Assembly (NCBI GenBank): GCA_963665665.1
Contig: OY762428.1
Span: 2,240,001-2,304,000 of the forward strand
DNA length: 64,000 nucleotides
Direction: 5' to 3'
From: Candidatus Kapaibacterium sp.
Lineage (GTDB): Bacteria > Bacteroidota > Ignavibacteria > Kapaibacteriales > UBA2268
The position numbers and the translations under genes are program-made. The notes beneath the pieces were generated by a model. That model made no database searches, was not told where the DNA came from, and was given only the letters and a program-made list of their open reading frames with translations. How positions within the stretch are numbered: the first letter of the stretch is position 1; each line of letters starts with the position of its first letter. This document shows, piece by piece, positions 1 to 64,000 of the stretch.

Positions 1-81
1 AAAAGCCATAGTATTTGATAAATAATCCGGCATTATTATTTAACATGACAACAAATATTAGTTTAATAAAAAGGTTTTAAT

Positions 82-789
82 ATGGAAGGCTTACTTGAAT
101 TCGCAAAAGGGCCCCTGTTCAGATTTACCTTCGGGATAATGGCTCTCGGCCTTATCAGGATTTTCTTCCTGCAGGTCTATAACGGCTTTGAAGCCAAAGG
201 AAAGGCGAAAGAAAAGAAACTGCCAATGAAATATGTCAGGAAACATACTTTCGGGAACCTCTTCCTGTACCGGTCAATCAGAACAAGGCCGGTTTACAGC
301 CTGGTTTCAATTTTATTCCACGCAGGGCTGCTGCTGACACCTTTATTCTTATTCGACCACCTATTGCTGTTTGATAATGCAATTGGTTTTGCATGGCTTG
401 GGCTTTCCCTGCCTAAAGGTGCAGCCGATTTTCTTACAATATTAACTATTATTACAGCCGTGCTGCTAATTATTTTCAGGATTTCAGGCCCCACTTCCAG
501 AACTCTCAGCAGAAAGCAGGACTACCTGTGGCCGCTGATACTTATTGTACCATTTATTACAGGCTACGTTTGCGCCAACAGCGCTGTTTCTCCCGGAGCT
601 TATAACTCATTCATGCTGGTACACATACTCAGCGCAGAGATTATTTTTCTGCTGCTGCCATTCACAAAAATCGCACACTGCGTTCTGATGCCTATCAGCC
701 AGTGGGTTACTGCAAGGGCATGGAAATTCCCGCCTGAAGCCGGCGAAGAAGTAATTGTTACACTTGGTAAGGAAGGAGAAAAAATATGA
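82..789 (+). CDS. NarI/HmcE/TmcC-family membrane cytochrome b subunit
   Basis: About 5 hydrophobic helices with His residues placed as heme b ligands (FHAGLL, DHLLL, VHILS, PFTKIAH). It overlaps the next gene through ATGA. Confidence 0.8.
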   Translation: MEGLLEFAKGPLFRFTFGIMALGLIRIFFLQVYNGFEAKGKAKEKKLPMKYVRKHTFGNLFLYRSIRTRPVYSLVSILFHAGLLLTPLFLFDHLLLFDNAIGFAWLGLSLPKGAADFLTILTIITAVLLIIFRISGPTSRTLSRKQDYLWPLILIVPFITGYVCANSAVSPGAYNSFMLVHILSAEIIFLLLPFTKIAHCVLMPISQWVTARAWKFPPEAGEEVIVTLGKEGEKI

Positions 790-1613
790 AAGCCATCCTG
801 ACCGATATAACTAAATGTATTGGCTGTACCGAATGTGTCAGCGCCTGCAAAATGGTCAATGAATTACCTAAAGATGCTCCGAGGGTCTGGCAGAAGAATG
901 ACGGGCTATCGGCTAACAACTGGACTTCAGTACTGCATAACGGTAAATACAATGTCCGCAAGCAGTGCCGCCATTGTATCGAGCCTGCTTGTGAAAGTGT
1001 CTGCCCCGTGGGAGCGCTTCATAGGACTGATTCCGGCGCTGTGGTTTATGACAGCCATAAATGCCTTGGCTGCCGCTATTGCATGATGGCATGCCCCTAC
1101 GGCATCCCGCGTTATAACTGGGACAGCCCGGTACCCTATATTAAAAAATGTATTCTCTGCTACGATAATATTAAAGCAGGAAAAATCGACCAGCCTGCCT
1201 GCACTTCGGTTTGCCCCACAAAAGCAACTATTTACGGCGATCGTGACGATCTGCTGAAAGAAGCCTGGAGCCGCGTTAAAGCCGAACCGAATAAATATGA
1301 GCAGCATGTGTATGGCGAGAAAGAAGTTGGCGGTACCAACGTTCTTTACATTACAGCCAAAGATTGTCCCCTGGACTTCCTTTTCTATTATAATAACAGT
1401 ATTGAAAAAGATATGGATCTTGCCGGAATGCCTTCCCCGACAGACCCTATGCCCGGAACAACGAAATGGGCCATGGGAGCTGTTCCTTTTGCATTCATTG
1501 GAATGGGGGCTGTAATGGCAGGATCATATTTCCTCTTCAACAGGAAAAAGCAGATTGAAGAAGAAACCAAATCGGAAAATGAAGAGAAGGAGGAAAACAA
1601 TGAGCAGAATTAG
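786..1613 (+). CDS. 4x[4Fe-4S] electron-transfer protein, HybA/HmcB-like, with C-terminal membrane anchor
   Basis: Motifs CIGCTECVSAC, CRHCIEPACESVCP, CLGCRYCMMACP and KCILC...PACTSVCP, plus HVYGEKEVGGT and a C-terminal TM helix. Confidence 0.9.
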   Translation: MKAILTDITKCIGCTECVSACKMVNELPKDAPRVWQKNDGLSANNWTSVLHNGKYNVRKQCRHCIEPACESVCPVGALHRTDSGAVVYDSHKCLGCRYCMMACPYGIPRYNWDSPVPYIKKCILCYDNIKAGKIDQPACTSVCPTKATIYGDRDDLLKEAWSRVKAEPNKYEQHVYGEKEVGGTNVLYITAKDCPLDFLFYYNNSIEKDMDLAGMPSPTDPMPGTTKWAMGAVPFAFIGMGAVMAGSYFLFNRKKQIEEETKSENEEKEENNEQN

Positions 1614-3492
1614 TAAAATTAAAACAGTATTATGGATTATTCTAGGCGTAGCAGCTGCTGTTGGCATTACCCGTTTCATTTACGGTTTGGGTGCAACAAC
1701 CAATATGACAGACAATACCCCATGGGGTTTCTGGATAGGATTTGATGTTATGGGCGGTGTTGCTCTTGCTGCCGGAGGCTTTGTAATTGCAGCGCTGAAC
1801 TATATTTTCAAGATAAAAGCTTTCCATCCAATTGCAAGAGCTGCTATCCTGACAGCATTCCTCGGCTATATAGCTGTTGCGGTAGGGCTTTTGTTCGATC
1901 TGGGCCTTCCCTGGAATATCTGGCACATGATAATATTCTGGAATCCGCATTCTCCACTGTTCGAAGTGGGCTGGTGCGTAATGCTTTACCTGTCGGTACT
2001 GTTCCTGGAATTTGCCCCGGTAATACTGGAAAAATTCCCGAATATACCGCTATTGCAGAGTATTTACAATTTCCTTAATAAGATCAAGATTGGAATCGTA
2101 ATATTAGGCATCATGCTTTCAACTCTTCACCAGAGTTCACTCGGAAGTTTGTTCCTTGCCATGCCTTATAAACTTCACCCCTTATGGTATTCGCCGATCA
2201 TCCCGATTATTTTCTTTGTATCGGCTATTTGCCTCGGGCTGATGATGGTAATGTCCGAAAGTATGGCCTCTTCATATCTTTACAAAAAAGAACCCGAACG
2301 CGAAGTTGTTAGCAAAATAAGCAAATTTGCAATATTCATGCTTATATTCTATACAGTTCTTCGTTTTGCTGATATTTTATTCAGGGGTGCGGGAGTATTC
2401 CTGTTCGACGGATCCACAGCATCATTCCTGTTTTGGGGTGAAATAATGTTGTCAGTAGCAATTCCTCTGATAATATTCTCACTTCCGGCAGCAAAAGAAA
2501 AAGTATCATTATTGTTCACAGGTTCGGCAATTGGTGTTCTTGGTGTTGTGTTCAACAGGTTGAATGTTGGCGGGCTTACACACCTGAATAACCTTACAGG
2601 CGCCGGAGACTTCTACTTCCCTGCATGGACAGAGCTGTTTATTTCAGCCGGTGTAGTATCCGGGGCAGCTTTGGTATTCTTCTTCTTTATCGAGAATTTC
2701 AAAGTTTGGGAAGAGCCGCCGGTTGATCCTGAAGAGCTTCCCGGAGTTAAACCAAAATTTAATACCAATCGGGTTTATTACGGCGCTCCGAAAGTAGCGA
2801 ACCGTACGGTATTCTCTTTTGCTTTTGTTGTTGCCTTTGGTTTTGGGTTTGCATTCATGTCCGGAAATAAAATTGACTCGGAAGGATTTGAAACTGTTGA
2901 AGCAACAAATGCCAGGGGAGATGTTAATGCTGTTCTTTTCATTGACGGAAATAAAGACGGCTACGGCGTAAATTTCAAGCACGGAAGCCACGCAAACGAC
3001 ATGGACAGCCTGAAAGCATGGGTGCAGAACTGTGCTTCGTGCCACCACATGAATAATCCTGATGATGAAAATTCCACCTGTGAGCAGTGCCACAGCATGA
3101 TGTACACTCCGGGGGATGCTTTCCGCCACGACTGGCATGCATCATCTGACGGCGGCAACCTGAAATGCTTCGACTGCCACGAAGAAGGCATGTATAAATC
3201 ATCAGCCAATGCCAAGGGTTGCGAATCCTGCCACGACAATATGATAGCAGAAGGCTCAACTATTAAAGTTGAACAGTATAAGACACTATCGTATGTGGAT
3301 GCAATGCATAAGCTTTGTATCGACTGCCACGAACAGGAATTGGCAAATAGGCCGGACCTGAAGGCAAGTAAGCCGGGCCTTGCAACCTGCCAGAACTGTC
3401 ATCCGGACGCGCAACCTCATAAATACGTTAAAAAATTGTTCGAGAAGAAGCAGGCCAACCGCTGGGTGGTAATACCTTCGCGAATGAAATAA
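1600..3492 (+). CDS. NrfD/HybB/HmcC-family integral membrane subunit fused to a multiheme (class III-like) cytochrome c domain
   Basis: Motifs PWGFWIGFDVMGGVALAAGGF, SPLFEVGWC and LSTLHQSSLGSL. The C-terminus has six CxxCH motifs (CASCH, CEQCH, CFDCH, CESCH, CIDCH, CQNCH). The start was moved to ATG 1600, which follows AGGAGG. Confidence 0.88.
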   Translation: MSRISKIKTVLWIILGVAAAVGITRFIYGLGATTNMTDNTPWGFWIGFDVMGGVALAAGGFVIAALNYIFKIKAFHPIARAAILTAFLGYIAVAVGLLFDLGLPWNIWHMIIFWNPHSPLFEVGWCVMLYLSVLFLEFAPVILEKFPNIPLLQSIYNFLNKIKIGIVILGIMLSTLHQSSLGSLFLAMPYKLHPLWYSPIIPIIFFVSAICLGLMMVMSESMASSYLYKKEPEREVVSKISKFAIFMLIFYTVLRFADILFRGAGVFLFDGSTASFLFWGEIMLSVAIPLIIFSLPAAKEKVSLLFTGSAIGVLGVVFNRLNVGGLTHLNNLTGAGDFYFPAWTELFISAGVVSGAALVFFFFIENFKVWEEPPVDPEELPGVKPKFNTNRVYYGAPKVANRTVFSFAFVVAFGFGFAFMSGNKIDSEGFETVEATNARGDVNAVLFIDGNKDGYGVNFKHGSHANDMDSLKAWVQNCASCHHMNNPDDENSTCEQCHSMMYTPGDAFRHDWHASSDGGNLKCFDCHEEGMYKSSANAKGCESCHDNMIAEGSTIKVEQYKTLSYVDAMHKLCIDCHEQELANRPDLKASKPGLATCQNCHPDAQPHKYVKKLFEKKQANRWVVIPSRMK

Positions 3493-3511
3493 TACTCGGT
3501 ATAATAATTTT

Positions 3512-3549
3512 AAAAGCCCGGCAGGAATCATCCCGCCGGGCTTTTTTTT
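3512..3549 (+). terminator. Rho-independent terminator
   Basis: Hairpin AAAAGCCCGGCAGG...CCCGCCGGGCTTTTTTTT after the redox operon. Confidence 0.9.
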
Positions 3550-3742
3550 AAGTGATCAACATATAAATAATTTCAAAAATCAATAACGCATCGCTTTCTT
3601 ACCATTTTCAACCACCATCATCACCGGATTGTTCCGGCTGCATTAATTGAAAAACTCCCCAATATTTGAACGAATGCAAGTAGTAACAATCCTATGAATT
3701 AAATATATTTATTATTAAATCAAAGAGATTCTAATAATTCCA

Positions 3743-3845
3743 AAGTTGTGTAGCTGCAGCATTTTTGTAGCTCAATTTTTACGAACGATAACAATAAGCC
3801 CAGTGGGGACGGCATAGATAATGTTTTGTGGCTCCTACGGAGTTG
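3743..3845. repeat. Degenerate GTAG-type REP-like palindromic cluster
   Basis: Segments TGTAGCTGCAGCAT..TGTAGC, AGCCCAGTGGGGACGGCAT and TGTGGCTCCTACGGAGTT resemble arms of CTCCGTAGGAGC-type palindromic repeats. Confidence 0.45.
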
Positions 3846-4127
3846 AAAATAACGCAGATGCAGGCAGGTGAAATCATGGCAGGGAAGAGGGGCGGCCAAA
3901 CCATACCACTATCTATTTCAATAACTGTTCCATGTATACGCCACAATCTTCTACGATTGTCGGCAATAAAACACTGCCTGAGACTGCAGATTAATAATAT
4001 AAAAACAAAATCGTTATTATTGATAATTGAATGTGTTTAAAAGTATGCAGCAAAATTAAGCAACAGCCATATTTCAATTAAATATTTATGAGTTTAGAAT
4101 AATTTTTTTATTTTAAACCCTGAAACT

Positions 4128-5777
4128 ATGATAAAGAAAAATTTCGACATATTGATAATTGTTTTCCTTTCTTCGATTTTTGTACTTTCGGGTAAGGATC
4201 TAAGCCTGAATACTTTTAAAAGTATTGGCGGTGATGCTTTTATGAAGCATGTTTCTTTTCTTGGCTCGGACTTGCTGGAAGGGCGGGGTACCGGCAGGCA
4301 GGGATGCGAACTGGCAGCAAAATACCTGGCACTGGAAATGAGTAATATTGGCCTTGAACCTGCCGCAGCCAATGAAACCTATTACCAATATGTACCGATG
4401 CACGGAAGCAACCCCGGAAGCAACTCAGAGCTAAAGTTATTTTATAAGGGAAATGAAAACGATCTGAAGCTCTGGGATGATTATGTTTTATACCAGACAG
4501 GCGACCAAACCTATATCCCCAATCCTATTGAAATTGTTTTTGCCGGTTATGGTATTGTAGCGCCGGAATTCGATTATAACGATTATCTTTCTGTGGACGT
4601 TGACGGAAAAATTGTAATGATACTTGAAGGTGAACCATATTCCGAAGATCCTGAATATTTTAATGGTACAACTCCTTCAATATACGATTATCCGGAAACC
4701 AAGCAAAGAATTGCCCTTGCCAGGGGAGCAAAGGGAGTGGTGTTTATTCCAAACATCACATCCGCAGGCATTATACACTGGAAAAGCATGGTAAATAGTT
4801 TTTCATTCGAAAATGTAACACTTGCATATTCGGTTTCTTCCCGCCTTGCATTGATAATTAATCCCATAAAAGCGGATTTATTCTTAAAAGGTTCGGGATA
4901 CTCTGTTAACGATATTTACAAAATGCACACAGAAAATCGCCTGAAAAGCTTCCCGCTAAAAACCAGCTTGTCATTCAAAGGTGAATTTAAAAGAAGAGAC
5001 TTTGTGTCCTCGAATATTGTAGGTATGATACAAGGCACCGACAGGAGAATGCGGGACGAATATCTGATACTTAGCGCTCATTATGACCATCTCGGTATCG
5101 GGCCTGCAATACTGAGCGATTCGATTTATAACGGAGTAATGGACAATGCTGTCGGGGTTGCAGCCATACTCGAAATAGCACGTTTTTTCATGACAAACAA
5201 ACCCAGGCGCTCAATAATTTTTATTCTTACTACCGGCGAGGAAAAAGGCCTGCTCGGAGCGCGATATTACACTGACAATCCTATCGTTCCGCTGCACAAA
5301 ACAATAGCCAATATTAATATTGACGGCCTGGCATTCCTTGATAAAATAAAAAGTATTATTGCTATTGGCAGCGAGTATTCCTCGTTTGACGATTTCCTGA
5401 TAAAAGCGGCAGACCTGAACAATGTGAACATAACACAAATCCCCGGCGAATTTGTTCAAACGGAATCTTTCAACTTCTCTGACCAGATGGCCTTTGCCAC
5501 TGCAGGAATACCTTCTATATTAATATACGAGGGGGCAGATTATGAAAATCTCAGCAGGGAAGAAGGCCTGGAAGAACTTATCAACTACAGCAGGAATATT
5601 TACCATACACCGTTCGACGACCTGGATCAATTTATGAATCTTGAATCCACCTTTCAACATATTCGAATTATTGCCACAATTGCATATCTTGTAGCAAATT
5701 CCAATGAAAAACCAAAGTGGATTGATGGTTCACCATTCGTGAATGAAAGACTAAGAACAATTGCCGAAAAGAGATAA
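4128..5777 (+). CDS. M28 family metallopeptidase with PA domain
   Basis: Signal peptide and motifs EGRGTG, VFAGYGI, SAHYDHLG, GVMDNAVG, GEEKGLLG, SDQ and YHTPFDD. Confidence 0.92.
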   Translation: MIKKNFDILIIVFLSSIFVLSGKDLSLNTFKSIGGDAFMKHVSFLGSDLLEGRGTGRQGCELAAKYLALEMSNIGLEPAAANETYYQYVPMHGSNPGSNSELKLFYKGNENDLKLWDDYVLYQTGDQTYIPNPIEIVFAGYGIVAPEFDYNDYLSVDVDGKIVMILEGEPYSEDPEYFNGTTPSIYDYPETKQRIALARGAKGVVFIPNITSAGIIHWKSMVNSFSFENVTLAYSVSSRLALIINPIKADLFLKGSGYSVNDIYKMHTENRLKSFPLKTSLSFKGEFKRRDFVSSNIVGMIQGTDRRMRDEYLILSAHYDHLGIGPAILSDSIYNGVMDNAVGVAAILEIARFFMTNKPRRSIIFILTTGEEKGLLGARYYTDNPIVPLHKTIANINIDGLAFLDKIKSIIAIGSEYSSFDDFLIKAADLNNVNITQIPGEFVQTESFNFSDQMAFATAGIPSILIYEGADYENLSREEGLEELINYSRNIYHTPFDDLDQFMNLESTFQHIRIIATIAYLVANSNEKPKWIDGSPFVNERLRTIAEKR

Positions 5778-5785
5778 GGCCTGCT

Positions 5786-7174
5786 ATGAAAATTATATCG
5801 ACTTTATTCTTTTTCTTACTTTATCTGACAACTGCTAATGCACAGAATGATTTACAATTCAAAAACCTGGTAACAGATATTGATACCCCTTGGGAAATCC
5901 TTTGGGGCCCTGATGATCATATCTGGATGACAGAGCGCTATGGCAGGATCAGCAGGATCAATCCTGAAAATGGCAACCTGATACCACTGCTGACAATTGA
6001 TGATGTATTTGAGGAAGGTGAAAGAGGCTTGCTGGGAATGGCATTGCATCCGGATTTCAGTTCCAACCCATTTGTATATGTTGTATATACATACAAAGGA
6101 GGCCCAACAGGAACCTTCGTAAAAATGGTTAGATATAAATACACAGGCGAAACCCTTATCGAACCGCTTATACTTATAGATGAAATTGAAGGCTTCTGGA
6201 ATCATGACGGTTCGCGCCTGCTGTTCGACGCGGACAACAAACTATACATGACAATGGGTGATGCCAACGTACATATAAATGACTCGCAGGACATTAACTT
6301 TCTACAGGGAAAAGTGCTAAGAATTAATCCCGACGGAACAATACCCGATGATAATCCTTTTCCGGACAGCCCTGTATGGTCCTGGGGCCACAGGAATCCG
6401 CAGGGGCTTGTATACGGTAACGGAATTTTATACAGTTCCGAGCATGGCCCTTCGGACAACGATGAAGTTAATATTATCCACAAAGGCAGAAATTACGGAT
6501 GGCCGAAAGTACGTGGCTATTGCGACAAACCTGAAGAAGAACAATTTTGCATAGATTCTAATGTGGTAGAACCGATTTTATCTCTTTATCCTACTTATAC
6601 ACTGGCTGTTTGTGGAATGGATTATTATAATCACGGCCTTATCCCTGAATGGAACAACTCTTTGCTGCTTACAACCCTGAAAGCTAAAACCCTTGTTTCA
6701 ATAAAACTCAGCGATAACGGTAATGAAGTTGTAAGCCATGAGCATCATTTCGTTAAGGAATTCGGACGTTTAAGAGATATTTGTATATCCCCTGATGGCA
6801 GGGTTTATATTGCAACAAGCAATAGAGACCAGACAAACTCCGGTCAGCAATTGGACGACAGGATCATAGAAATCAGCAAGTCGGTGGGTACAAGTGAAAG
6901 AATAAATGATAAAAACTGCTTCTCGGTAGAGCATATACCCGCTTCTGAAAGCCTGCAAATTCAGACTTGCAGTATTATTCAGGGCAAAGGCATATTGAAT
7001 GTATTTGATACAAGAGGCAGCCTGATCAGTTCAACGGACATTTCATTTGGCCAAAACAATAATTCCCGGATAATAAATTACAATCCAAAACCAGCAACCG
7101 GAGTATATATTGCAGAGTTGATAACCGATAAGGAAATCTACAGGAAATCATTTTTAATAATTAATTTTAACTAA
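5786..7174 (+). CDS. PQQ-dependent glucose/sorbosone dehydrogenase family protein with T9SS-type C-terminal domain
   Basis: Motifs PWEI, GLLGMALHPDF, GKVLRINPDGTIPDDNPF, SWGHRNPQG, EHGP and GRLRD. The C-terminus reads VFDTRG...GVYIAEL. Confidence 0.88.
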   Translation: MKIISTLFFFLLYLTTANAQNDLQFKNLVTDIDTPWEILWGPDDHIWMTERYGRISRINPENGNLIPLLTIDDVFEEGERGLLGMALHPDFSSNPFVYVVYTYKGGPTGTFVKMVRYKYTGETLIEPLILIDEIEGFWNHDGSRLLFDADNKLYMTMGDANVHINDSQDINFLQGKVLRINPDGTIPDDNPFPDSPVWSWGHRNPQGLVYGNGILYSSEHGPSDNDEVNIIHKGRNYGWPKVRGYCDKPEEEQFCIDSNVVEPILSLYPTYTLAVCGMDYYNHGLIPEWNNSLLLTTLKAKTLVSIKLSDNGNEVVSHEHHFVKEFGRLRDICISPDGRVYIATSNRDQTNSGQQLDDRIIEISKSVGTSERINDKNCFSVEHIPASESLQIQTCSIIQGKGILNVFDTRGSLISSTDISFGQNNNSRIINYNPKPATGVYIAELITDKEIYRKSFLIINFN

Positions 7175-7329
7175 AGTTACGTCTATTTTGATTAGAAAAA
7201 TACCAATTGAAATATCAATTTATAATACTTGATATTTTTCCTTTCTTACATATTTAATAATTTTTACTGCCGCATATTTTTTCGTATCTTTTGAATTATC
7301 ACTTTGATGTTGTTCATTTCGGAGAGAAT

Positions 7330-8301
7330 ATGTCGGAATTAAAATTCAAAAGGTTCAGAAGGCTAAGGCAGAACGAGACATTAAGAAGTATGGTCAGAGA
7401 AACTCATCTGAGAAAAGAAGACCTGATATACCCATTATTTGCCTGCCCGGGTGAAAATATTAAAAACCCCGTAAAATCAATGCCGGGGGTTTTTCAGCTT
7501 TCTATTGACAATATTGTTCGTGAATGCGAAGAAGCAGCAGGGCTTGGCGTTCCGGCCGTAATATTATTCGGAATTCCATCTCACAAAGACGAGGGTGGCT
7601 CGGAAGCATTCGATGAAAACGGAATTATACAGAAAACTATAAGGGCTATTAAAAAAGAAGTACCGGAAATACTGGTTATTGGTGATGTTTGCCTGTGTGA
7701 GTATACCTCTCACGGCCATTGCGGAATACTGCACGGTGAAGAAATACTAAATGACGAAACAATATATGTTCTTGCAAAAACGGCTCTTTCACAGGTTGAA
7801 GCCGGCGCTGATATAGTTGCTCCGTCAGATATGATGGACGGGCGTGTGGCTGCCATCCGCAAGGTGCTTGATAATCACAAATACCGGAATGTTCCTATAA
7901 TGAGTTATGCAGTGAAATATGCATCGTCATATTACGGCCCTTTCCGTGACGCAGCCGAAGGAGCTCCTAAATTCGGTGACAGGAAATCACACCAGATGGA
8001 CGTTGCCAACAGTAATGAAGCCCTTAGGGAAGCTGCTGCCGATATCGAAGAAGGTGCGGATATTATCATGGTTAAGCCTGCAGGACCGTATCAGGATATT
8101 ATAAGGCGTATAAAGGACGAATTGAATATACCCACGGCAGCATACCAGGTAAGCGGCGAATATTCAATAATAAAAGCCGGGGGACAGCTTGGCTGGATAG
8201 ATGAGGAAAGAATGATGCTTGAATCCCTTACAGGCATCAAAAGGGCCGGAGCTGATATGATACTTACTTATTTCGCCAAAGAAGCAGCTAAATTGTTGTA
8301 A
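7330..8301 (+). CDS. hemB: Porphobilinogen synthase (Zn-type)
   Basis: Motifs [39 protein letters not shown] and [11 protein letters not shown] 7330 follows GGAGAG. Confidence 0.97.
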
Positions 8302-8322
8302 TTTCAAATTAATTGTTGCAAT

Positions 8323-8364
8323 AAGCCTCCCGAAGTTCAGCAGCCTTCGGGAGGTTTTCTTTTT
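8323..8364 (+). terminator. Rho-independent terminator
   Basis: AAGCCTCCCGAAG-loop-CTTCGGGAGGTTTTCTTTTT after hemB. Confidence 0.85.
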
Positions 8365-8460
8365 GCAGTTGATATCAATACAAAAAGAAACAGGTTGAAG
8401 ATATTTGCCCGGAATAGTTCAGGTGATTTCTTTTATAAATTTTCGTTGATTTTGTTATGT

Positions 8461-9159
8461 TCAGCCTATTATTTCAGGATTGAATCTGTCCCGACACCAT
8501 TTTGCGGGATTGTTTAAGATATATTTCGATATGGCCTGGTATGATCTTTCATTTCGGATAATATGGTCGTAATAATTGGGTTGAAAAAAATGATTGTTTT
8601 TATTGTATTTCAGTACTTTCAAATTATTTTTATCAATATAATTATCAATTTCTGAATTGACCGCCGATTTGAAACCGCCAATAAATGTTGATATTGATTT
8701 TGGTTCCCGATAAAATGATGGATTTATAGATTTAGATTTTCCCATTGAATGTAGAGACGCACGGCCGTGCGTCTCTACATCAAATTGGCCGTGCGTCTCT
8801 ACATCAAATCGGCCGTGCGTCTCTACATCAAATTGGCCGTGCGTCTCTACGTGCGAATTATCCATTTTATCAATTTTTGTTGTATCAATTACAACGACGG
8901 CATGTAAATGATTTGGCATAATCACATATCTGTCCAAAAATAATTCATTCCGTATTTCAAATGATTTTAACCATTCGGTTCTGACAATTTGTCCAAATTC
9001 TGACAATAATATTTCACCGTCAAATATTTTCCCCAAATTACAATTCCGGTTTTGGGTAACCAATGTAATAAAATAAAAACCATTGCCAGAATAATCCCAA
9101 CCGAGCATTCTGTGTGATTTTACGCGATATTTATTTCTGTATCTGTGCGTCATGATCAT
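8461..9159 (-). mobile_element. REP-associated tyrosine transposase (RAYT, IS200/Y1 HUH family)
   Basis: Motifs WDYSGNGFYFITLVT, HUH motif VIMPNHLHAVV, SISTFIGGFKS and FQPNYYDHIIRNE...YILNNPAKW. The exact start is uncertain (9153, 9159 or 9207). Confidence 0.9.
8751..8850. repeat. Perfect 28-bp GTAG REP palindrome plus three tandem 24-bp half-copies inside the RAYT ORF
   Basis: GTAGAGACGCACGGCCGTGCGTCTCTAC at 8751-8778, followed by three copies of ATCAAAT(T/C)GGCCGTGCGTCTCTAC. Confidence 0.93.
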
Positions 9160-9221
9160 TACGGTTTCAATAATGATGTATCTACCACACGAAGAATTAT
9201 AAGACACAAGGCCGTTTGCTT

Positions 9222-9680
9222 CTACTTTACCCGCGTCCAGACAGATGTTTTTCCGAATAGCGAGATTCCGACATATCCGCGAACTTCGAGTACTTTGCCG
9301 TCCTCGCTGAGTTCCATTTTGCAGGAATAGAGCTTTCCGTCGCGCGGATTATAAATTTCGCCATCTTCCCATACGTTGTCCTCATCATATTCAAAACCTT
9401 TAAGTATCTCCAACCCGAGCAGTTTCCTTTTCTTTAGTTTTTCATCAGGATTATTATCATCAAGTTTAGGTTTCCCATTCCTGTTCGGCTCTTTAAGCCA
9501 GATAATTTTTCCGTAATATTTACCATTTTTCTTGAATATCTCAATCTTTGAATCTTTTTTATCTGTTAGCCAGGTTCCCAAAACAGCATCAGGATTATCT
9601 GCCGCCAGTACTGACATAATCGGAATAAGCAGGGCGGCTATTAGTAATGTAAGGAGAGTATTTTTTCCTGTTTTCATCAT
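9222..9680 (-). CDS. DUF2147 domain protein
   Basis: Signal peptide and motifs GTWLT, YYGKIIWL, DDNNPD, WEDGEIYNPRDGKLYSC and LEVRGYVGISLFGKTSVWTR. Confidence 0.9.
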   Translation of the reverse strand: MMKTGKNTLLTLLIAALLIPIMSVLAADNPDAVLGTWLTDKKDSKIEIFKKNGKYYGKIIWLKEPNRNGKPKLDDNNPDEKLKKRKLLGLEILKGFEYDEDNVWEDGEIYNPRDGKLYSCKMELSEDGKVLEVRGYVGISLFGKTSVWTRVK

Positions 9681-9777
9681 TTACCTCGTTGATAATGTTA
9701 AGTATGTTATATAAAATAAGAAAATTGAAGGAATAATACTATTTTTGTATGTAGTAAAAATAAACATTGTAAGTGAT

Positions 9778-10602
9778 ATGAATAAAAACAGCGCAATTGG
9801 AGTTTTTGATTCGGGTATTGGCGGGCTTACGGTTCTCAGCCAGCTTGCACGTTTCATGCCTTATGAAAAATATATTTACCTCGGCGATACAGCCAGGGTG
9901 CCGTATGGAAACAAATCTCCGGAAACTATAAAGAGATATTCCGCCGACTGTACTGAATTTCTGCTCGAAAAAGATGTTAAAATGGTTGTAGCAGCATGCA
10001 ATACAGCCTCATCAATAGCATTGGATACCGTTATAAATACTGCCGGCGATATTCCGGTAATCGGTATGATCAATCCTGCTGCCGGAGCAGCGCTAAGGGC
10101 TACCGTGAACAGAAATATCGGCGTTATTGGCACCAGGGCTACCATTGGCAGCGGTTCTTATTCAAATTCAATCACTTCGCTTTCCGATAAAAAAGTTAAT
10201 GTTTACACCAAAGAATGTCCTATGTTCGTCCATCTTGTAGAAGAGGGGCTGACAAATCACCCTGCTGCCAGGTTATTGGCTCAGGATTATCTGTCGCCAC
10301 TAATAAAAGAGAACATTGACACTTTAGTACTGGGCTGCACGCATTACCCGGTTATGGCCAGGCTGCTTGGCGAGCTTTTGCCGGGAGTTTCCCTGATTGA
10401 TTCCGGTGAACATGCTGCTGTAACGGCTCTACGTGCCCTTGCAGACAGAGGATTGCTTCAGGATGAGAAAAAGGAATACGTAACAAAACCTGATATGGAG
10501 TTTTATGTTACTGATCTTCCGAAGCAGTTTTTCAGGCTTGCAAAAGATTTTCTTGGTTATCCGGTAGAAAGCCCCGTGAAAGTAGATTTAGGTTCCTGTT
10601 AA
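9778..10602 (+). CDS. murI: Glutamate racemase
   Basis: Motifs IGVFDSGIGGLTV, GDTARVPYGNKS, ACNTAS and LGCTHYP. Confidence 0.97.
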   Translation: MNKNSAIGVFDSGIGGLTVLSQLARFMPYEKYIYLGDTARVPYGNKSPETIKRYSADCTEFLLEKDVKMVVAACNTASSIALDTVINTAGDIPVIGMINPAAGAALRATVNRNIGVIGTRATIGSGSYSNSITSLSDKKVNVYTKECPMFVHLVEEGLTNHPAARLLAQDYLSPLIKENIDTLVLGCTHYPVMARLLGELLPGVSLIDSGEHAAVTALRALADRGLLQDEKKEYVTKPDMEFYVTDLPKQFFRLAKDFLGYPVESPVKVDLGSC

Positions 10603-10629
10603 AAACATGAAATAAATCCCGGAGGCAAT

Positions 10630-11055
10630 ATGAAAAAATTGGCCGTCATTCTAATAATTTTTACAGCTTTTTATTCATGTAAAAATGAAGAAAACAAGCT
10701 TCGTTTTGTGGATGCAGTAATTAAATCTCCTGATAAATTCGAAAGAATTCTGGCAAAGGATTCCTCCTTCAAGGAAGATATTTTCGTAAAAAAGTATTTC
10801 TCGGATGACTCTACAAAAAAAGCATTTATAAAAAAATTCAAGTATGAACTTGATAAATATATCCTGCCGAAATATGAATTACTTTGCAGCCGTGAAGTTG
10901 ATAAATATATTGAGCAGTCAGGAGACCGGGAATATGCTCATGAACTTGTAATTAAGGGCAAATCAGAAATAATGCTGAGATTTATCTGGGTTCTTCGTTA
11001 TGGAAAATGGCAATTTCTTGATATTGAATTTACAAGTTCGGTTAATTGTAATTAG
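10630..11055 (+). CDS. Hypothetical lipoprotein
   Basis: GGAGG RBS and an N-terminal lipobox-like FYSC. Confidence 0.7.
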   Translation: MKKLAVILIIFTAFYSCKNEENKLRFVDAVIKSPDKFERILAKDSSFKEDIFVKKYFSDDSTKKAFIKKFKYELDKYILPKYELLCSREVDKYIEQSGDREYAHELVIKGKSEIMLRFIWVLRYGKWQFLDIEFTSSVNCN

Positions 11056-11433
11056 CTGAAAACCACTTATTTTTGCTTTCAATAAGGATGTCTCGTTAAT
11101 TAAAATATTTACGATTTGCTATTCCCCTGCAAGGCCACTTTCGGTAAGACGGCTGTATTTCCGAGTCTCGACTCCTTAGAAGGCTTCAATCTGCGTGTGG
11201 TAGGATGGAGACGGAAACACTGAATTAGAATAATCAAAAAACTTAATGGGAAGCTATACTTATATACGGATATCTCAAACTTTATATCTTCAGAAAACTT
11301 TTACGAAACAGTACATTGCCTTGCCGCCAAAGCTGAATAAGAAACTCATCAAATGGAAATGAGCCCGATATTTATTAAATTGCAATAAGGGATATTCCCT
11401 TATAATGAAAATGATTATTAAACCGGAAAATTA

Positions 11434-12210
11434 TTGAATATTATTGCATTCATTGGCCGAAAAGTATTGAATTTCCTTGCAGAGCTGGGACAGATAGCCT
11501 CGCTTGCCACGGGAGTGGCATTATATTTCCCACGTGCCTTCAAGGACAGGAAACTTGTATTGGAGCAAATGGCGGTTATCGGCGCTGACTCGCTGCCGCT
11601 GGTAATACTTATCGGTTCGTTTACCGGGGCGATTGCCGCATTGCAGGCAACCCTGCTCTTTTCAAAATTCAACATGATTGGAATTGCCATGCCATTCATG
11701 GGCGCTTCGATAGCAACTGCCGTGTTTACAGAATTAACGCCGGTACTAACGGCCCTGGTTATTGCCGGGAGGGTAGGTGCTTCCATGGCGGCGCAGCTTG
11801 GAACGATGAAAGTAACCGAGCAGATAGATGCCCTTGAAATGATGGCCATAGATAAAAACCGCTATCTTGCTATGCCGCGTGCCCTGGCAGCACTTCTGAT
11901 GATGCCGGTACTCGCAGTGTTCTCGAATGTTGTGGCAATGGCCGGAGCGTATATACTTACTGCCTTCAAGTATGAATTCACCCTGGCGCAGTTCTTTGGT
12001 TCGGTACAACGTTTCTTCAGCATGCAGGAAATTATTATCAGCCTGAGTAAATCTATGCTGTTCGGAGGTGTAACCGCCCTGATCGGAGTCCACGTCGGTT
12101 TCAGGACCAGCGGAGGGGCCGAAGGTGTGGGGCATTCCACAGTCCGGGCCTTTACAATTGCTGCTGCCCTTATTCTGGTTCTTGATGCCTTGTTTGGTTA
12201 TCTGGTATAA
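11434..12210 (+). CDS. mlaE: MlaE family lipid asymmetry ABC permease
   Basis: Motif ELTPVLTALVIAGRVGASMAAQLGTMKVTEQIDALEMM and GGAEGVG. Confidence 0.92.
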   Translation: MNIIAFIGRKVLNFLAELGQIASLATGVALYFPRAFKDRKLVLEQMAVIGADSLPLVILIGSFTGAIAALQATLLFSKFNMIGIAMPFMGASIATAVFTELTPVLTALVIAGRVGASMAAQLGTMKVTEQIDALEMMAIDKNRYLAMPRALAALLMMPVLAVFSNVVAMAGAYILTAFKYEFTLAQFFGSVQRFFSMQEIIISLSKSMLFGGVTALIGVHVGFRTSGGAEGVGHSTVRAFTIAAALILVLDALFGYLV

Positions 12211-12245
12211 TTAATTAGTTTGGAAAAAATGAAGGGCAACAAATA

Positions 12246-12449
12246 ATGACTAAAGAAAAAAGGAAAAACCTGATATGGGGAATAGTGGGAATTGTTGCGG
12301 GAGCATTCTGGTATAACATCCTTTCCAAGGCAATGAACTGGAACAGCCCGGCAGTAGATTCTCTTCTGCTGTTGTTTTTGGTGATAATTCCCCTTGCCGG
12401 AGGGCTTATGAACATGTTTAAATTCTTTGAAAAAGACAAAAAGCAATAG
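12246..12449 (+). CDS. Small two-TM hypothetical protein
   Basis: Fills the gap between mlaE and trmB on the same strand and has two hydrophobic segments. Confidence 0.6.
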   Translation: MTKEKRKNLIWGIVGIVAGAFWYNILSKAMNWNSPAVDSLLLLFLVIIPLAGGLMNMFKFFEKDKKQ

Positions 12450-12458
12450 GAAAAGGAA

Positions 12459-13130
12459 ATGAAAATAGATTCAAAAAAATACCCGCTCCCCAGAAGGCTA
12501 AGGCATCACACGGCGCCAAATCTTTATCTTCCTTTCGAGGAAATTAAAGATAACGAATATTACCCGCCCCTGATAGAGAATATTGACTGGCCGGCTCATT
12601 TCAGCAATGCAAAAGGGCCGGATGTTTTGGATGTAGGTTGCGGCAAAGGAGCCTTCCTGCTGGATTACTCAGAACAAAATCCGGAATGGAATTACCTCGG
12701 TATCGAAGTTCGTGAATCTGTTGTTGAATGGCTGAGCGGAGTAATAAAAGGAGAACAGCTTGCCAATGTTGACGTTATTTGGTACAGTGTGGTAAATAGT
12801 TTAAAATTCATTAACAGTCAGTCTGTTTCAGAGATATTTTACCTTTTTCCCGACCCCTGGTCAAAGAGAAAGCACTTGAAACGCCGGGCCTTCATTCAGC
12901 CTGTGCTTGAGGAATACCACAGGGTTCTGAAAGATAGCGGCCGCCTGCACCTTGCTACCGATGTTCCCGAGGTCCATGATTATCATAAGAAAACTCTTGA
13001 AAAATCCGGGCTGTTTGATTATACAATAATCAATTCCGATGCCGAGTGGAACAAACCGATAACCAATAAAGAAAAATTCTGCCGCAAAAATGATATTCCT
13101 ATCTACAGGATAATAGCCGGGAAGAAGTAA
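12459..13130 (+). CDS. trmB: tRNA (guanine-N7)-methyltransferase
   Basis: Motifs LDVGCGKG, NYLGIE, FPDPWSKRKHLKRR, LATD and TNKE. Confidence 0.93.
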   Translation: MKIDSKKYPLPRRLRHHTAPNLYLPFEEIKDNEYYPPLIENIDWPAHFSNAKGPDVLDVGCGKGAFLLDYSEQNPEWNYLGIEVRESVVEWLSGVIKGEQLANVDVIWYSVVNSLKFINSQSVSEIFYLFPDPWSKRKHLKRRAFIQPVLEEYHRVLKDSGRLHLATDVPEVHDYHKKTLEKSGLFDYTIINSDAEWNKPITNKEKFCRKNDIPIYRIIAGKK

Positions 13131-13198
13131 GATAAAGATAGCTTTAATGATCTAATATATCATGTATAAGCAATATCATTAATTGAAAAAAATTCGAA

Positions 13199-14704
13199 TT
13201 ATTTCATATAATTTGTTATTGATTCTTTATCACCGAGTAATATTTTATTAGAATCATCATATTTTAATCCGTCATTAACGATTTTCATTGCTTCTTTAAA
13301 CTTTGAATCTCTGATTTTTTCCATAGCGTACTCGTGATAAATTCTGCAAATTAGCTTGATAACAAGTTTATGATTCGGTAGTATTTCAAGTTGTTTGCTC
13401 AAAAATTCGATACCTTCGATGTGCTTTTCAGTATAATGTTCATAATAACGATCAATTTGAACAGCTACATAGAGATCCGGCATATTTAACTTATCAAATC
13501 CATATTTATTGATAATTTCATTCATTTCATTATATGCTGTATCAAATTCCTGATTCAATCGCAAGGATACAATATATTCATGAAAAATACTTAAAAAATG
13601 CTCCCAGATCAGGTTGCTATTTATATGTGGCCCGATTCTTTCTTTTAGAAATATATAGCTGTCTTTTTTACTTTCATTGAAATATAGTGATCTCGACTTC
13701 TTTATAATATAGAATTCCTCAAATTTCAAATAATATTCCTTATCAACCGGAAGAAAAATATCCTCTTTCAGAAAATCTAAAATTAATTCTGCCTCGTAAT
13801 AATTGAGTTGATCAGTCAGATTATCTAATTCCTTAGAAAACACAATGTATAAAAAATGTGCATTAGCAGAATCCAGCTTCTCAATCTTCAAATATTCTGG
13901 TAAAATATTTGCCAAAGAATCAGTTGTAAATTCATGATTGTTACAGATATAATCTGTAATATTTAAAAGATTAATACCGATTATCCTGTTCCCGGGCAAT
14001 CGGTTGTATGCTTCAATTACCTTATTAACAGCATTTTGTAAATTCCCATTAATCAAATCACTGGCTGCTAAATTCGAGTAGCCGATAGCAGGAATATCTT
14101 CGTAGGCAATTTCATCTGTGTAAACATAAAATTCCTTGTAAATGGAATCCTTTCCCTTATTACTTATCTCTTCTCTTGTAATTAATTTATACTCTAATAG
14201 ATTTTCAATTATTTCGTCCAGGTCGTCTTCATCATGGTTCAAATAAACGCCGAGAGCAGGTTCGGTCATATCAATAATATATTCTTCATTATCTTTATTG
14301 AAACTTAGAAATATATGATTAGGCATAATTCTGATTTTATAGTTCAGGAACAGATCTTTCGCCAGCGCTGTATAAAGCACAGTGCCGCTGAAACAGTCAA
14401 AAATACCTTCATCCAAAAGCAGGAAAAGCCTGGAATTCATCTTGTATTTTCGAATATAATTTTCCTGTAGCAACTCAAAAAGGTCTTCATGACGTTCTAA
14501 CTGCTCGTCGTCAGGATCAATTTCCTCACGGCACAGTTCAAGTATCTCATTATATTTGTCTTCATAATCAGCTATTGACTGATCGTCGTTGATACCTTCT
14601 GCTTTCAACAATGTTTTAATCATATCAAACCCTCCGGCTTCGTTTTGAGCTGACAGGCAGGGCATACTGAACAGAAAAAATAATATTATCGGGACTTTCT
14701 TCAT
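13199..14704 (-). CDS. Secreted hypothetical protein with a transglutaminase-like N-terminal segment and helical (TPR-like) repeats
   Basis: Signal peptide and GIFDCFSGTVLY...PNHIF...IDMT, a possible Cys-His-Asp triad. The C-terminal region is helical. Confidence 0.6.
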   Translation of the reverse strand: MKKVPIILFFLFSMPCLSAQNEAGGFDMIKTLLKAEGINDDQSIADYEDKYNEILELCREEIDPDDEQLERHEDLFELLQENYIRKYKMNSRLFLLLDEGIFDCFSGTVLYTALAKDLFLNYKIRIMPNHIFLSFNKDNEEYIIDMTEPALGVYLNHDEDDLDEIIENLLEYKLITREEISNKGKDSIYKEFYVYTDEIAYEDIPAIGYSNLAASDLINGNLQNAVNKVIEAYNRLPGNRIIGINLLNITDYICNNHEFTTDSLANILPEYLKIEKLDSANAHFLYIVFSKELDNLTDQLNYYEAELILDFLKEDIFLPVDKEYYLKFEEFYIIKKSRSLYFNESKKDSYIFLKERIGPHINSNLIWEHFLSIFHEYIVSLRLNQEFDTAYNEMNEIINKYGFDKLNMPDLYVAVQIDRYYEHYTEKHIEGIEFLSKQLEILPNHKLVIKLICRIYHEYAMEKIRDSKFKEAMKIVNDGLKYDDSNKILLGDKESITNYMK

Positions 14705-14912
14705 CTCAGTCTTTTTCAAATTTGTTTCAAATAGATATTATAAATTTAACATATTTTAAAAAAGAAACCATAATTAATTCGGACAGAATTCAATTTCATT
14801 TTAATTTATTTTAATGCCATAGATAGAAATCAAATAAAATTTTATGCTACAATCTGACAATTTACTTATTTTGTACAAATAATTTTTACTTGGCAAAAAG
14901 AGCAGTTAAAAT

Positions 14913-15368
14913 ATGGAAGTTAATGAATCAATTATAAGTAGCTATTCAAGGAGAAGCTCCGAATGGATAACAACATTTTTTATCGGGCTGTTCCTTGCTT
15001 TTATCGGGTATATCAGCGAAGAAAATTCAATGATCCCGCCAATTGTACTTTATATTTCTGTCCTGATAGCTTTGATTCACGGAGTTTGGCAACTAACAAC
15101 AGCTTACATTATTATTAGTAATAATAAAATCTTTGTTAAACGCACTTTGTTTAAAATTCACAGAATAGATATAGAAAATATCAATAGCATCAAATTTTCA
15201 GGTACAAATATTATGATAGATTATACAGCCGGATATGCCATTATCAGCCTGAAAGCAGTACGTCCTGATAAAAGTAACATTCTAAAAGAAGATTTAGAAA
15301 AGCTCCTTTTAAGAAAAGAAAACGATAAGGAAGAGTATCCGACTGATACTGATAATGTTCCCAAATAA
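14913..15368 (+). CDS. Hypothetical membrane protein (two TM plus a bacterial PH-like domain)
   Basis: Two TM helices followed by a beta-rich segment (IDIENINSI). Confidence 0.55.
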   Translation: MEVNESIISSYSRRSSEWITTFFIGLFLAFIGYISEENSMIPPIVLYISVLIALIHGVWQLTTAYIIISNNKIFVKRTLFKIHRIDIENINSIKFSGTNIMIDYTAGYAIISLKAVRPDKSNILKEDLEKLLLRKENDKEEYPTDTDNVPK

Positions 15369-15420
15369 ATACTCCGAATAAATACTTATATTTGTAAATT
15401 GTTGAATTCGGGTAGTTGAT

Positions 15421-16368
15421 ATGAAGATTAGCGGCTTTTCATTTGTAAGGAACGGAAGTAAACTATATTATCCGGTGAAGGAATCCATTCAGTCCATTCT
15501 GCCGGTTTGCGATGAATTTGTTGTTGCCGTGGGAAAAGGTGACGAAGATGACAATACACGCGAAATGATTGAATCCATAAACGACCCCAAAGTAAAGATT
15601 ATCGACACCGTCTGGGAAGATAAGTACTGCATGAGAGGAGCTATTAACGCGGTACAAACCGATATTGCAAAATCACATTGCAGCGGAGACTGGCTGTTCT
15701 ACGTCCAGGCCGACGAAGTTGTTCATGAAAAATACCACGAAGGTATTAAAAAACGCTGTATGGAACTGTTTGATAATAAAGATGTTGAAGGGCTGCTTTT
15801 CGGCTACAAACATTTTTGGGGCGATTATAATCACTACCACCAGAGCCATGGCTGGTATCCATACGAGATACGGATTGTAAGAAATCACCCGAATATTCAC
15901 TCATGGCAAAGCGCTCAATCCTTCCGCTGGTATGATAATTATGAGTCCACCCACCAGGAAGCAGGAACAAGGAAACTAAAAGTAGCCATTGCCAACGCTG
16001 AAATATACCATTACGGGTGGGTCAGGCCGCCGCACTATATGCAAAGCAAGAGCAAGGCCCTGGATTCGGTGCATAAAGGCAAAGAAGCTATGGACAAGGC
16101 CTATAAAGAAAAACCACGGGAATTCGACTACGGCCCGCTGGACAGGCTGCGTGTTTTCAAAGACAGCCACCCGGCAGTAATGCAGGAAATGATTAGCAGG
16201 ATGAACTGGAAAGACAAACTTCAGTATAGCGGCCAACCCGATCCTGCAAGAAAACTTCATAAACACGAAAGAATGAAATACAGGATCATAAGCAGCCTGG
16301 AACGCACACTTTTCGGCGGCAAACAAATGGGCGGTTTCCAAAATTATGAACTCCTTAAGAATATTTGA
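15421..16368 (+). CDS. Glycosyltransferase family 2-like protein
   Basis: Motifs SILPVCDEFVVAVG, GDWLFYVQADE and YHYGWVR. Confidence 0.88.
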   Translation: MKISGFSFVRNGSKLYYPVKESIQSILPVCDEFVVAVGKGDEDDNTREMIESINDPKVKIIDTVWEDKYCMRGAINAVQTDIAKSHCSGDWLFYVQADEVVHEKYHEGIKKRCMELFDNKDVEGLLFGYKHFWGDYNHYHQSHGWYPYEIRIVRNHPNIHSWQSAQSFRWYDNYESTHQEAGTRKLKVAIANAEIYHYGWVRPPHYMQSKSKALDSVHKGKEAMDKAYKEKPREFDYGPLDRLRVFKDSHPAVMQEMISRMNWKDKLQYSGQPDPARKLHKHERMKYRIISSLERTLFGGKQMGGFQNYELLKNI

Positions 16369-17477
16369 ATTTAATGAGTAGTTCCGCAAAAAATATCGAA
16401 AAAAAAGCTAAACGAATTGCCAATCATTATATTTATGGCAGAAAAAAGCCTTTGATGCTTGATACTGGCGAACAAGTGATATATTTAAACCCCGGGGATA
16501 AAGTGCTTTTCCTGCGCCAGGACAGAATAGGGGACCTGCTGGTGTCAACCCCGGTATTCAGAAGATTTTCGGATGAGTTTCCCGAAGTTGAAACCGATAT
16601 TTTGCTGAGCTATAAAAATATAGGGGCATCAGCGGGAGTAAAGGATTACTGCGATGAAATACTTGTTTATAACAAAGGCCTGGCAGAAATTAAAAAACTG
16701 ATAAGTAAAATAAGATCTAAAAAATACAAACTTATCATAGACCTGTTTGATAATGCCTCGACAACAAGCTCGGCAATAATAAAATTCGGAAAACCTGAAT
16801 ACAGCCTTGGATTTGATAAGGAAAACCGCCGCAGCTATGATTTTACGGTTCCGATTCCGGATAAGGCCGGTAATCATATATCCAAGCGAATATCCAGGCT
16901 GCTTTTGCCTTTTGGGATTGATATGCAGGAAAGAGATCTAAGCCCGGTATATCCATTTGACATGCATTTATACGAAAATGTTTATCCAAAAATGAAAGCA
17001 AACCACGGCAAACAACTTTTTGCCATTAATCTTAGCGGATCCAACAGGGCAAAATACTGGGGAACTGAAAATTATATCAAATTTATCAACAGGGTTTTAA
17101 AGCTTTTCTCCAACCTGGAACCAATCTGCTTTGCTACAAAAGACTATGAAGAGGAACTTGAAACTATATCCGACAAAACAGGAGTTCGTACAGCCCCTTT
17201 TACTTCATCCCTTGATGAGTATGCTGCCATGCTCAGCTGCTGCGACCTGATACTTACTCCCGATACGGCTGCCGTTCATTTTGCATCTGCTTTTAAAATC
17301 CCATGTATAGCCATGTACGACATATCAGGCCTGGAAATTGCAGGAATGCCCTGGACACCCGTAAATATACCCCACAGAACGATCGAGATAAAAGACAAAA
17401 TTGAAAATATTAAAGTTATCGATGTTCTGGTGAACCTGAGCAGCCTGGTGGAAGAATGTATATCGGGGTGCGAATGA
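16365..17477 (+). CDS. Glycosyltransferase family 9 (LPS heptosyltransferase-like)
   Basis: Motifs RQDRIGDLLVSTP, KYW and TPDTAAVHFASA. Confidence 0.9.
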   Translation: MNLMSSSAKNIEKKAKRIANHYIYGRKKPLMLDTGEQVIYLNPGDKVLFLRQDRIGDLLVSTPVFRRFSDEFPEVETDILLSYKNIGASAGVKDYCDEILVYNKGLAEIKKLISKIRSKKYKLIIDLFDNASTTSSAIIKFGKPEYSLGFDKENRRSYDFTVPIPDKAGNHISKRISRLLLPFGIDMQERDLSPVYPFDMHLYENVYPKMKANHGKQLFAINLSGSNRAKYWGTENYIKFINRVLKLFSNLEPICFATKDYEEELETISDKTGVRTAPFTSSLDEYAAMLSCCDLILTPDTAAVHFASAFKIPCIAMYDISGLEIAGMPWTPVNIPHRTIEIKDKIENIKVIDVLVNLSSLVEECISGCE

Positions 17478-18436
17478 AACAAATTTTAGTTGTTCAGCTT
17501 GGGAAAATAGGTGATACGATCCTGGCCATTCCTTTATTACACGGAATAAAAGAAGTATTCCCGGATTGCGAAATTGATGTACTTACAGGCAGCTATGCAA
17601 AAGAATTGCTTTCTTATCAGAAAATTATCCGGAAAGTATTCGTTTACGAGAAAAAACCCCTGAAAATTGCATCGCTTTTAAATGAAATTCGCAGGCAAAA
17701 ATATGACCTTCTAATAGACCCTAAGGACCATCAATCCAGCGAAAGTTCTGTTTTTGCGAGGATTATCAGGGCAGACAGAAAAATCGGTTTCAATCCTCCC
17801 GGCAAATCTTATTTTAATGACAGCCTGCCAGGCGACGAGGCAAACAAAAAGCTCCACTATTCGGAAAAAGTTCTTCGTCCGCTTGAATTATTCGGCCAAA
17901 AAATGCCAGGTAAGCCGGTAAAACCGATACTTGACGAAGCGCCGGAAAGCTCTGAAAAAGTTATTGCCTTCTTCGAGGAATGTGCTTCCGAACCTAAAAT
18001 ACTTGTAAATATTTCCGCTTCCAGAATGGCAAGGATGTGGCCCGAAAAGAACTGGATTGATTTTTTCAATACTGCTTCCTTCAATGGCAGATTTGTAATG
18101 AGTTTCGCCCCATCCGAAAAGGAAATGGCTGAAAGGATCAGCAATGCAAGCCCGAATGTTGAATTGTTCCGTACATCCGGATTCATGGATGTTGTTTCTT
18201 TGGTAAAAAATTGCGATATGGTGGTTACACCTGATACATCCATAGTCCATATAGCCTCTGCTTTTGATAAACCACTTATCAGCATGTTCTGCAATATCCC
18301 TAAAATGTATACGAAATTCCATCCACTGAGCACTTTACAGATAATCCTTAAAAGTCCGGATGGCGTCGACAGCATCGAATCAATAACCCCATCCGATCTT
18401 AGAAATGCTTTCGAAAGCATGCTGAAAAAAATTTGA
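17474..18436 (+). CDS. Glycosyltransferase family 9 (LPS heptosyltransferase-like)
   Basis: Motifs ILVVQLGKIGDTILAIP, RMWP and TPDTSIVHIASA. ATGA overlap with the previous gene. Confidence 0.9.
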   Translation: MKQILVVQLGKIGDTILAIPLLHGIKEVFPDCEIDVLTGSYAKELLSYQKIIRKVFVYEKKPLKIASLLNEIRRQKYDLLIDPKDHQSSESSVFARIIRADRKIGFNPPGKSYFNDSLPGDEANKKLHYSEKVLRPLELFGQKMPGKPVKPILDEAPESSEKVIAFFEECASEPKILVNISASRMARMWPEKNWIDFFNTASFNGRFVMSFAPSEKEMAERISNASPNVELFRTSGFMDVVSLVKNCDMVVTPDTSIVHIASAFDKPLISMFCNIPKMYTKFHPLSTLQIILKSPDGVDSIESITPSDLRNAFESMLKKI

Positions 18437-18467
18437 ATTACACAATTGAAATTGAATATTAAAAAAA

Positions 18468-18570
18468 CCACCCCTTTAATCCCCTCCAGTGGAGGGGAAT
18501 GCTATATGTATGATATACAAGAAGATAATTCCCCTCAGGCGGAGGGGTGGCAGCGAAGCTGACGGTGTGG
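18468..18570. repeat. CCCCTC...GAGGGG palindromic REP-like element
   Basis: TCCCCTCCAGTGGAGGGGA and TCCCCTCAGGCGGAGGGGTGGCAGCGAAGCTGACGG lie between convergent genes. Confidence 0.65.
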
Positions 18571-18580
18571 CGTTTACGGA

Positions 18581-20971
18581 TCAGAAGTTTATCCTGTAGT
18601 ACAGGTAAGGAAGAAATCCGAGCTGATATTTTTTCTCGATCTGGTTGTTTTTTTCATCCCAGCTTTCGCGAAATACATTTTTGTGGTTCGTTACATTGTC
18701 AATGGCAAATGATATGTCGTGGGTGGTTGATTCCAGATTTATTACCAGCCCGAGTTTTATATCCGCCTGGAAGAAATTGTCGTACTGGTATTCGTAAGCC
18801 CTGGAAATATCCTTAACCTTATCGCCCTCAATTATACTTTGTTCCACGTCGATAGGAATACCCCTTCGGCCGCCGGTACTTGTCAGTTTGAAATTTGCTG
18901 TAAGAATATACTTCCTGTCCTCGTCCAGTTCAAATTCATAACCGCCGAGTATGTTGGCAATATGGCCCATATCAAATGTTGTGCTGCGTTCCACCCCAAG
19001 TGCATCAGTGTATTTTGATTTAATAAGCGAACCGGTGAACATCAGGTAATAGCCGTCCTCGAAGCTTTTGTTTGCGGTGATCTCTATACCATAGTTAATT
19101 CCCTTGCCCTTGTTTGCCAGGCTGTCGATGATATCCATTCCGAACTCCGCGCCAAGGTTTATCAGCGAGAGGTATTCTTTATTTGTTTTCAGGGACACGG
19201 GCACGTCATAAAGATACTGAACATATCCTTCTGCTTTAAAGTAAATGTTATCCAGCATAGTATTCTGATAACCCAATACTATATGATGGCTTTTGGTCAT
19301 ATCCAGGTCAAGATTGGGCTGCCTTTCACCGCTTTCATCATAGAACCTGAAGAAGTAGTGCATAAGCGGGTGTGTCTGGCTGTGCAGGCCGTATCCGAGC
19401 GATATATTCTGGTTTTCAGCAAACCTGTATATAGTTGAAAACCTCGGTTCAAGCGCCCAGCTGTCATTTAGCATGAAATACTGGAAATGTACACCCGTAT
19501 TGAAATCGAATAGGTCATTAGGGCGGTACTGCCAGTGAACGTATGACTGCATCAGGTTGGCGTCGCCCTTTTCGTTGAGTTTTTCTTCAAGTATATTATC
19601 ATCGTTCAATTTATCATATTTCAGGTTGAACGATTTGTAATTAAAACTGACTCCGGTTTTAAAAAGGTTTTTTGCCGAAGCCTTATGAATTACCTGGTAT
19701 CTCGCCATCAGGCTGTTTTCGTTTTGTTTGAAGGAATAATCACGCCAGGAGCTGTCCAATGTTACCATATCAGTTAGTGTGTTCATGAATGAACCCGAGG
19801 CTGACAGAATAAGTTCCCCAAAAGTTCTTTCCCCAAAGAAGAGTACATGATTCAGCCCTGCGGCATAAAGATCGGAACGGAGCTTAAAATCCTCGGCCTC
19901 GTTGGAGTCTTCCCAGTCGAAGTCATCTTCCTCGCTTTCGAAATTGTTCATTCCGCTTTTACCGCCAATAGCCCATAAAGAGATTTTACCGTAGTCTTCC
20001 GTCGGGAGGTTGATTTTAACAGTTCCGTCTAAGTATTCCGGGATAACGTCTGTATTTATATCAATACCCAGCGCTTTTATCGGTTGAAGAGACACAAAGC
20101 GGAAATTTGCAAGATAGGACGCCCTGCTGTCGGATGTAAAGGGGCCCTCGACTCCGAATTCAAGTCCGTTCATTCCTGCCTGGAAAGTCTGCTCGTATTG
20201 CTCGTTATTGCCGTTCCTGAGTTTGATATCGAAAACGCCTGCTGTTTTATTTCCGTATTCCGTCGGGAAAGCCCCGCTGATAAAATCGCTGCTTGCAAGC
20301 AGGTTATTGTTCAGAATTCCGAATATACCACCGCCGGCGCCCGCCTCCATAAAGTGGTTAGGGCTTGGCACATCAGCTCCGTCTATTCTCCAAAGGACGC
20401 CAAGTGGAGAGTTCCCGCGAATTATTATATCGTTCCTCATGCTGTTATTGGATGTAACACCAGCGCTGTTGGCGGCTGTTTTACTCGGGTCGTTCCTGGA
20501 ACCTGCGAACCTGAATATTGCCTCGGGCCTGAGTACTGTTGTGCTGGTTGTAGCGAATTCATTGATTACATCTGCAACATTTTTGTTTGCTGTTACCTTC
20601 ACTTCATCAGTCATCTGCGGGTTCTCGGTCAGTTTGATTTCAAGGTATGTTTCCTTACCGCTGATAACAACAATATTATCCAGTTTGTAAGGCTTATACG
20701 ACATCATATTTACCAGAATCGTATGCCTCCCAACAGGAATATTCTTCAGCTCAAATTCTCCTTCTTTTTTAGCGATTGCTCCCACAACCGGTTTTAGCGA
20801 TATTATTTGAACTTTAGCGCCGGGAACGGGTGTATTCAATGTTGCATCAAGCACAACACCCCTTACGGTCTGAGTTCGTTCTTCTGCCCGAGCGTTTATA
20901 TAAAAGAAGAATTGAAATAAAAATATTGATATCAATATAAGTTTCGGTTCTGTTATAAAAGTCTTTTTCAT
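18581..20971 (-). CDS. TonB-dependent receptor with carboxypeptidase-regulatory-like N-terminal domain
   Basis: Motifs QTVRGVVLD, NDIIIRGNSP and DFISGAFPTEYG, with terminal YRINF. Confidence 0.92.
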   Translation of the reverse strand: MKKTFITEPKLILISIFLFQFFFYINARAEERTQTVRGVVLDATLNTPVPGAKVQIISLKPVVGAIAKKEGEFELKNIPVGRHTILVNMMSYKPYKLDNIVVISGKETYLEIKLTENPQMTDEVKVTANKNVADVINEFATTSTTVLRPEAIFRFAGSRNDPSKTAANSAGVTSNNSMRNDIIIRGNSPLGVLWRIDGADVPSPNHFMEAGAGGGIFGILNNNLLASSDFISGAFPTEYGNKTAGVFDIKLRNGNNEQYEQTFQAGMNGLEFGVEGPFTSDSRASYLANFRFVSLQPIKALGIDINTDVIPEYLDGTVKINLPTEDYGKISLWAIGGKSGMNNFESEEDDFDWEDSNEAEDFKLRSDLYAAGLNHVLFFGERTFGELILSASGSFMNTLTDMVTLDSSWRDYSFKQNENSLMARYQVIHKASAKNLFKTGVSFNYKSFNLKYDKLNDDNILEEKLNEKGDANLMQSYVHWQYRPNDLFDFNTGVHFQYFMLNDSWALEPRFSTIYRFAENQNISLGYGLHSQTHPLMHYFFRFYDESGERQPNLDLDMTKSHHIVLGYQNTMLDNIYFKAEGYVQYLYDVPVSLKTNKEYLSLINLGAEFGMDIIDSLANKGKGINYGIEITANKSFEDGYYLMFTGSLIKSKYTDALGVERSTTFDMGHIANILGGYEFELDEDRKYILTANFKLTSTGGRRGIPIDVEQSIIEGDKVKDISRAYEYQYDNFFQADIKLGLVINLESTTHDISFAIDNVTNHKNVFRESWDEKNNQIEKKYQLGFLPYLYYRINF

Positions 20972-20987
20972 TGTTTTTTCCTATTCA

Positions 20988-21578
20988 TCAAACATTAACT
21001 ACAACATCATCCGGACTGTCAAATTTACCAACGTAGGAAGTAATAATTGCCGCGCCCACCCTTGCCAGATTCTGTATAAGATACTGGTCGCTGTTTTCCT
21101 TCTGAATGCCTACGCAAATCATGCTTGCAAGGCCGTTCACATAAGTCCACATATCCATGAATAATTTACCGACTTCTTCTTCAGGCATATCACTGAAATC
21201 CGTATCAAGCGACATCCTGTATTTTATGAATTCAAAGAAATCCATGGAAATATCATTGAAATTGTTTTCCTCAAGGAAAAGAGCCCTGAATAAATTTTTC
21301 TCGTCGCGGGCAAAACGCACGAAACCAACCCCGATATTAAGGAATATCTTATCGGTATAATCCTTTGTTGAGTACTCGATAAGGATATTATGAGCCATTT
21401 TCAGCACGGCTTTTTTCATTTCATCTGTCGATTTGAAACAACTGTATATAGGCGCCACCGAGGATTTCAATATCTTTGATACTGTTCTTGCGCTTACCGA
21501 TCCCAATCCCTGTTCCCTTGTTATTTCCAAGGCCGCTGCTATTACTTTGTCCTTTGGGAATGTTAATTTCGGAGACAT
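20988..21578 (-). CDS. TetR/AcrR family transcriptional regulator
   Basis: HTH segment AALEITREQGLGSVSARTVSKILKSSVAPIYSCF. Confidence 0.92.
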   Translation of the reverse strand: MSPKLTFPKDKVIAAALEITREQGLGSVSARTVSKILKSSVAPIYSCFKSTDEMKKAVLKMAHNILIEYSTKDYTDKIFLNIGVGFVRFARDEKNLFRALFLEENNFNDISMDFFEFIKYRMSLDTDFSDMPEEEVGKLFMDMWTYVNGLASMICVGIQKENSDQYLIQNLARVGAAIITSYVGKFDSPDDVVVNV

Positions 21579-21594
21579 AAATTCCTTCTTTCAG

Positions 21595-21772
21595 TATAAC
21601 ACGTGTTATGTATAATATAATATTATTTGTCAATTTTTCAGATAAAATACAAGAATATCGCCGCAGGCAATCATAGTAGCCTGAATAATAACTATATAAC
21701 AAGATTCTTAATATTTTTGATCAATTCATTAAATCGCCTGAGTCAACCAATACGAATATAACACCTGTTATA
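21595..21772. promoter_or_regulatory. Two copies of a palindromic operator TATAACAC(G/C)TGTTAT upstream of the TetR gene
   Basis: ATAACACGTGTTAT is a perfect palindrome at 21596-21609, and TATAACACCTGTTATA lies at 21757-21772. Confidence 0.72.
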
Positions 21773-22035
21773 ATGCAAAGCAAATATTTTTTGATTAGGC
21801 CCGGGATTTTATGACACTATTAATAAAAATTATCTACCCGAGACTATTTTATAAAGCATTTCCAATCATATTAAAAAGAGATATTATCATTATATCAATT
21901 CCTTTTTCCGAAAAATGATTTGCAATATATCCTATCAGAAACATCATAAAAGTTGCTACCTTAAATATTGGCTGAATTTATATTATTTATTATATTGGAA
22001 ATTGAGAAATAAACAATAATAATAAGAGATATATT

Positions 22036-22827
22036 ATGTATAGATCAGGTAAAATTTATATTGAAAATGCCCTGAAGGAAATAAAGCAGATAGCTTCAAT
22101 ACTCTGGAAAAAAGGCTGGGCAGAAAGAAATGCAGGAAATATTTCACTTTTAGTTGATGAGGATATGGGATTTTCTGAATTCGAAGAGCAGGCTTCCGGA
22201 AAGATTAATATCAGCTGTCCCGCACTTGCCGGTAAATATATCATTATCAGCATAAGCGGCAGCAGAATGCGCGACCTGGCAAAAGACCCGCTGAATAATC
22301 TCTGCCTGATAAAGATATCCGCCGATGCAAAGGCATATCATCTGTCCTACTCCGGCATGTTCTGTTCTGATGGCAACCCGACATCTGAATTGTCCTCACA
22401 TCTTGCTATTTACCAAAAGAAGATTGAAGAGAACAAGCCGGTGAAAGCTATTGTTCACGCCCATGCAAGAGAGATAATTATACTGTCTCACAAGCCGGAA
22501 ATAAACAACTCGGATGATTTTAACAAAATATTGTGGGGTTCACATCCCGAAGCAGTAGTGTTCCTGCCTGACGGTGCTGCCTTTGTTCCTTATAAAACTC
22601 CCGGCAGCGACGAAATAGCTACAGATACTTACAATAGAATTGAAGGGAAAAGCCTGGCTGTATGGGAAGGCCACGGAAGCCTTGCTTTTGCAAATACCCC
22701 CATGGAGGCTTTCGACCTGATTGATATAGCGGCAAAAGCATCTGATATTTATCTTCGCTGCCTTTCCGCCGGATACGAACCAAAATACTTATCTGAAGAA
22801 GAGCAGCAGAAACTAAGGGAACTTTAA
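22036..22827 (+). CDS. rhaD: Rhamnulose-1-phosphate aldolase (class II aldolase)
   Basis: Motifs GWAERNAGNIS, PTSELSSHL, VHAH, HPE and WEGHG. Confidence 0.85.
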   Translation: MYRSGKIYIENALKEIKQIASILWKKGWAERNAGNISLLVDEDMGFSEFEEQASGKINISCPALAGKYIIISISGSRMRDLAKDPLNNLCLIKISADAKAYHLSYSGMFCSDGNPTSELSSHLAIYQKKIEENKPVKAIVHAHAREIIILSHKPEINNSDDFNKILWGSHPEAVVFLPDGAAFVPYKTPGSDEIATDTYNRIEGKSLAVWEGHGSLAFANTPMEAFDLIDIAAKASDIYLRCLSAGYEPKYLSEEEQQKLREL

Positions 22828-22950
22828 CGCGCAGGTTCCTGAACTTATTCTATATGTGCAAGTTCTTTTTAACTATCATAGCAGTGAATAGTTTCAAAAT
22901 CTGACTTTGCAGTAAATTAGCATTGTTCCATTGTTCTTAAAAATTCCTTC

Positions 22951-23062
22951 GTCATTTCCCGACACGTCCCCGATAAATCGGGGCAAGCAGGGTGCAGGCT
23001 GAACGTAGTGAGCAATCTTGTAGTAATGGGTTGATGGATTCCTTGTTGCGCTCAAAACAACA
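22951..23062. repeat. Degenerate copy of the TGTCA-TC...GA-TGACA repeat with an internal CCCCGATAAATCGGGG hairpin
   Basis: GTCATT... and GGATTCCTTGTTGCGCTCAAAACAACA resemble the arms of the copies at 38052, 57450 and 60720. Confidence 0.45.
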
Positions 23063-23218
23063 GTTTTTCAAACATTTGAGGCAATTCCTGGAAGCACAAA
23101 GAGCTTCAAATTATTTTAATAATTTGTCCATTTTAATTTCCAGAGATCAGCTGTTATGCAAAACAAAACCCATTGATTAACAACGGGTTTCTTTTCAATA
23201 TTAAATTTAATTGGAAGA

Positions 23219-26056
23219 TCAATCCACAACTACCATCATTCTGTGGCACCTGTTGGATTTAGAATTCACATATTTTCCATTTTTGGCCAATCCAATATCA
23301 AGAAAATACCTTCCGGGAGTATTCACAACAGGCAGATGTATAATAAGCCTGGCAAAGTACCCCGGTTCAATTATTTTTTTGTGCCCCTTCAACCCGATTG
23401 TTTTAAAATTATTTTCCAGAATATAATCATACCACGAAACTGATACAGAAATATCATTATTAGCAAGATCGATTGTTTCCGAACCCGTATTAGTAATAAT
23501 CAGAGGAACTTTCATGATATCACCGGCTTTCTTTCCGGCTTTGAAAAAATTATAATTGGAAGCAATTTTTAAATCATAGTCGAATCCGCTTCCGGGTTCA
23601 TCAACTTCAAGCCTGTTGTTTTCATTTGCACTGCCGAGAACCATGGCAGAGATCAATTGCAGCCCTTTCAGCTTGTTCGGCTTTTCTATTTCGCGTTCCA
23701 ATCCGGAATAGAATTTTAAACCGTCACATTTCTTTACATCAATACTGTCCGGCAAATGAATTTTATAAATATTCGTATCGCAAGGTATCTGCTTGTTGAA
23801 CAATTCAATACCCGAGCAAATTATTTTCAGATTTTTCGGAGAGCCGGAATTATTATTAACACTGAACTTAAATGTTGTATAATTCTCATTTGCCTTCATA
23901 GGCATTTTTATCAATGCCGTTCCGTTTATCCACCCCTTTCCATTGACATTATCGGAAAAGAATCCCTTCTTTACAACACCAACAATATTATTGTCCAATA
24001 AATTCAGGCCAATATAGCAGGGAATTTGAGTATTATTTTTTTCCGCAGTTGAATTGGCTGCCCATAGAATACTGTTTCCTCCATATTCAATATCCAGTGG
24101 AAAATAGTTACCGCAATCAGGAAATTTTAAATGGTTGGACAACATGTAGTCCTCTGAAATCATCATGTTTTCATTTCGTTTTTTCTGAAATGAATTCTTA
24201 AATGAACTATTCCCTTTGTAATGAATATGTATGCCTGGCAACCTGTATTTATACATATAAGTATCCGGGGACTTATTGCCTGCCATACATACAGCAGATT
24301 TAACATCCGGGATATCATACAGTGTATTAATAATATTGGTAATTTTTTGTTTCTCGAACTGGTGATACTGAATTACATACCTGTAGGTAAAAATTGAAAA
24401 TGATAAAAATGCAAGGGTAAGGACGATACCGCCAAAATTGAAATTTTTGCTGAATAATATCGAAATTATAATAAGGGCAAGAAGCATTATACCGAGGTAA
24501 ATCAGAATATCAATTGTGCCAAAAACAGCCCTTGGCGCAAAGAAGCTTAGGAAATTCCTGAATGATGGCTCTGAATCAATAAAATTACCATAAAGGGCAA
24601 TTATTCCAAAAGCAGATATAATCATCACGACAAGTGAAGTGAAAATCCGGAAAAATCCGTTTTCAATTTCAGTATCTTCAATAAAGCCGTATATACCCAT
24701 AGCTAAAAATGGAGCAAGAAATACTTCCACGTACCTTCCGTAGAACAAAAGGTCAGGCCTGATAGAATCAAGGGATTTAATAATTGGGATAGTTGTGGCA
24801 AAAATTCCTACTGCCGTTGCAAACAGGAACATCAGGGCTATAGCCTCATCCGAGTATGCTCCCTTATATTTGTTTCTGTTGTTCCATACGAACACAAAAA
24901 TGCCGAGAAAACCCAGCAGAAATATTCCCCATGTTGAAAAGCTGAGATAAAATACTCTGCTGAGAAGATTGGTTGACCATGTAACCAAAATCGTAAAATT
25001 GTCTTTTACATAGTTTAATTCGGGAAACAATATATAGGCAAGGAATGCACCTGAAATTGTTATCAGAATAACCTGCCATGAAACGGGTTTAATATTTTCC
25101 TTGCCCTGATTTACCAGCAGGGTATATATAAGAGTTGCAACCGGCAGGAAAATAAAGAACAATGATATGCTTGACAATACACCGAAAATCCATCCGCTAA
25201 CGAAACCGGCAAGCATAGCCCATTTCTTCTTCTTTATCAGCCAGGATGTTCCCAATACGAACATAGCAAATAAAAGCAGGTCATAGATCAGGCTTATATG
25301 ATTTTGTATATTGCTCCCAAAAGCGCCACGCCCTGCAATCATGTTTGCAAGAACATTGCTGTATATTAAAGTTAATGTAGTAAAAACGGCTATCAGGATA
25401 ATCGGAACAATTCCCACAACTGCAGGCAGCCTTTTCCTGTAAACCAAATAGCCAAGGGTAACAATTGCGATAGGAATTATGGGCAGAGCCCGTACATCCA
25501 CAGATAAAAAATAGGATGTTATTAACGAGAGAACTATTGAATAAAATATTGTTCTGCGCTTTATTAAGTAAATAAACGAAAGTATGTTGAATACATATAT
25601 TGTCGGAAGAATAGCATCAGACCATGCCATGTTGGATTGGAGCATAAATGCCGGGTAAAGGCTCGTAATAAAAGAAGTTATCGCTGCCTGAGAAGGTTTT
25701 GAATTGAATAAAACCCTTAACATCAGAAAAAGCCCGATGTAAATACCCGAAGCCAGAATTGAATTTATTACTATAGCTGTTTGGTATGCCCCTACAGGCC
25801 CGGAATTAAATAGAAAAGCCGGAGATATCAGGAGTGAATATCCGAATCCTCCAATAAGGCCGCCATTGGGCACAAAAGGCATATCCGTTCCGGTAAAATA
25901 TTGTGCAAGCGCCAGGTAGGAAAATTCATCCGGGGCTACAACCGGAACCTCCATGTAAAGCCCCATGATAATATGTCCGATCACGAGAATCAGAAATGGT
26001 ATAATAAGCAAGGATATATTGTTATTTTTCATTGCCAACCCGAAATAATATTTCAA
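23219..26056 (-). CDS. Large polytopic membrane protein, GT-C (PMT/family 39-like) glycosyltransferase with a periplasmic C-terminal domain
   Basis: APDEFSY follows TM1. Also GYSLLISP, more than 12 TM helices, GRY, and a soluble Ig-like C-terminus. The start codon is uncertain. Confidence 0.65.
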   Translation of the reverse strand: MKYYFGLAMKNNNISLLIIPFLILVIGHIIMGLYMEVPVVAPDEFSYLALAQYFTGTDMPFVPNGGLIGGFGYSLLISPAFLFNSGPVGAYQTAIVINSILASGIYIGLFLMLRVLFNSKPSQAAITSFITSLYPAFMLQSNMAWSDAILPTIYVFNILSFIYLIKRRTIFYSIVLSLITSYFLSVDVRALPIIPIAIVTLGYLVYRKRLPAVVGIVPIILIAVFTTLTLIYSNVLANMIAGRGAFGSNIQNHISLIYDLLLFAMFVLGTSWLIKKKKWAMLAGFVSGWIFGVLSSISLFFIFLPVATLIYTLLVNQGKENIKPVSWQVILITISGAFLAYILFPELNYVKDNFTILVTWSTNLLSRVFYLSFSTWGIFLLGFLGIFVFVWNNRNKYKGAYSDEAIALMFLFATAVGIFATTIPIIKSLDSIRPDLLFYGRYVEVFLAPFLAMGIYGFIEDTEIENGFFRIFTSLVVMIISAFGIIALYGNFIDSEPSFRNFLSFFAPRAVFGTIDILIYLGIMLLALIIISILFSKNFNFGGIVLTLAFLSFSIFTYRYVIQYHQFEKQKITNIINTLYDIPDVKSAVCMAGNKSPDTYMYKYRLPGIHIHYKGNSSFKNSFQKKRNENMMISEDYMLSNHLKFPDCGNYFPLDIEYGGNSILWAANSTAEKNNTQIPCYIGLNLLDNNIVGVVKKGFFSDNVNGKGWINGTALIKMPMKANENYTTFKFSVNNNSGSPKNLKIICSGIELFNKQIPCDTNIYKIHLPDSIDVKKCDGLKFYSGLEREIEKPNKLKGLQLISAMVLGSANENNRLEVDEPGSGFDYDLKIASNYNFFKAGKKAGDIMKVPLIITNTGSETIDLANNDISVSVSWYDYILENNFKTIGLKGHKKIIEPGYFARLIIHLPVVNTPGRYFLDIGLAKNGKYVNSKSNRCHRMMVVVD

Positions 26057-26209
26057 ACATGTTCAATATAAACGTAAATACTAAGTCAAGATTATATTAT
26101 TTACGAATATATAAGATAACAAAAAAATAATTAAATCTGAAAATCAAGTTAAATCTTCGTAAAATAATATATTTCAATTATTTTTGTATTGAAAGGAATA
26201 TTGAACCAA

Positions 26210-26857
26210 ATGATAGAATTTAAAGATATATATCAAAAATATAAGGGCAGGGAGCTTTTCGGCGGGCTAAACCTTTTTATTGAAAAGGGCGAAAAAGTTG
26301 TTCTGAGCGGCTCGTCCGGTTCGGGGAAGAGCACGCTGCTTGCTTTTGCAATGGGATTTCTGCTGCCGGACAAAGGAACTATTGTTATTAACGATTTGCA
26401 TTTGAACGCAAAAAATATTGATGAAATCAGATATCTGATGGCATGGCTGCCGCAAAACACTACATTTGCAGGAGAGGGAATTGTACGTGAAGCCATAATG
26501 AAACCCTTTAGTTTCAGATTGAATAAATCCGTTACTCCATCGGAAAAAACTATTCGTTCAGGACTTGAAAAAATCGGGCTTGAGCAGGATATTCTTGATT
26601 CAAAATTCGACGATATTTCCGGAGGCGAAAAACAGAGAATCGGTATACTTACCTGCTCGCTGCTGAACAGGCCGATAATGATTCTTGACGAACCTACGTC
26701 CGCCCTTGACGAAATGTCTATTGCGCTGGTTACTGATTTCATTCTTTCAGCCCCGGACAGGACGGTTCTGTCAACCTCGCATGAGAACCTGTGGGTAAAT
26801 GCCTGCGATAAAATTGTAAAAGTTGGCCCAAACGGAGGTGAAAATGGGATCAATTGA
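26210..26857 (+). CDS. ABC transporter ATP-binding protein (FetA/YbbL-like)
   Basis: Motifs GSSGSGKST, ISGGEKQR and LDEPTSALD. Adjacent to a UPF0014 permease. Confidence 0.88.
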   Translation: MIEFKDIYQKYKGRELFGGLNLFIEKGEKVVLSGSSGSGKSTLLAFAMGFLLPDKGTIVINDLHLNAKNIDEIRYLMAWLPQNTTFAGEGIVREAIMKPFSFRLNKSVTPSEKTIRSGLEKIGLEQDILDSKFDDISGGEKQRIGILTCSLLNRPIMILDEPTSALDEMSIALVTDFILSAPDRTVLSTSHENLWVNACDKIVKVGPNGGENGIN

Positions 26858-27632
26858 TATAAGCTGGCTGAACCTCGCGCTGGGATGCCTGTGCCTGATA
26901 GTTCCGATTGGAATACTTAGCTATTTCAAAACCGGGCTTGGCAAAGCGGCTCTCGGAGCTTACGCCAGGATGACAGGACAGCTTGTTCTGGTAGGGCTAT
27001 ACCTCGGGGTGGTATTCGATTATAATTCCATATATGTAAATGCCGCCTGGGTAATATTGATGATAGTTGCAGCTTCGTTTACGATTGTTCAGCGCACAGA
27101 GCTGAAAAAGAAATATTTTCTTCTTCCGGTTATGTCCGGAGTAATAGCCGGAACGGTATTTACCGGCGCTATATTTCTATTTCTTGTTATAGGCCCCGAC
27201 GAATTCTTCAACGCGAGATACATAATCCCGATAACCGGGATGATAATCGGCAACTGCCTGAACAGCTCAATAATCGGTATTCGCTCTTTTTATAAATCCA
27301 TTGATAAGGAATACGAAAGATATAAATACTTCCTGATGAGCGGAGCCGACAGGAAGGAAGCGCTCTTCGATTTTATGAGCGAGGCGCTGAAGTCTGCATT
27401 CGGCCCCAGCGTAGCTTCAACTGCAACTATCGGGCTAATCTGGCTGCCGGGAATGATGACAGGCCAGATACTTGGCGGCAGCGACCCCATGCTTGCCATT
27501 AAATACCAGGTGCTTATAGTTGCTTCAATTTTTGCCGGGGCTTCGCTGACAGTTTTTACTTCAATAAGTATTTCCCGCAAACTTGCATTTGATGATTTCG
27601 GGATGATAAACAGGAATGTTTTCGGGAAGTGA
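26844..27632 (+). CDS. UPF0014/FetB (YbbM)-like ABC permease
   Basis: Motifs RMTGQLVLVG, YIIPITGMIIGN and LPGMMTGQILGGSDPMLAIKYQ. GGAGG RBS. Confidence 0.9.
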   Translation: MGSIDISWLNLALGCLCLIVPIGILSYFKTGLGKAALGAYARMTGQLVLVGLYLGVVFDYNSIYVNAAWVILMIVAASFTIVQRTELKKKYFLLPVMSGVIAGTVFTGAIFLFLVIGPDEFFNARYIIPITGMIIGNCLNSSIIGIRSFYKSIDKEYERYKYFLMSGADRKEALFDFMSEALKSAFGPSVASTATIGLIWLPGMMTGQILGGSDPMLAIKYQVLIVASIFAGASLTVFTSISISRKLAFDDFGMINRNVFGK

Positions 27633-27792
27633 CAGTGCTTGTTAATTTGTTATATTTCTTGTAAATCGTATTGTTTGGAGATAAATCCCTGATTTGCTAT
27701 ATTATAGAAAACTTCTATGAATTACAAGTAATATCGTTGTTATATCAATAAAATTTACTATGCAACTTTCAAAAACCAATTGAGTAAAAAAT

Positions 27793-28374
27793 ATGAAGTA
27801 TTTTGATATTATTGGACCGGGATTATTTATAATTTTTCTTGCATTATTTTCATATTTTCTATTAGGAATAACAGGCCCTATAATTATTGGTGGCGCCGGC
27901 ACAGGAGGATTTATTCTATATTTGAAAACTGGTTACAAGTATCGATTCGACACTTCAAAGATAATTGTATCATATTTGCTTTCTGTTGTATTCTTCATTA
28001 TCCACGTGTACGAAGAGTATATTTTTGGTTTTGAACATATTGTCTCAGATTTAAGTCATAGCCATGTATCGCAGCAAAGTTTTCTGACATTTGCCGGTTT
28101 TTTCGGCCCTGCAATGTGGGTATCAGGAGCAATTTTGATAATTAAGCGTTGGGCTCTGGGGTACTATTTTCTGGGATTTTTCTTTGTTGCCATGACCGTT
28201 GCTGAACTTACTCATTTTATTTTTCCGTTTATTCTATACGGGGAATGGAAATATACTGCTGGTGTTGCTACTGCTGCAATACCATTAATTCCTGCCTGGT
28301 ACGGATTAATTATTACTCTGAAGGAAACTCAGAAAATGAGAAAAGAAAAGGAAGAAGCAGAAAATGAAGACTAG
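27793..28374 (+). CDS. HXXEE-domain membrane protein
   Basis: IHVYEEY motif in a multi-TM protein. Confidence 0.75.
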   Translation: MKYFDIIGPGLFIIFLALFSYFLLGITGPIIIGGAGTGGFILYLKTGYKYRFDTSKIIVSYLLSVVFFIIHVYEEYIFGFEHIVSDLSHSHVSQQSFLTFAGFFGPAMWVSGAILIIKRWALGYYFLGFFFVAMTVAELTHFIFPFILYGEWKYTAGVATAAIPLIPAWYGLIITLKETQKMRKEKEEAENED

Positions 28375-28555
28375 ATTATTGATATTTCTTCTTTTGATCA
28401 TTGTTTCACTGCCATTAAGGCTGAAAGCTCATACAAGTATGGAATCCGATCCGGGAATTATTTCCAACCTGTTAGCATTAGGAATAGTATTGTTATCAAT
28501 TGTCATTTTTCTTGTAGTAAATAAATTGAAAAGTAAGAAACGAAGAAAATCTTAA
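28364..28555 (+). CDS. Small hypothetical membrane protein
   Basis: Overlaps the previous stop codon. It has a signal-like segment, a TM helix and a basic tail. Confidence 0.5.
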   Translation: MKTRLLIFLLLIIVSLPLRLKAHTSMESDPGIISNLLALGIVLLSIVIFLVVNKLKSKKRRKS

Positions 28556-28990
28556 ATATCCGAATATCTAAACGATGATATATGCATTGCCGTTTTTTCA
28601 AGCCTGCTTATGTCCCCGGAACTTCCTGCAATATTTTAAAATATTTCAATCACAGGAATACTGAGAACTCTTTTTTTTCCATATTCCAATTTTTATCCCC
28701 TGGTATAAATTAGTGAACAGCCCGGTAACTTTTTAAAGAATTATATTGCTCTTCGGTAAAATATATTTGCCGCCTGGTAAATATTTGTGCAGTGCTTGGA
28801 AATTGTTGGGAAGCCATATCTTACAAATAAAAACACCACGATTACATAATCCGGTTTTACTTTGTATATTCCGCAAACATTTCAAAAACTATTTTAATTA
28901 TTCCGAAAGATTGTTATTTTACGCATTGTATTGAAAGAAGAAAATCAACCTACTATCACATAAAGTACACATTTTCTACACCCATTATAA

Positions 28991-31228
<2,238 letters not shown>

Positions 31229-31247
31229 TTCCTAATATTCAAAATTA

Positions 31248-31281
31248 TAAAGCCCGGCGCATTAATATGTGCCGGGCTTTA
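31248..31281 (+). terminator. Terminator after icd
   Basis: TAAAGCCCGGCGC-loop-GTGCCGGGCTTTA. Confidence 0.8.
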
Positions 31282-31302
31282 TTAGTATGTCAAACCTTGA
31301 GG

Positions 31303-31330
31303 AAAAAAAAAGGAGGCTAAGAAGCCTCCT
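31303..31330 (-). terminator. Minus-strand Rho-independent terminator
   Basis: The minus strand reads AGGAGGCTTCTTAGCCTCCT followed by a T tract. Confidence 0.8.
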
Positions 31331-31852
31331 GTGTGTGAACCTAAAATTTAAGCGGTCTGCCCATTAGGGAGAACAACATTCCGATGAAAATACTCTGCTA
31401 CACAATTCTCTGAAGAAACCCCATTGTACTTACCATTCGGACCGACCGCTTTAAGTTGCAAACCTTATTCAATTAACCGTACTATGCGTCATTATTCCAT
31501 TTTGTTTTACCATTCTAATCCATATTCCTGCCGTGCGGCCTGCAACTATATCAGGGAGAAAATTTCAGCCTTTTATCCACATTGCCATCATTCAAATTCC
31601 ATTGCATAACCATTTTTTCATATTCTTATCATATTCCAAACAATTGGTCAAGGCTGGAAAGAAATTTTTTTTAGTAAAAAATCAAGCCCGGGGCGGCCAA
31701 TACAAGTAAATCATCTGCCATCTTTTCTATTTTCGCCTATCCACAGAGTACACATTGTTCCACATTTTTTCTGTTCCATAACCGAAGGTTCCTAAAAATC
31801 TTGTATCAACCACCACCGTGCCTGTTGATACTACCCCTAGTCTCAAATTTTT

Positions 31853-32251
31853 TCAAAGTACTTGTTCGAGTAGAAGATTCTCTTCATTCTCGATTTGAAT
31901 ATTCCTGAGAATATTCAGTATTATGTCAAAGTTTTCGTTTTTGCTGAGAAAGAAGTCAGCGCCATTGTTTAAACAAACAGTCCGAAACCCGTTATCGTCA
32001 AAGTCCGTCATTATTACCAGGATCAAATTTCGATTTTTCAATTTCAGCTTTTTCAGTTCATCCAACGGCCTGTCCCTGAGCAGTATTGCATCGAGTAACA
32101 GAGCGTCGAATTCCGAACTGTTTATTTTGCCAACAGTATCGGTAAATGTCGAGGCTATTCCTATATGTTCCAGGTCATTGACGTACTCTATTGCCAAGGC
32201 AGCTATCCTTGCGCTAATCGATTTTGACCTTTCGCCTATCAGAAGTTTCAT
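31853..32251 (-). CDS. Single-domain response regulator (atypical acidic pocket)
   Basis: Receiver fold with FDALLLD, LVIMT and GADFFLSK. The N-terminal DD is replaced by ER. Confidence 0.8.
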   Translation of the reverse strand: MKLLIGERSKSISARIAALAIEYVNDLEHIGIASTFTDTVGKINSSEFDALLLDAILLRDRPLDELKKLKLKNRNLILVIMTDFDDNGFRTVCLNNGADFFLSKNENFDIILNILRNIQIENEENLLLEQVL

Positions 32252-32395
32252 TTTGTCCTTTATCCTTCGACAACCCGATTTTCAAATAATTAATTTATCA
32301 ACTGGTACAAATTTAATAGATTAAAATACAAGTAATGTAGAACTTTATTAAAAAGTGATGTAGAACATAATTTTTTCTTGTAGAATTATCAATTT

Positions 32396-35365
32396 TTATT
32401 TAACAATTCCCTGCTTCATGCAGTAATCTGTGAGTTGATTAATATCTTTCATTTCCATTTTTTCAAGTATTCTTGATCGGTAAGTAGATACAGTTGTTTT
32501 ACTTATGCTTAGTTCAGATGAAATATCCTTATTCCTTTTTCCGCGTACTAATAAACGCATTACCTGGAATTCCCTGTCGGATAATTTCTCATGTGGCATA
32601 AGTTCTTTTACTTCTTCAGTGCTGTAAACGTCATCATCTCTGAAATCTTCCGGTATGTATTTTTTATCATTTTTTATTTTATAGATAGCCTGCATATAAG
32701 CTTTCCCGTCGGAATTTTTCTCAATAATTCCTGCCGCACCGCTGCTAATTGTTCTTTTAGCAAGGTGGCGGTCTGCCCTGGCAAAGCAAACCAATATTTT
32801 GCAGTCTTTTTTCATATTAATCAGGTCTCCGATAATTTCAGTAACGCCCCGGACACTGAATTCAGAATCCAATATTATTATATCCGGCTGTAATTTCATA
32901 GAGTTGAACAGCAAATCACGTTCTGTTGAAGTATCAGCGCTCACATTTATAAAGCTGTCTTCCTGAATAACTTCTGCAAGTCCTTTTCTGAAAATTGGAT
33001 TTGAATCTGCAATAAGTACATTAATATTAGATTTCGATTTTGAACCGCCTACAGGAAAACTAACTGATATAGTAGTTCCAAACCCCTGGGAACTGTCGAT
33101 ATTTATTCGGCCTTTCAGGTTATAGACCCTTTCAGTCATGGCAAGAAGCCCGAAGGAAGCAGGATTATTCATTTGTTCGCGGCTCATACCTACACCATCG
33201 TCACTAACAAGCAGTTCTACTCTGTTTGCCTTTTTATGAAGGTTAATTTGAACTTTAGTTGCTTTGGAATGCTTGCCGGTATTGGACAGGATTTCCTGGT
33301 ATATCCTGAAAATCATCTCGGATTTGCTCACATCCAGGAAGGAATCGATATCCTCGATATATAATTCGCAGCTGATAGAAGTCTTTTTCTCAAATTCTTT
33401 TGTCTGCCATTTTATCGCCGCTGAAAGCCCCATCCTGTCAAGTACAATCGGATGCAGGTCACTGGTAATCCTGTTGATATTTCCGCCCGTTTTTTCGATT
33501 AATTTCGACATTTCCGCAAGGCGCTCGTATAGAAATTTATTATCTTCCGGAACTTTTTTCATAAGCCAGGAAGCATCATATTTCAAGGTAGTTACAGCCT
33601 GCCCAAGTTCATCCCTGATATCCCTTGCAATTTGTTTCCTCTCGTCCTCCCTGATGGAGTCAAGGTGTATAGCCAGGTTCCTTAATTTTTCCTCGGAATT
33701 TCTTAGCCTTAACTCGGATTTTTTTCTTTCACTGATATCCCTGTCCACGCTAACCCAGCCAACAAATTTATTGTTCACGTCTGTCAGTGCAATTATCCTT
33801 GATTCAACTTCAATAAGTTTTCCTCCTTTAGCATATCTGGAAAATTCACCGTTGTACTCGTTTTTTTCCCTGAGAATATTCAACAGGTCGTAGAGGTGCA
33901 TGCCTGAATCGCCTGAAGGAAAGAACTGCTCCCAGCTTTTTCCGATAACTTCGTTTTTGCTCCATCCGTATATTCGTTCGGCACCACTATTCCATGCTGA
34001 TATTACCGGCCCCTGTTTTATTTCAACAGCAATAATTGCATCGTTAACTTTTTCAAGCAGGTTAGCCTGATAGGATAATTTAGTTTCGGCATCTTTCCGG
34101 TCTGCAATATTACGGCAAATTGTGAAAAGGGCATCATTTCCGGACTGAGGTATTCGTGTCATGGATATTTCTACAAAAACCTGCTCGTCGTAAAGGGTTC
34201 TGAACTGCCATTCAAAGCGCACGTAGCCGCTGTTGTAGCCATTGGCAATTTTTTCCCTGAATTTCATGAACGAGTTCTCTCCGTCCGGCTGTGTTTCAGG
34301 CGAAAGAAGTGCGGGATGAATACCAACAACATTATATTTTGATTCTGACTGAAACAATTGCAAAGTAGCTTTATTGCAGTCAATTATACCTTTCTTATCA
34401 ATCACGAGCATGGCATCGGCAGAATTCTCATATAGAAGCCTGAATTTTTTCTCACTTTCCATAAGTTCAATTGTTGCACGGGTTTTCTCGGTAATATCCA
34501 GGACTGTGAATATCTGGCCGGCATCAAAATCCTCCGGATCGATTGCGGAAATTTTAACATGGCAGTTCAATTTTTTACCATCCTTCTTTTTCCATATCCA
34601 CTCCGACCCGGGGTTATCCGGCTTTTCCAATTGTTTGTATAACTCCATGCCGGCTTTCTCGAAATCACTGTTATTTGTATAGAACATCCTTGTATCTTGA
34701 TTAATAAGCTCATTTTTGGCATAGCCGAGTATATTGTGAAGTTCATCATTAGCCCAGTATATAACCCTGTTTTTAACCAGCCCGATACCAACAGGAGATG
34801 CATCGAGAATTGCCTGCCTGATTTTCTGGTTTTCCTCAAGAGCCATTTCAGATTCTTTTATCTCTGTTATATTTCTTGCAAAAAGAAATACCTCCGTAAC
34901 TTCGTTATTACTGTCTAACAAAGGCCTGATATAGATATCATACCATACATCATTTCTCATATCCTGAAATCTGATAGTTCTTTTGTCAAGAATTGCTTTA
35001 TAAAAGCGTTCTTTTCTTTTTTCCGCACTTTCCTTAGGTTCAAAAATTTCAAAAAGGTTTTTTCCTATAGCATCATCAACTTTGTAACCTATGGATTTTG
35101 CCATTATTGGATTGATCAATTTAATTATTCCAGAAGTTTCAAGAATAGCAATATCATCAACAGTTGAATTGAAGAAATCCGGAGCATAGCTAATAATCAT
35201 TTCTGTTTGAATATTCAGATAATCCTTGTTCGATTTATGTTTGTCCGACAAACCCATGTTCATACTCCGAATTTCTTTTTTTAATTCATCATGGGAGCGG
35301 CTTATTATATCAAGGCTGTCAGTCAGCTTTTGTATTTGTTTTTCTAATTTATTGTCATTTTTCAT
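32396..35365 (-). CDS. Hybrid multi-PAS / HisKA_3-HATPase / REC / LuxR-HTH signalling protein
   Basis: About 4 PAS/PAC repeats (DIT/NIT motifs), ERKQIARDIRDELGQ, QEILSNTGKH, DDGVG, a REC domain (PDIIILD) and LSDREFQV...ISKTTVSTYRSRILEKM. Confidence 0.9.
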   Translation of the reverse strand: MKNDNKLEKQIQKLTDSLDIISRSHDELKKEIRSMNMGLSDKHKSNKDYLNIQTEMIISYAPDFFNSTVDDIAILETSGIIKLINPIMAKSIGYKVDDAIGKNLFEIFEPKESAEKRKERFYKAILDKRTIRFQDMRNDVWYDIYIRPLLDSNNEVTEVFLFARNITEIKESEMALEENQKIRQAILDASPVGIGLVKNRVIYWANDELHNILGYAKNELINQDTRMFYTNNSDFEKAGMELYKQLEKPDNPGSEWIWKKKDGKKLNCHVKISAIDPEDFDAGQIFTVLDITEKTRATIELMESEKKFRLLYENSADAMLVIDKKGIIDCNKATLQLFQSESKYNVVGIHPALLSPETQPDGENSFMKFREKIANGYNSGYVRFEWQFRTLYDEQVFVEISMTRIPQSGNDALFTICRNIADRKDAETKLSYQANLLEKVNDAIIAVEIKQGPVISAWNSGAERIYGWSKNEVIGKSWEQFFPSGDSGMHLYDLLNILREKNEYNGEFSRYAKGGKLIEVESRIIALTDVNNKFVGWVSVDRDISERKKSELRLRNSEEKLRNLAIHLDSIREDERKQIARDIRDELGQAVTTLKYDASWLMKKVPEDNKFLYERLAEMSKLIEKTGGNINRITSDLHPIVLDRMGLSAAIKWQTKEFEKKTSISCELYIEDIDSFLDVSKSEMIFRIYQEILSNTGKHSKATKVQINLHKKANRVELLVSDDGVGMSREQMNNPASFGLLAMTERVYNLKGRINIDSSQGFGTTISVSFPVGGSKSKSNINVLIADSNPIFRKGLAEVIQEDSFINVSADTSTERDLLFNSMKLQPDIIILDSEFSVRGVTEIIGDLINMKKDCKILVCFARADRHLAKRTISSGAAGIIEKNSDGKAYMQAIYKIKNDKKYIPEDFRDDDVYSTEEVKELMPHEKLSDREFQVMRLLVRGKRNKDISSELSISKTTVSTYRSRILEKMEMKDINQLTDYCMKQGIVK

Positions 35366-35539
35366 TTTAGCATCAAAGCCAATATTAGTACTACACGTTC
35401 TACAATCTAATTAGAAAATAAATAATAGACAAGATTAATTTGTAGAATAAATGCTTTTGTCATGCTTAGCATCGTTCAAACTTGAATTTTAATAAAAAAA
35501 AAATTAACTTGCGTTGATTGTGATTAAACGGAGTGTTTT

Positions 35540-37759
35540 ATGCCGGACAGGATAACAAGCCTTCAATACTTTAAAGGAATCGGGCCGAGAAGAGCCGAAG
35601 CTCTCGCAGCCGAAGGCCTTATTACTCCCGGAGATTTGCTGACCAATTTCCCGAGGGCATATATTAACCGCAATGAAGTTCAATCGATAAAAAACCAAAT
35701 AGCTATATTAAGAAATAATGACAGTTTTGATAAAGACAGTTCCCTCAGCGATTTTAAATTCCAGTCGGAAATAACTATTGTCGGGAAAATTATTACTACA
35801 CAGGAACATCAATTCGGAAAAAAGAGAAAGATGTTCAAACTAAAGCTCGGTGACGGAAGCGGGGCAGAGGCAAACATTGTTTTCTGGCAGGGGGTGGAAT
35901 ATTTCAAGCGTCGCTATCAGCAGGGCCAAACCCTTGTGGTAAGCGGCAAGCCCGATAAATTCGGTTATAATTTTATGGATTTCAGCCATCCGGAAATAGA
36001 GATAGTTGATCCGGAGGATATTCAGCTTTACTCACAGGGAAAGATATTACCCAAGTATAAAAGCAGTGAAAACCTGCAAAAAGCCGGGATTACTATGCGC
36101 CTGATGCGTATGATAATGGAAACCGTGGTTCGCCAGGAAATTAAATATGTCGGCGAAACAATGCCCGGATATATTATTGAAAAAAATAATTTCCCCAACC
36201 TCAGGGATGCTGTTCAGAACCTGCATTTCCCCCGGAATGAAAAAATTCTTGCAGCATCGGTCAGGAGAATGAAATTCGAAGAAATATTTTATTTCGAGCT
36301 TTTCCTTGCGCACAGGCAGCGTGGCGTCAGGCTGACCGAAAGAGGCCCGGTTATGGACAAAAAAAGCCACAGCGCGAGAAAACTCTTTGACGCACTGCCA
36401 TTTGAACTGACAGGCGACCAGAAAAAAGTATTAAGGGAGATTGCCGCTGATATTAAAAGCGGTTCGGCAATGAACAGGCTGCTCCAGGGCGATGTGGGTT
36501 CAGGAAAAACAATTGTTGCCATCCTGGCTATGCTTATGGCTATCGACAACGGCTGCCAGGTAGCGCTTATGGCTCCTACAGAAATTCTGGCCGAGCAGCA
36601 CTTTCATTCCCTTGAAAAATTCCTTGAAGACTTTGACCTGAATATTGTTCAGCTTCTCGGAGGGCAGAGAGTAAAAGCAAGAAGGATGGCTCTCGAAAAA
36701 ATCAGTTCCGGCGACGCCGATATCATTGTCGGTACCCATGCCATGTTCCAGGCAGAAGTGGAATACAACAGGCTGGGCCTTGTAGTAATCGATGAGCAGC
36801 ACAGGTTCGGCGTGCAACAAAGAGCAGATATGAAAGAGCTTGGCAGCAAATCATTTCCCGATGAGAACCTTTTTCCCCACGTATTGGTGATGACTGCCAC
36901 GCCTATTCCAAGGACGCTTTCCATGACAGTTTACGGCGATTTGGATGTTTCGATAATCAAGCAGCTCCCAAAAAACCGTAAGCCGATAAAAACAAGAATA
37001 TCTTACGAGAAAGATATTGAATCGGTTTATTCTTTTATCCGATCGGAAATAGTTAAAGGCCGCCAGGCATATATTGTTTACCCGCTGGTGGAAAAATCCG
37101 ACAAACTTGAATTAAAAGCCGCCACCGACCATTACGAAAGGCTTAAAGAAGCGGTATTCCCGGATTTGAAAATCGGGCTGCTCCACGGCCAGATGTTCTG
37201 GTACGAGAAAGAAGATGCCATGAAAGCTTTCCTTGATAAGGAATATGATATTCTTGTGGCCACAACAGTTATTGAAGTGGGTATTGATGTGCCGAATGCA
37301 TCAGTCATGCTGATTGAAAATGCCGAGCGTTTCGGCCTTTCTCAATTGCATCAGCTTAGGGGGCGCGTTGGCAGGGGGCATGAGCAGTCATACTGCATAC
37401 TGATGACAAAGGATCATTTCCGCTACCAGGTAAAAAACAAAGCAAAAAAAGGTGATGACAGGTCCGCTTCGATAATCAGGCTGAAAACAATGGAGGAAAC
37501 CACCGACGGATTTAAAATTTCCGAGGCGGATATGCAGTTGCGCGGGCCCGGCGACGTGCTTGGCACCAGGCAGTCAGGCCTTCCTGAGTTTAAATACCTT
37601 GACCTGGTAAACGACGGGCCGCTGATAAGCGAAGCAAGAAAGCTGGCATTTGAGATTGTAGAAGACGACCCCGATCTGCTAAAACCGGAAAATAAAATCC
37701 TAAGGGAAGAATTCAGGGCGCGTTTCAGCGGACCGAATAATTATTATGACATAGCTTAA
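35540..37759 (+). CDS. recG: ATP-dependent DNA helicase RecG
   Basis: Motifs MNRLLQGDVGSGKT, APTEILAEQH, IDEQHRFG, MTATPIPRTL and QLHQLRGRVGRG. Confidence 0.98.
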   Translation: MPDRITSLQYFKGIGPRRAEALAAEGLITPGDLLTNFPRAYINRNEVQSIKNQIAILRNNDSFDKDSSLSDFKFQSEITIVGKIITTQEHQFGKKRKMFKLKLGDGSGAEANIVFWQGVEYFKRRYQQGQTLVVSGKPDKFGYNFMDFSHPEIEIVDPEDIQLYSQGKILPKYKSSENLQKAGITMRLMRMIMETVVRQEIKYVGETMPGYIIEKNNFPNLRDAVQNLHFPRNEKILAASVRRMKFEEIFYFELFLAHRQRGVRLTERGPVMDKKSHSARKLFDALPFELTGDQKKVLREIAADIKSGSAMNRLLQGDVGSGKTIVAILAMLMAIDNGCQVALMAPTEILAEQHFHSLEKFLEDFDLNIVQLLGGQRVKARRMALEKISSGDADIIVGTHAMFQAEVEYNRLGLVVIDEQHRFGVQQRADMKELGSKSFPDENLFPHVLVMTATPIPRTLSMTVYGDLDVSIIKQLPKNRKPIKTRISYEKDIESVYSFIRSEIVKGRQAYIVYPLVEKSDKLELKAATDHYERLKEAVFPDLKIGLLHGQMFWYEKEDAMKAFLDKEYDILVATTVIEVGIDVPNASVMLIENAERFGLSQLHQLRGRVGRGHEQSYCILMTKDHFRYQVKNKAKKGDDRSASIIRLKTMEETTDGFKISEADMQLRGPGDVLGTRQSGLPEFKYLDLVNDGPLISEARKLAFEIVEDDPDLLKPENKILREEFRARFSGPNNYYDIA

Positions 37760-38051
37760 GTAAAGAAAATGGCAGATGCCAGGATGAAATTGAAATTAGA
37801 TTTGATTAGAAATGATCAATTTGTACCTTACAATATATTCGATTAATAATTCTCCTAAAGGATGGCTTTTGATTATGAAGAAAAGCATTATTGATAATTT
37901 ATAAGGTTTTGTATAACCCCTCCCAGCCCTCAGCGAGGCGGAGAGCTAAGAGATTACACCTTCATCTGTAAGTGTTGGTGAAATTAGAAAAAAAGTAGCT
38001 ACTCAGCTAAGATGATATTATTCTGCTTTGAAAAGAATAATTGAAAAATCA

Positions 38052-38140
38052 TCATTCTGATGGAGCGAAGCGACTGAAGAATCCACTTGTTGAAGTATAA
38101 AAATATTAAGAATAGACTCTTCACTTCGTTCAGAGTGACA
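38052..38140. repeat. Bipartite palindromic intergenic repeat (TCATTCTGA...GAAGAATC / GACTCTTC...CAGAGTGACA)
   Basis: Near reverse complement of 57450-57540 and similar to 60720-60827. Confidence 0.85.
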
Positions 38141-38254
38141 TTTTTTTATATTTTTTAAAACATTTAACATATTTTCCCTATATAATATGTAGTAACGAAT
38201 AAAATATCTGATAATATCATCAATTTTATAATTAAACTAAGCAGTAATAAGAAT

Positions 38255-39124
38255 ATGAAAACAAGCAAAGGCATTATTGGCGCAGGGCAACTTGGAAATG
38301 CATTGATAAGGCATTTCATAGAAAAAAATGAAATTGAATGGGTGCTTGCCCGTAAAGGGAAATCTTTAGAAAGGCTAAGAAATATCGGCGACAATATTAC
38401 AATTTTTAATAACATAAATGAGATCGATACAATCCCGGATATAATTATCGTTGCTGTTAATGACAAAGCTATCACTGAAGTCGATAAGCAATTAGCCAGA
38501 AAAGGAATAACAGAAAAGTATATTTGTCATTCCAGCGGTTTTCTGGGTAGTGAAATCCTATGTGAATCCCGAAAAGCCGGCGCTAAAACTGCCTCGGTGC
38601 ATCCCTACCAGACTTTTTATAACTATCATCCCCATGTATTTAATGGTATTTCATGGGGAATGGATTGTCCGGGAGAAGATAAAACATTCTGGACTGCTTT
38701 TGTTGAAAGTACCGGCGGGAAAGCAATTTTTCCCGATTACAGCGATAAACACTCAAAAGCATTGTATCATTGTTCGGCTGTAGCCGCATCAAACTTTCTG
38801 ACAGCCGTTATAAGCCTGTCATCGGAGATAGCCACTGCTGCAGGTATTGACCCCATGGACTTCGTACCTGCAATAACCAGGACTACTTTGCAGAATAATA
38901 TTGATGCAATGAAGGAGAATACATTCCCCCTTTCCGGCCCAATCGCCCGGGGAGACAGGGATGCGGTTAAATTGCATATCGAGGGCCTGGAAAGTTTCCC
39001 CGAACTTCAAAAATCTTACGCCTTAACGGGGCTGGCCCTGGCTGAACTATCCAGGAAAAACGGGCTGCTCGATGAAGAAAAATATTATGGGATCTGTGAG
39101 TTGCTGCGTTTGTATTCTGAATAA
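38255..39124 (+). CDS. Rossmann-like plus DUF2520 oxidoreductase (PanG-like family)
   Basis: Motifs GIIGAGQLG, AVNDKAI, HSSG, SVHPYQTF, YHCSAVAASNF and SGPIARGD. Confidence 0.88.
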   Translation: MKTSKGIIGAGQLGNALIRHFIEKNEIEWVLARKGKSLERLRNIGDNITIFNNINEIDTIPDIIIVAVNDKAITEVDKQLARKGITEKYICHSSGFLGSEILCESRKAGAKTASVHPYQTFYNYHPHVFNGISWGMDCPGEDKTFWTAFVESTGGKAIFPDYSDKHSKALYHCSAVAASNFLTAVISLSSEIATAAGIDPMDFVPAITRTTLQNNIDAMKENTFPLSGPIARGDRDAVKLHIEGLESFPELQKSYALTGLALAELSRKNGLLDEEKYYGICELLRLYSE

Positions 39125-39157
39125 AAAATCCCCTCTAACTACCGCAGGAGGGGATTT
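39123..39157 (-). terminator. Terminator between convergent genes
   Basis: AAATCCCCTC-loop-GAGGGGATTT with an A tract on the plus strand. Confidence 0.7.
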
Positions 39158-39181
39158 GTCGTTTATATTCTGAAAGAACTA

Positions 39182-40762
39182 TTATCTGATCACAACAAAT
39201 TTGCCGCTGTAGGAGCGCTTGTTTGCAGTCATCCGGATAATATATGATCCTGATTTATTAATCCTGAATGGCATGTTGTAAATACCCGCGTTCATACTGC
39301 CGTTTTTAATATCCAATACTTTATAGCCCAGGAGGTCATGTACGCTGATCGAAACATTCGAAGCCTCGCGAAGCTCGAATGAGACAGTTCCTTCACCCGT
39401 GGGGCTGGGGCTTGGATATACTTTCAGTCCGGACCGGCCGCCTGCAACCGGGTCATTTACCGATACATCGCGGGGTTCCAGAACACCTATAGGCATATAC
39501 TGCTCGCCAAAAACAGCCGCACTATCCTGTGGTTCAGCACCGAGCCATGTTTCCAGGAAATCCGTGTAGGTTCTGCGGTAATCAAACTGGTGGCGCACGT
39601 CGCCGTCCTCATCCAGGTCGTCCAGGTCAGGTTTTTCACCGTAATAACCGGCTTTCACGTGATCTCCGAAAACAAACTGCATGGAAGCTGCGCCGTGGTC
39701 AGTTCCACGCGATCCGTTATCGTAAGCCCTGCGGCCAAATTCCGATGTTGTCATTCCTACAACTCTTTCCGACCATCCCTGCTGCACGGCATCGTCCATG
39801 AACTCGCATATTGCAGCGGCAGCCTGCTGCAGGAGTGTCGGGTGCTGGCCTTCGAAATCTTCGGTCATCTGCTGGGCATGTGAATCGAAATTACTAAGAT
39901 TTACATAATACACTTTGGATTGCAGGCCTCCGGCTATAAGCGCGGATATCATTTTAAATTTCTGTGGTAGCCCCTCACTGTAATTCACTTTGATTTTCTC
40001 AATTCCGGCATCGTAGGCTGCTTTTACTTTCTGCGAATAAAGTTCTGACTGCTGGGCTATTACTCTTGCGAAATTAAATTCGTTATCAAAAGCACTGTCG
40101 CCTGTCATAATAGGTTCAACCGGAGTCAATCCCTGTCCAAGTTCGTAGAATTTATCCGGATCGGTAAGTGCTATGCCCATGTGTCCCTTATCGCTTTTGA
40201 ATGTAAGCGACAGCGAGCCGTCAATATTCACTGCTATCGGATCCTCGGGTATTTCCTGGGGATAATTTTCAAGCATATTTGCGAAATATCTTCCCAGCCA
40301 GCCCTCGTTCAGGTTCACGCTGTTGTTTGAATTATTTATACCACTCAGCCAAATATCCTGGGATCGAAAATGCGAAAGATTGGGATTAACATATCCAACT
40401 CCTTCGATAATGGCAAGCCTGCCGTCTTCAAGAAGGCGCATCATCCCGCCGTTGTGTATCCCGTCAACGATGGATTTATTCATGTAAACATCCGAAGTCT
40501 GGAAACGTCTTGTTTCGGCTTCGGGATAGGCAAGCGTAGGCCTGAGGTTGTAATAAGTATCGTTATACACCGGAACAATTGTGTTCAGCCCGTCATTTCC
40601 GCCGAAAAGTTCCAGTATTATCATGATATTATCATTTTCGTTATTTAATATCCTGTCGTTCGGGACGGTTGAAAATATCGGTTTCCCCTTAAGGAATGCC
40701 GGGGCAACTGCCGCTCCGGCTGTAGCAACTGCTGTGCTTTTAATAAATTGTCTTCTTTTCAT
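39182..40762 (-). CDS. DUF1501 protein with twin-arginine leader and T9SS-type C-terminal domain
   Basis: Motifs MKRRQFIK, GGNDGLNT, SHFRSQDIW, FDSHAQQ and SEFGRR...GTDHG. The tail reads VYPSP...VHDLLG...SGSYIIR. Confidence 0.9.
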   Translation of the reverse strand: MKRRQFIKSTAVATAGAAVAPAFLKGKPIFSTVPNDRILNNENDNIMIILELFGGNDGLNTIVPVYNDTYYNLRPTLAYPEAETRRFQTSDVYMNKSIVDGIHNGGMMRLLEDGRLAIIEGVGYVNPNLSHFRSQDIWLSGINNSNNSVNLNEGWLGRYFANMLENYPQEIPEDPIAVNIDGSLSLTFKSDKGHMGIALTDPDKFYELGQGLTPVEPIMTGDSAFDNEFNFARVIAQQSELYSQKVKAAYDAGIEKIKVNYSEGLPQKFKMISALIAGGLQSKVYYVNLSNFDSHAQQMTEDFEGQHPTLLQQAAAAICEFMDDAVQQGWSERVVGMTTSEFGRRAYDNGSRGTDHGAASMQFVFGDHVKAGYYGEKPDLDDLDEDGDVRHQFDYRRTYTDFLETWLGAEPQDSAAVFGEQYMPIGVLEPRDVSVNDPVAGGRSGLKVYPSPSPTGEGTVSFELREASNVSISVHDLLGYKVLDIKNGSMNAGIYNMPFRINKSGSYIIRMTANKRSYSGKFVVIR

Positions 40763-40772
40763 ATCGTCCCCC

Positions 40773-42386
40773 TTATATTAACTGAAAATCAGGTGAAGTA
40801 ATAAAAGAGTGAATTAATTCTCTGATCGCCGTGGCAACCGCTTCGTTTTCAGCCGCGAGTTCCGCGCCCCATGCAGATTCGTCAATTCCTGATTTTTCAA
40901 GAATCAGGGCTTTATACCTTGCAGTTCTTGTTGCGTCAATTGGATTTGGCAGGAAATATTCAGTTATGCTGGAAACGAAAGTATCGATATTATCGGAACC
41001 GGGGAATTTATTCGCGAGAGCAAAAATTTTATCATTTCCGGCAAGATCAATAATTTCTCCGGCATATTTTGCCCTTAGCGGGAATGTGGTCGTACTTATC
41101 CATGTACGGTAGCCCTTCCAGCTTCCCACATTTGGCGGATCGTAAAGCACCTGTTCCAGATCGAATATTGCCTGGCGGGATTCGCTGTATTCCACATTAA
41201 GCATCTTTTGCAGGCCGATAATGAATTCAGGCGGCCTCTTGAATTGAATACCCATATTGGCTTCGTCAAAGAAATGCTGGCTGGCAAATAATTTTACAAA
41301 CATCGGGCGTACATCATGCTCGTTGTGGATGAAAACATCTGCCAGTTCGTCGATTATATCCGCGTCAATTGCGTCCGGGTTGGAATACACAAAATACCTG
41401 TACATTTTATTTGCAATGAAGCGACCAATCGACCTTTCCCGGTTTCGGAACATAATATCGATTATTCCTTCACGCAGTTCTTCTTTTCTTACCAGGTCTT
41501 CGGTATTGGACATTTCATACCTGGGTGGAATTGTTTCACCCATGTAGCTTTTTGCTTCAATAATATGATCATTAGGGGAGAAGTATGTTTCGAAATATCC
41601 GTTCGGATGCGGTTCGCCATAGTAAGCGGCAGTACGCCATCCCGTAAGGGCTTTTGTACCCTCGCGGATATCGCCCTCTGTATAATTTCTGTCGCCGGTA
41701 AGTACATCGCCCGTGCCCATGGTGAACAGTTCCATCATCTCGCGCATATAGTTTTCATTGGCAATATTCCTGTTGCTATAGAAAAGGCTCTGGTACATCA
41801 GCATAGCACCGTCCAGAGTTATGGCTTCTGCAATTTCTTTGTAATTACCCATTCTGAGTTGCCTCAGGGTTTGATTGTTTCTTATCAGCAGGCCCGGGGG
41901 CAATAGCGCCAGGGTATCATAAGTAAATTCGATTGTCCAGATAGTTGACCAGAAGAGGGTTAGTTTTTCCATGGAGGACAGCCCCTCCTGTCTCATAAGG
42001 CCTATCCACCAGTCAATAAATTCTTTATATGCAGTTTTTATCCTTCCTTCTATTTCAAAGCGGATATCAACTGATCCGGTTGTCAGCGGATTTTCCTCGG
42101 GTGTTGTTACCCAGGATTTTTCCGGGAATTCCGGCATCGCCTGCGAGCCGTCACCAAGAATCATTTCCACTGCTTCGCGGGCAGTCTTGCCGGTAATTGT
42201 ATCAATTTCCTCAGGTGTTGGCACGAAAGTCAACCTGCGAAGCAGGTGCGCTGCCTGCCTGCGGGAAAGGGGGCCTGCCTGTTCGTCGAGAGACTGAATC
42301 ATGTCTCCCCGTTTCTTTGGCGAACCCTGCGGAGCTTTGAAAGCTGCCCCGGGTGAAAAACTTGTTATAAAGTCGCGACGATCCAT
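40773..42386 (-). CDS. DUF1800 family protein
   Basis: Motifs AAHLLRR, EKLTLFW, NENYMREMMELFTMG and PPNVGSWKG. Canonical partner of DUF1501. Confidence 0.9.
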   Translation of the reverse strand: MDRRDFITSFSPGAAFKAPQGSPKKRGDMIQSLDEQAGPLSRRQAAHLLRRLTFVPTPEEIDTITGKTAREAVEMILGDGSQAMPEFPEKSWVTTPEENPLTTGSVDIRFEIEGRIKTAYKEFIDWWIGLMRQEGLSSMEKLTLFWSTIWTIEFTYDTLALLPPGLLIRNNQTLRQLRMGNYKEIAEAITLDGAMLMYQSLFYSNRNIANENYMREMMELFTMGTGDVLTGDRNYTEGDIREGTKALTGWRTAAYYGEPHPNGYFETYFSPNDHIIEAKSYMGETIPPRYEMSNTEDLVRKEELREGIIDIMFRNRERSIGRFIANKMYRYFVYSNPDAIDADIIDELADVFIHNEHDVRPMFVKLFASQHFFDEANMGIQFKRPPEFIIGLQKMLNVEYSESRQAIFDLEQVLYDPPNVGSWKGYRTWISTTTFPLRAKYAGEIIDLAGNDKIFALANKFPGSDNIDTFVSSITEYFLPNPIDATRTARYKALILEKSGIDESAWGAELAAENEAVATAIRELIHSFITSPDFQLI

Positions 42387-42411
42387 AATGTGTTCCTGTA
42401 ATTGTGATGAA

Positions 42412-44388
42412 TTATTCTATCGGAGTTTTAACTTCAATTAATACGGTACGGCAGTAAAAACGCCCTTCCGGCAGCGTGTTGTCGTATAATAATTTGTCTG
42501 GCCCCGTACCGCTTACTTTGTCTACTTCTACATCAGGATTTATCGACTTGATATAATCCCTGACATTTATTGCCCTGTCCAGCGAAAGGCGCATATTGTA
42601 CCTGTATTCGCCCAGCCTGTCGGTTGAGCCGGTAATATTTACCTTTGAATTATTCTTAATAGCGCTTCTTACAAAATCATTTATCATCTTTGTGTTAAAA
42701 TCAGAAATCAAAGATCTGTCAAAATCAAATACTATCAGATTCAGGCGGCCAATCTCAAAATTATCCCTGTTTTTTGTAATATTGATAAGCTCGGAAGATA
42801 TTTCCATTCCGCCGTCCTGATGATAAACAGTCAGTTCCGCCTCAAGAGGTTTATTTTTTTCAGCTGCATCGGTAATTATCTTTTCCAGTTGATAATCGGA
42901 AGGAATTGTCAGAGTTTCCGGTGCGCCTTCGCCACTAACTTTCTTAACCATTTCATCATTATATCTTAGCCTCAGCTCATAATTCCTGACATGTTTCGGT
43001 TCTTTGATATCAATTTTCAGTTCAAGGGGTTTTTCGAGCGGAGTGTATTCAAGAAATCGCGAATGGATTACCGGTGCCAGAAGCCTGGGATTATCAGAGT
43101 ACAATTCCAGACGCCTGTTCTCGTCAAATCCTTCGCTATATTCAGTACTTGTTGGCAGGTTAGGTTTGTCTGATTTATTGATAATAAACCTGTCCCTGTC
43201 AATATCCCAGCGATTCGCGATCAATCCGGCAAAGTTGCGCGCCCTTTGGCCGGCAAGATTCAGCCTGTCTTCTCTTTCAGGAAGCTCTTCGCCGTCGGTA
43301 ACTCCGTTTATTGTTAAAACGGCTTCGGGATTTTCTTTCATCCTGGAGCCGATAATATCAATAATTGAATAATATATATCCAGGGTTTCATTCGGGAGAT
43401 TATTCTCGCTGAATTCGTCAACATCTCCACCCGGTAAATATATATCTTTCATATCATGTGAAGCGCTGTCGAAAAACACATAGGGCAGTATAGGATATGC
43501 CCTGGTAACTATTGTTTCCCTTATCTCAACGGGTTCCGGTTTTATCAATGCAATAATCGGATCCCTGACCGGCGCAGGTTCATCCATATCATCATATCTG
43601 TTTTTATATTCAAATTCATAGTCTGGCTTTTCCTTTCCGCCCGGATTGTATGCCAGGGATACAGTAAATCGGAGAAGGCTGTTCTTCCAGTCACTTTCTT
43701 TCATCACTGAGTTTAACCCGTACCTGTATTCCACTCCCGGAAGAAGCGATATGTTTTCATTCAAACGGACTTTCCATTCAGCCCCGGCAAGCAGTCCAAG
43801 ATTTGTTTGCGACTGAATCTCACCTTCGCCAACTGTTTGCTGAAATGTACCGTTTTCATACCTCACGGATAATGGCGATTTAATTTTTTCAGTATTTGTA
43901 AATTCTGAAGAGAAGAAAGGCTCGGCAATATCAATACCCGCCCTAAAGTACAGAGGCAAAGATGACAGAGGTTTCAGCTTCGCGTTCAAAGCAAGCGCAA
44001 AAACAGCGATTTGGGCATCGAAATTATGCTCCCGGATGAAAGGAACATACTCGTCTTTTTCAGGATCCAGAACCTCAGAGCACTGCGACTCACCGCTTAG
44101 CGAAGCAGGACGGTAATCATAGCTCAGCCGACCCTCGATGAAAAGAAATTTCGGCATAATTTCATATCCGCCGATAAGTCCGGCGAACCAGCTTATATCT
44201 TCGCCGTTACCGTAACTGCCGCAAAGGCTGTTATTCGGAAAATAAGGAATAGTGCTTTCATTCCATATCATTCCGGCTCCTGCGCTGATGCCAATATAAT
44301 AAGGTTCTTTCTCCTCATTTGGGAAAACAGGGAAAGTAATAAACAGATAAATTGTAAGGAAAATTAAAACCCGGTAAATATATCTCAT
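42412..44388 (-). CDS. Outer-membrane beta-barrel protein with two OmpA-like peptidoglycan-binding domains
   Basis: N-terminal barrel-like strands, then GVTDG...LAGQRA...ENRRLEL and GSTDRLG..NMRLSLDRA...RTV. Confidence 0.8.
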   Translation of the reverse strand: MRYIYRVLIFLTIYLFITFPVFPNEEKEPYYIGISAGAGMIWNESTIPYFPNNSLCGSYGNGEDISWFAGLIGGYEIMPKFLFIEGRLSYDYRPASLSGESQCSEVLDPEKDEYVPFIREHNFDAQIAVFALALNAKLKPLSSLPLYFRAGIDIAEPFFSSEFTNTEKIKSPLSVRYENGTFQQTVGEGEIQSQTNLGLLAGAEWKVRLNENISLLPGVEYRYGLNSVMKESDWKNSLLRFTVSLAYNPGGKEKPDYEFEYKNRYDDMDEPAPVRDPIIALIKPEPVEIRETIVTRAYPILPYVFFDSASHDMKDIYLPGGDVDEFSENNLPNETLDIYYSIIDIIGSRMKENPEAVLTINGVTDGEELPEREDRLNLAGQRARNFAGLIANRWDIDRDRFIINKSDKPNLPTSTEYSEGFDENRRLELYSDNPRLLAPVIHSRFLEYTPLEKPLELKIDIKEPKHVRNYELRLRYNDEMVKKVSGEGAPETLTIPSDYQLEKIITDAAEKNKPLEAELTVYHQDGGMEISSELINITKNRDNFEIGRLNLIVFDFDRSLISDFNTKMINDFVRSAIKNNSKVNITGSTDRLGEYRYNMRLSLDRAINVRDYIKSINPDVEVDKVSGTGPDKLLYDNTLPEGRFYCRTVLIEVKTPIE

Positions 44389-44802
44389 AATTTATTTATG
44401 TTATCGGGGTATTCTACATTCCGAATGATGGTGATTTTGTCATGCTTTGTGTCAGATCTCCGCTCTAAGTCTCAGTCTTTCCTTTTTCAGCTCCCGGTGA
44501 AAAAAAGTTAATTAAAAGTATAATTAGAGACTTGCTTTACGCCTAAATATTTTAGGCAGGGTGAAAAATTTTAAGCCACAGAGGGAAAGACTGCATTCCA
44601 CTTACCGCAGTAAGCCAGAGTGTTTTATTCTCCGGCTTTGCAGCACTTAATCAGCCTGACCAACTTCCTATCGCTTCGCTTATGAAATTTGAATATCACT
44701 TTTTAATAATTTCTTGATTGGCAGGCCGCCAAAACCTTCCGATATAAATAACTTTTCTTTATATTGTCCGTATAAAATAGATCTAATACAGAATGAGTTT
44801 TT

Positions 44803-45906
44803 ATGGCGGGAACGAATAATTTCAGAAAAAAAGAACCGGGTATCAGGGAAACTTTACAGGATGACCTGAACAGCGGTGATTTCTTTAAGAACCTGAAACG
44901 CGAATGGGCCGAACTGAAAGAATTCTTTATTGATGATGACAGACGGGAACAGCTAAAAACGATGGGCGGGTTCAAAAAATTCTTCGTTTTGCCATTCTGG
45001 CTGCTGAAAAGCCTTTTTCTGAAAATGAATACTGTTCGAAGAATGCTTTTCATTTTCAGCATTGTACTTATGTTCCTGACAGTAAAAATTGGAAACAGCA
45101 ATTCTGAACCCAATATGGATTTCAATCTGTTTGCAGCTTTTGTACTGATATTTATTCTTATGCTGGAACTTAAGGACAAACTACTGGCTAAAAGTGAACT
45201 ACGCGAAGGACGCTCAGTTCAGGAGGCCATGATGCCCGAGGAGAATCCTGCTATCAGTGGCTGGGACATTTTTCTGTACTCCAGGCCTGCAAATGATGTT
45301 GGCGGCGACATGGTGGACTACCTGAGGCTTGGCGAAAAAAGGAATTACATAGCCCTCGGGGATGTTTCCGGCAAAGGCCTTGGGGCAGCGCTGTTTATGG
45401 TGAAATTACAATCCACACTCAGGGCTATGGCAAACGAGATAACTTCCCCAGCAGAAATTTGCGACAGGGTAAACTCCATTTTCCATAGGGATAAAACTTC
45501 TAAAAGCTTTGCATCGCTTGTTTATGTAGAAGTAGAAGACAATTCAGACAAACTCAAAATTGTTAATGCAGGCCACATGCCCCCAAAAATTCTCAGTGAT
45601 GAAATAAAAGAAACTAAAACAAAAGGTATGCCGGCAATAGGCCTGATGAAAAAACCTCCGTACAGCGAAGAAATAATTAGTTTTAACTCCGGTGATGCAA
45701 TGATAATTTATTCAGACGGAGTAACGGAAGCAAGAAACCCTTGGGGAGATTTCCTCGGGGAAGATAAGTTCGAGACATTTCTCGGCAAGATAAAACATCA
45801 GAATGCTTCTATGATGGGCAAAAGACTTCTTGCCGAATTAGAATATTTCATAGACGATGCCAGTCAGTCTGATGATATTTCAATAGCAATATTAAAGAAA
45901 GAATAA
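44803..45906 (+). CDS. SpoIIE/RsbU-type PP2C phosphatase, membrane-anchored
   Basis: Motifs VGGDMVD, LGDVSGKG, NAGH, YSDGVTEA and DDISI. Confidence 0.92.
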   Translation: MAGTNNFRKKEPGIRETLQDDLNSGDFFKNLKREWAELKEFFIDDDRREQLKTMGGFKKFFVLPFWLLKSLFLKMNTVRRMLFIFSIVLMFLTVKIGNSNSEPNMDFNLFAAFVLIFILMLELKDKLLAKSELREGRSVQEAMMPEENPAISGWDIFLYSRPANDVGGDMVDYLRLGEKRNYIALGDVSGKGLGAALFMVKLQSTLRAMANEITSPAEICDRVNSIFHRDKTSKSFASLVYVEVEDNSDKLKIVNAGHMPPKILSDEIKETKTKGMPAIGLMKKPPYSEEIISFNSGDAMIIYSDGVTEARNPWGDFLGEDKFETFLGKIKHQNASMMGKRLLAELEYFIDDASQSDDISIAILKKE

Positions 45907-45922
45907 TTTCCTCTTTCAAATT

Positions 45923-46105
45923 TTCCCGTCCGGTTCTTATTATTATAAAGTTCGTTGCGGTAAGCAGCTCATGAACGGCCGTTTTATAGTAAGGAAGTAA
46001 AGTGTTGCAACCTGAGGGTTAACCATCAGATTTTGGATAGCATCACTCGTCCGGCGATTTTAATTGCCTGATTTTAGTTTAAAATAACAAGAACCGCCCG
46101 GGGAA
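45923..46105. ncRNA. Candidate ~180-nt rod-shaped structured RNA (6S RNA-like)
   Basis: The termini pair (CCCGTCCGGTTCTTATTATT with AATAACAAGAACCGCCCGGG). Inner pairings are GGTAA/TTGCC and GTGTTGC/GCATCAC, with an apical hairpin CTGAGGG-TTAA-CCATCAG. Confidence 0.45.
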
Positions 46106-46116
46106 GGCGGCTCTTT
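46090..46116 (-). terminator. Hairpin or terminator downstream of the flotillin gene
   Basis: The minus strand reads AAGAGCCGCC-TTCCCCG-GGCGGTTCTT-GTTATTTT. Confidence 0.6.
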
Positions 46117-46199
46117 ATGGGTTTAGGGTTAGTTTGTCAGATTCATCACATCTTTAAAAACGATGTATGGCTAATTATATTGTTAGGTGTTGCAAATAT

Positions 46200-47813
46200 T
46201 TATTCTTTTGCATCATCTTCTTTGTTTTTTCCAAAATGGCTGAGTATATCAACGCCTGTTGCATTCTCGATCATTTCGGAAAGTGAGACGACCGATCCCG
46301 GGAGCTGGTTTACAAGCTTGGAAATATTATTTCCGCCATTGTCGCCGTTTCCGCTGTCAATCATTGTTATCTTGTCAATATTAATACCCTTTATTGATGA
46401 AGTAAGGGTATCGACAATCTGCGGAAGCATTTGCAGCATGAATACTTTATCTCCCTTACCGTCCGCACTGAGATATGCGCCTATCATCTGCTCAAGCACC
46501 ATACGGCGTGCTTCACCGTCAGCGATAATTGATGCAGCCTCGCCTTTTGCTTCAAGTTCCAGTGCTTCTTTCCTGGCTTTAGCCGGTTCGATAACGTCAG
46601 CCTGCAGGCGTTTCTTCTGGAGGATAATCCTTTCCTCTTCCATTTCCTGCTCGTATTTGGCCTGAGCTTTCTGTCCTGCAACTTCAGCTTCTTTTTCCAT
46701 GATAATTGCTTCTTTTTCAAGCTCGGCTTTCTTCATCCTCAGGTTGTTGCGTTCAGTTTCAACTTCCTGACCGGCAAGTGCTTCAGAAACTTTAACATTT
46801 CTGTCCGAACTGATCTGCGCCTGTTCCACGGCCTGTTTGGATTCTGCTCTGGCCTTTTCGGCTTCTGCATTAGCAAGCGCTTCTGCCGCTTTGGCTTCTG
46901 CCTGCTTGCGTGAATTAGCAATATTAACATTCTGTTGCGACTCAATCTGTGCTGTTTCAATTTCCTGTTTGGCCTTTGCATTTGCTTTCTCAACTTTTTC
47001 CTTTGCAAGTGCGGCAGCTTCCTTGGCGTCGGCTTCTTTCATCGAGTTCTTGATATTAATATTCTGCTGAACTTCAATCTGTGCTGTTTCAATATCCTGC
47101 TTGGCTTTTGCCCTGGCAATCTCGGCTCTTTTCACGCCATCAGCTTCGGCTTCTTCAGCTTCGGCTTTTTTGTCCGCCTCGGCCTTTTTAGCCTGGGCAA
47201 TTACCTCGGCAGTTTTCATACGTCCGATAGAATCCAGATAGCCTCTTTCATCGGAAATATTCGTGATTTTCAAAGTGTCAAGTTTCAAACCCAGTTTTTC
47301 CAGGTCGGTATCGGCTTCTTCCATCAGCTTCTGAGCAAATTTCAACCTGTCCTCGTTTACTTCTTCCGGGGTCAGCGAGGCAAGGACTCCGCGAAGGTTA
47401 CCTTCCAGGTTGTCCTTGGCTATAGCATGGATCTCTTCCTGGTTCATTGTCAGGAATCTTTCCACGGCATTTCCGAAAATCGGTTCTGTAGCATCAATCT
47501 TAATATTTGCGATAGCATCCACTACCAGCGGAATACCGCCTTTGGAATATGCATTATGAACAGAGAGTTCAATCGGAATAGTTTCAAGCGACATGCGGGA
47601 TGCTTTTTCGAGCAGCGGTATCTTTATGGCTCTCCCGCCCCTGATCATCCTGAATCCGACAATCGAACCGTCAGATAGTTTTCGTTTACGCCCCGATAGT
47701 ATTATAACTTCGTTCGGCTGAGCGATCAGCAGAAGCCTGCTTACTGCTATCATAACTATCAGCAGGGCAGCTGCTGCGATTACAACAAGCACTAGTATTG
47801 CACTGTTTTCCAT
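46200..47813 (-). CDS. Flotillin/SPFH domain protein
   Basis: N-terminal TM helix, PNEVIILSG, LEGNLRGVLASLTPEEVNEDR, GYLDSIGR and a long AE/AK coiled coil. Confidence 0.92.
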   Translation of the reverse strand: MENSAILVLVVIAAAALLIVMIAVSRLLLIAQPNEVIILSGRKRKLSDGSIVGFRMIRGGRAIKIPLLEKASRMSLETIPIELSVHNAYSKGGIPLVVDAIANIKIDATEPIFGNAVERFLTMNQEEIHAIAKDNLEGNLRGVLASLTPEEVNEDRLKFAQKLMEEADTDLEKLGLKLDTLKITNISDERGYLDSIGRMKTAEVIAQAKKAEADKKAEAEEAEADGVKRAEIARAKAKQDIETAQIEVQQNINIKNSMKEADAKEAAALAKEKVEKANAKAKQEIETAQIESQQNVNIANSRKQAEAKAAEALANAEAEKARAESKQAVEQAQISSDRNVKVSEALAGQEVETERNNLRMKKAELEKEAIIMEKEAEVAGQKAQAKYEQEMEEERIILQKKRLQADVIEPAKARKEALELEAKGEAASIIADGEARRMVLEQMIGAYLSADGKGDKVFMLQMLPQIVDTLTSSIKGINIDKITMIDSGNGDNGGNNISKLVNQLPGSVVSLSEMIENATGVDILSHFGKNKEDDAKE

Positions 47814-47825
47814 AGTAAGTTCTCC

Positions 47826-48437
47826 TTAGTTTAAGTAATCTGTTTCTACAATGTAAGCCATATTGTCTTTCACTTCAATAATAAGAACCCTGTCACCGAA
47901 TTTGAATTGATTTTTCTTTGAAGCATCAGAAATCTTTGCTTTTAATTCAATTGTGTTTCCTCCGGCACATACAGATATCTTTCCTTTTTCTTTTCCGCTC
48001 AGTCCAAGCAATACCTTTCCTGTTCTTCCTTTCAATGTACCGAGCTGCAAAGATTCACCGCTTTGGGAAGTCAGAAGGTATTTATAAAATTTATGGCCTG
48101 TTACCCAGGACATTGCCCCAATACCGACGGATGCCGCCAGTGTGATCAGGAAATTTGCGGACATAAGCTCCAGCACTGTTCCGGTCAGCCCGAAAAAAGC
48201 CATGAAAAAGATAATATTTCTGAAACTCAGGAACTTTGCAGCATCGGCAGCATCGCCCTGGTGGTCAATATCTCCTGAATGGTCAACATCGTGGCTCAGG
48301 TCGGGATCACCCCCGGAAAGATCATGGCCACCCGCGTGAGCGTCAAGTTCATGGCTTCCGTGGCTGTCTCCCATTATAAAGCTGGCTCCGAGCAGGATAC
48401 CGCCAAAAATCAGACAAGATAAGTATAGAATAAACAT
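47826..48437 (-). CDS. NfeD/YuaF-like flotillin partner
   Basis: TM helices, a His/Asp-rich loop and a C-terminal OB fold (GRTGKV...GDRVLIIEV). Lies upstream of the flotillin gene. Confidence 0.85.
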   Translation of the reverse strand: MFILYLSCLIFGGILLGASFIMGDSHGSHELDAHAGGHDLSGGDPDLSHDVDHSGDIDHQGDAADAAKFLSFRNIIFFMAFFGLTGTVLELMSANFLITLAASVGIGAMSWVTGHKFYKYLLTSQSGESLQLGTLKGRTGKVLLGLSGKEKGKISVCAGGNTIELKAKISDASKKNQFKFGDRVLIIEVKDNMAYIVETDYLN

Positions 48438-48885
48438 CTTTTACTCCCGAAAAATTACAATTTTACAATTTCAAGGGTCGGATATTCCGGCGCTAAGTGG
48501 TCATTTGATTCAATCAGAAAGCGAAATATAGCTTAATATTTTAAATTTTCAAAAGTGATTTTTAATTCGTAGGATAAAATTGATTTTGCTCCGAATATCA
48601 GGATTTCAAACAATCAATCATAGCGCTATGAACACTCAATGGCAAGCCAATAAATTGAATATCTGGAGCTGAATAATTATATCCCGGTTTCGATATTGCT
48701 TTCCCGGTAAATAATTATTCAAATAATTGTCTGCCGGGAAATTCCTGGTATGTTTGTGGTGGTAATCATATTGTCAAGGCCTCCGAAATTGTTAAACCTC
48801 TTACTAATAAATACGGATAAAAATTCCGGGGGTTTCAAAAATCGGAATGCAGATTATCGAAAATTGATAGTGAATTATGAGATAG

Positions 48886-50118
48886 CTATTTGAACCTTAA
48901 AGCGCGGGCCGGGCTAATCCTGACAGCAATCAATGCAGGAATGAAAGTAGCAAGAAATGCCATGAATACCGAAACACCGATGACTATAACGAAATGCCAG
49001 GGAGACATACTGATAGGAATTGCATCAAGGAAGTAAATCTCGCCTTTCAGGCTAATAATCTCGTATTTCTGCTGTATCAGGCACAAAATAAATGCCAGAA
49101 GCGAACCTGATATTGTACCGATAAAACCGGTCATTGTTCCCCTGAAAACAAAAATACTGACTATCTGGGAGCCTTTCATTCCGAGTGAACGGAGAATTCC
49201 AATGGTACGGGTTTTTTCTACCACAATAACAAGAAGAGTTGTAATAATGTTCAGGACGGCAACAATGCTTATCAATGCAAGCACTATGGGTATTGGTTGT
49301 TTCTGCAATTCTATCCATGAGAAAATTGCCGAATGCTTTTCGTAAACAGTTTCTGTAAAATAAGGAAAACCAAGCTGATCATCCATGTGCCTGGATACAC
49401 TTATGGCCTCTTCGGGATTTTTCAACATAATATCGATAGAAGTGGCCTGAGCTGGTGGAATCCTGTATAGCCCTGCAGCTGATTTCATAGGTATAAATAT
49501 ATATGTTTCATCATATTGGCTCATACCTGTGCGGTAAAGCCCCCTGACTTTGAAACGTGATATTCGCGCATCAGGTATTGCACCCGCCGACAACCCGGCA
49601 TTTTTGAGTGTATATAGTATTATTTTGTCCCCCGGCTTCACATTCAGTTTGTTTGCCAGAGGAACACCGATTATTGCTTCCCTGGCCGAATCCGAACTAA
49701 AAGCAAAATGGCCTTCTTTCAGGTTTTCTTCGAGCGATGTAATATCCAACCCCGGCTGCATCCCCCTTATCACCACTCCGTCAGTATAAGTTTTTGTCCT
49801 GACAAGCCCCTCGCGTTCAATTACCGGAGCCATTGCTTCCAGGTCGCTATAATTATCGCGAAGTGTATTCATAACTTCATGATAATTATATATAGGAGTC
49901 CTGTTAAATGTTTTTATTGAAATATGGGAGCTGAATTTAATGGCATTTTCGTGCAATTTGTCATCAAAGCCTTCGAGTACCGACAATGACAGTATCAGAG
50001 CCATACTTCCAAGCATTACGCTTAGAAGTGCCGCAATTCTGACAAACCAGACAAAACGGCTTTTTCCCTTTCCGGAAGTTACTTTCTCTGCAATATATTT
50101 TATATTTCCACCTGTCAT
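48886..50118 (-). CDS. LolC/E-like lipoprotein-releasing ABC permease (MacB/FtsX family)
   Basis: Motifs LSVLEGF, VVEKTRTIGILRSLG and PARALRF. Confidence 0.88.
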   Translation of the reverse strand: MTGGNIKYIAEKVTSGKGKSRFVWFVRIAALLSVMLGSMALILSLSVLEGFDDKLHENAIKFSSHISIKTFNRTPIYNYHEVMNTLRDNYSDLEAMAPVIEREGLVRTKTYTDGVVIRGMQPGLDITSLEENLKEGHFAFSSDSAREAIIGVPLANKLNVKPGDKIILYTLKNAGLSAGAIPDARISRFKVRGLYRTGMSQYDETYIFIPMKSAAGLYRIPPAQATSIDIMLKNPEEAISVSRHMDDQLGFPYFTETVYEKHSAIFSWIELQKQPIPIVLALISIVAVLNIITTLLVIVVEKTRTIGILRSLGMKGSQIVSIFVFRGTMTGFIGTISGSLLAFILCLIQQKYEIISLKGEIYFLDAIPISMSPWHFVIVIGVSVFMAFLATFIPALIAVRISPARALRFK

Positions 50119-50260
50119 TATGCAAAGATATGAAAAAGGCAGAAAAGAATTTTACAGGATAAAGAATATTATTCAAATACTGCTGACACTAATTAACTTT
50201 AAAACAATATATCTTTAATCCCTTAATACAAATTGAATACTCCCGAATCCACTGTAATAT

Positions 50261-50295
50261 AAAAAAAAGGCTGCCCTTAAAAAACAGGACAGCCC
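50261..50295 (-). terminator. Terminator after the S8 peptidase gene
   Basis: A8-GGCTGCCCT...AGGACAGCC on the plus strand. Confidence 0.7.
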
Positions 50296-50323
50296 AAGTT
50301 ATGCCTTAATCATTGTTGAATGA

Positions 50324-53300
50324 TTATCTTACAATATTTAGTTTTCTTGCATAATCCTTACCGCCGGTTCTGATGATAATCAGGTAGGTTCCGGATGGAA
50401 TTTCGCTGATATCAAATTCAACATTACGGCTGCCTATAAGATTTTCTTTATCATACAAGTTGCCGATAATTCTGCCAGTCATATCAACAAGATCTATCCT
50501 GATATTTAATGGGTTAGTAAATTCCAAAGGTATTGCTACCTTATTGTGTGCCGGGTTCGGAGAAGGCATTCCTATTGAGTATCCTTCGCCTTTGATAATT
50601 TCATTAACAGATCCCGGATCTACTGCAAAGCCTTCAAGAACAACTGATAAAGGAGAATTATCGGCAATGCTGTAAACTTTCAGCTCGCCTTTTCTTAATC
50701 CGGCTTTCGCAGGTTTGAACCTTATGCGGAATCTTTCTGTCTGTCCTATCTGTATTTGTTCGGGGGCAGCCATCATAAACGAGAACTCTGCGTCCCCTCC
50801 CTGTGGATCGTCATCGGTGATAACTGAATTTGTAATATCAATATCAACTTCGCCGGTATTTTCAATTTCTGCAAAGGATGTTTTGGTTTTCCCGACCTCA
50901 AGAGTATCAAATACAAGTTTATTACCTGTTTTCAGGGTCAGTTCCTTCTTTGCCCCGGGGGGTATATAATTAAACAGCAGATTGTTAATATATTGCGAGA
51001 AATACCATACAAGCATTTTGTTTCCACTTTGCGGCACTGCGCAACCGGTCTGTGCTCCGTTTGCTTCTTCTGATAAAGCCGGGAACCACTTTTGCCCCAT
51101 ATTCGAAGAAAGATAAACCTGGCCTCCGCTGCCAATAATTCCTATCATCTCGGATTCAGGCGGGCTGAACAGATTTACAGGACGCAAACCAATATCTGTA
51201 AGGTTGAATTTATTCTTAACCCAGTTGTTGCCACCATCACTTGTTGAAGCAACGAGCAAATCGGAATCGGCATCTGCCGATTCAGTATAAACAGCAATAC
51301 CCTTGTTCTCATCAATGAAGCCGATATAATAAACATAACTGCCGGAATTAATCGTTGATACTCTCCAGTCAGCGCCACGGTTGGTAGTTCTGTAAACACG
51401 GCCCGTTGTTGTACCGAACCAGCCGTAATCTCCCATCCAGTATGTTGACCCGACATAACCGGTTTCCTGTGCTCCTGCAGCAGGGATACCTTCAACTCTT
51501 GCCCAGGTTTTACCGCCGTCAGTTGTTGAGCCTATACCCCAGTTCTCTCCCAACGGGTCACCGAGGAAAATACCATTATTCTCATCAAAGAAATTAATAT
51601 CATTAATAAAGCCGGTTATCGAATTTACAGCTATTGTTGACCATGAAGAACCCGTGTTAACTGTTCTGTATATTCTTGCACTTCCATTGGAAGGCCCGTC
51701 GCCAAGGCAGGCGGTTGTTTCATTGATAATTCCAACTGCATAAACAGGATTGTTTGTAGCTTTGTTTATCGTTGAACCATTAGGGCCGACCTTGAAATAA
51801 ATACCACCGTAAACAGCGCTCTGCCCGGCAGCCCAGACAACATTTGAACCCTGGTATTTGGCTGAATGAAATACAGCATAGAACCAGTCCGGAAGGGCTG
51901 TTACATTATTAAATACATTGTTGCTGCCAATCTGTATCGGAATTCGAACCATCTGGTAGTCTGTATAATTAGTGGCTTCAAATTTAACCAGAAGTTTGGC
52001 ATATCCCTCAAACCATGGATTTATATCAAGCAACCTGAGCCTTATATCAAAATCCTTTGTCTGGTTCATGGAAAGTACACCGATATTGAACTCACTGTTT
52101 TCAATGCTGACATATTTATCCATCGGTGTGATAGTTATCTTCAGGTCAGATACATTAGCAAGGAAGTTATGCGTTTCCATATTAATTATACGGCTTTCAA
52201 AGTTATCAAGGACATCACTTCCTTCAATTGATAATTCTGTTATTTCGCATCCGGGAGCGCTAAGCTGAGGATTTTTATCATTATAAGCAAGGGCTTTATA
52301 TGCATTTATCCTTCCGTAAAGCAAGGGCCTTAGATCAGGATCCGATGTTAAAACATTATCAGATGTTGACCTTATCTGGTGGATGATCTGTTTCGGCGAC
52401 CAATCCGGATGGTAAGCTGCAACAAGGCCACACACGCCTGCCGTTACCGGAGAAGCCATTGAAGTACCGTTCTGACTGGAGTATGTATCCGTTGGATATG
52501 TTGCCCTGATGCTCTGCCCGGGGGTAAAAACTGTCGTATAGTGGCCATAGTTACTGAAACTTGCCATTTTATTGTTTGAAGCAGAAGCACCAACGCAAAG
52601 TACGTTGTCATATTTTGCAGGATATTGATCGTAAGTATCCAGATTTGAACCGTCATTTCCTGCTGCAACTACAACAATTGAACCCATTTCGGTAACTTCG
52701 TTAATTATTTCCTGTGCTGCCGGGCTGAAACCCGGGCCGCCCCAGGAACAGTTAATAATTTTTGCGCCCATTCTTGCAGCATAAAGAATACCTTCGTACC
52801 CACGGTAAATTCCCTGAACGCTCCCGTTGTCTGCACTGCATTTTACAGGCAGCAGCGAACAATTGAATCCTGTTCCGGCAACACCGAGTTCGTTATCGGT
52901 AACTGCTGATGCACATCCGGCAACATGTGTGCCGTGATGGTTCGATGTCAGAGCAGGTTTAGGATTATTGTCTTCCCTGAATGATCCGTTGGCAGCCTGG
53001 TTCTGGTCGATATTTCCCACAAGGTCCCAGCCGTTAACATCATCAATTTTTCCATTATTATCATCATCTTCGCCATTATCGGGAATTTCATTCGGGTTTG
53101 TCCAGATGTTGGCTTCCAGGTCCGGGTGGTCAATCTGTGTTCCGGAATCAACAATACCTATAAGCACATCCTTGCTGCCTTTGCTGATATCCCATGCTTT
53201 TTTCAGTTCAATATTATTAACAGCCCACTGATTATTAAGAAGCGGATCGTTGGGTGTATATTCAAACGGTTGATGAATAAATACGGGAACGGCATATTCA

Positions 53301-53773
53301 ACTTCCGGATTGTCCATCAGTTCCCGGCAGACATCATACGGATCAACAGGCGCTGAATATGTTAATTCATAAATTTTTGTAATCTCGCTGCTTTCGGTAG
53401 AAGGAGCATTCCTGTCCTCGAATGGCGCCCTGATTGATTTGATACCAAGGTCGCTGATAGAGGATTGAAGAGTTGAATTTCTGAATCCTTTGTCACCGGC
53501 ATCGACAAGGAATTTTTGCCTGGTTTTAATATGAATCATTCCCTGAACATAGTGTTCGGGTGATACTTTTGGAATACGATATTTTTTTGCTGCAGAATAG
53601 TAATCAGCAGAAATTTTCTTTCCCGGTACATTAATCGTATATGCGAGTTTGAAATCATCGTCAGTTTGTTTCACCGATTTCGGGTATTTAACCGGAGGAG
53701 CAGCTGCAAAAGCACCTGAACTTGCAACAGCAAACATTATCATCATACATAAAGCGGTCATTTTTCTTATCAT
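50324..53773 (-). CDS. S8 subtilisin-like serine peptidase with BNR/Ycf48-like propeller, Ig-like domain and T9SS-type C-terminal domain
   Basis: Catalytic triad motifs IVDSG, HGTHVAG and GTSMASP, plus TTDGGKTW repeats and PSPNPA...SGTYLI. Confidence 0.93.
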   Translation of the reverse strand: MIRKMTALCMMIMFAVASSGAFAAAPPVKYPKSVKQTDDDFKLAYTINVPGKKISADYYSAAKKYRIPKVSPEHYVQGMIHIKTRQKFLVDAGDKGFRNSTLQSSISDLGIKSIRAPFEDRNAPSTESSEITKIYELTYSAPVDPYDVCRELMDNPEVEYAVPVFIHQPFEYTPNDPLLNNQWAVNNIELKKAWDISKGSKDVLIGIVDSGTQIDHPDLEANIWTNPNEIPDNGEDDDNNGKIDDVNGWDLVGNIDQNQAANGSFREDNNPKPALTSNHHGTHVAGCASAVTDNELGVAGTGFNCSLLPVKCSADNGSVQGIYRGYEGILYAARMGAKIINCSWGGPGFSPAAQEIINEVTEMGSIVVVAAGNDGSNLDTYDQYPAKYDNVLCVGASASNNKMASFSNYGHYTTVFTPGQSIRATYPTDTYSSQNGTSMASPVTAGVCGLVAAYHPDWSPKQIIHQIRSTSDNVLTSDPDLRPLLYGRINAYKALAYNDKNPQLSAPGCEITELSIEGSDVLDNFESRIINMETHNFLANVSDLKITITPMDKYVSIENSEFNIGVLSMNQTKDFDIRLRLLDINPWFEGYAKLLVKFEATNYTDYQMVRIPIQIGSNNVFNNVTALPDWFYAVFHSAKYQGSNVVWAAGQSAVYGGIYFKVGPNGSTINKATNNPVYAVGIINETTACLGDGPSNGSARIYRTVNTGSSWSTIAVNSITGFINDINFFDENNGIFLGDPLGENWGIGSTTDGGKTWARVEGIPAAGAQETGYVGSTYWMGDYGWFGTTTGRVYRTTNRGADWRVSTINSGSYVYYIGFIDENKGIAVYTESADADSDLLVASTSDGGNNWVKNKFNLTDIGLRPVNLFSPPESEMIGIIGSGGQVYLSSNMGQKWFPALSEEANGAQTGCAVPQSGNKMLVWYFSQYINNLLFNYIPPGAKKELTLKTGNKLVFDTLEVGKTKTSFAEIENTGEVDIDITNSVITDDDPQGGDAEFSFMMAAPEQIQIGQTERFRIRFKPAKAGLRKGELKVYSIADNSPLSVVLEGFAVDPGSVNEIIKGEGYSIGMPSPNPAHNKVAIPLEFTNPLNIRIDLVDMTGRIIGNLYDKENLIGSRNVEFDISEIPSGTYLIIIRTGGKDYARKLNIVR

Positions 53774-53914
53774 CCAAATACTCCTTGTTCAAAAAGCTAT
53801 AAATCATATTTCGTAAAGATCTTGAATATACTTATTTTAGATGATAGTTTCAACTGTAAAATTATTATATAATTCCTTATATTATATTTTTCTAACTTTT
53901 TCAATTAAATTGCC

Positions 53915-56212
53915 ATGAAAATTACAAAATATATTCTGATATTTATTACCCTACAGGTTATTCCATTGTCTGCTCAGAACTGGGAATATTTTGAGCGCCG
54001 TGTGGAATATTACATGAACGAGAATAATATTCCCGAAGCATACAATTGGGCTATGCAGCAACTTCAGTTTACTCTTGAAAAGCACGGTACTGAAAGCGGC
54101 TACTATCGCCGTACTGCCGGACTGCTTATGGAAATTCACTTTGCTGCCGGAAATATTGATTCCTGCCTTTACTATGCAAAAATCGACAGTTCACTTCAAA
54201 TTAAGCATGGAAAGCCAAACAGGGGAGACAGCTACAGAAAAACCCTGGCATACATGGGGTTCGCTTACCAGGCAAAAAAGCAATTCGGGCTAGCGGAAAA
54301 TGTACTGCTCGAAGCTTATGAAAACTGTACCGAATATCATGCATTCAACGATTACGAATGCCTGGATATTAAAACTTTTATAGCCGATATGTACCTTCAG
54401 TCCGGTAATTTTGGAAAAGCACAATATTATATTACCGAGCTTAAGAATATCAGGGAACGCGATAAAAAAAGCAACCCGATTGCATTTGCAAGGATATTGA
54501 TTAAATATTCCTCCCTGATGATGGAAACCGGAAATTTTAATGCGGCAGACAGCCTGACCGATTTAAGCCTGACTATTTACAAGAAAAACGGCCCTGATAC
54601 TTTGCTGGATTATCCCGCAGCAATTGAATTTAAAGCACAACTTGCCTTCAGGAAAGGTAATTTGTTTGAAGTAAACAAAATAATGAAAAAATACATAGAA
54701 GCCTCAAAATTGGTTTACGGCATAAGTGAAACATTTTTCGGCTCAGTAAATATTTATTCTGAACTACTTCAGAATATCAGGTTTTATACCAACGGGGTTT
54801 TCTTACTTGAAAATGCTCTGCGTGAATTAGAAGAAGCAAATCTGAACAGCCTTTCTTTAAGAAAAACTACCGCTATATTTCAGGAAAAAGCTGGCAAAAA
54901 ATCCGAATCTCTGAAAAATATGCAGGAAGTTTACCAGCAGGAAAGTTCTTCAGCAACAGGAGTGCCGCTTACAACTATTGCCAGCGATGCAAATACCCTG
55001 GCCATGATGAATGCTGATGCCGGTAAGTATGGCATTGCCGGGCAACTGTTTAATAATGCCCAACTGATGTTCACTAATGTATACGGAGATAACAGTCCGA
55101 GCCATGCTATTGTACTGCAAAACAAAGCTTCGGTACTGGCAATGGAAGGAAATTATCCCGGAGCGATAAGCTCTATCGATAAAGCCATGAATATACTGAG
55201 GAAAGATACAAACCGCTACCTTCAGTTTATGCTGGCCCTTAAAACAAAAGCTGAAATCCAAAGGAAATCCGGCGATATTGAAGCTGCCTCTAATTCACTC
55301 GACACTGTGGTTATGAACCTTGGGGGACTTATGCCTGGCCATCCCTACTATCCTGTGTTTCTTAATGCCTACGCAGATTATGCCGAGGTGAATATAATAC
55401 GCGGAAACAGTAAAATTGTATATAGCAGGCTGCAGAATATTGCTAATGAGGCTGATTCTGTTTATTATCAAAACAATCCCAATATATTAAAACTAAGGCT
55501 GCTTATGGCCCTGGCCGGGCTGGAATCCGGGATTAAAAGTTCCGCCTTCAATAACATCTGGGAGGATGCTGAACATTATTATATATATGATTACCCCTTC
55601 CTTGATTACAAAGCACGGAAATCATTCCGGGAGCTTGCCGTGTTCATCGGCAGCAGGCTGGCAGGAAAGAATCGATTCAGATTTGATAACGGATTAACTG
55701 ATTTTCTAATAGCCGGTATTAGTTCAAATTACAAACTGCATCCGTCAATGCTGTTCAATACCGACAGCCTGAGAAATAAAAGCATATTGGATATTTCAGA
55801 AGCCGGAGAACTGAAAATGCTTCTTCTTGGAGGATTCAAAACCAAGGATAATAACCCTTTTTTATACCCTGATTCCGTGGATAAAATAAAAATGGAAAGA
55901 GCGGAAAAACTGAAAGACAGCAAATTATATTATGAAATATTTCCTCAGGCCAAAATAATTAGTTACGCCAATAAAATGATTATTACAGCATCTGATGATA
56001 ATGTGCTAATTATTCTTAAAAAATCAGAAAAGATCAGCTCTCATCATTTTAGCATGAAAGATTTTAAAAATCCGAAATCGGGCGAATGGAAAAAGATCAA
56101 CAAAGCATTGAAAGGAATTGACAGAATAGTTGTTATTTCAACCGATAGTAAGCTGAGCAAGGCTGCCAATAGTAATATCCCTGAATCAGTAAAAGTAATA
56201 TGCGAAAAATAA
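53915..56212 (+). CDS. Secreted tetratricopeptide-repeat protein
   Basis: Signal peptide and repeated ~42-aa helical units (YG..SP.HA..LQNKA). Confidence 0.75.
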   Translation: MKITKYILIFITLQVIPLSAQNWEYFERRVEYYMNENNIPEAYNWAMQQLQFTLEKHGTESGYYRRTAGLLMEIHFAAGNIDSCLYYAKIDSSLQIKHGKPNRGDSYRKTLAYMGFAYQAKKQFGLAENVLLEAYENCTEYHAFNDYECLDIKTFIADMYLQSGNFGKAQYYITELKNIRERDKKSNPIAFARILIKYSSLMMETGNFNAADSLTDLSLTIYKKNGPDTLLDYPAAIEFKAQLAFRKGNLFEVNKIMKKYIEASKLVYGISETFFGSVNIYSELLQNIRFYTNGVFLLENALRELEEANLNSLSLRKTTAIFQEKAGKKSESLKNMQEVYQQESSSATGVPLTTIASDANTLAMMNADAGKYGIAGQLFNNAQLMFTNVYGDNSPSHAIVLQNKASVLAMEGNYPGAISSIDKAMNILRKDTNRYLQFMLALKTKAEIQRKSGDIEAASNSLDTVVMNLGGLMPGHPYYPVFLNAYADYAEVNIIRGNSKIVYSRLQNIANEADSVYYQNNPNILKLRLLMALAGLESGIKSSAFNNIWEDAEHYYIYDYPFLDYKARKSFRELAVFIGSRLAGKNRFRFDNGLTDFLIAGISSNYKLHPSMLFNTDSLRNKSILDISEAGELKMLLLGGFKTKDNNPFLYPDSVDKIKMERAEKLKDSKLYYEIFPQAKIISYANKMIITASDDNVLIILKKSEKISSHHFSMKDFKNPKSGEWKKINKALKGIDRIVVISTDSKLSKAANSNIPESVKVICEK

Positions 56213-56583
56213 ATTGAATTAAGATATCTTAATTGTAAAAAAAATGATTGCTGATAACTTGCGGGATAAGCGGTATACTTGCTGAACTTTTCCGCTACCA
56301 TCCGGATGACAATATCAGCACAGGCGTTTATTTCCTTCATTTCATTGATTCCGAAGGAAACGTTATTTCTCAGAAGATTGTATGGGAGTGATAGGTATTA
56401 TAAGAGCGAAATTTCCATATATCTAATCACCAATTCATATAATTTTTAAAAACTAAAATATTATGAAAATAATTTCGACTTTAAGCAAAATTCCGGTTTT
56501 AATTTTTACAAACCGTAAAGTTTCATATTTTTGTACGAGAGTAAATTTTGATAATTTTTTTAACTTTTTCAGGAATATTGGTT

Positions 56584-56907
56584 ATGGCGCAACCATTACA
56601 TTTAACAGACGACATGTTCGAAAACGAAGTAATTAAATCGGATGTTCCGGTAGTAATAGATTTCTGGGCAACATGGTGCGGCCCCTGCCGTATGATTGCT
56701 CCGATTATCGAGGAAATGGCAAATGAATTCGAAGGTAAAGCAAAGATATGTAAGCTTGATGTTGACAATAACCAGCAGACAGCTATGCAGTTCGGCATTC
56801 GTTCTATCCCCACAGTTCTTATCTTCAAGAACGGCGAAGTAGTAGAATCTATCGTCGGGGCAGTGCCAAAACAGCAGATTGTCAGCAAGCTTGAAGCCCA
56901 CATGTAA
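56584..56907 (+). CDS. trxA: Thioredoxin
   Basis: Motifs DFWATWCGPCRM and IRSIPT. ATG at 56584. Confidence 0.97.
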   Translation: MAQPLHLTDDMFENEVIKSDVPVVIDFWATWCGPCRMIAPIIEEMANEFEGKAKICKLDVDNNQQTAMQFGIRSIPTVLIFKNGEVVESIVGAVPKQQIVSKLEAHM

Positions 56908-56917
56908 TAAAATTTTA

Positions 56918-56944
56918 AGGCGGATTCAATTCCGCCTGTTTTTT
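56918..56944 (+). terminator. Terminator-like hairpin after trxA
   Basis: AGGCGGA-TTCAAT-TCCGCCT-GTTTTTT. Confidence 0.7.
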
Positions 56945-56967
56945 GTTTATTAAATTGCGAGGTCAAA

Positions 56968-57261
56968 ATGCAGCGTCCGGAATTACTCCCGGAAGAAGAA
57001 ATTAATTCTCATCTGATTTCCCGCCCGCTCTGGAAACATGAGGATAACCTTATATACAGGGACTTCGCCCTTGCCAATTTCACAGCCTGCATGGGCCTGG
57101 CAAATTCCGTAGCCATCCTTGCCGAAAAAATGGATCATCACCCGGAAATCAGGCTTTATGCCTGGAATAAAATCCGTTTTACCCTGATGACCCACGACAA
57201 AGGCGGTCTTACATCTCTTGATTTCCAACTGGCAAAGCAGATTGACGAGCTTGGTTTTTGA
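56968..57261 (+). CDS. Pterin-4-alpha-carbinolamine dehydratase
   Basis: Motifs AEKMDHHPEI and THDKGGLTSLD. Confidence 0.92.
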   Translation: MQRPELLPEEEINSHLISRPLWKHEDNLIYRDFALANFTACMGLANSVAILAEKMDHHPEIRLYAWNKIRFTLMTHDKGGLTSLDFQLAKQIDELGF

Positions 57262-57449
57262 TTCTTTGAAAACAAAGTTAAAAATGCTCTTTCGGATATC
57301 TTATCCGAAAGGAGAACAGGATTGGGAAATCCTCTCCCTATTGTACGTAGGGACAGGGATTCACCGACGAGCTATGTAGGTTAAAATCTTTATCGTTCTT
57401 TAAAAATTTATAGCAGATCCTTATGACGATAAACCATAAGCTACAATGC

Positions 57450-57540
57450 TGTCACTCTGAGCGAAGCGAAGAGTCCATTCTTCTGCAATGTTTGATTGAA
57501 AATATGGATTCTTCAGTCGATGCGCTCTTTCAGAATGACA
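57450..57540. repeat. Bipartite palindromic intergenic repeat (same family as 38052)
   Basis: TGTCACTCTGAGCGAAGCGAAGAGTC ... GGATTCTTCAGTCGATGCGCTCTTTCAGAATGACA. Confidence 0.85.
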
Positions 57541-57660
57541 CTTTCGGATTTTTTCTCAAAAAATTGCTATAAATTTTCAATGCTGAGTAGGTACAAAAAA
57601 TAGAAAAGTTTTTTTATATAATAATTCAGATATTTCCATTTTAATATTTTATTCAATTGA

Positions 57661-58953
<1,293 letters not shown>

Positions 58954-58983
58954 AATATATTTGTAAATATACAATTATACCTT

Positions 58984-59018
58984 TATCCCCTCTTTTTTTT
59001 AAGGAGGGGAATTTTTTA
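58984..59018. terminator. Hairpin between convergent eno and cysQ
   Basis: TCCCCTC-loop-GAGGGGA followed by a T tract. Confidence 0.6.
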
Positions 59019-59042
59019 TTCAATTTTCCGATATAAATAACA

Positions 59043-59813
59043 TTAGAAATTATTCTCAACATCAAATGAACTAACCAGGAAACCCGGGTTCAGCAGTGAT
59101 TCTTTGTTGTAGATAAAACGTCTGCCACCGTTCTCAACCATACCGCCAGCTGCTTCCACAACACCCTGGCCTGCAGCAGTGTCCCATTCCATGGTAGGCC
59201 CTCCCCGGAAATACAGATGGGCTTTGCCCTCGGCCACCATACAGAATTTCAGTGAGCTGCCCCTGGAAATTGACTCAACAACATTAAATTTCGCAAGGAA
59301 TTCCTTTTCTGCTTCGCCGGCATGGGAACGTGACTGAACGGCGATTATTCCTTCGCCTGTGTTCTGATTAACTTTTATCTCTTCCTTAACTCCTTTGGTT
59401 ATTTTAAAAGCACCTTCTCCTTTTGTTCCAATATAAATATCATCCAATACTGGCGCTGATACTATACCAAATACCGGGTAACCGTCTTCTATCAGGGCAA
59501 TATTCACAGTAAATTCGCCGTTACGTTTTATAAATTCCTTTGTTCCGTCCAGAGGGTCAACCAGAAAGAAGCGTCTCCAATTCTTACGGTTTTCGTAGGG
59601 AATTTCCTTCTCTTCCTCTGAAATAATTGGAATATCCGGGTAGAATTCTCTTAAAGATTCAGTAATAACCTTATTTGAAGCTTTGTCGGCTTTTGTAAGC
59701 GGAGAGTTATCCGATTTCATCTCAACTCCGAAATCATCAGTATGGTAAATATCCATAATAGCTTTTCCGGCTTCAATAACTATCTCAATCATTTTATCAT
59801 TGTCAATCAGCAT
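59043..59813 (-). CDS. cysQ: 3'(2'),5'-bisphosphate nucleotidase
   Basis: Motifs KSDNSPLTKAD, SEE, LVDPLDGTKEFIKRNGEFTVNIAL, GSSLKFC and EWDTAAG. Confidence 0.95.
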   Translation of the reverse strand: MLIDNDKMIEIVIEAGKAIMDIYHTDDFGVEMKSDNSPLTKADKASNKVITESLREFYPDIPIISEEEKEIPYENRKNWRRFFLVDPLDGTKEFIKRNGEFTVNIALIEDGYPVFGIVSAPVLDDIYIGTKGEGAFKITKGVKEEIKVNQNTGEGIIAVQSRSHAGEAEKEFLAKFNVVESISRGSSLKFCMVAEGKAHLYFRGGPTMEWDTAAGQGVVEAAGGMVENGGRRFIYNKESLLNPGFLVSSFDVENNF

Positions 59814-59999
59814 TTTTCATTTCCATTATTAATAAAGAACAAAATTAAACAATAAGAAACACTTTTATCGATCTTTATCATAAGAATTTTACCTTATCCG
59901 GCAGAAACAGTATTTTTTTAACTTTGTGAAAACTTAAAAAAATTTTATTTTTATAATGGATAATTTATATAATTATTTAATCATACAGGGAGAAACCAA

Positions 60000-60677
60000 A
60001 TGCTGAAAGTTACATACCTTAGCCACTCTGCTTTTATGCTTGACGACGGAGAGAACAAAGTTCTGATCGATCCGTTTATTACCGGAAACCCGGTTGCTCC
60101 GGTACAAGCCGATAACATTGATGCCGAATTTATTGTGCTTACTCATGGACATGGCGACCACCTTGGGGACGGGTTTGATATTGCTAAAAGAAATAACGGA
60201 ACGATAATAGCTGTAAACGAACTTGCTAATTTTGCTGCCGAAAATGGTATTAACGCACATAACATGCATATAGGCGGCGCATATAATTTTCCTTTTGGCA
60301 GGGTAAAGTTTACAATTGCTCATCATGGTTCTGCCAATAACGAAGGACGTTATATGGGCCCCGCATCAGGTGTGGTTATAACTATGGGCGGAAAAACTAT
60401 TTATCATGCCGGCGACACCGGACTATTCCTTGATATGAAACTTATCGGCGAACTTGATAAAATTGACCTTTTCATGGCTCCCATTGGCGATAACTTTACA
60501 ATGGGTATTGATGATGCCGTAAAGGCCACAGAATTTGTGAATCCCGGAATGGCTGTACCTATACATTACAATACATTCCCTGTTATTCCTGCTGATCCTG
60601 AAGAGTTTAAAAGGAAAGTGGAATCTATAGGCAAAAAATGCAAAGTGATGGAATTTGGCGAAACAATAGAGTTGTAA
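60000..60677 (+). CDS. UPF0173 metallo-beta-lactamase-fold hydrolase
   Basis: Motifs IDPFITGNP, THGHGDH, YHAGDT and PIHYNTF. Confidence 0.92.
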   Translation: MLKVTYLSHSAFMLDDGENKVLIDPFITGNPVAPVQADNIDAEFIVLTHGHGDHLGDGFDIAKRNNGTIIAVNELANFAAENGINAHNMHIGGAYNFPFGRVKFTIAHHGSANNEGRYMGPASGVVITMGGKTIYHAGDTGLFLDMKLIGELDKIDLFMAPIGDNFTMGIDDAVKATEFVNPGMAVPIHYNTFPVIPADPEEFKRKVESIGKKCKVMEFGETIEL

Positions 60678-60719
60678 ATAATTTAATAATTTCTTCTTGT
60701 TTGAAAATTATGAAAAGCG

Positions 60720-60827
60720 GTCATTCTGATGGAACGAAGCGACCGAAGAATCCATACTATAATATTTTGGCCAGGAATAATATAAACTCGCAGGAATACT
60801 GGATTCTTCGCTTCGCTCAAAATGACA
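60720..60827. repeat. Bipartite palindromic intergenic repeat (same family as 38052)
   Basis: GTCATTCTGATGGAACGAAGCGACCGAAGAATCC ... GGATTCTTCGCTTCGCTCAAAATGACA. Confidence 0.85.
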
Positions 60828-60872
60828 GATGTAAATTAAATGTTGAGTAATACATTTTTTAAATATTATAAC

Positions 60873-60911
60873 AAAAAATGTCCGGCTTATTCAAAATATA
60901 AACCGGACATT
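60873..60911 (-). terminator. Terminator after the DUF2807 gene
   Basis: AAAAAATGTCCGG...CCGGACATT. Confidence 0.7.
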
Positions 60912-60932
60912 ATATTATTTAATTTTTAGATA

Positions 60933-61658
60933 TTATTCAGCCTGGTGAACGTCGCCGCTGCCTTTTATATCAACATAAACATTCTGCGGTTTTCCGGTAT
61001 AATAAACATCTCCGCTACCGTAGATTTTAACGCTCAGGTCTTCCTTAACATTCAGCCTGCAATTACCTGAACCATATATTTCTATATCAGATATTTTCGT
61101 TGTAAAGTCGGTTAATTTAAAATCACCTGACCCTTTAATTTCAAATTTTGTTTTTTCGGCTTTGCCCTTAACTGATATATCACCTGAGCCAAGAATTTCG
61201 CCTTTCAATTTCTCAGATTCAATCTCCATAGCAATATCACCTGACCCTTTGATAACCAGGGCAATAAGATCTGTTTTTATTGGCGTTTCTCCTACAATAT
61301 CACCGGATCCCTTGATCATAATGCCTTCATAATCAGGAGATGTAACGTAAACATCAAATCTTGAAGGGCAAATTGAACCAACGGAAGAAATAATAAGTGT
61401 ACTACCGGAAACCTCTGTTGTTACCTGTTCGATAATATTATCATCGGTAACAACTTTTACTTTAGTTTCATTTCCCTGGCTTACAAAAATATTTGAAGAA
61501 CCTTTAAGGACAATTTTATTAAATTGGTTCACATCCCTGTATTCTTCAACAATTTTCTCGGAACCCTGAACACAGTTAAGGCAGGTATTGAAACATGAAG
61601 TCATTGTGAATGAAAGAATTAAAGCTGATATTATAATAACTGGTTTGAAAATTTTCAT
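60933..61658 (-). CDS. DUF2807 (head GIN) lipoprotein
   Basis: Lipobox TMTSC and repeated I(K/Y)GSGD beta-helix motifs. Confidence 0.9.
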   Translation of the reverse strand: MKIFKPVIIISALILSFTMTSCFNTCLNCVQGSEKIVEEYRDVNQFNKIVLKGSSNIFVSQGNETKVKVVTDDNIIEQVTTEVSGSTLIISSVGSICPSRFDVYVTSPDYEGIMIKGSGDIVGETPIKTDLIALVIKGSGDIAMEIESEKLKGEILGSGDISVKGKAEKTKFEIKGSGDFKLTDFTTKISDIEIYGSGNCRLNVKEDLSVKIYGSGDVYYTGKPQNVYVDIKGSGDVHQAE

Positions 61659-61775
61659 ATAAAAACTCCGATTTTTGATATTATCCATCATTTTCATTAC
61701 GCAAAATATCTTATAAAGTTTCGTAATATTTTAATAAGTTGAAATATTAAAATTATAGCAGGAATTGAATAAGTA

Positions 61776-63338
61776 ATGACAAATAATGTTATCAATCTGA
61801 AGAAAAAGATAAAAGATTTTAAAACCGAAGGAATCAAATTTTCCGTATCAGGCAGGGAAATTCTGCCATATTATGATATAATTGATTTTCTAAAAATATA
61901 TTATCCGTTTATTAATTTGAAACAGATAGAAAGTTCATTTGGCAGTACATATATACCCTCTGATTTGTATGGCGGAAGGAAGTATAACCCTGAAAAATCA
62001 TTTACTGACGGGCATATTGCAAAATTGGCTGAGAATAATATTAACTTATCTTTAACACTTACCAATCATTACTTTTCTCCGGATATTTACGAAAAAAGTA
62101 AATATTTACTTGAGAAATACCATAAAGCCGGCAATTCAGTAATATGTGTAAATGATGAACTTGCAAAACAGATAAGGATTGATTTCCCGAAATATCAGCT
62201 CAGGGCAAGTATTATTAAAAATATAAATACTTTGAAAAAAGTTGAGGAAAATCTGGAAATATATGATTTTATTGTGATACCCATGGATAAAAATGACGAT
62301 GATGAATTTTTGAAAAGCCTGCCGGAAAAGAAAAAAATTATGCTTTTTGCCAATGCATCATGCGCTTATTCATGCCCGACAAGAACCTGCTATAAAGGAT
62401 TTTCGGAGGTAAATAGAGGTGGCGATCAGGTAAATCTTTGCTCAAGAAATAAAGTTGACAGATTGAACATGGGGCTTGTATTTTTTGATGTGCTGAAATT
62501 CAGGGATATGGGATTTGATTATTTTAAACTTGTTCCTTTGAAACAATATAAAACTAATGATGTAATAAAATTTTACAGCGAAAAAAGACTAAAACAAAAA
62601 ATTAATTTTAATGAAAAAAACATGTTTTATTTGTGTTCATTCCCAAAATCCGGGAGGACATGGCTGCGCTTTATACTGGCAAATTATATTAATCTATATT
62701 TTAAAACCGACGAAAAAATTAACCTTAACAATATGTTTGAATTCATTCCTAATAATATTTACGGAGGGCAAAAAGGTTTTGCCAGATTCAGATATTATAA
62801 CAGGCCGGAAATACCACTAATTTTATCTACCCATGAGAAATACAATCCGAATATTTTCAGTGAAAAAAGAATAATATTTTTAAAAAGGAACCCTTTGGAT
62901 ACGATAGTATCATACTATTTTCATATTAAAAATGATCCGGGATATCGGGGAAATATAAGCGAATTTATAAGAGATAAAAAATTTGGTATCAGGTATCTGA
63001 AAAGATACTATAAATTATGGGAAAAAAATCTGAATAATGAAAGTCTTATTATAAGCTATGAGGATATGATAGATGATATTGAATCTGTTATCATCAATGT
63101 TTTGAATTTTATTAATATTCAGGTTGATAATGAAATATTGAAGGAATCAATTAACAATTCTGATATTAATAATATGAGAAATTCAGAAAATCTGGTTAAA
63201 ATCCCTGACATGAATGAAAGTGCCGTCAGGGTAAGAAAAGGAAAGACAAATAATTACATGAATTATTTGTCTGAAGAGGATATTAAATATTGTAATGATA
63301 TTTTAGATGTAAAATTACATAAACTATTGGAAAAATAG
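61776..63338 (+). CDS. Fusion of an N-terminal U32-like Cys-cluster domain and a C-terminal PAPS-dependent sulfotransferase
   Basis: The C-half has 5'-PSB YLCSFPKSGRTWL, 3'-PB KRNPLDTIVSYY and RVRKGK. The N-half has YGGR, NLSLTLTN, NSVICVND, SIIK, DKNDDDEFL and ANASCAYSCPTRTCY...LC. The sulfotransferase call is strong and the U32-like call is moderate. Confidence 0.75.
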   Translation: MTNNVINLKKKIKDFKTEGIKFSVSGREILPYYDIIDFLKIYYPFINLKQIESSFGSTYIPSDLYGGRKYNPEKSFTDGHIAKLAENNINLSLTLTNHYFSPDIYEKSKYLLEKYHKAGNSVICVNDELAKQIRIDFPKYQLRASIIKNINTLKKVEENLEIYDFIVIPMDKNDDDEFLKSLPEKKKIMLFANASCAYSCPTRTCYKGFSEVNRGGDQVNLCSRNKVDRLNMGLVFFDVLKFRDMGFDYFKLVPLKQYKTNDVIKFYSEKRLKQKINFNEKNMFYLCSFPKSGRTWLRFILANYINLYFKTDEKINLNNMFEFIPNNIYGGQKGFARFRYYNRPEIPLILSTHEKYNPNIFSEKRIIFLKRNPLDTIVSYYFHIKNDPGYRGNISEFIRDKKFGIRYLKRYYKLWEKNLNNESLIISYEDMIDDIESVIINVLNFINIQVDNEILKESINNSDINNMRNSENLVKIPDMNESAVRVRKGKTNNYMNYLSEEDIKYCNDILDVKLHKLLEK

Positions 63339-63350
63339 TTATTATGATAT

Positions 63351-63476
63351 CTAAGAAGTATGATAAGTATCGCTTTCGCCATCAGTTTCAGGTGGTGAAG
63401 AAATATTTCCATCAGTATCGCTTGAATCAAAATCAATTACCTGTGGCTTTTTCCATTCTTTTTTATTGTCTTTCAT
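63351..63476 (-). CDS. Lasso peptide precursor (paeninodin-like), not in the ORF track
   Basis: Manual translation gives MKDNKKEWKKPQVIDFDSSDTD|GNISSPPETDGESDTYHTS*. It has a WxxP leader motif, Thr(-2), Gly1, Glu8 and a C-terminal Ser, and lies 70 bp downstream of a cyclase-like gene. Confidence 0.85.
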   Translation of the reverse strand: MKDNKKEWKKPQVIDFDSSDTDGNISSPPETDGESDTYHTS

Positions 63477-63546
63477 AATCAATTCTTTTTTTTTAAATAT
63501 ATATCAACTTAATCTGGATATAATATACTTAATTGTACAGTTAAAT

Positions 63547-63999
63547 TCAAATTTCTATTTGTTCAATAAATTTAATAGTAGCTATAGTATGCAGAATCAG
63601 CTTTGTTGTTTTTGAAAACAGATCCTGAGTATATTTCTCTGATTTTATATTCTCAAGAGTTTCTGATATTTTATTCTTATCGAATCGAATAATTCCATCA
63701 TTGCTATATGTATTAATAACTTTTTCAGTCCTGTTCATATCCAGTAAAACGCGATATGAAAGATCCTTTGCCTGCTTGCCGCGTTTGGTATTGCTAAGAA
63801 CTTTTTCGGGCAATTTTCCTTTCATAGCGCTTCTGATGAGATAACGTCCGATACCTTCGTGTTTGAATAATCCAGCAGGTATTTGTTTTGTAAATTCGCT
63901 AACGCGCCTATCGTTTGTGGCATCCCTGGTTTCAATTTTATTTATTAAATTATAATCAATATTACTATTAGATCCTGTATTGGATATATGTTTTTCAAG
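63547..63999 (-). CDS. Lasso peptide isopeptide-bond-forming cyclase / asparagine synthetase-like protein, C-terminal part (continues beyond the window)
   Basis: The frame is open to the window edge: ...IETRDATNDRRVSEFTKQIPAGLFKHEGIGRYLIRSAMKGKLPEKVLSNTKRGKQAKD. Confidence 0.82.
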   Translation of the reverse strand, partial: LEKHISNTGSNSNIDYNLINKIETRDATNDRRVSEFTKQIPAGLFKHEGIGRYLIRSAMKGKLPEKVLSNTKRGKQAKDLSYRVLLDMNRTEKVINTYSNDGIIRFDKNKISETLENIKSEKYTQDLFSKTTKLILHTIATIKFIEQIEI

Positions 64000-64000
64000 T

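Follow-up and report, generated by a model that had tools for sequence, protein, structure and literature searches.

Lasso peptides are stable scaffolds whose tailoring chemistry is being catalogued. The closest described systems are the paeninodin-type peptides (PadeA and PbaA; NCBIfam NF033524), in which the leader bears WxxPx(L/V), its Trp being at -15 and a Thr at -2, the peptide ends in Ser and the cyclase gene is followed by the precursor gene (PMC13381572, PMC8498205 and PMC5067487, in the portions available); the locus described here shares all of these traits. In the available text of PMC13381572, discrete lasso RREs recognise [Y/W]xxPx[L/V/I/F/A], and the Trp is nearly invariant in paeninodin-like precursors. 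Paeninodin-type clusters also carry an HprK-like kinase that tailors the C-terminal Ser, and such kinases are described as modifying linear precursors at their C-terminal Ser (PMC8498205, PMC10368454). In pseudomycoidin and Bsf clusters, kinase and NTP_transf_5-type nucleotidyltransferase genes lie beside the lasso genes, and tailoring is described on the leader-bearing precursor (PMC8498205, PMC10368454). Bsf differs by its YxxPxL motif, Ile at -2, phosphorylation of Ser3 and an Asp end, and the available portions of the same two papers report neither sulfation nor a U32-like partner for this group.

To judge from our searches, lasso peptides are not known to carry sulfate. A 2026 review (PMC13352647) lists many lasso modifications; in a term search of its available text, the title of a reference was the single place with "sulfat", and words beginning with "sulfo" were absent. 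Sulfotransferase genes beside lasso genes were noted in 2014 and 2016 and left uncharacterised in the available portions of those reports (PMC4289311, PMC8498205). The U32 Fe-S proteins (UbiU/UbiV, RlhA, TrhP) are described as performing O2-independent, prephenate-dependent hydroxylation (PMC6747719, PMC10990095), most U32 families having four Cys in the pattern CX6CX15CX3/4C for 4Fe-4S binding (PMC6747719, available text).

Here, we report a small gene near the end of a 64,000-nt stretch of Candidatus Kapaibacterium DNA (the window), which probably encodes, as gene A of its cluster, the precursor of a paeninodin-like lasso peptide of class II. Up to the window end, the visible cluster consists of three genes, namely the 3' end of a cyclase gene, the precursor gene and a gene for a two-domain fusion enzyme, with the following features:

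63547..64000, minus strand: 3' end of an asparagine-synthase-type lasso cyclase gene (C), the last 150 codons plus TGA, cut at the window end (Pfam, NCBIfam, collinearity)
63477..63546, minus strand: A+T-rich spacer of 70 nt that separates the stop codon of the cyclase gene from the start of the precursor gene, with an A-run just 5' of the ATG (sequence)
63351..63476, minus strand: probable precursor gene (A), 41 codons plus TAG
63411..63476, minus strand: predicted leader, residues 1-22, MKDNKKEWKKPQVIDFDSSDTD, with W(-15), P(-12), V(-10) and T(-2) (family alignment; motif as in PMC13381572; putative cleavage site)
63354..63410, minus strand: predicted core, residues 23-41, GNISSPPETDGESDTYHTS, with Gly1, Glu8 as ring acceptor, Tyr16-His17 and C-terminal Ser19 (sequence; ring and threading putative)
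61776..63338, plus strand: candidate tailoring fusion of 520 aa (ORF), its gene running towards the precursor gene, with the two stops 12 nt apart; model pLDDT 86
61776..62615, plus strand: U32-like TIM-barrel domain at the N-terminus, spanning about residues 1-280, in which C196, C200, C205 and C222 are invariant (model, fold match)
62628..63323, plus strand: C-terminal cytosolic-type PAPS sulfotransferase domain, residues 285-516 (Pfam, fold, motifs)

The precursor ORF runs from ATG (63476..63474) to TAG (63353..63351), as given by the ORF list and by translation, and encodes the 41-aa peptide MKDNKKEWKKPQVIDFDSSDTDGNISSPPETDGESDTYHTS. The earlier note had translated it by hand, silent on the strand, and its peptide is identical to the recomputed one. 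An in-frame TTG at 63482, two codons 5' of the ATG, is a possible alternative start. Relatives were found through the neighbouring fusion gene and small ORFs were then read in the fetched loci, which gave 29 homologous small ORFs in 22 of 32 loci (L001-L032), all alignable with the window peptide. An HMM was built from these 29 relatives, with the window sequence excluded, and was searched against the 1793 stop-to-stop segments of at least 20 aa in the six frames of the window. The precursor ORF was the single match (E = 5.7e-7), the runner-up having E = 2.8, and the same HMM found no match at E <= 0.01 in 48 loci without lasso context (L033-L080). Because an HMM of relatives alone picks this ORF alone among 1793 segments, it is a real gene and not a chance reading frame. 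A noncoding frame arisen by chance in an A+T-rich spacer would be hardly credible: its length of only 41 codons, an overlapping antisense ORF of 44 codons (63344..63478, plus strand), the lack of any match of the 41-aa peptide in Pfam and NCBIfam and the empty result of a word-based search of 5.8 billion proteins speak for it, but against it stand the HMM result and the relatives, which in several phyla occupy the same place among the genes and keep the conserved residues although their DNA has diverged.

A promoter-like match was found by consensus scan across 63550..63522, at the cyclase end of the spacer. The scanned 1 kb (63000..64000) holds 10 such sites, compared with 6.9 +/- 2.5 in shuffles; the number of sites being like that in shuffles, the match is no evidence of function. 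A terminator scan around the precursor gene found none.

In the predicted leader, W8-K-K-P11-Q-V13 is followed by T21 and D22 before G23. The WxxPx(V/L) RRE-recognition motif and the Thr at -2 named in the earlier note are both borne out by the family. Trp and Pro are invariant in all 30 aligned members (29 relatives and the window peptide), V13 fits the RRE motif, and Thr lies exactly at Trp+13 in 25 of the 30, the window peptide among them. With Thr at -2, Trp falls at -15, a numbering equal to that of W-15 in PbaA as described in the available text of PMC13381572. Cleavage after D22 would leave a 19-aa core with Glu at position 8, the sole acidic residue of the window core that falls within the known ring sizes of 7-9. 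The C-terminal Ser is found in 30 of 30 members, and Tyr lies within the last six residues in 25 of 30 (counted by eye from C-terminal pentamers and the alignment), in agreement with the aromatic tail and terminal Ser noticed before. The core also contains the eight hydroxyl residues previously counted, four Ser, three Thr and one Tyr. The tripeptides TDG and SDT do occur twice each, but the internal micro-duplication at which the earlier note hinted is weak and was rejected as a meaningful feature, because shuffles give such repeats (P of two or more repeated tripeptides 0.035 over the full peptide, 0.05 over residues 15-41) and the relatives lack them; one repeat copy straddles the leader/core border.

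A wider search for the precursor family recovered 319 representatives at E <= 1e-3 in 1.84 billion proteins. Among the best 150, whose features as counted here are partly selected by the very profile that found them, 143 are at most 100 aa long, and 142 of these carry WxxP and 109 end in Ser; Asp or Glu at core position 7-9 together with Thr(-2) is present in 122 of the 142 WxxP peptides, consistent with the Gly1/Glu8 ring proposed earlier. The family peptides are 35-60 aa long, with invariant WxxP, Thr at Trp+13, an acidic residue 8-9 positions past the predicted cleavage site and Ser at the C-terminus, and their genes adjoin those of asparagine-synthase-type cyclases, PqqD-type RREs and transglutaminase-type B2 proteases in many phyla. 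As an indirect comparison with the paeninodin tail invoked in the earlier note, the aligned members were scored against NF033524, "paeninodin family lasso peptide", which nine of the 30 match (best E = 1e-5). The window peptide falls below any NF033524 score, with no match even at E <= 10, and is therefore termed paeninodin-like and not filed under that family. Records labelled Bacteroidota, Desulfobacterota, Acidobacteriota, Planctomycetota and Proteobacteria contain family members, and an alignment search for small relatives listed 19, none with a functional name. The precursor family is thus large and mostly unnamed, and the window peptide is a new member of it. Precursors with WxxP and a C-terminal Ser are common outside Bacillota, whereas the available text of PMC13381572 describes paeninodins as restricted to Bacillota.

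The precursor gene lies 70 nt downstream of the cyclase 3' end on the same strand. The cyclase fragment matches Pfam Asn_synthase (E = 1.3e-7), and its best NCBIfam match is lass_lactam_cya (E = 1.5e-6), far under the full-length cutoff, as expected since only a fragment lies in the window. It is collinear with residues 460-587 of the 592-aa cyclase of one related cluster (L009; E = 8e-17) and with residues 508-602 of that of another (L016). The same order of cyclase then precursor occurs in L005, L006, L007, L008 and L019, in support of the reading in the earlier note. Genes for an RRE (B1), a B2 protease, a kinase and a transporter were not found in the visible part of the cluster up to 64000, the window ending there. 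The cluster region has a GC content of 27-30%, and the housekeeping genes on its flanks are much richer in G+C. CysQ (59043..59813) was considered as a further cluster member and rejected as coincidental, because no CysQ lies near any of 80 related loci and two unrelated genes lie between.

The C-terminal domain of the fusion matches Pfam Sulfotransfer_1 at E = 4e-26 (92.4 bits, cutoff 22) and has the fold of SULT1D1 and SULT1E1 (E about 1e-11). Its motifs FPKSGRTW, S-T-H, RNPLDTIVSYY and RKGKT align to YPKSGTTW, K-T-H, RNAKDVAVSFY and RKGIT of SULT1E1, and K291, H353, R371 and S379, which we take to be residues of the 5'-PSB, the 3'-PB and the catalytic His, do not vary among 31 sequences. 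The domain shares the 5'-PSB loop, the catalytic His and the 3'-PB motifs with the SULT1E1/SULT1D1-fold PAPS sulfotransferases, from which the fusion differs in an identity of about 20% and an extra N-terminal domain of 280 aa. A weak sequence match was found to StaL (E = 3e-4), which sulfates a glycopeptide antibiotic on a peptide phenol.

The complete fusion matched nothing but sulfotransferases in a fold search, and the N-domain was therefore modelled by itself (pLDDT 90, pTM 0.87). Its best PDB fold match is the U32 peptidase Mk0906 (5d88; E = 6e-8, TM 0.60/0.67), about 2500-fold better than the next (E = 1.5e-4), and atlas feature matches to PrtC and Peptidase_U32 clusters scored 0.95. 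The modelled N-domain is thus of the U32-type fold, sharing the TIM barrel with the U32 Fe-S proteins. It has four invariant Cys, but their spacing, Cx3Cx4Cx16C, differs from the pattern of most U32 families. Neither the window domain nor two standalone homologues matched Peptidase_U32 (PF01136) at E <= 10, where Pfam gave nothing above noise; a profile search against PDB sequences gave noise only (E = 1.3). Two-domain length is seen in 77 of the 120 fusion homologues listed, the closest of those being P0001 (56% identity) and P0002 (52%). The two-part enzyme is uncharacterised.

Of 21 related loci with Pfam annotation that contain either the full fusion or just its N-domain, 20 have it among lasso genes (at least one lasso-type gene): Asn_synthase genes were seen in 14, PqqD in 9, Transglut_core3 in 4 and HprK-like genes in 11. 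The split B1/B2 and the HprK-like kinase genes are traits that these relatives share with paeninodin-type clusters. Three of the related loci (L001, L009, L012) also have NTP_transf_5 genes, as in pseudomycoidin and Bsf clusters. The precursor gene adjoins the fusion gene in L012, L015, L016 and L032, as in the window. In L015, whose arrangement is most like that of the window, only a 132-aa Asn_synthase fragment lies upstream of the homologous precursor gene; the fragmentary cyclase suggests that precursor copies can decay, and the same locus contains another precursor-like frame that has no start codon. Genes for GT41+TPR occur in L004-L008. The standalone U32-like gene of L019 is followed by GT8, ST, GT8, ST3, ST1 and GT8, and in Bacteroidales relatives the standalone N-domain is accompanied by three GT8 and five sulfotransferase genes. 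A link of the U32-like domain to PAPS synthesis was also considered: TauE-CysD-CysNC stands beside the standalone N-domain in only four closely related Syntrophaceae/Smithella loci, and the standalone N-domain genes of Shewanella, Litorilituus and Xanthomonadales loci have unrelated neighbours.

By analogy with the described systems, a discrete RRE (B1) would bind W(-15)xxP(-12)xV(-10) and hand the peptide to B2, which would cleave after Thr(-2)-Asp(-1). The cyclase would then activate the side chain of Glu8 with ATP and join it to the amine of Gly1. The product would be a macrolactam with a ring of 8 residues, through which the acidic tail of 11 residues, TDGESDTYHTS, is threaded, with Tyr16 and His17 as likely plug residues. 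This predicted Gly1-Glu8 ring and the partner, a U32-like/sulfotransferase fusion, set the window locus apart from paeninodin-type clusters, as does the visible part of the cluster, which has no HprK-like kinase gene. [quoted passage not shown]

The convergent 520-aa enzyme would, to judge from its neighbourhood, tailor the precursor peptide. As the precursor gene lies between a lasso cyclase gene and a sulfotransferase-fusion gene, the peptide may carry sulfate; more broadly, it is the neighbouring genes that suggest that the core may be sulfated or phosphorylated. The sulfotransferase domain keeps all PAPS-binding and catalytic motifs, and thus is expected to transfer sulfate to a hydroxyl. 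The preferred acceptor would be the conserved near-C-terminal Tyr (Tyr16), or a hydroxyl that the fused U32-like, putative Fe-S domain installs first; alternatively, the sulfate would go to a Ser or Thr, or to a sugar borne by the terminal Ser. A precedent for the preferred Tyr acceptor is RaxX, a ribosomally made peptide that receives sulfate on its Tyr from RaxST, a dedicated PAPS sulfotransferase encoded nearby; RaxX is linear, not a lasso, and RaxST is of a different sulfotransferase family. The predicted end product would be a lasso peptide of small size, highly anionic and exported.

The readings that accept the gene as genuine differ in what becomes of the peptide and in what the fusion acts on. 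It is possible, though clearly short of an even chance, that the fusion modifies not an amino-acid side chain of the peptide but a sugar or phosphosugar built on the C-terminal Ser by a kinase, a nucleotidyltransferase and glycosyltransferases, as in phosphoglycosylation of the pseudomycoidin type, or an unrelated substrate such as a polysaccharide. Pseudomycoidin has hexoses on its phosphorylated terminal Ser (PMC8498205, available text), and paeninodin-type clusters are described as often lying within capsular polysaccharide loci (PMC13381572, available text). The related loci with glycosyltransferases, multiple sulfotransferases or nucleotidyltransferases listed above point the same way, and the Bacteroidales gene set would fit a sulfated glycan at least as well. 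Nevertheless, the fusion gene directly adjoins the precursor gene in the window and in four other loci, its sulfotransferase domain is of the cytosolic small-molecule/phenol type with the weak match to StaL, and the window part of the cluster contains no glycosyltransferase gene.

The locus could also be a relic, with a formerly functional precursor left beside a decaying or incomplete cluster and no product, as the state of L015, the mere three cluster genes in the window and the low GC content (expected for acquired DNA that is perhaps not maintained) may suggest. We consider this improbable, since the precursor ORF is intact with its ATG and all conserved positions, the 150 visible cyclase codons form an uninterrupted frame that follows full-length cyclases collinearly as far as the C-terminus, and the 520-aa fusion is unbroken and keeps every invariant residue. 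Less probable still is a linear, leader-dependent phosphorylated or sulfated RiPP that is never threaded, like the linear polyphosphorylated peptides (LPPs). LPP precursors are described as sharing the RRE motif and the set of kinase, NTP-transferase and transporter genes with paeninodin-type clusters, with which they co-localise, but their leaders have YxxP and signal-peptidase-like processing and they lack a cyclase (PMC13381572, available text); in the window, WxxP, Thr(-2) and Glu8 stand in lasso register, directly downstream of a cyclase gene. A paeninodin-like lasso peptide is the reading that we prefer.

If the fusion acts on this lasso peptide, a two-step, O2-independent tailoring enzyme can be imagined, in which the U32-like, putative Fe-S domain hydroxylates Tyr16 or His17 with prephenate as the oxygen donor and the sulfotransferase domain then sulfates the new or the phenolic hydroxyl; this is a speculative reading and an unlikely one. 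Studied U32 members are linked to oxygen-independent hydroxylation, and this fold is the one found in the unnamed N-terminal half of the fusion. Many fusion hosts have labels of mostly anaerobic or microaerophilic groups, such as Scalindua, Desulfobacteraceae, Geobacter, Pelobacter and Mariprofundus. We know of no U32 member with a peptide substrate or with a sulfotransferase as fusion partner, and a literature search for U32 proteins linked to lasso peptides found no such link. Were the two-step reading true, it would, to judge from our searches, bring to light a sulfated lasso peptide and a peptide substrate for a U32-family hydroxylase, each the first of its kind.

The window thus offers a compact pair of precursor and enzyme for such chemistry, a 19-residue core and a single 520-aa enzyme, and the fusion enzyme recurs with lasso genes across several phyla. 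If the fusion does not act on the peptide, the locus would add one more member to a large precursor family; if it does, it would provide a new anionic modification of lasso peptides and possibly a new enzyme-substrate class.

The 41-codon open reading frame that an earlier note had described is confirmed by sequence and translation, and lies on the minus strand. Only three genes of the putative lasso cluster fall within the window, bounded on the side away from position 64000 by a DUF2807 gene.

Genes of the cluster in the window, with its boundary
60933..61697: DUF2807 gene, cluster boundary
61776..63338, plus strand: fusion gene, 520 codons (U32-like N-domain and PAPS sulfotransferase C-domain)
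63351..63476, minus strand: precursor ORF, 41 residues, ATG at 63476..63474 and TAG stop at 63353..63351, MKDNKKEWKKPQVIDFDSSDTDGNISSPPETDGESDTYHTS
63547..64000, minus strand: cyclase 3' end, C-terminal 150 residues, asparagine-synthase type (Pfam, 1.3e-7), running off the window end

The only alternative start of the precursor ORF is an in-frame TTG two codons 5' of the ATG, and no Shine-Dalgarno-like sequence precedes the ATG. The ORF lies 70 nt from the stop codon of the upstream open frame, and 12 nt separate its own stop from that of the convergent fusion gene. Provided that cleavage occurs after D22, the core has 19 residues with Glu at position 8, as had been claimed, and the count of eight hydroxyl residues in it is likewise correct. 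TDG and SDT do each occur twice, but their reading as a micro-duplication is not supported.

No homologues of the precursor peptide were found by direct sequence search, and no family was recognised in the Pfam and NCBIfam libraries; relatives were therefore reached via the neighbouring fusion gene. Fusion homologues numbered 141 at E ≤ 1e-3 (among 8000 candidates scored), the closest two at 56% and 52% identity; among the 120 listed, 77 share the two-domain length of the fusion and seven are standalone N-terminal halves of about 290 aa. An alignment of 31 homologues was used to fetch 80 related loci (L001-L080) from one-genome-per-species contigs, and precursor relatives were gathered by tBLASTn with the window peptide, small-ORF reading and then a motif scan, which gave 29 homologous ORFs, spread over 22 of the 32 loci L001-L032. 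The homologous peptides reached by tBLASTn and small-ORF reading lie beside fusion or cyclase genes. An HMM was built on the 29 relatives, with the window peptide left out. Run against the whole window in six frames (1793 segments), it matched the precursor ORF alone (E = 5.7e-7; next best 2.8). Among 35093 segments from all 80 loci it gave 32 matches, 29 of them training sequences, in the same 22 loci; the 48 loci L033-L080, with just an N-domain relative or just a sulfotransferase relative, gave none. The precursor ORF is a conserved gene.

When the window peptide is aligned with these 29 ORFs, the Trp and Pro of WxxP are invariant (n = 30), followed by Ile, Leu, Val, Met or Phe. Thr stands exactly 13 residues past the Trp in 25 of the 30 and at +14 in four (L012, L013, L014, L031); the core usually starts two residues past that Thr, with a conserved Gly nearby. 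An acidic residue occupies core position 8 or 9, being Glu8 in the window peptide, L005, L006, L007 and L032 and Glu9 in L008, L015, L019 and L020. All 30 end in Ser, and 25 have Tyr among the last six residues (YHTS, YHPS, YRPS, YGPS, YS etc.; counted by eye). A profile of this alignment matched 319 of 1.84 billion representative proteins at E ≤ 1e-3. Among the best 150 of the 319, 143 are 100 aa or shorter; 142 of these carry WxxPx[VILFMAT], 109 end in Ser and nine in Thr, 89 have Tyr among the last six residues, and 122 of the 142 WxxP peptides have, in lasso register, Thr and an Asp/Glu at core position 7-9, all these features being partly selected by the profile itself. The window precursor adds one member to a large family; a further search listed 19 relatives in NCBI, ENA and JGI data, none with a functional name.

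One large profile match, P0121, is a repeat protein and was rejected as a false positive. Among the other matches, P0124 (92 aa) holds two complete leader-core units in tandem, with two WxxP motifs and two profile-matched stretches, and represents a fusion of two precursors or else a read-through in gene calling. In a Bacteroidales record, five precursor genes stand in tandem, their leaders nearly identical and their cores different (L020:5200-6810, plus strand); a sixth lies on the opposite strand (L020:8700-8864, minus strand), and there are two cyclase genes.

The window peptide is related to paeninodin-type precursors and is expected to work alike; the Trp of PbaA lies at -15, as does its own (a passage of PMC13381572). 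The NCBIfam model NF033524 ('paeninodin family lasso peptide') is matched by nine of the 30 aligned peptides (best 1e-5) and not by the window peptide, which is therefore best described as paeninodin-like. Paeninodins are stated in a passage of PMC13381572 to be confined to Bacillota, whereas records of the WxxP/C-terminal-Ser family are labelled Bacteroidota, Desulfobacterota, Acidobacteriota, Planctomycetota (Scalindua), Campylobacterota and Pseudomonadota.

The best NCBIfam match of the cyclase fragment is the lasso isopeptide cyclase model, with the low score expected of a fragment, and the fragment can be aligned end to end to residues 460-587 of the L009 cyclase (592 aa) and 508-602 of the L016 cyclase. 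Neighbours of the fusion gene, or of the gene for its N-domain, were counted from crude gene calls and BLASTP.

Neighbouring genes in the 21 annotated loci
Asn_synthase-type gene: 14
PqqD (RRE, B1): 9
Transglut_core3 (leader protease, B2): 4
HprK-like kinase: 11
Additional standalone sulfotransferase, about 290 aa: 14
ABC exporter: 6

At least one of Asn_synthase, PqqD, Transglut_core3 and HprK-like genes is found in 20 of the 21 loci, L021 having none of the four; GT41+TPR, GT8, NTP_transf_5, radical SAM/SPASM and carbamoyltransferase genes recur too. The cyclase-then-precursor order of the window is seen in L005, L006, L007, L008 and L019, and the precursor adjoins the fusion gene in L012 and L015 (convergent, like the window) and also in L016 and L032. 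The lasso-register motifs of the family and the adjoining lasso-type cyclase gene support the earlier reading of the confirmed ORF as a lasso precursor, which we regard as quite probable.

The arrangement most similar to that of the window is around the L015 precursor, upstream of which are a precursor-like frame that lacks a start codon (L015:11907-12032, minus strand) and only a 132-aa Asn_synthase fragment (L015:12344-12739, minus strand); together these look like a decaying cluster duplicate beside an intact one. Small phage tail collar proteins (PF07484), often in tandem, and DUF6916 proteins recur beside the lasso clusters of Desulfobacterota and Acidobacteriota loci (L004-L008, L010, L013; e.g., L006:4556-6272). 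GC content is 27-30% at 61500..64000, over the lasso genes, versus 42-45% at 57000..59500 (enolase region), and the cluster may be horizontally acquired DNA. A Por_Secre_tail sorting domain, which belongs to the type IX secretion system, is present in a 1149-aa subtilase (50324..53773, minus strand); we take it to point to a host among Bacteroidota and allied phyla. Such a host is consistent with the low GC and the missing Shine-Dalgarno-like sequence.

Residues 285-516 of the fusion form a Sulfotransfer_1 domain (4e-26), and the full-length model (pLDDT 86) matches cytosolic sulfotransferases in structure, at E about 1e-11. In the sequence alignment with oestrogen sulfotransferase, FPKSGRTW, the S-T-H His, RNPLDTIVSYY and RKGKT face YPKSGTTW, K-T-H, RNAKDVAVSFY and RKGIT of that enzyme, and none of K291, H353, R371 and S379 varies among 31 sequences; we take these motifs to be the PAPS-binding loops and catalytic base. 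By this comparison the domain looks catalytically competent. A CysQ-type 3'(2'),5'-bisphosphate nucleotidase, which removes PAP, the by-product of PAPS sulfotransferases, is encoded 2 kb from the fusion (59043..59813, minus strand; TIGR01331, 3.6e-90); its closeness is probably coincidental, since no CysQ was found near the 80 related loci.

The N-domain (residues 1-280) has no Pfam family and no relative among PDB sequences. Folded alone, it gives a TIM barrel (pLDDT 90, pTM 0.87) closest in structure to the U32 peptidase Mk0906 (5d88; E 6e-8, TM 0.60/0.67), with generic barrels next at E ≥ 1.5e-4, and a language-model look-up independently returned 'PrtC family' and Peptidase_U32 clusters. 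Cys 196, 200, 205 and 222 are all invariant. U32 proteins mostly bind a 4Fe-4S cluster via four conserved Cys, and UbiU/UbiV, RlhA and TrhP are linked to O2-independent aromatic-ring hydroxylation with prephenate as oxygen donor (passages of PMC6747719 and PMC10990095). Because the Cys spacing of the N-domain, Cx3Cx4Cx16C, differs from the common U32 pattern CX6CX15CX3/4C, it is called U32-like and not a member of the U32 family. In four Syntrophaceae/Smithella loci (L059, L062, L063, L064; e.g., L064:9974-15051), counted as one observation because they are closely related, a standalone U32-like gene is followed by GNAT, TauE (sulfite exporter family) and the sulfate activation genes CysD and CysN/APS-kinase. 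In Shewanella, Litorilituus and Xanthomonadales loci the gene has unrelated neighbours.

The precursor gene of the window is conserved and its motifs lie in lasso register; beside it are a lasso-type cyclase gene and a sulfotransferase fusion that looks competent. By analogy with studied systems (passages of PMC5067487, PMC8498205, PMC10368454 and PMC13381572), a discrete RRE would bind W(-15)xxP(-12)xV(-10), B2 would cleave past Thr(-2)-Asp(-1) and the cyclase would join Gly1 to Glu8, the only acceptor within the known ring sizes of 7-9, as Asp10 needs a 10-membered ring. By the same analogy, the ring would trap the acidic 11-residue tail, with Tyr16/His17 as candidate plugs, and a kinase, if one is encoded past the window end as it is near the fusion or N-domain gene of 11 of the 21 annotated loci, would phosphorylate the terminal Ser of the linear precursor.

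Gene neighbourhood suggests that the fusion sulfates the peptide, and such sulfation is plausible. The sulfate might instead go onto a sugar, so that the peptide would bear a sulfated glycan, in analogy to phosphoglycosylated pseudomycoidin; three GT8 and five sulfotransferase genes beside a standalone N-domain in Bacteroidales relatives point this way, and we consider this route possible and rather unlikely. Favoured as acceptor is the conserved near-terminal Tyr, possibly after hydroxylation by the U32-like half, since the sulfotransferase is of phenol/alcohol type, U32 enzymes act on aromatic rings, and many fusion hosts carry names of groups that we presume to be anaerobic or microaerophilic. 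Sulfation of the peptide by the fusion is the least secure step of the proposed maturation.

That lasso clusters can hold sulfotransferase genes was remarked in 2014 and 2016, and these genes are still uncharacterised (passages of PMC4289311 and PMC8498205). The modifications listed in a 2026 review are citrulline, aromatic cross-links, chlorination, prenylation, glycosylation, phosphorylation and acylation (PMC13352647); in its text 'sulfat' occurs in one reference title only, and no word begins with 'sulfo'. No sulfated lasso peptide is named in the titles of the matches listed in open-access literature from 2017 on or in passages of PMC13352647 and PMC13381572, and no open-access literature naming both 'lasso peptide' and 'U32' was found. 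The interest of the cluster lies in a recurrent, unstudied U32-like/sulfotransferase partner of lasso precursors.
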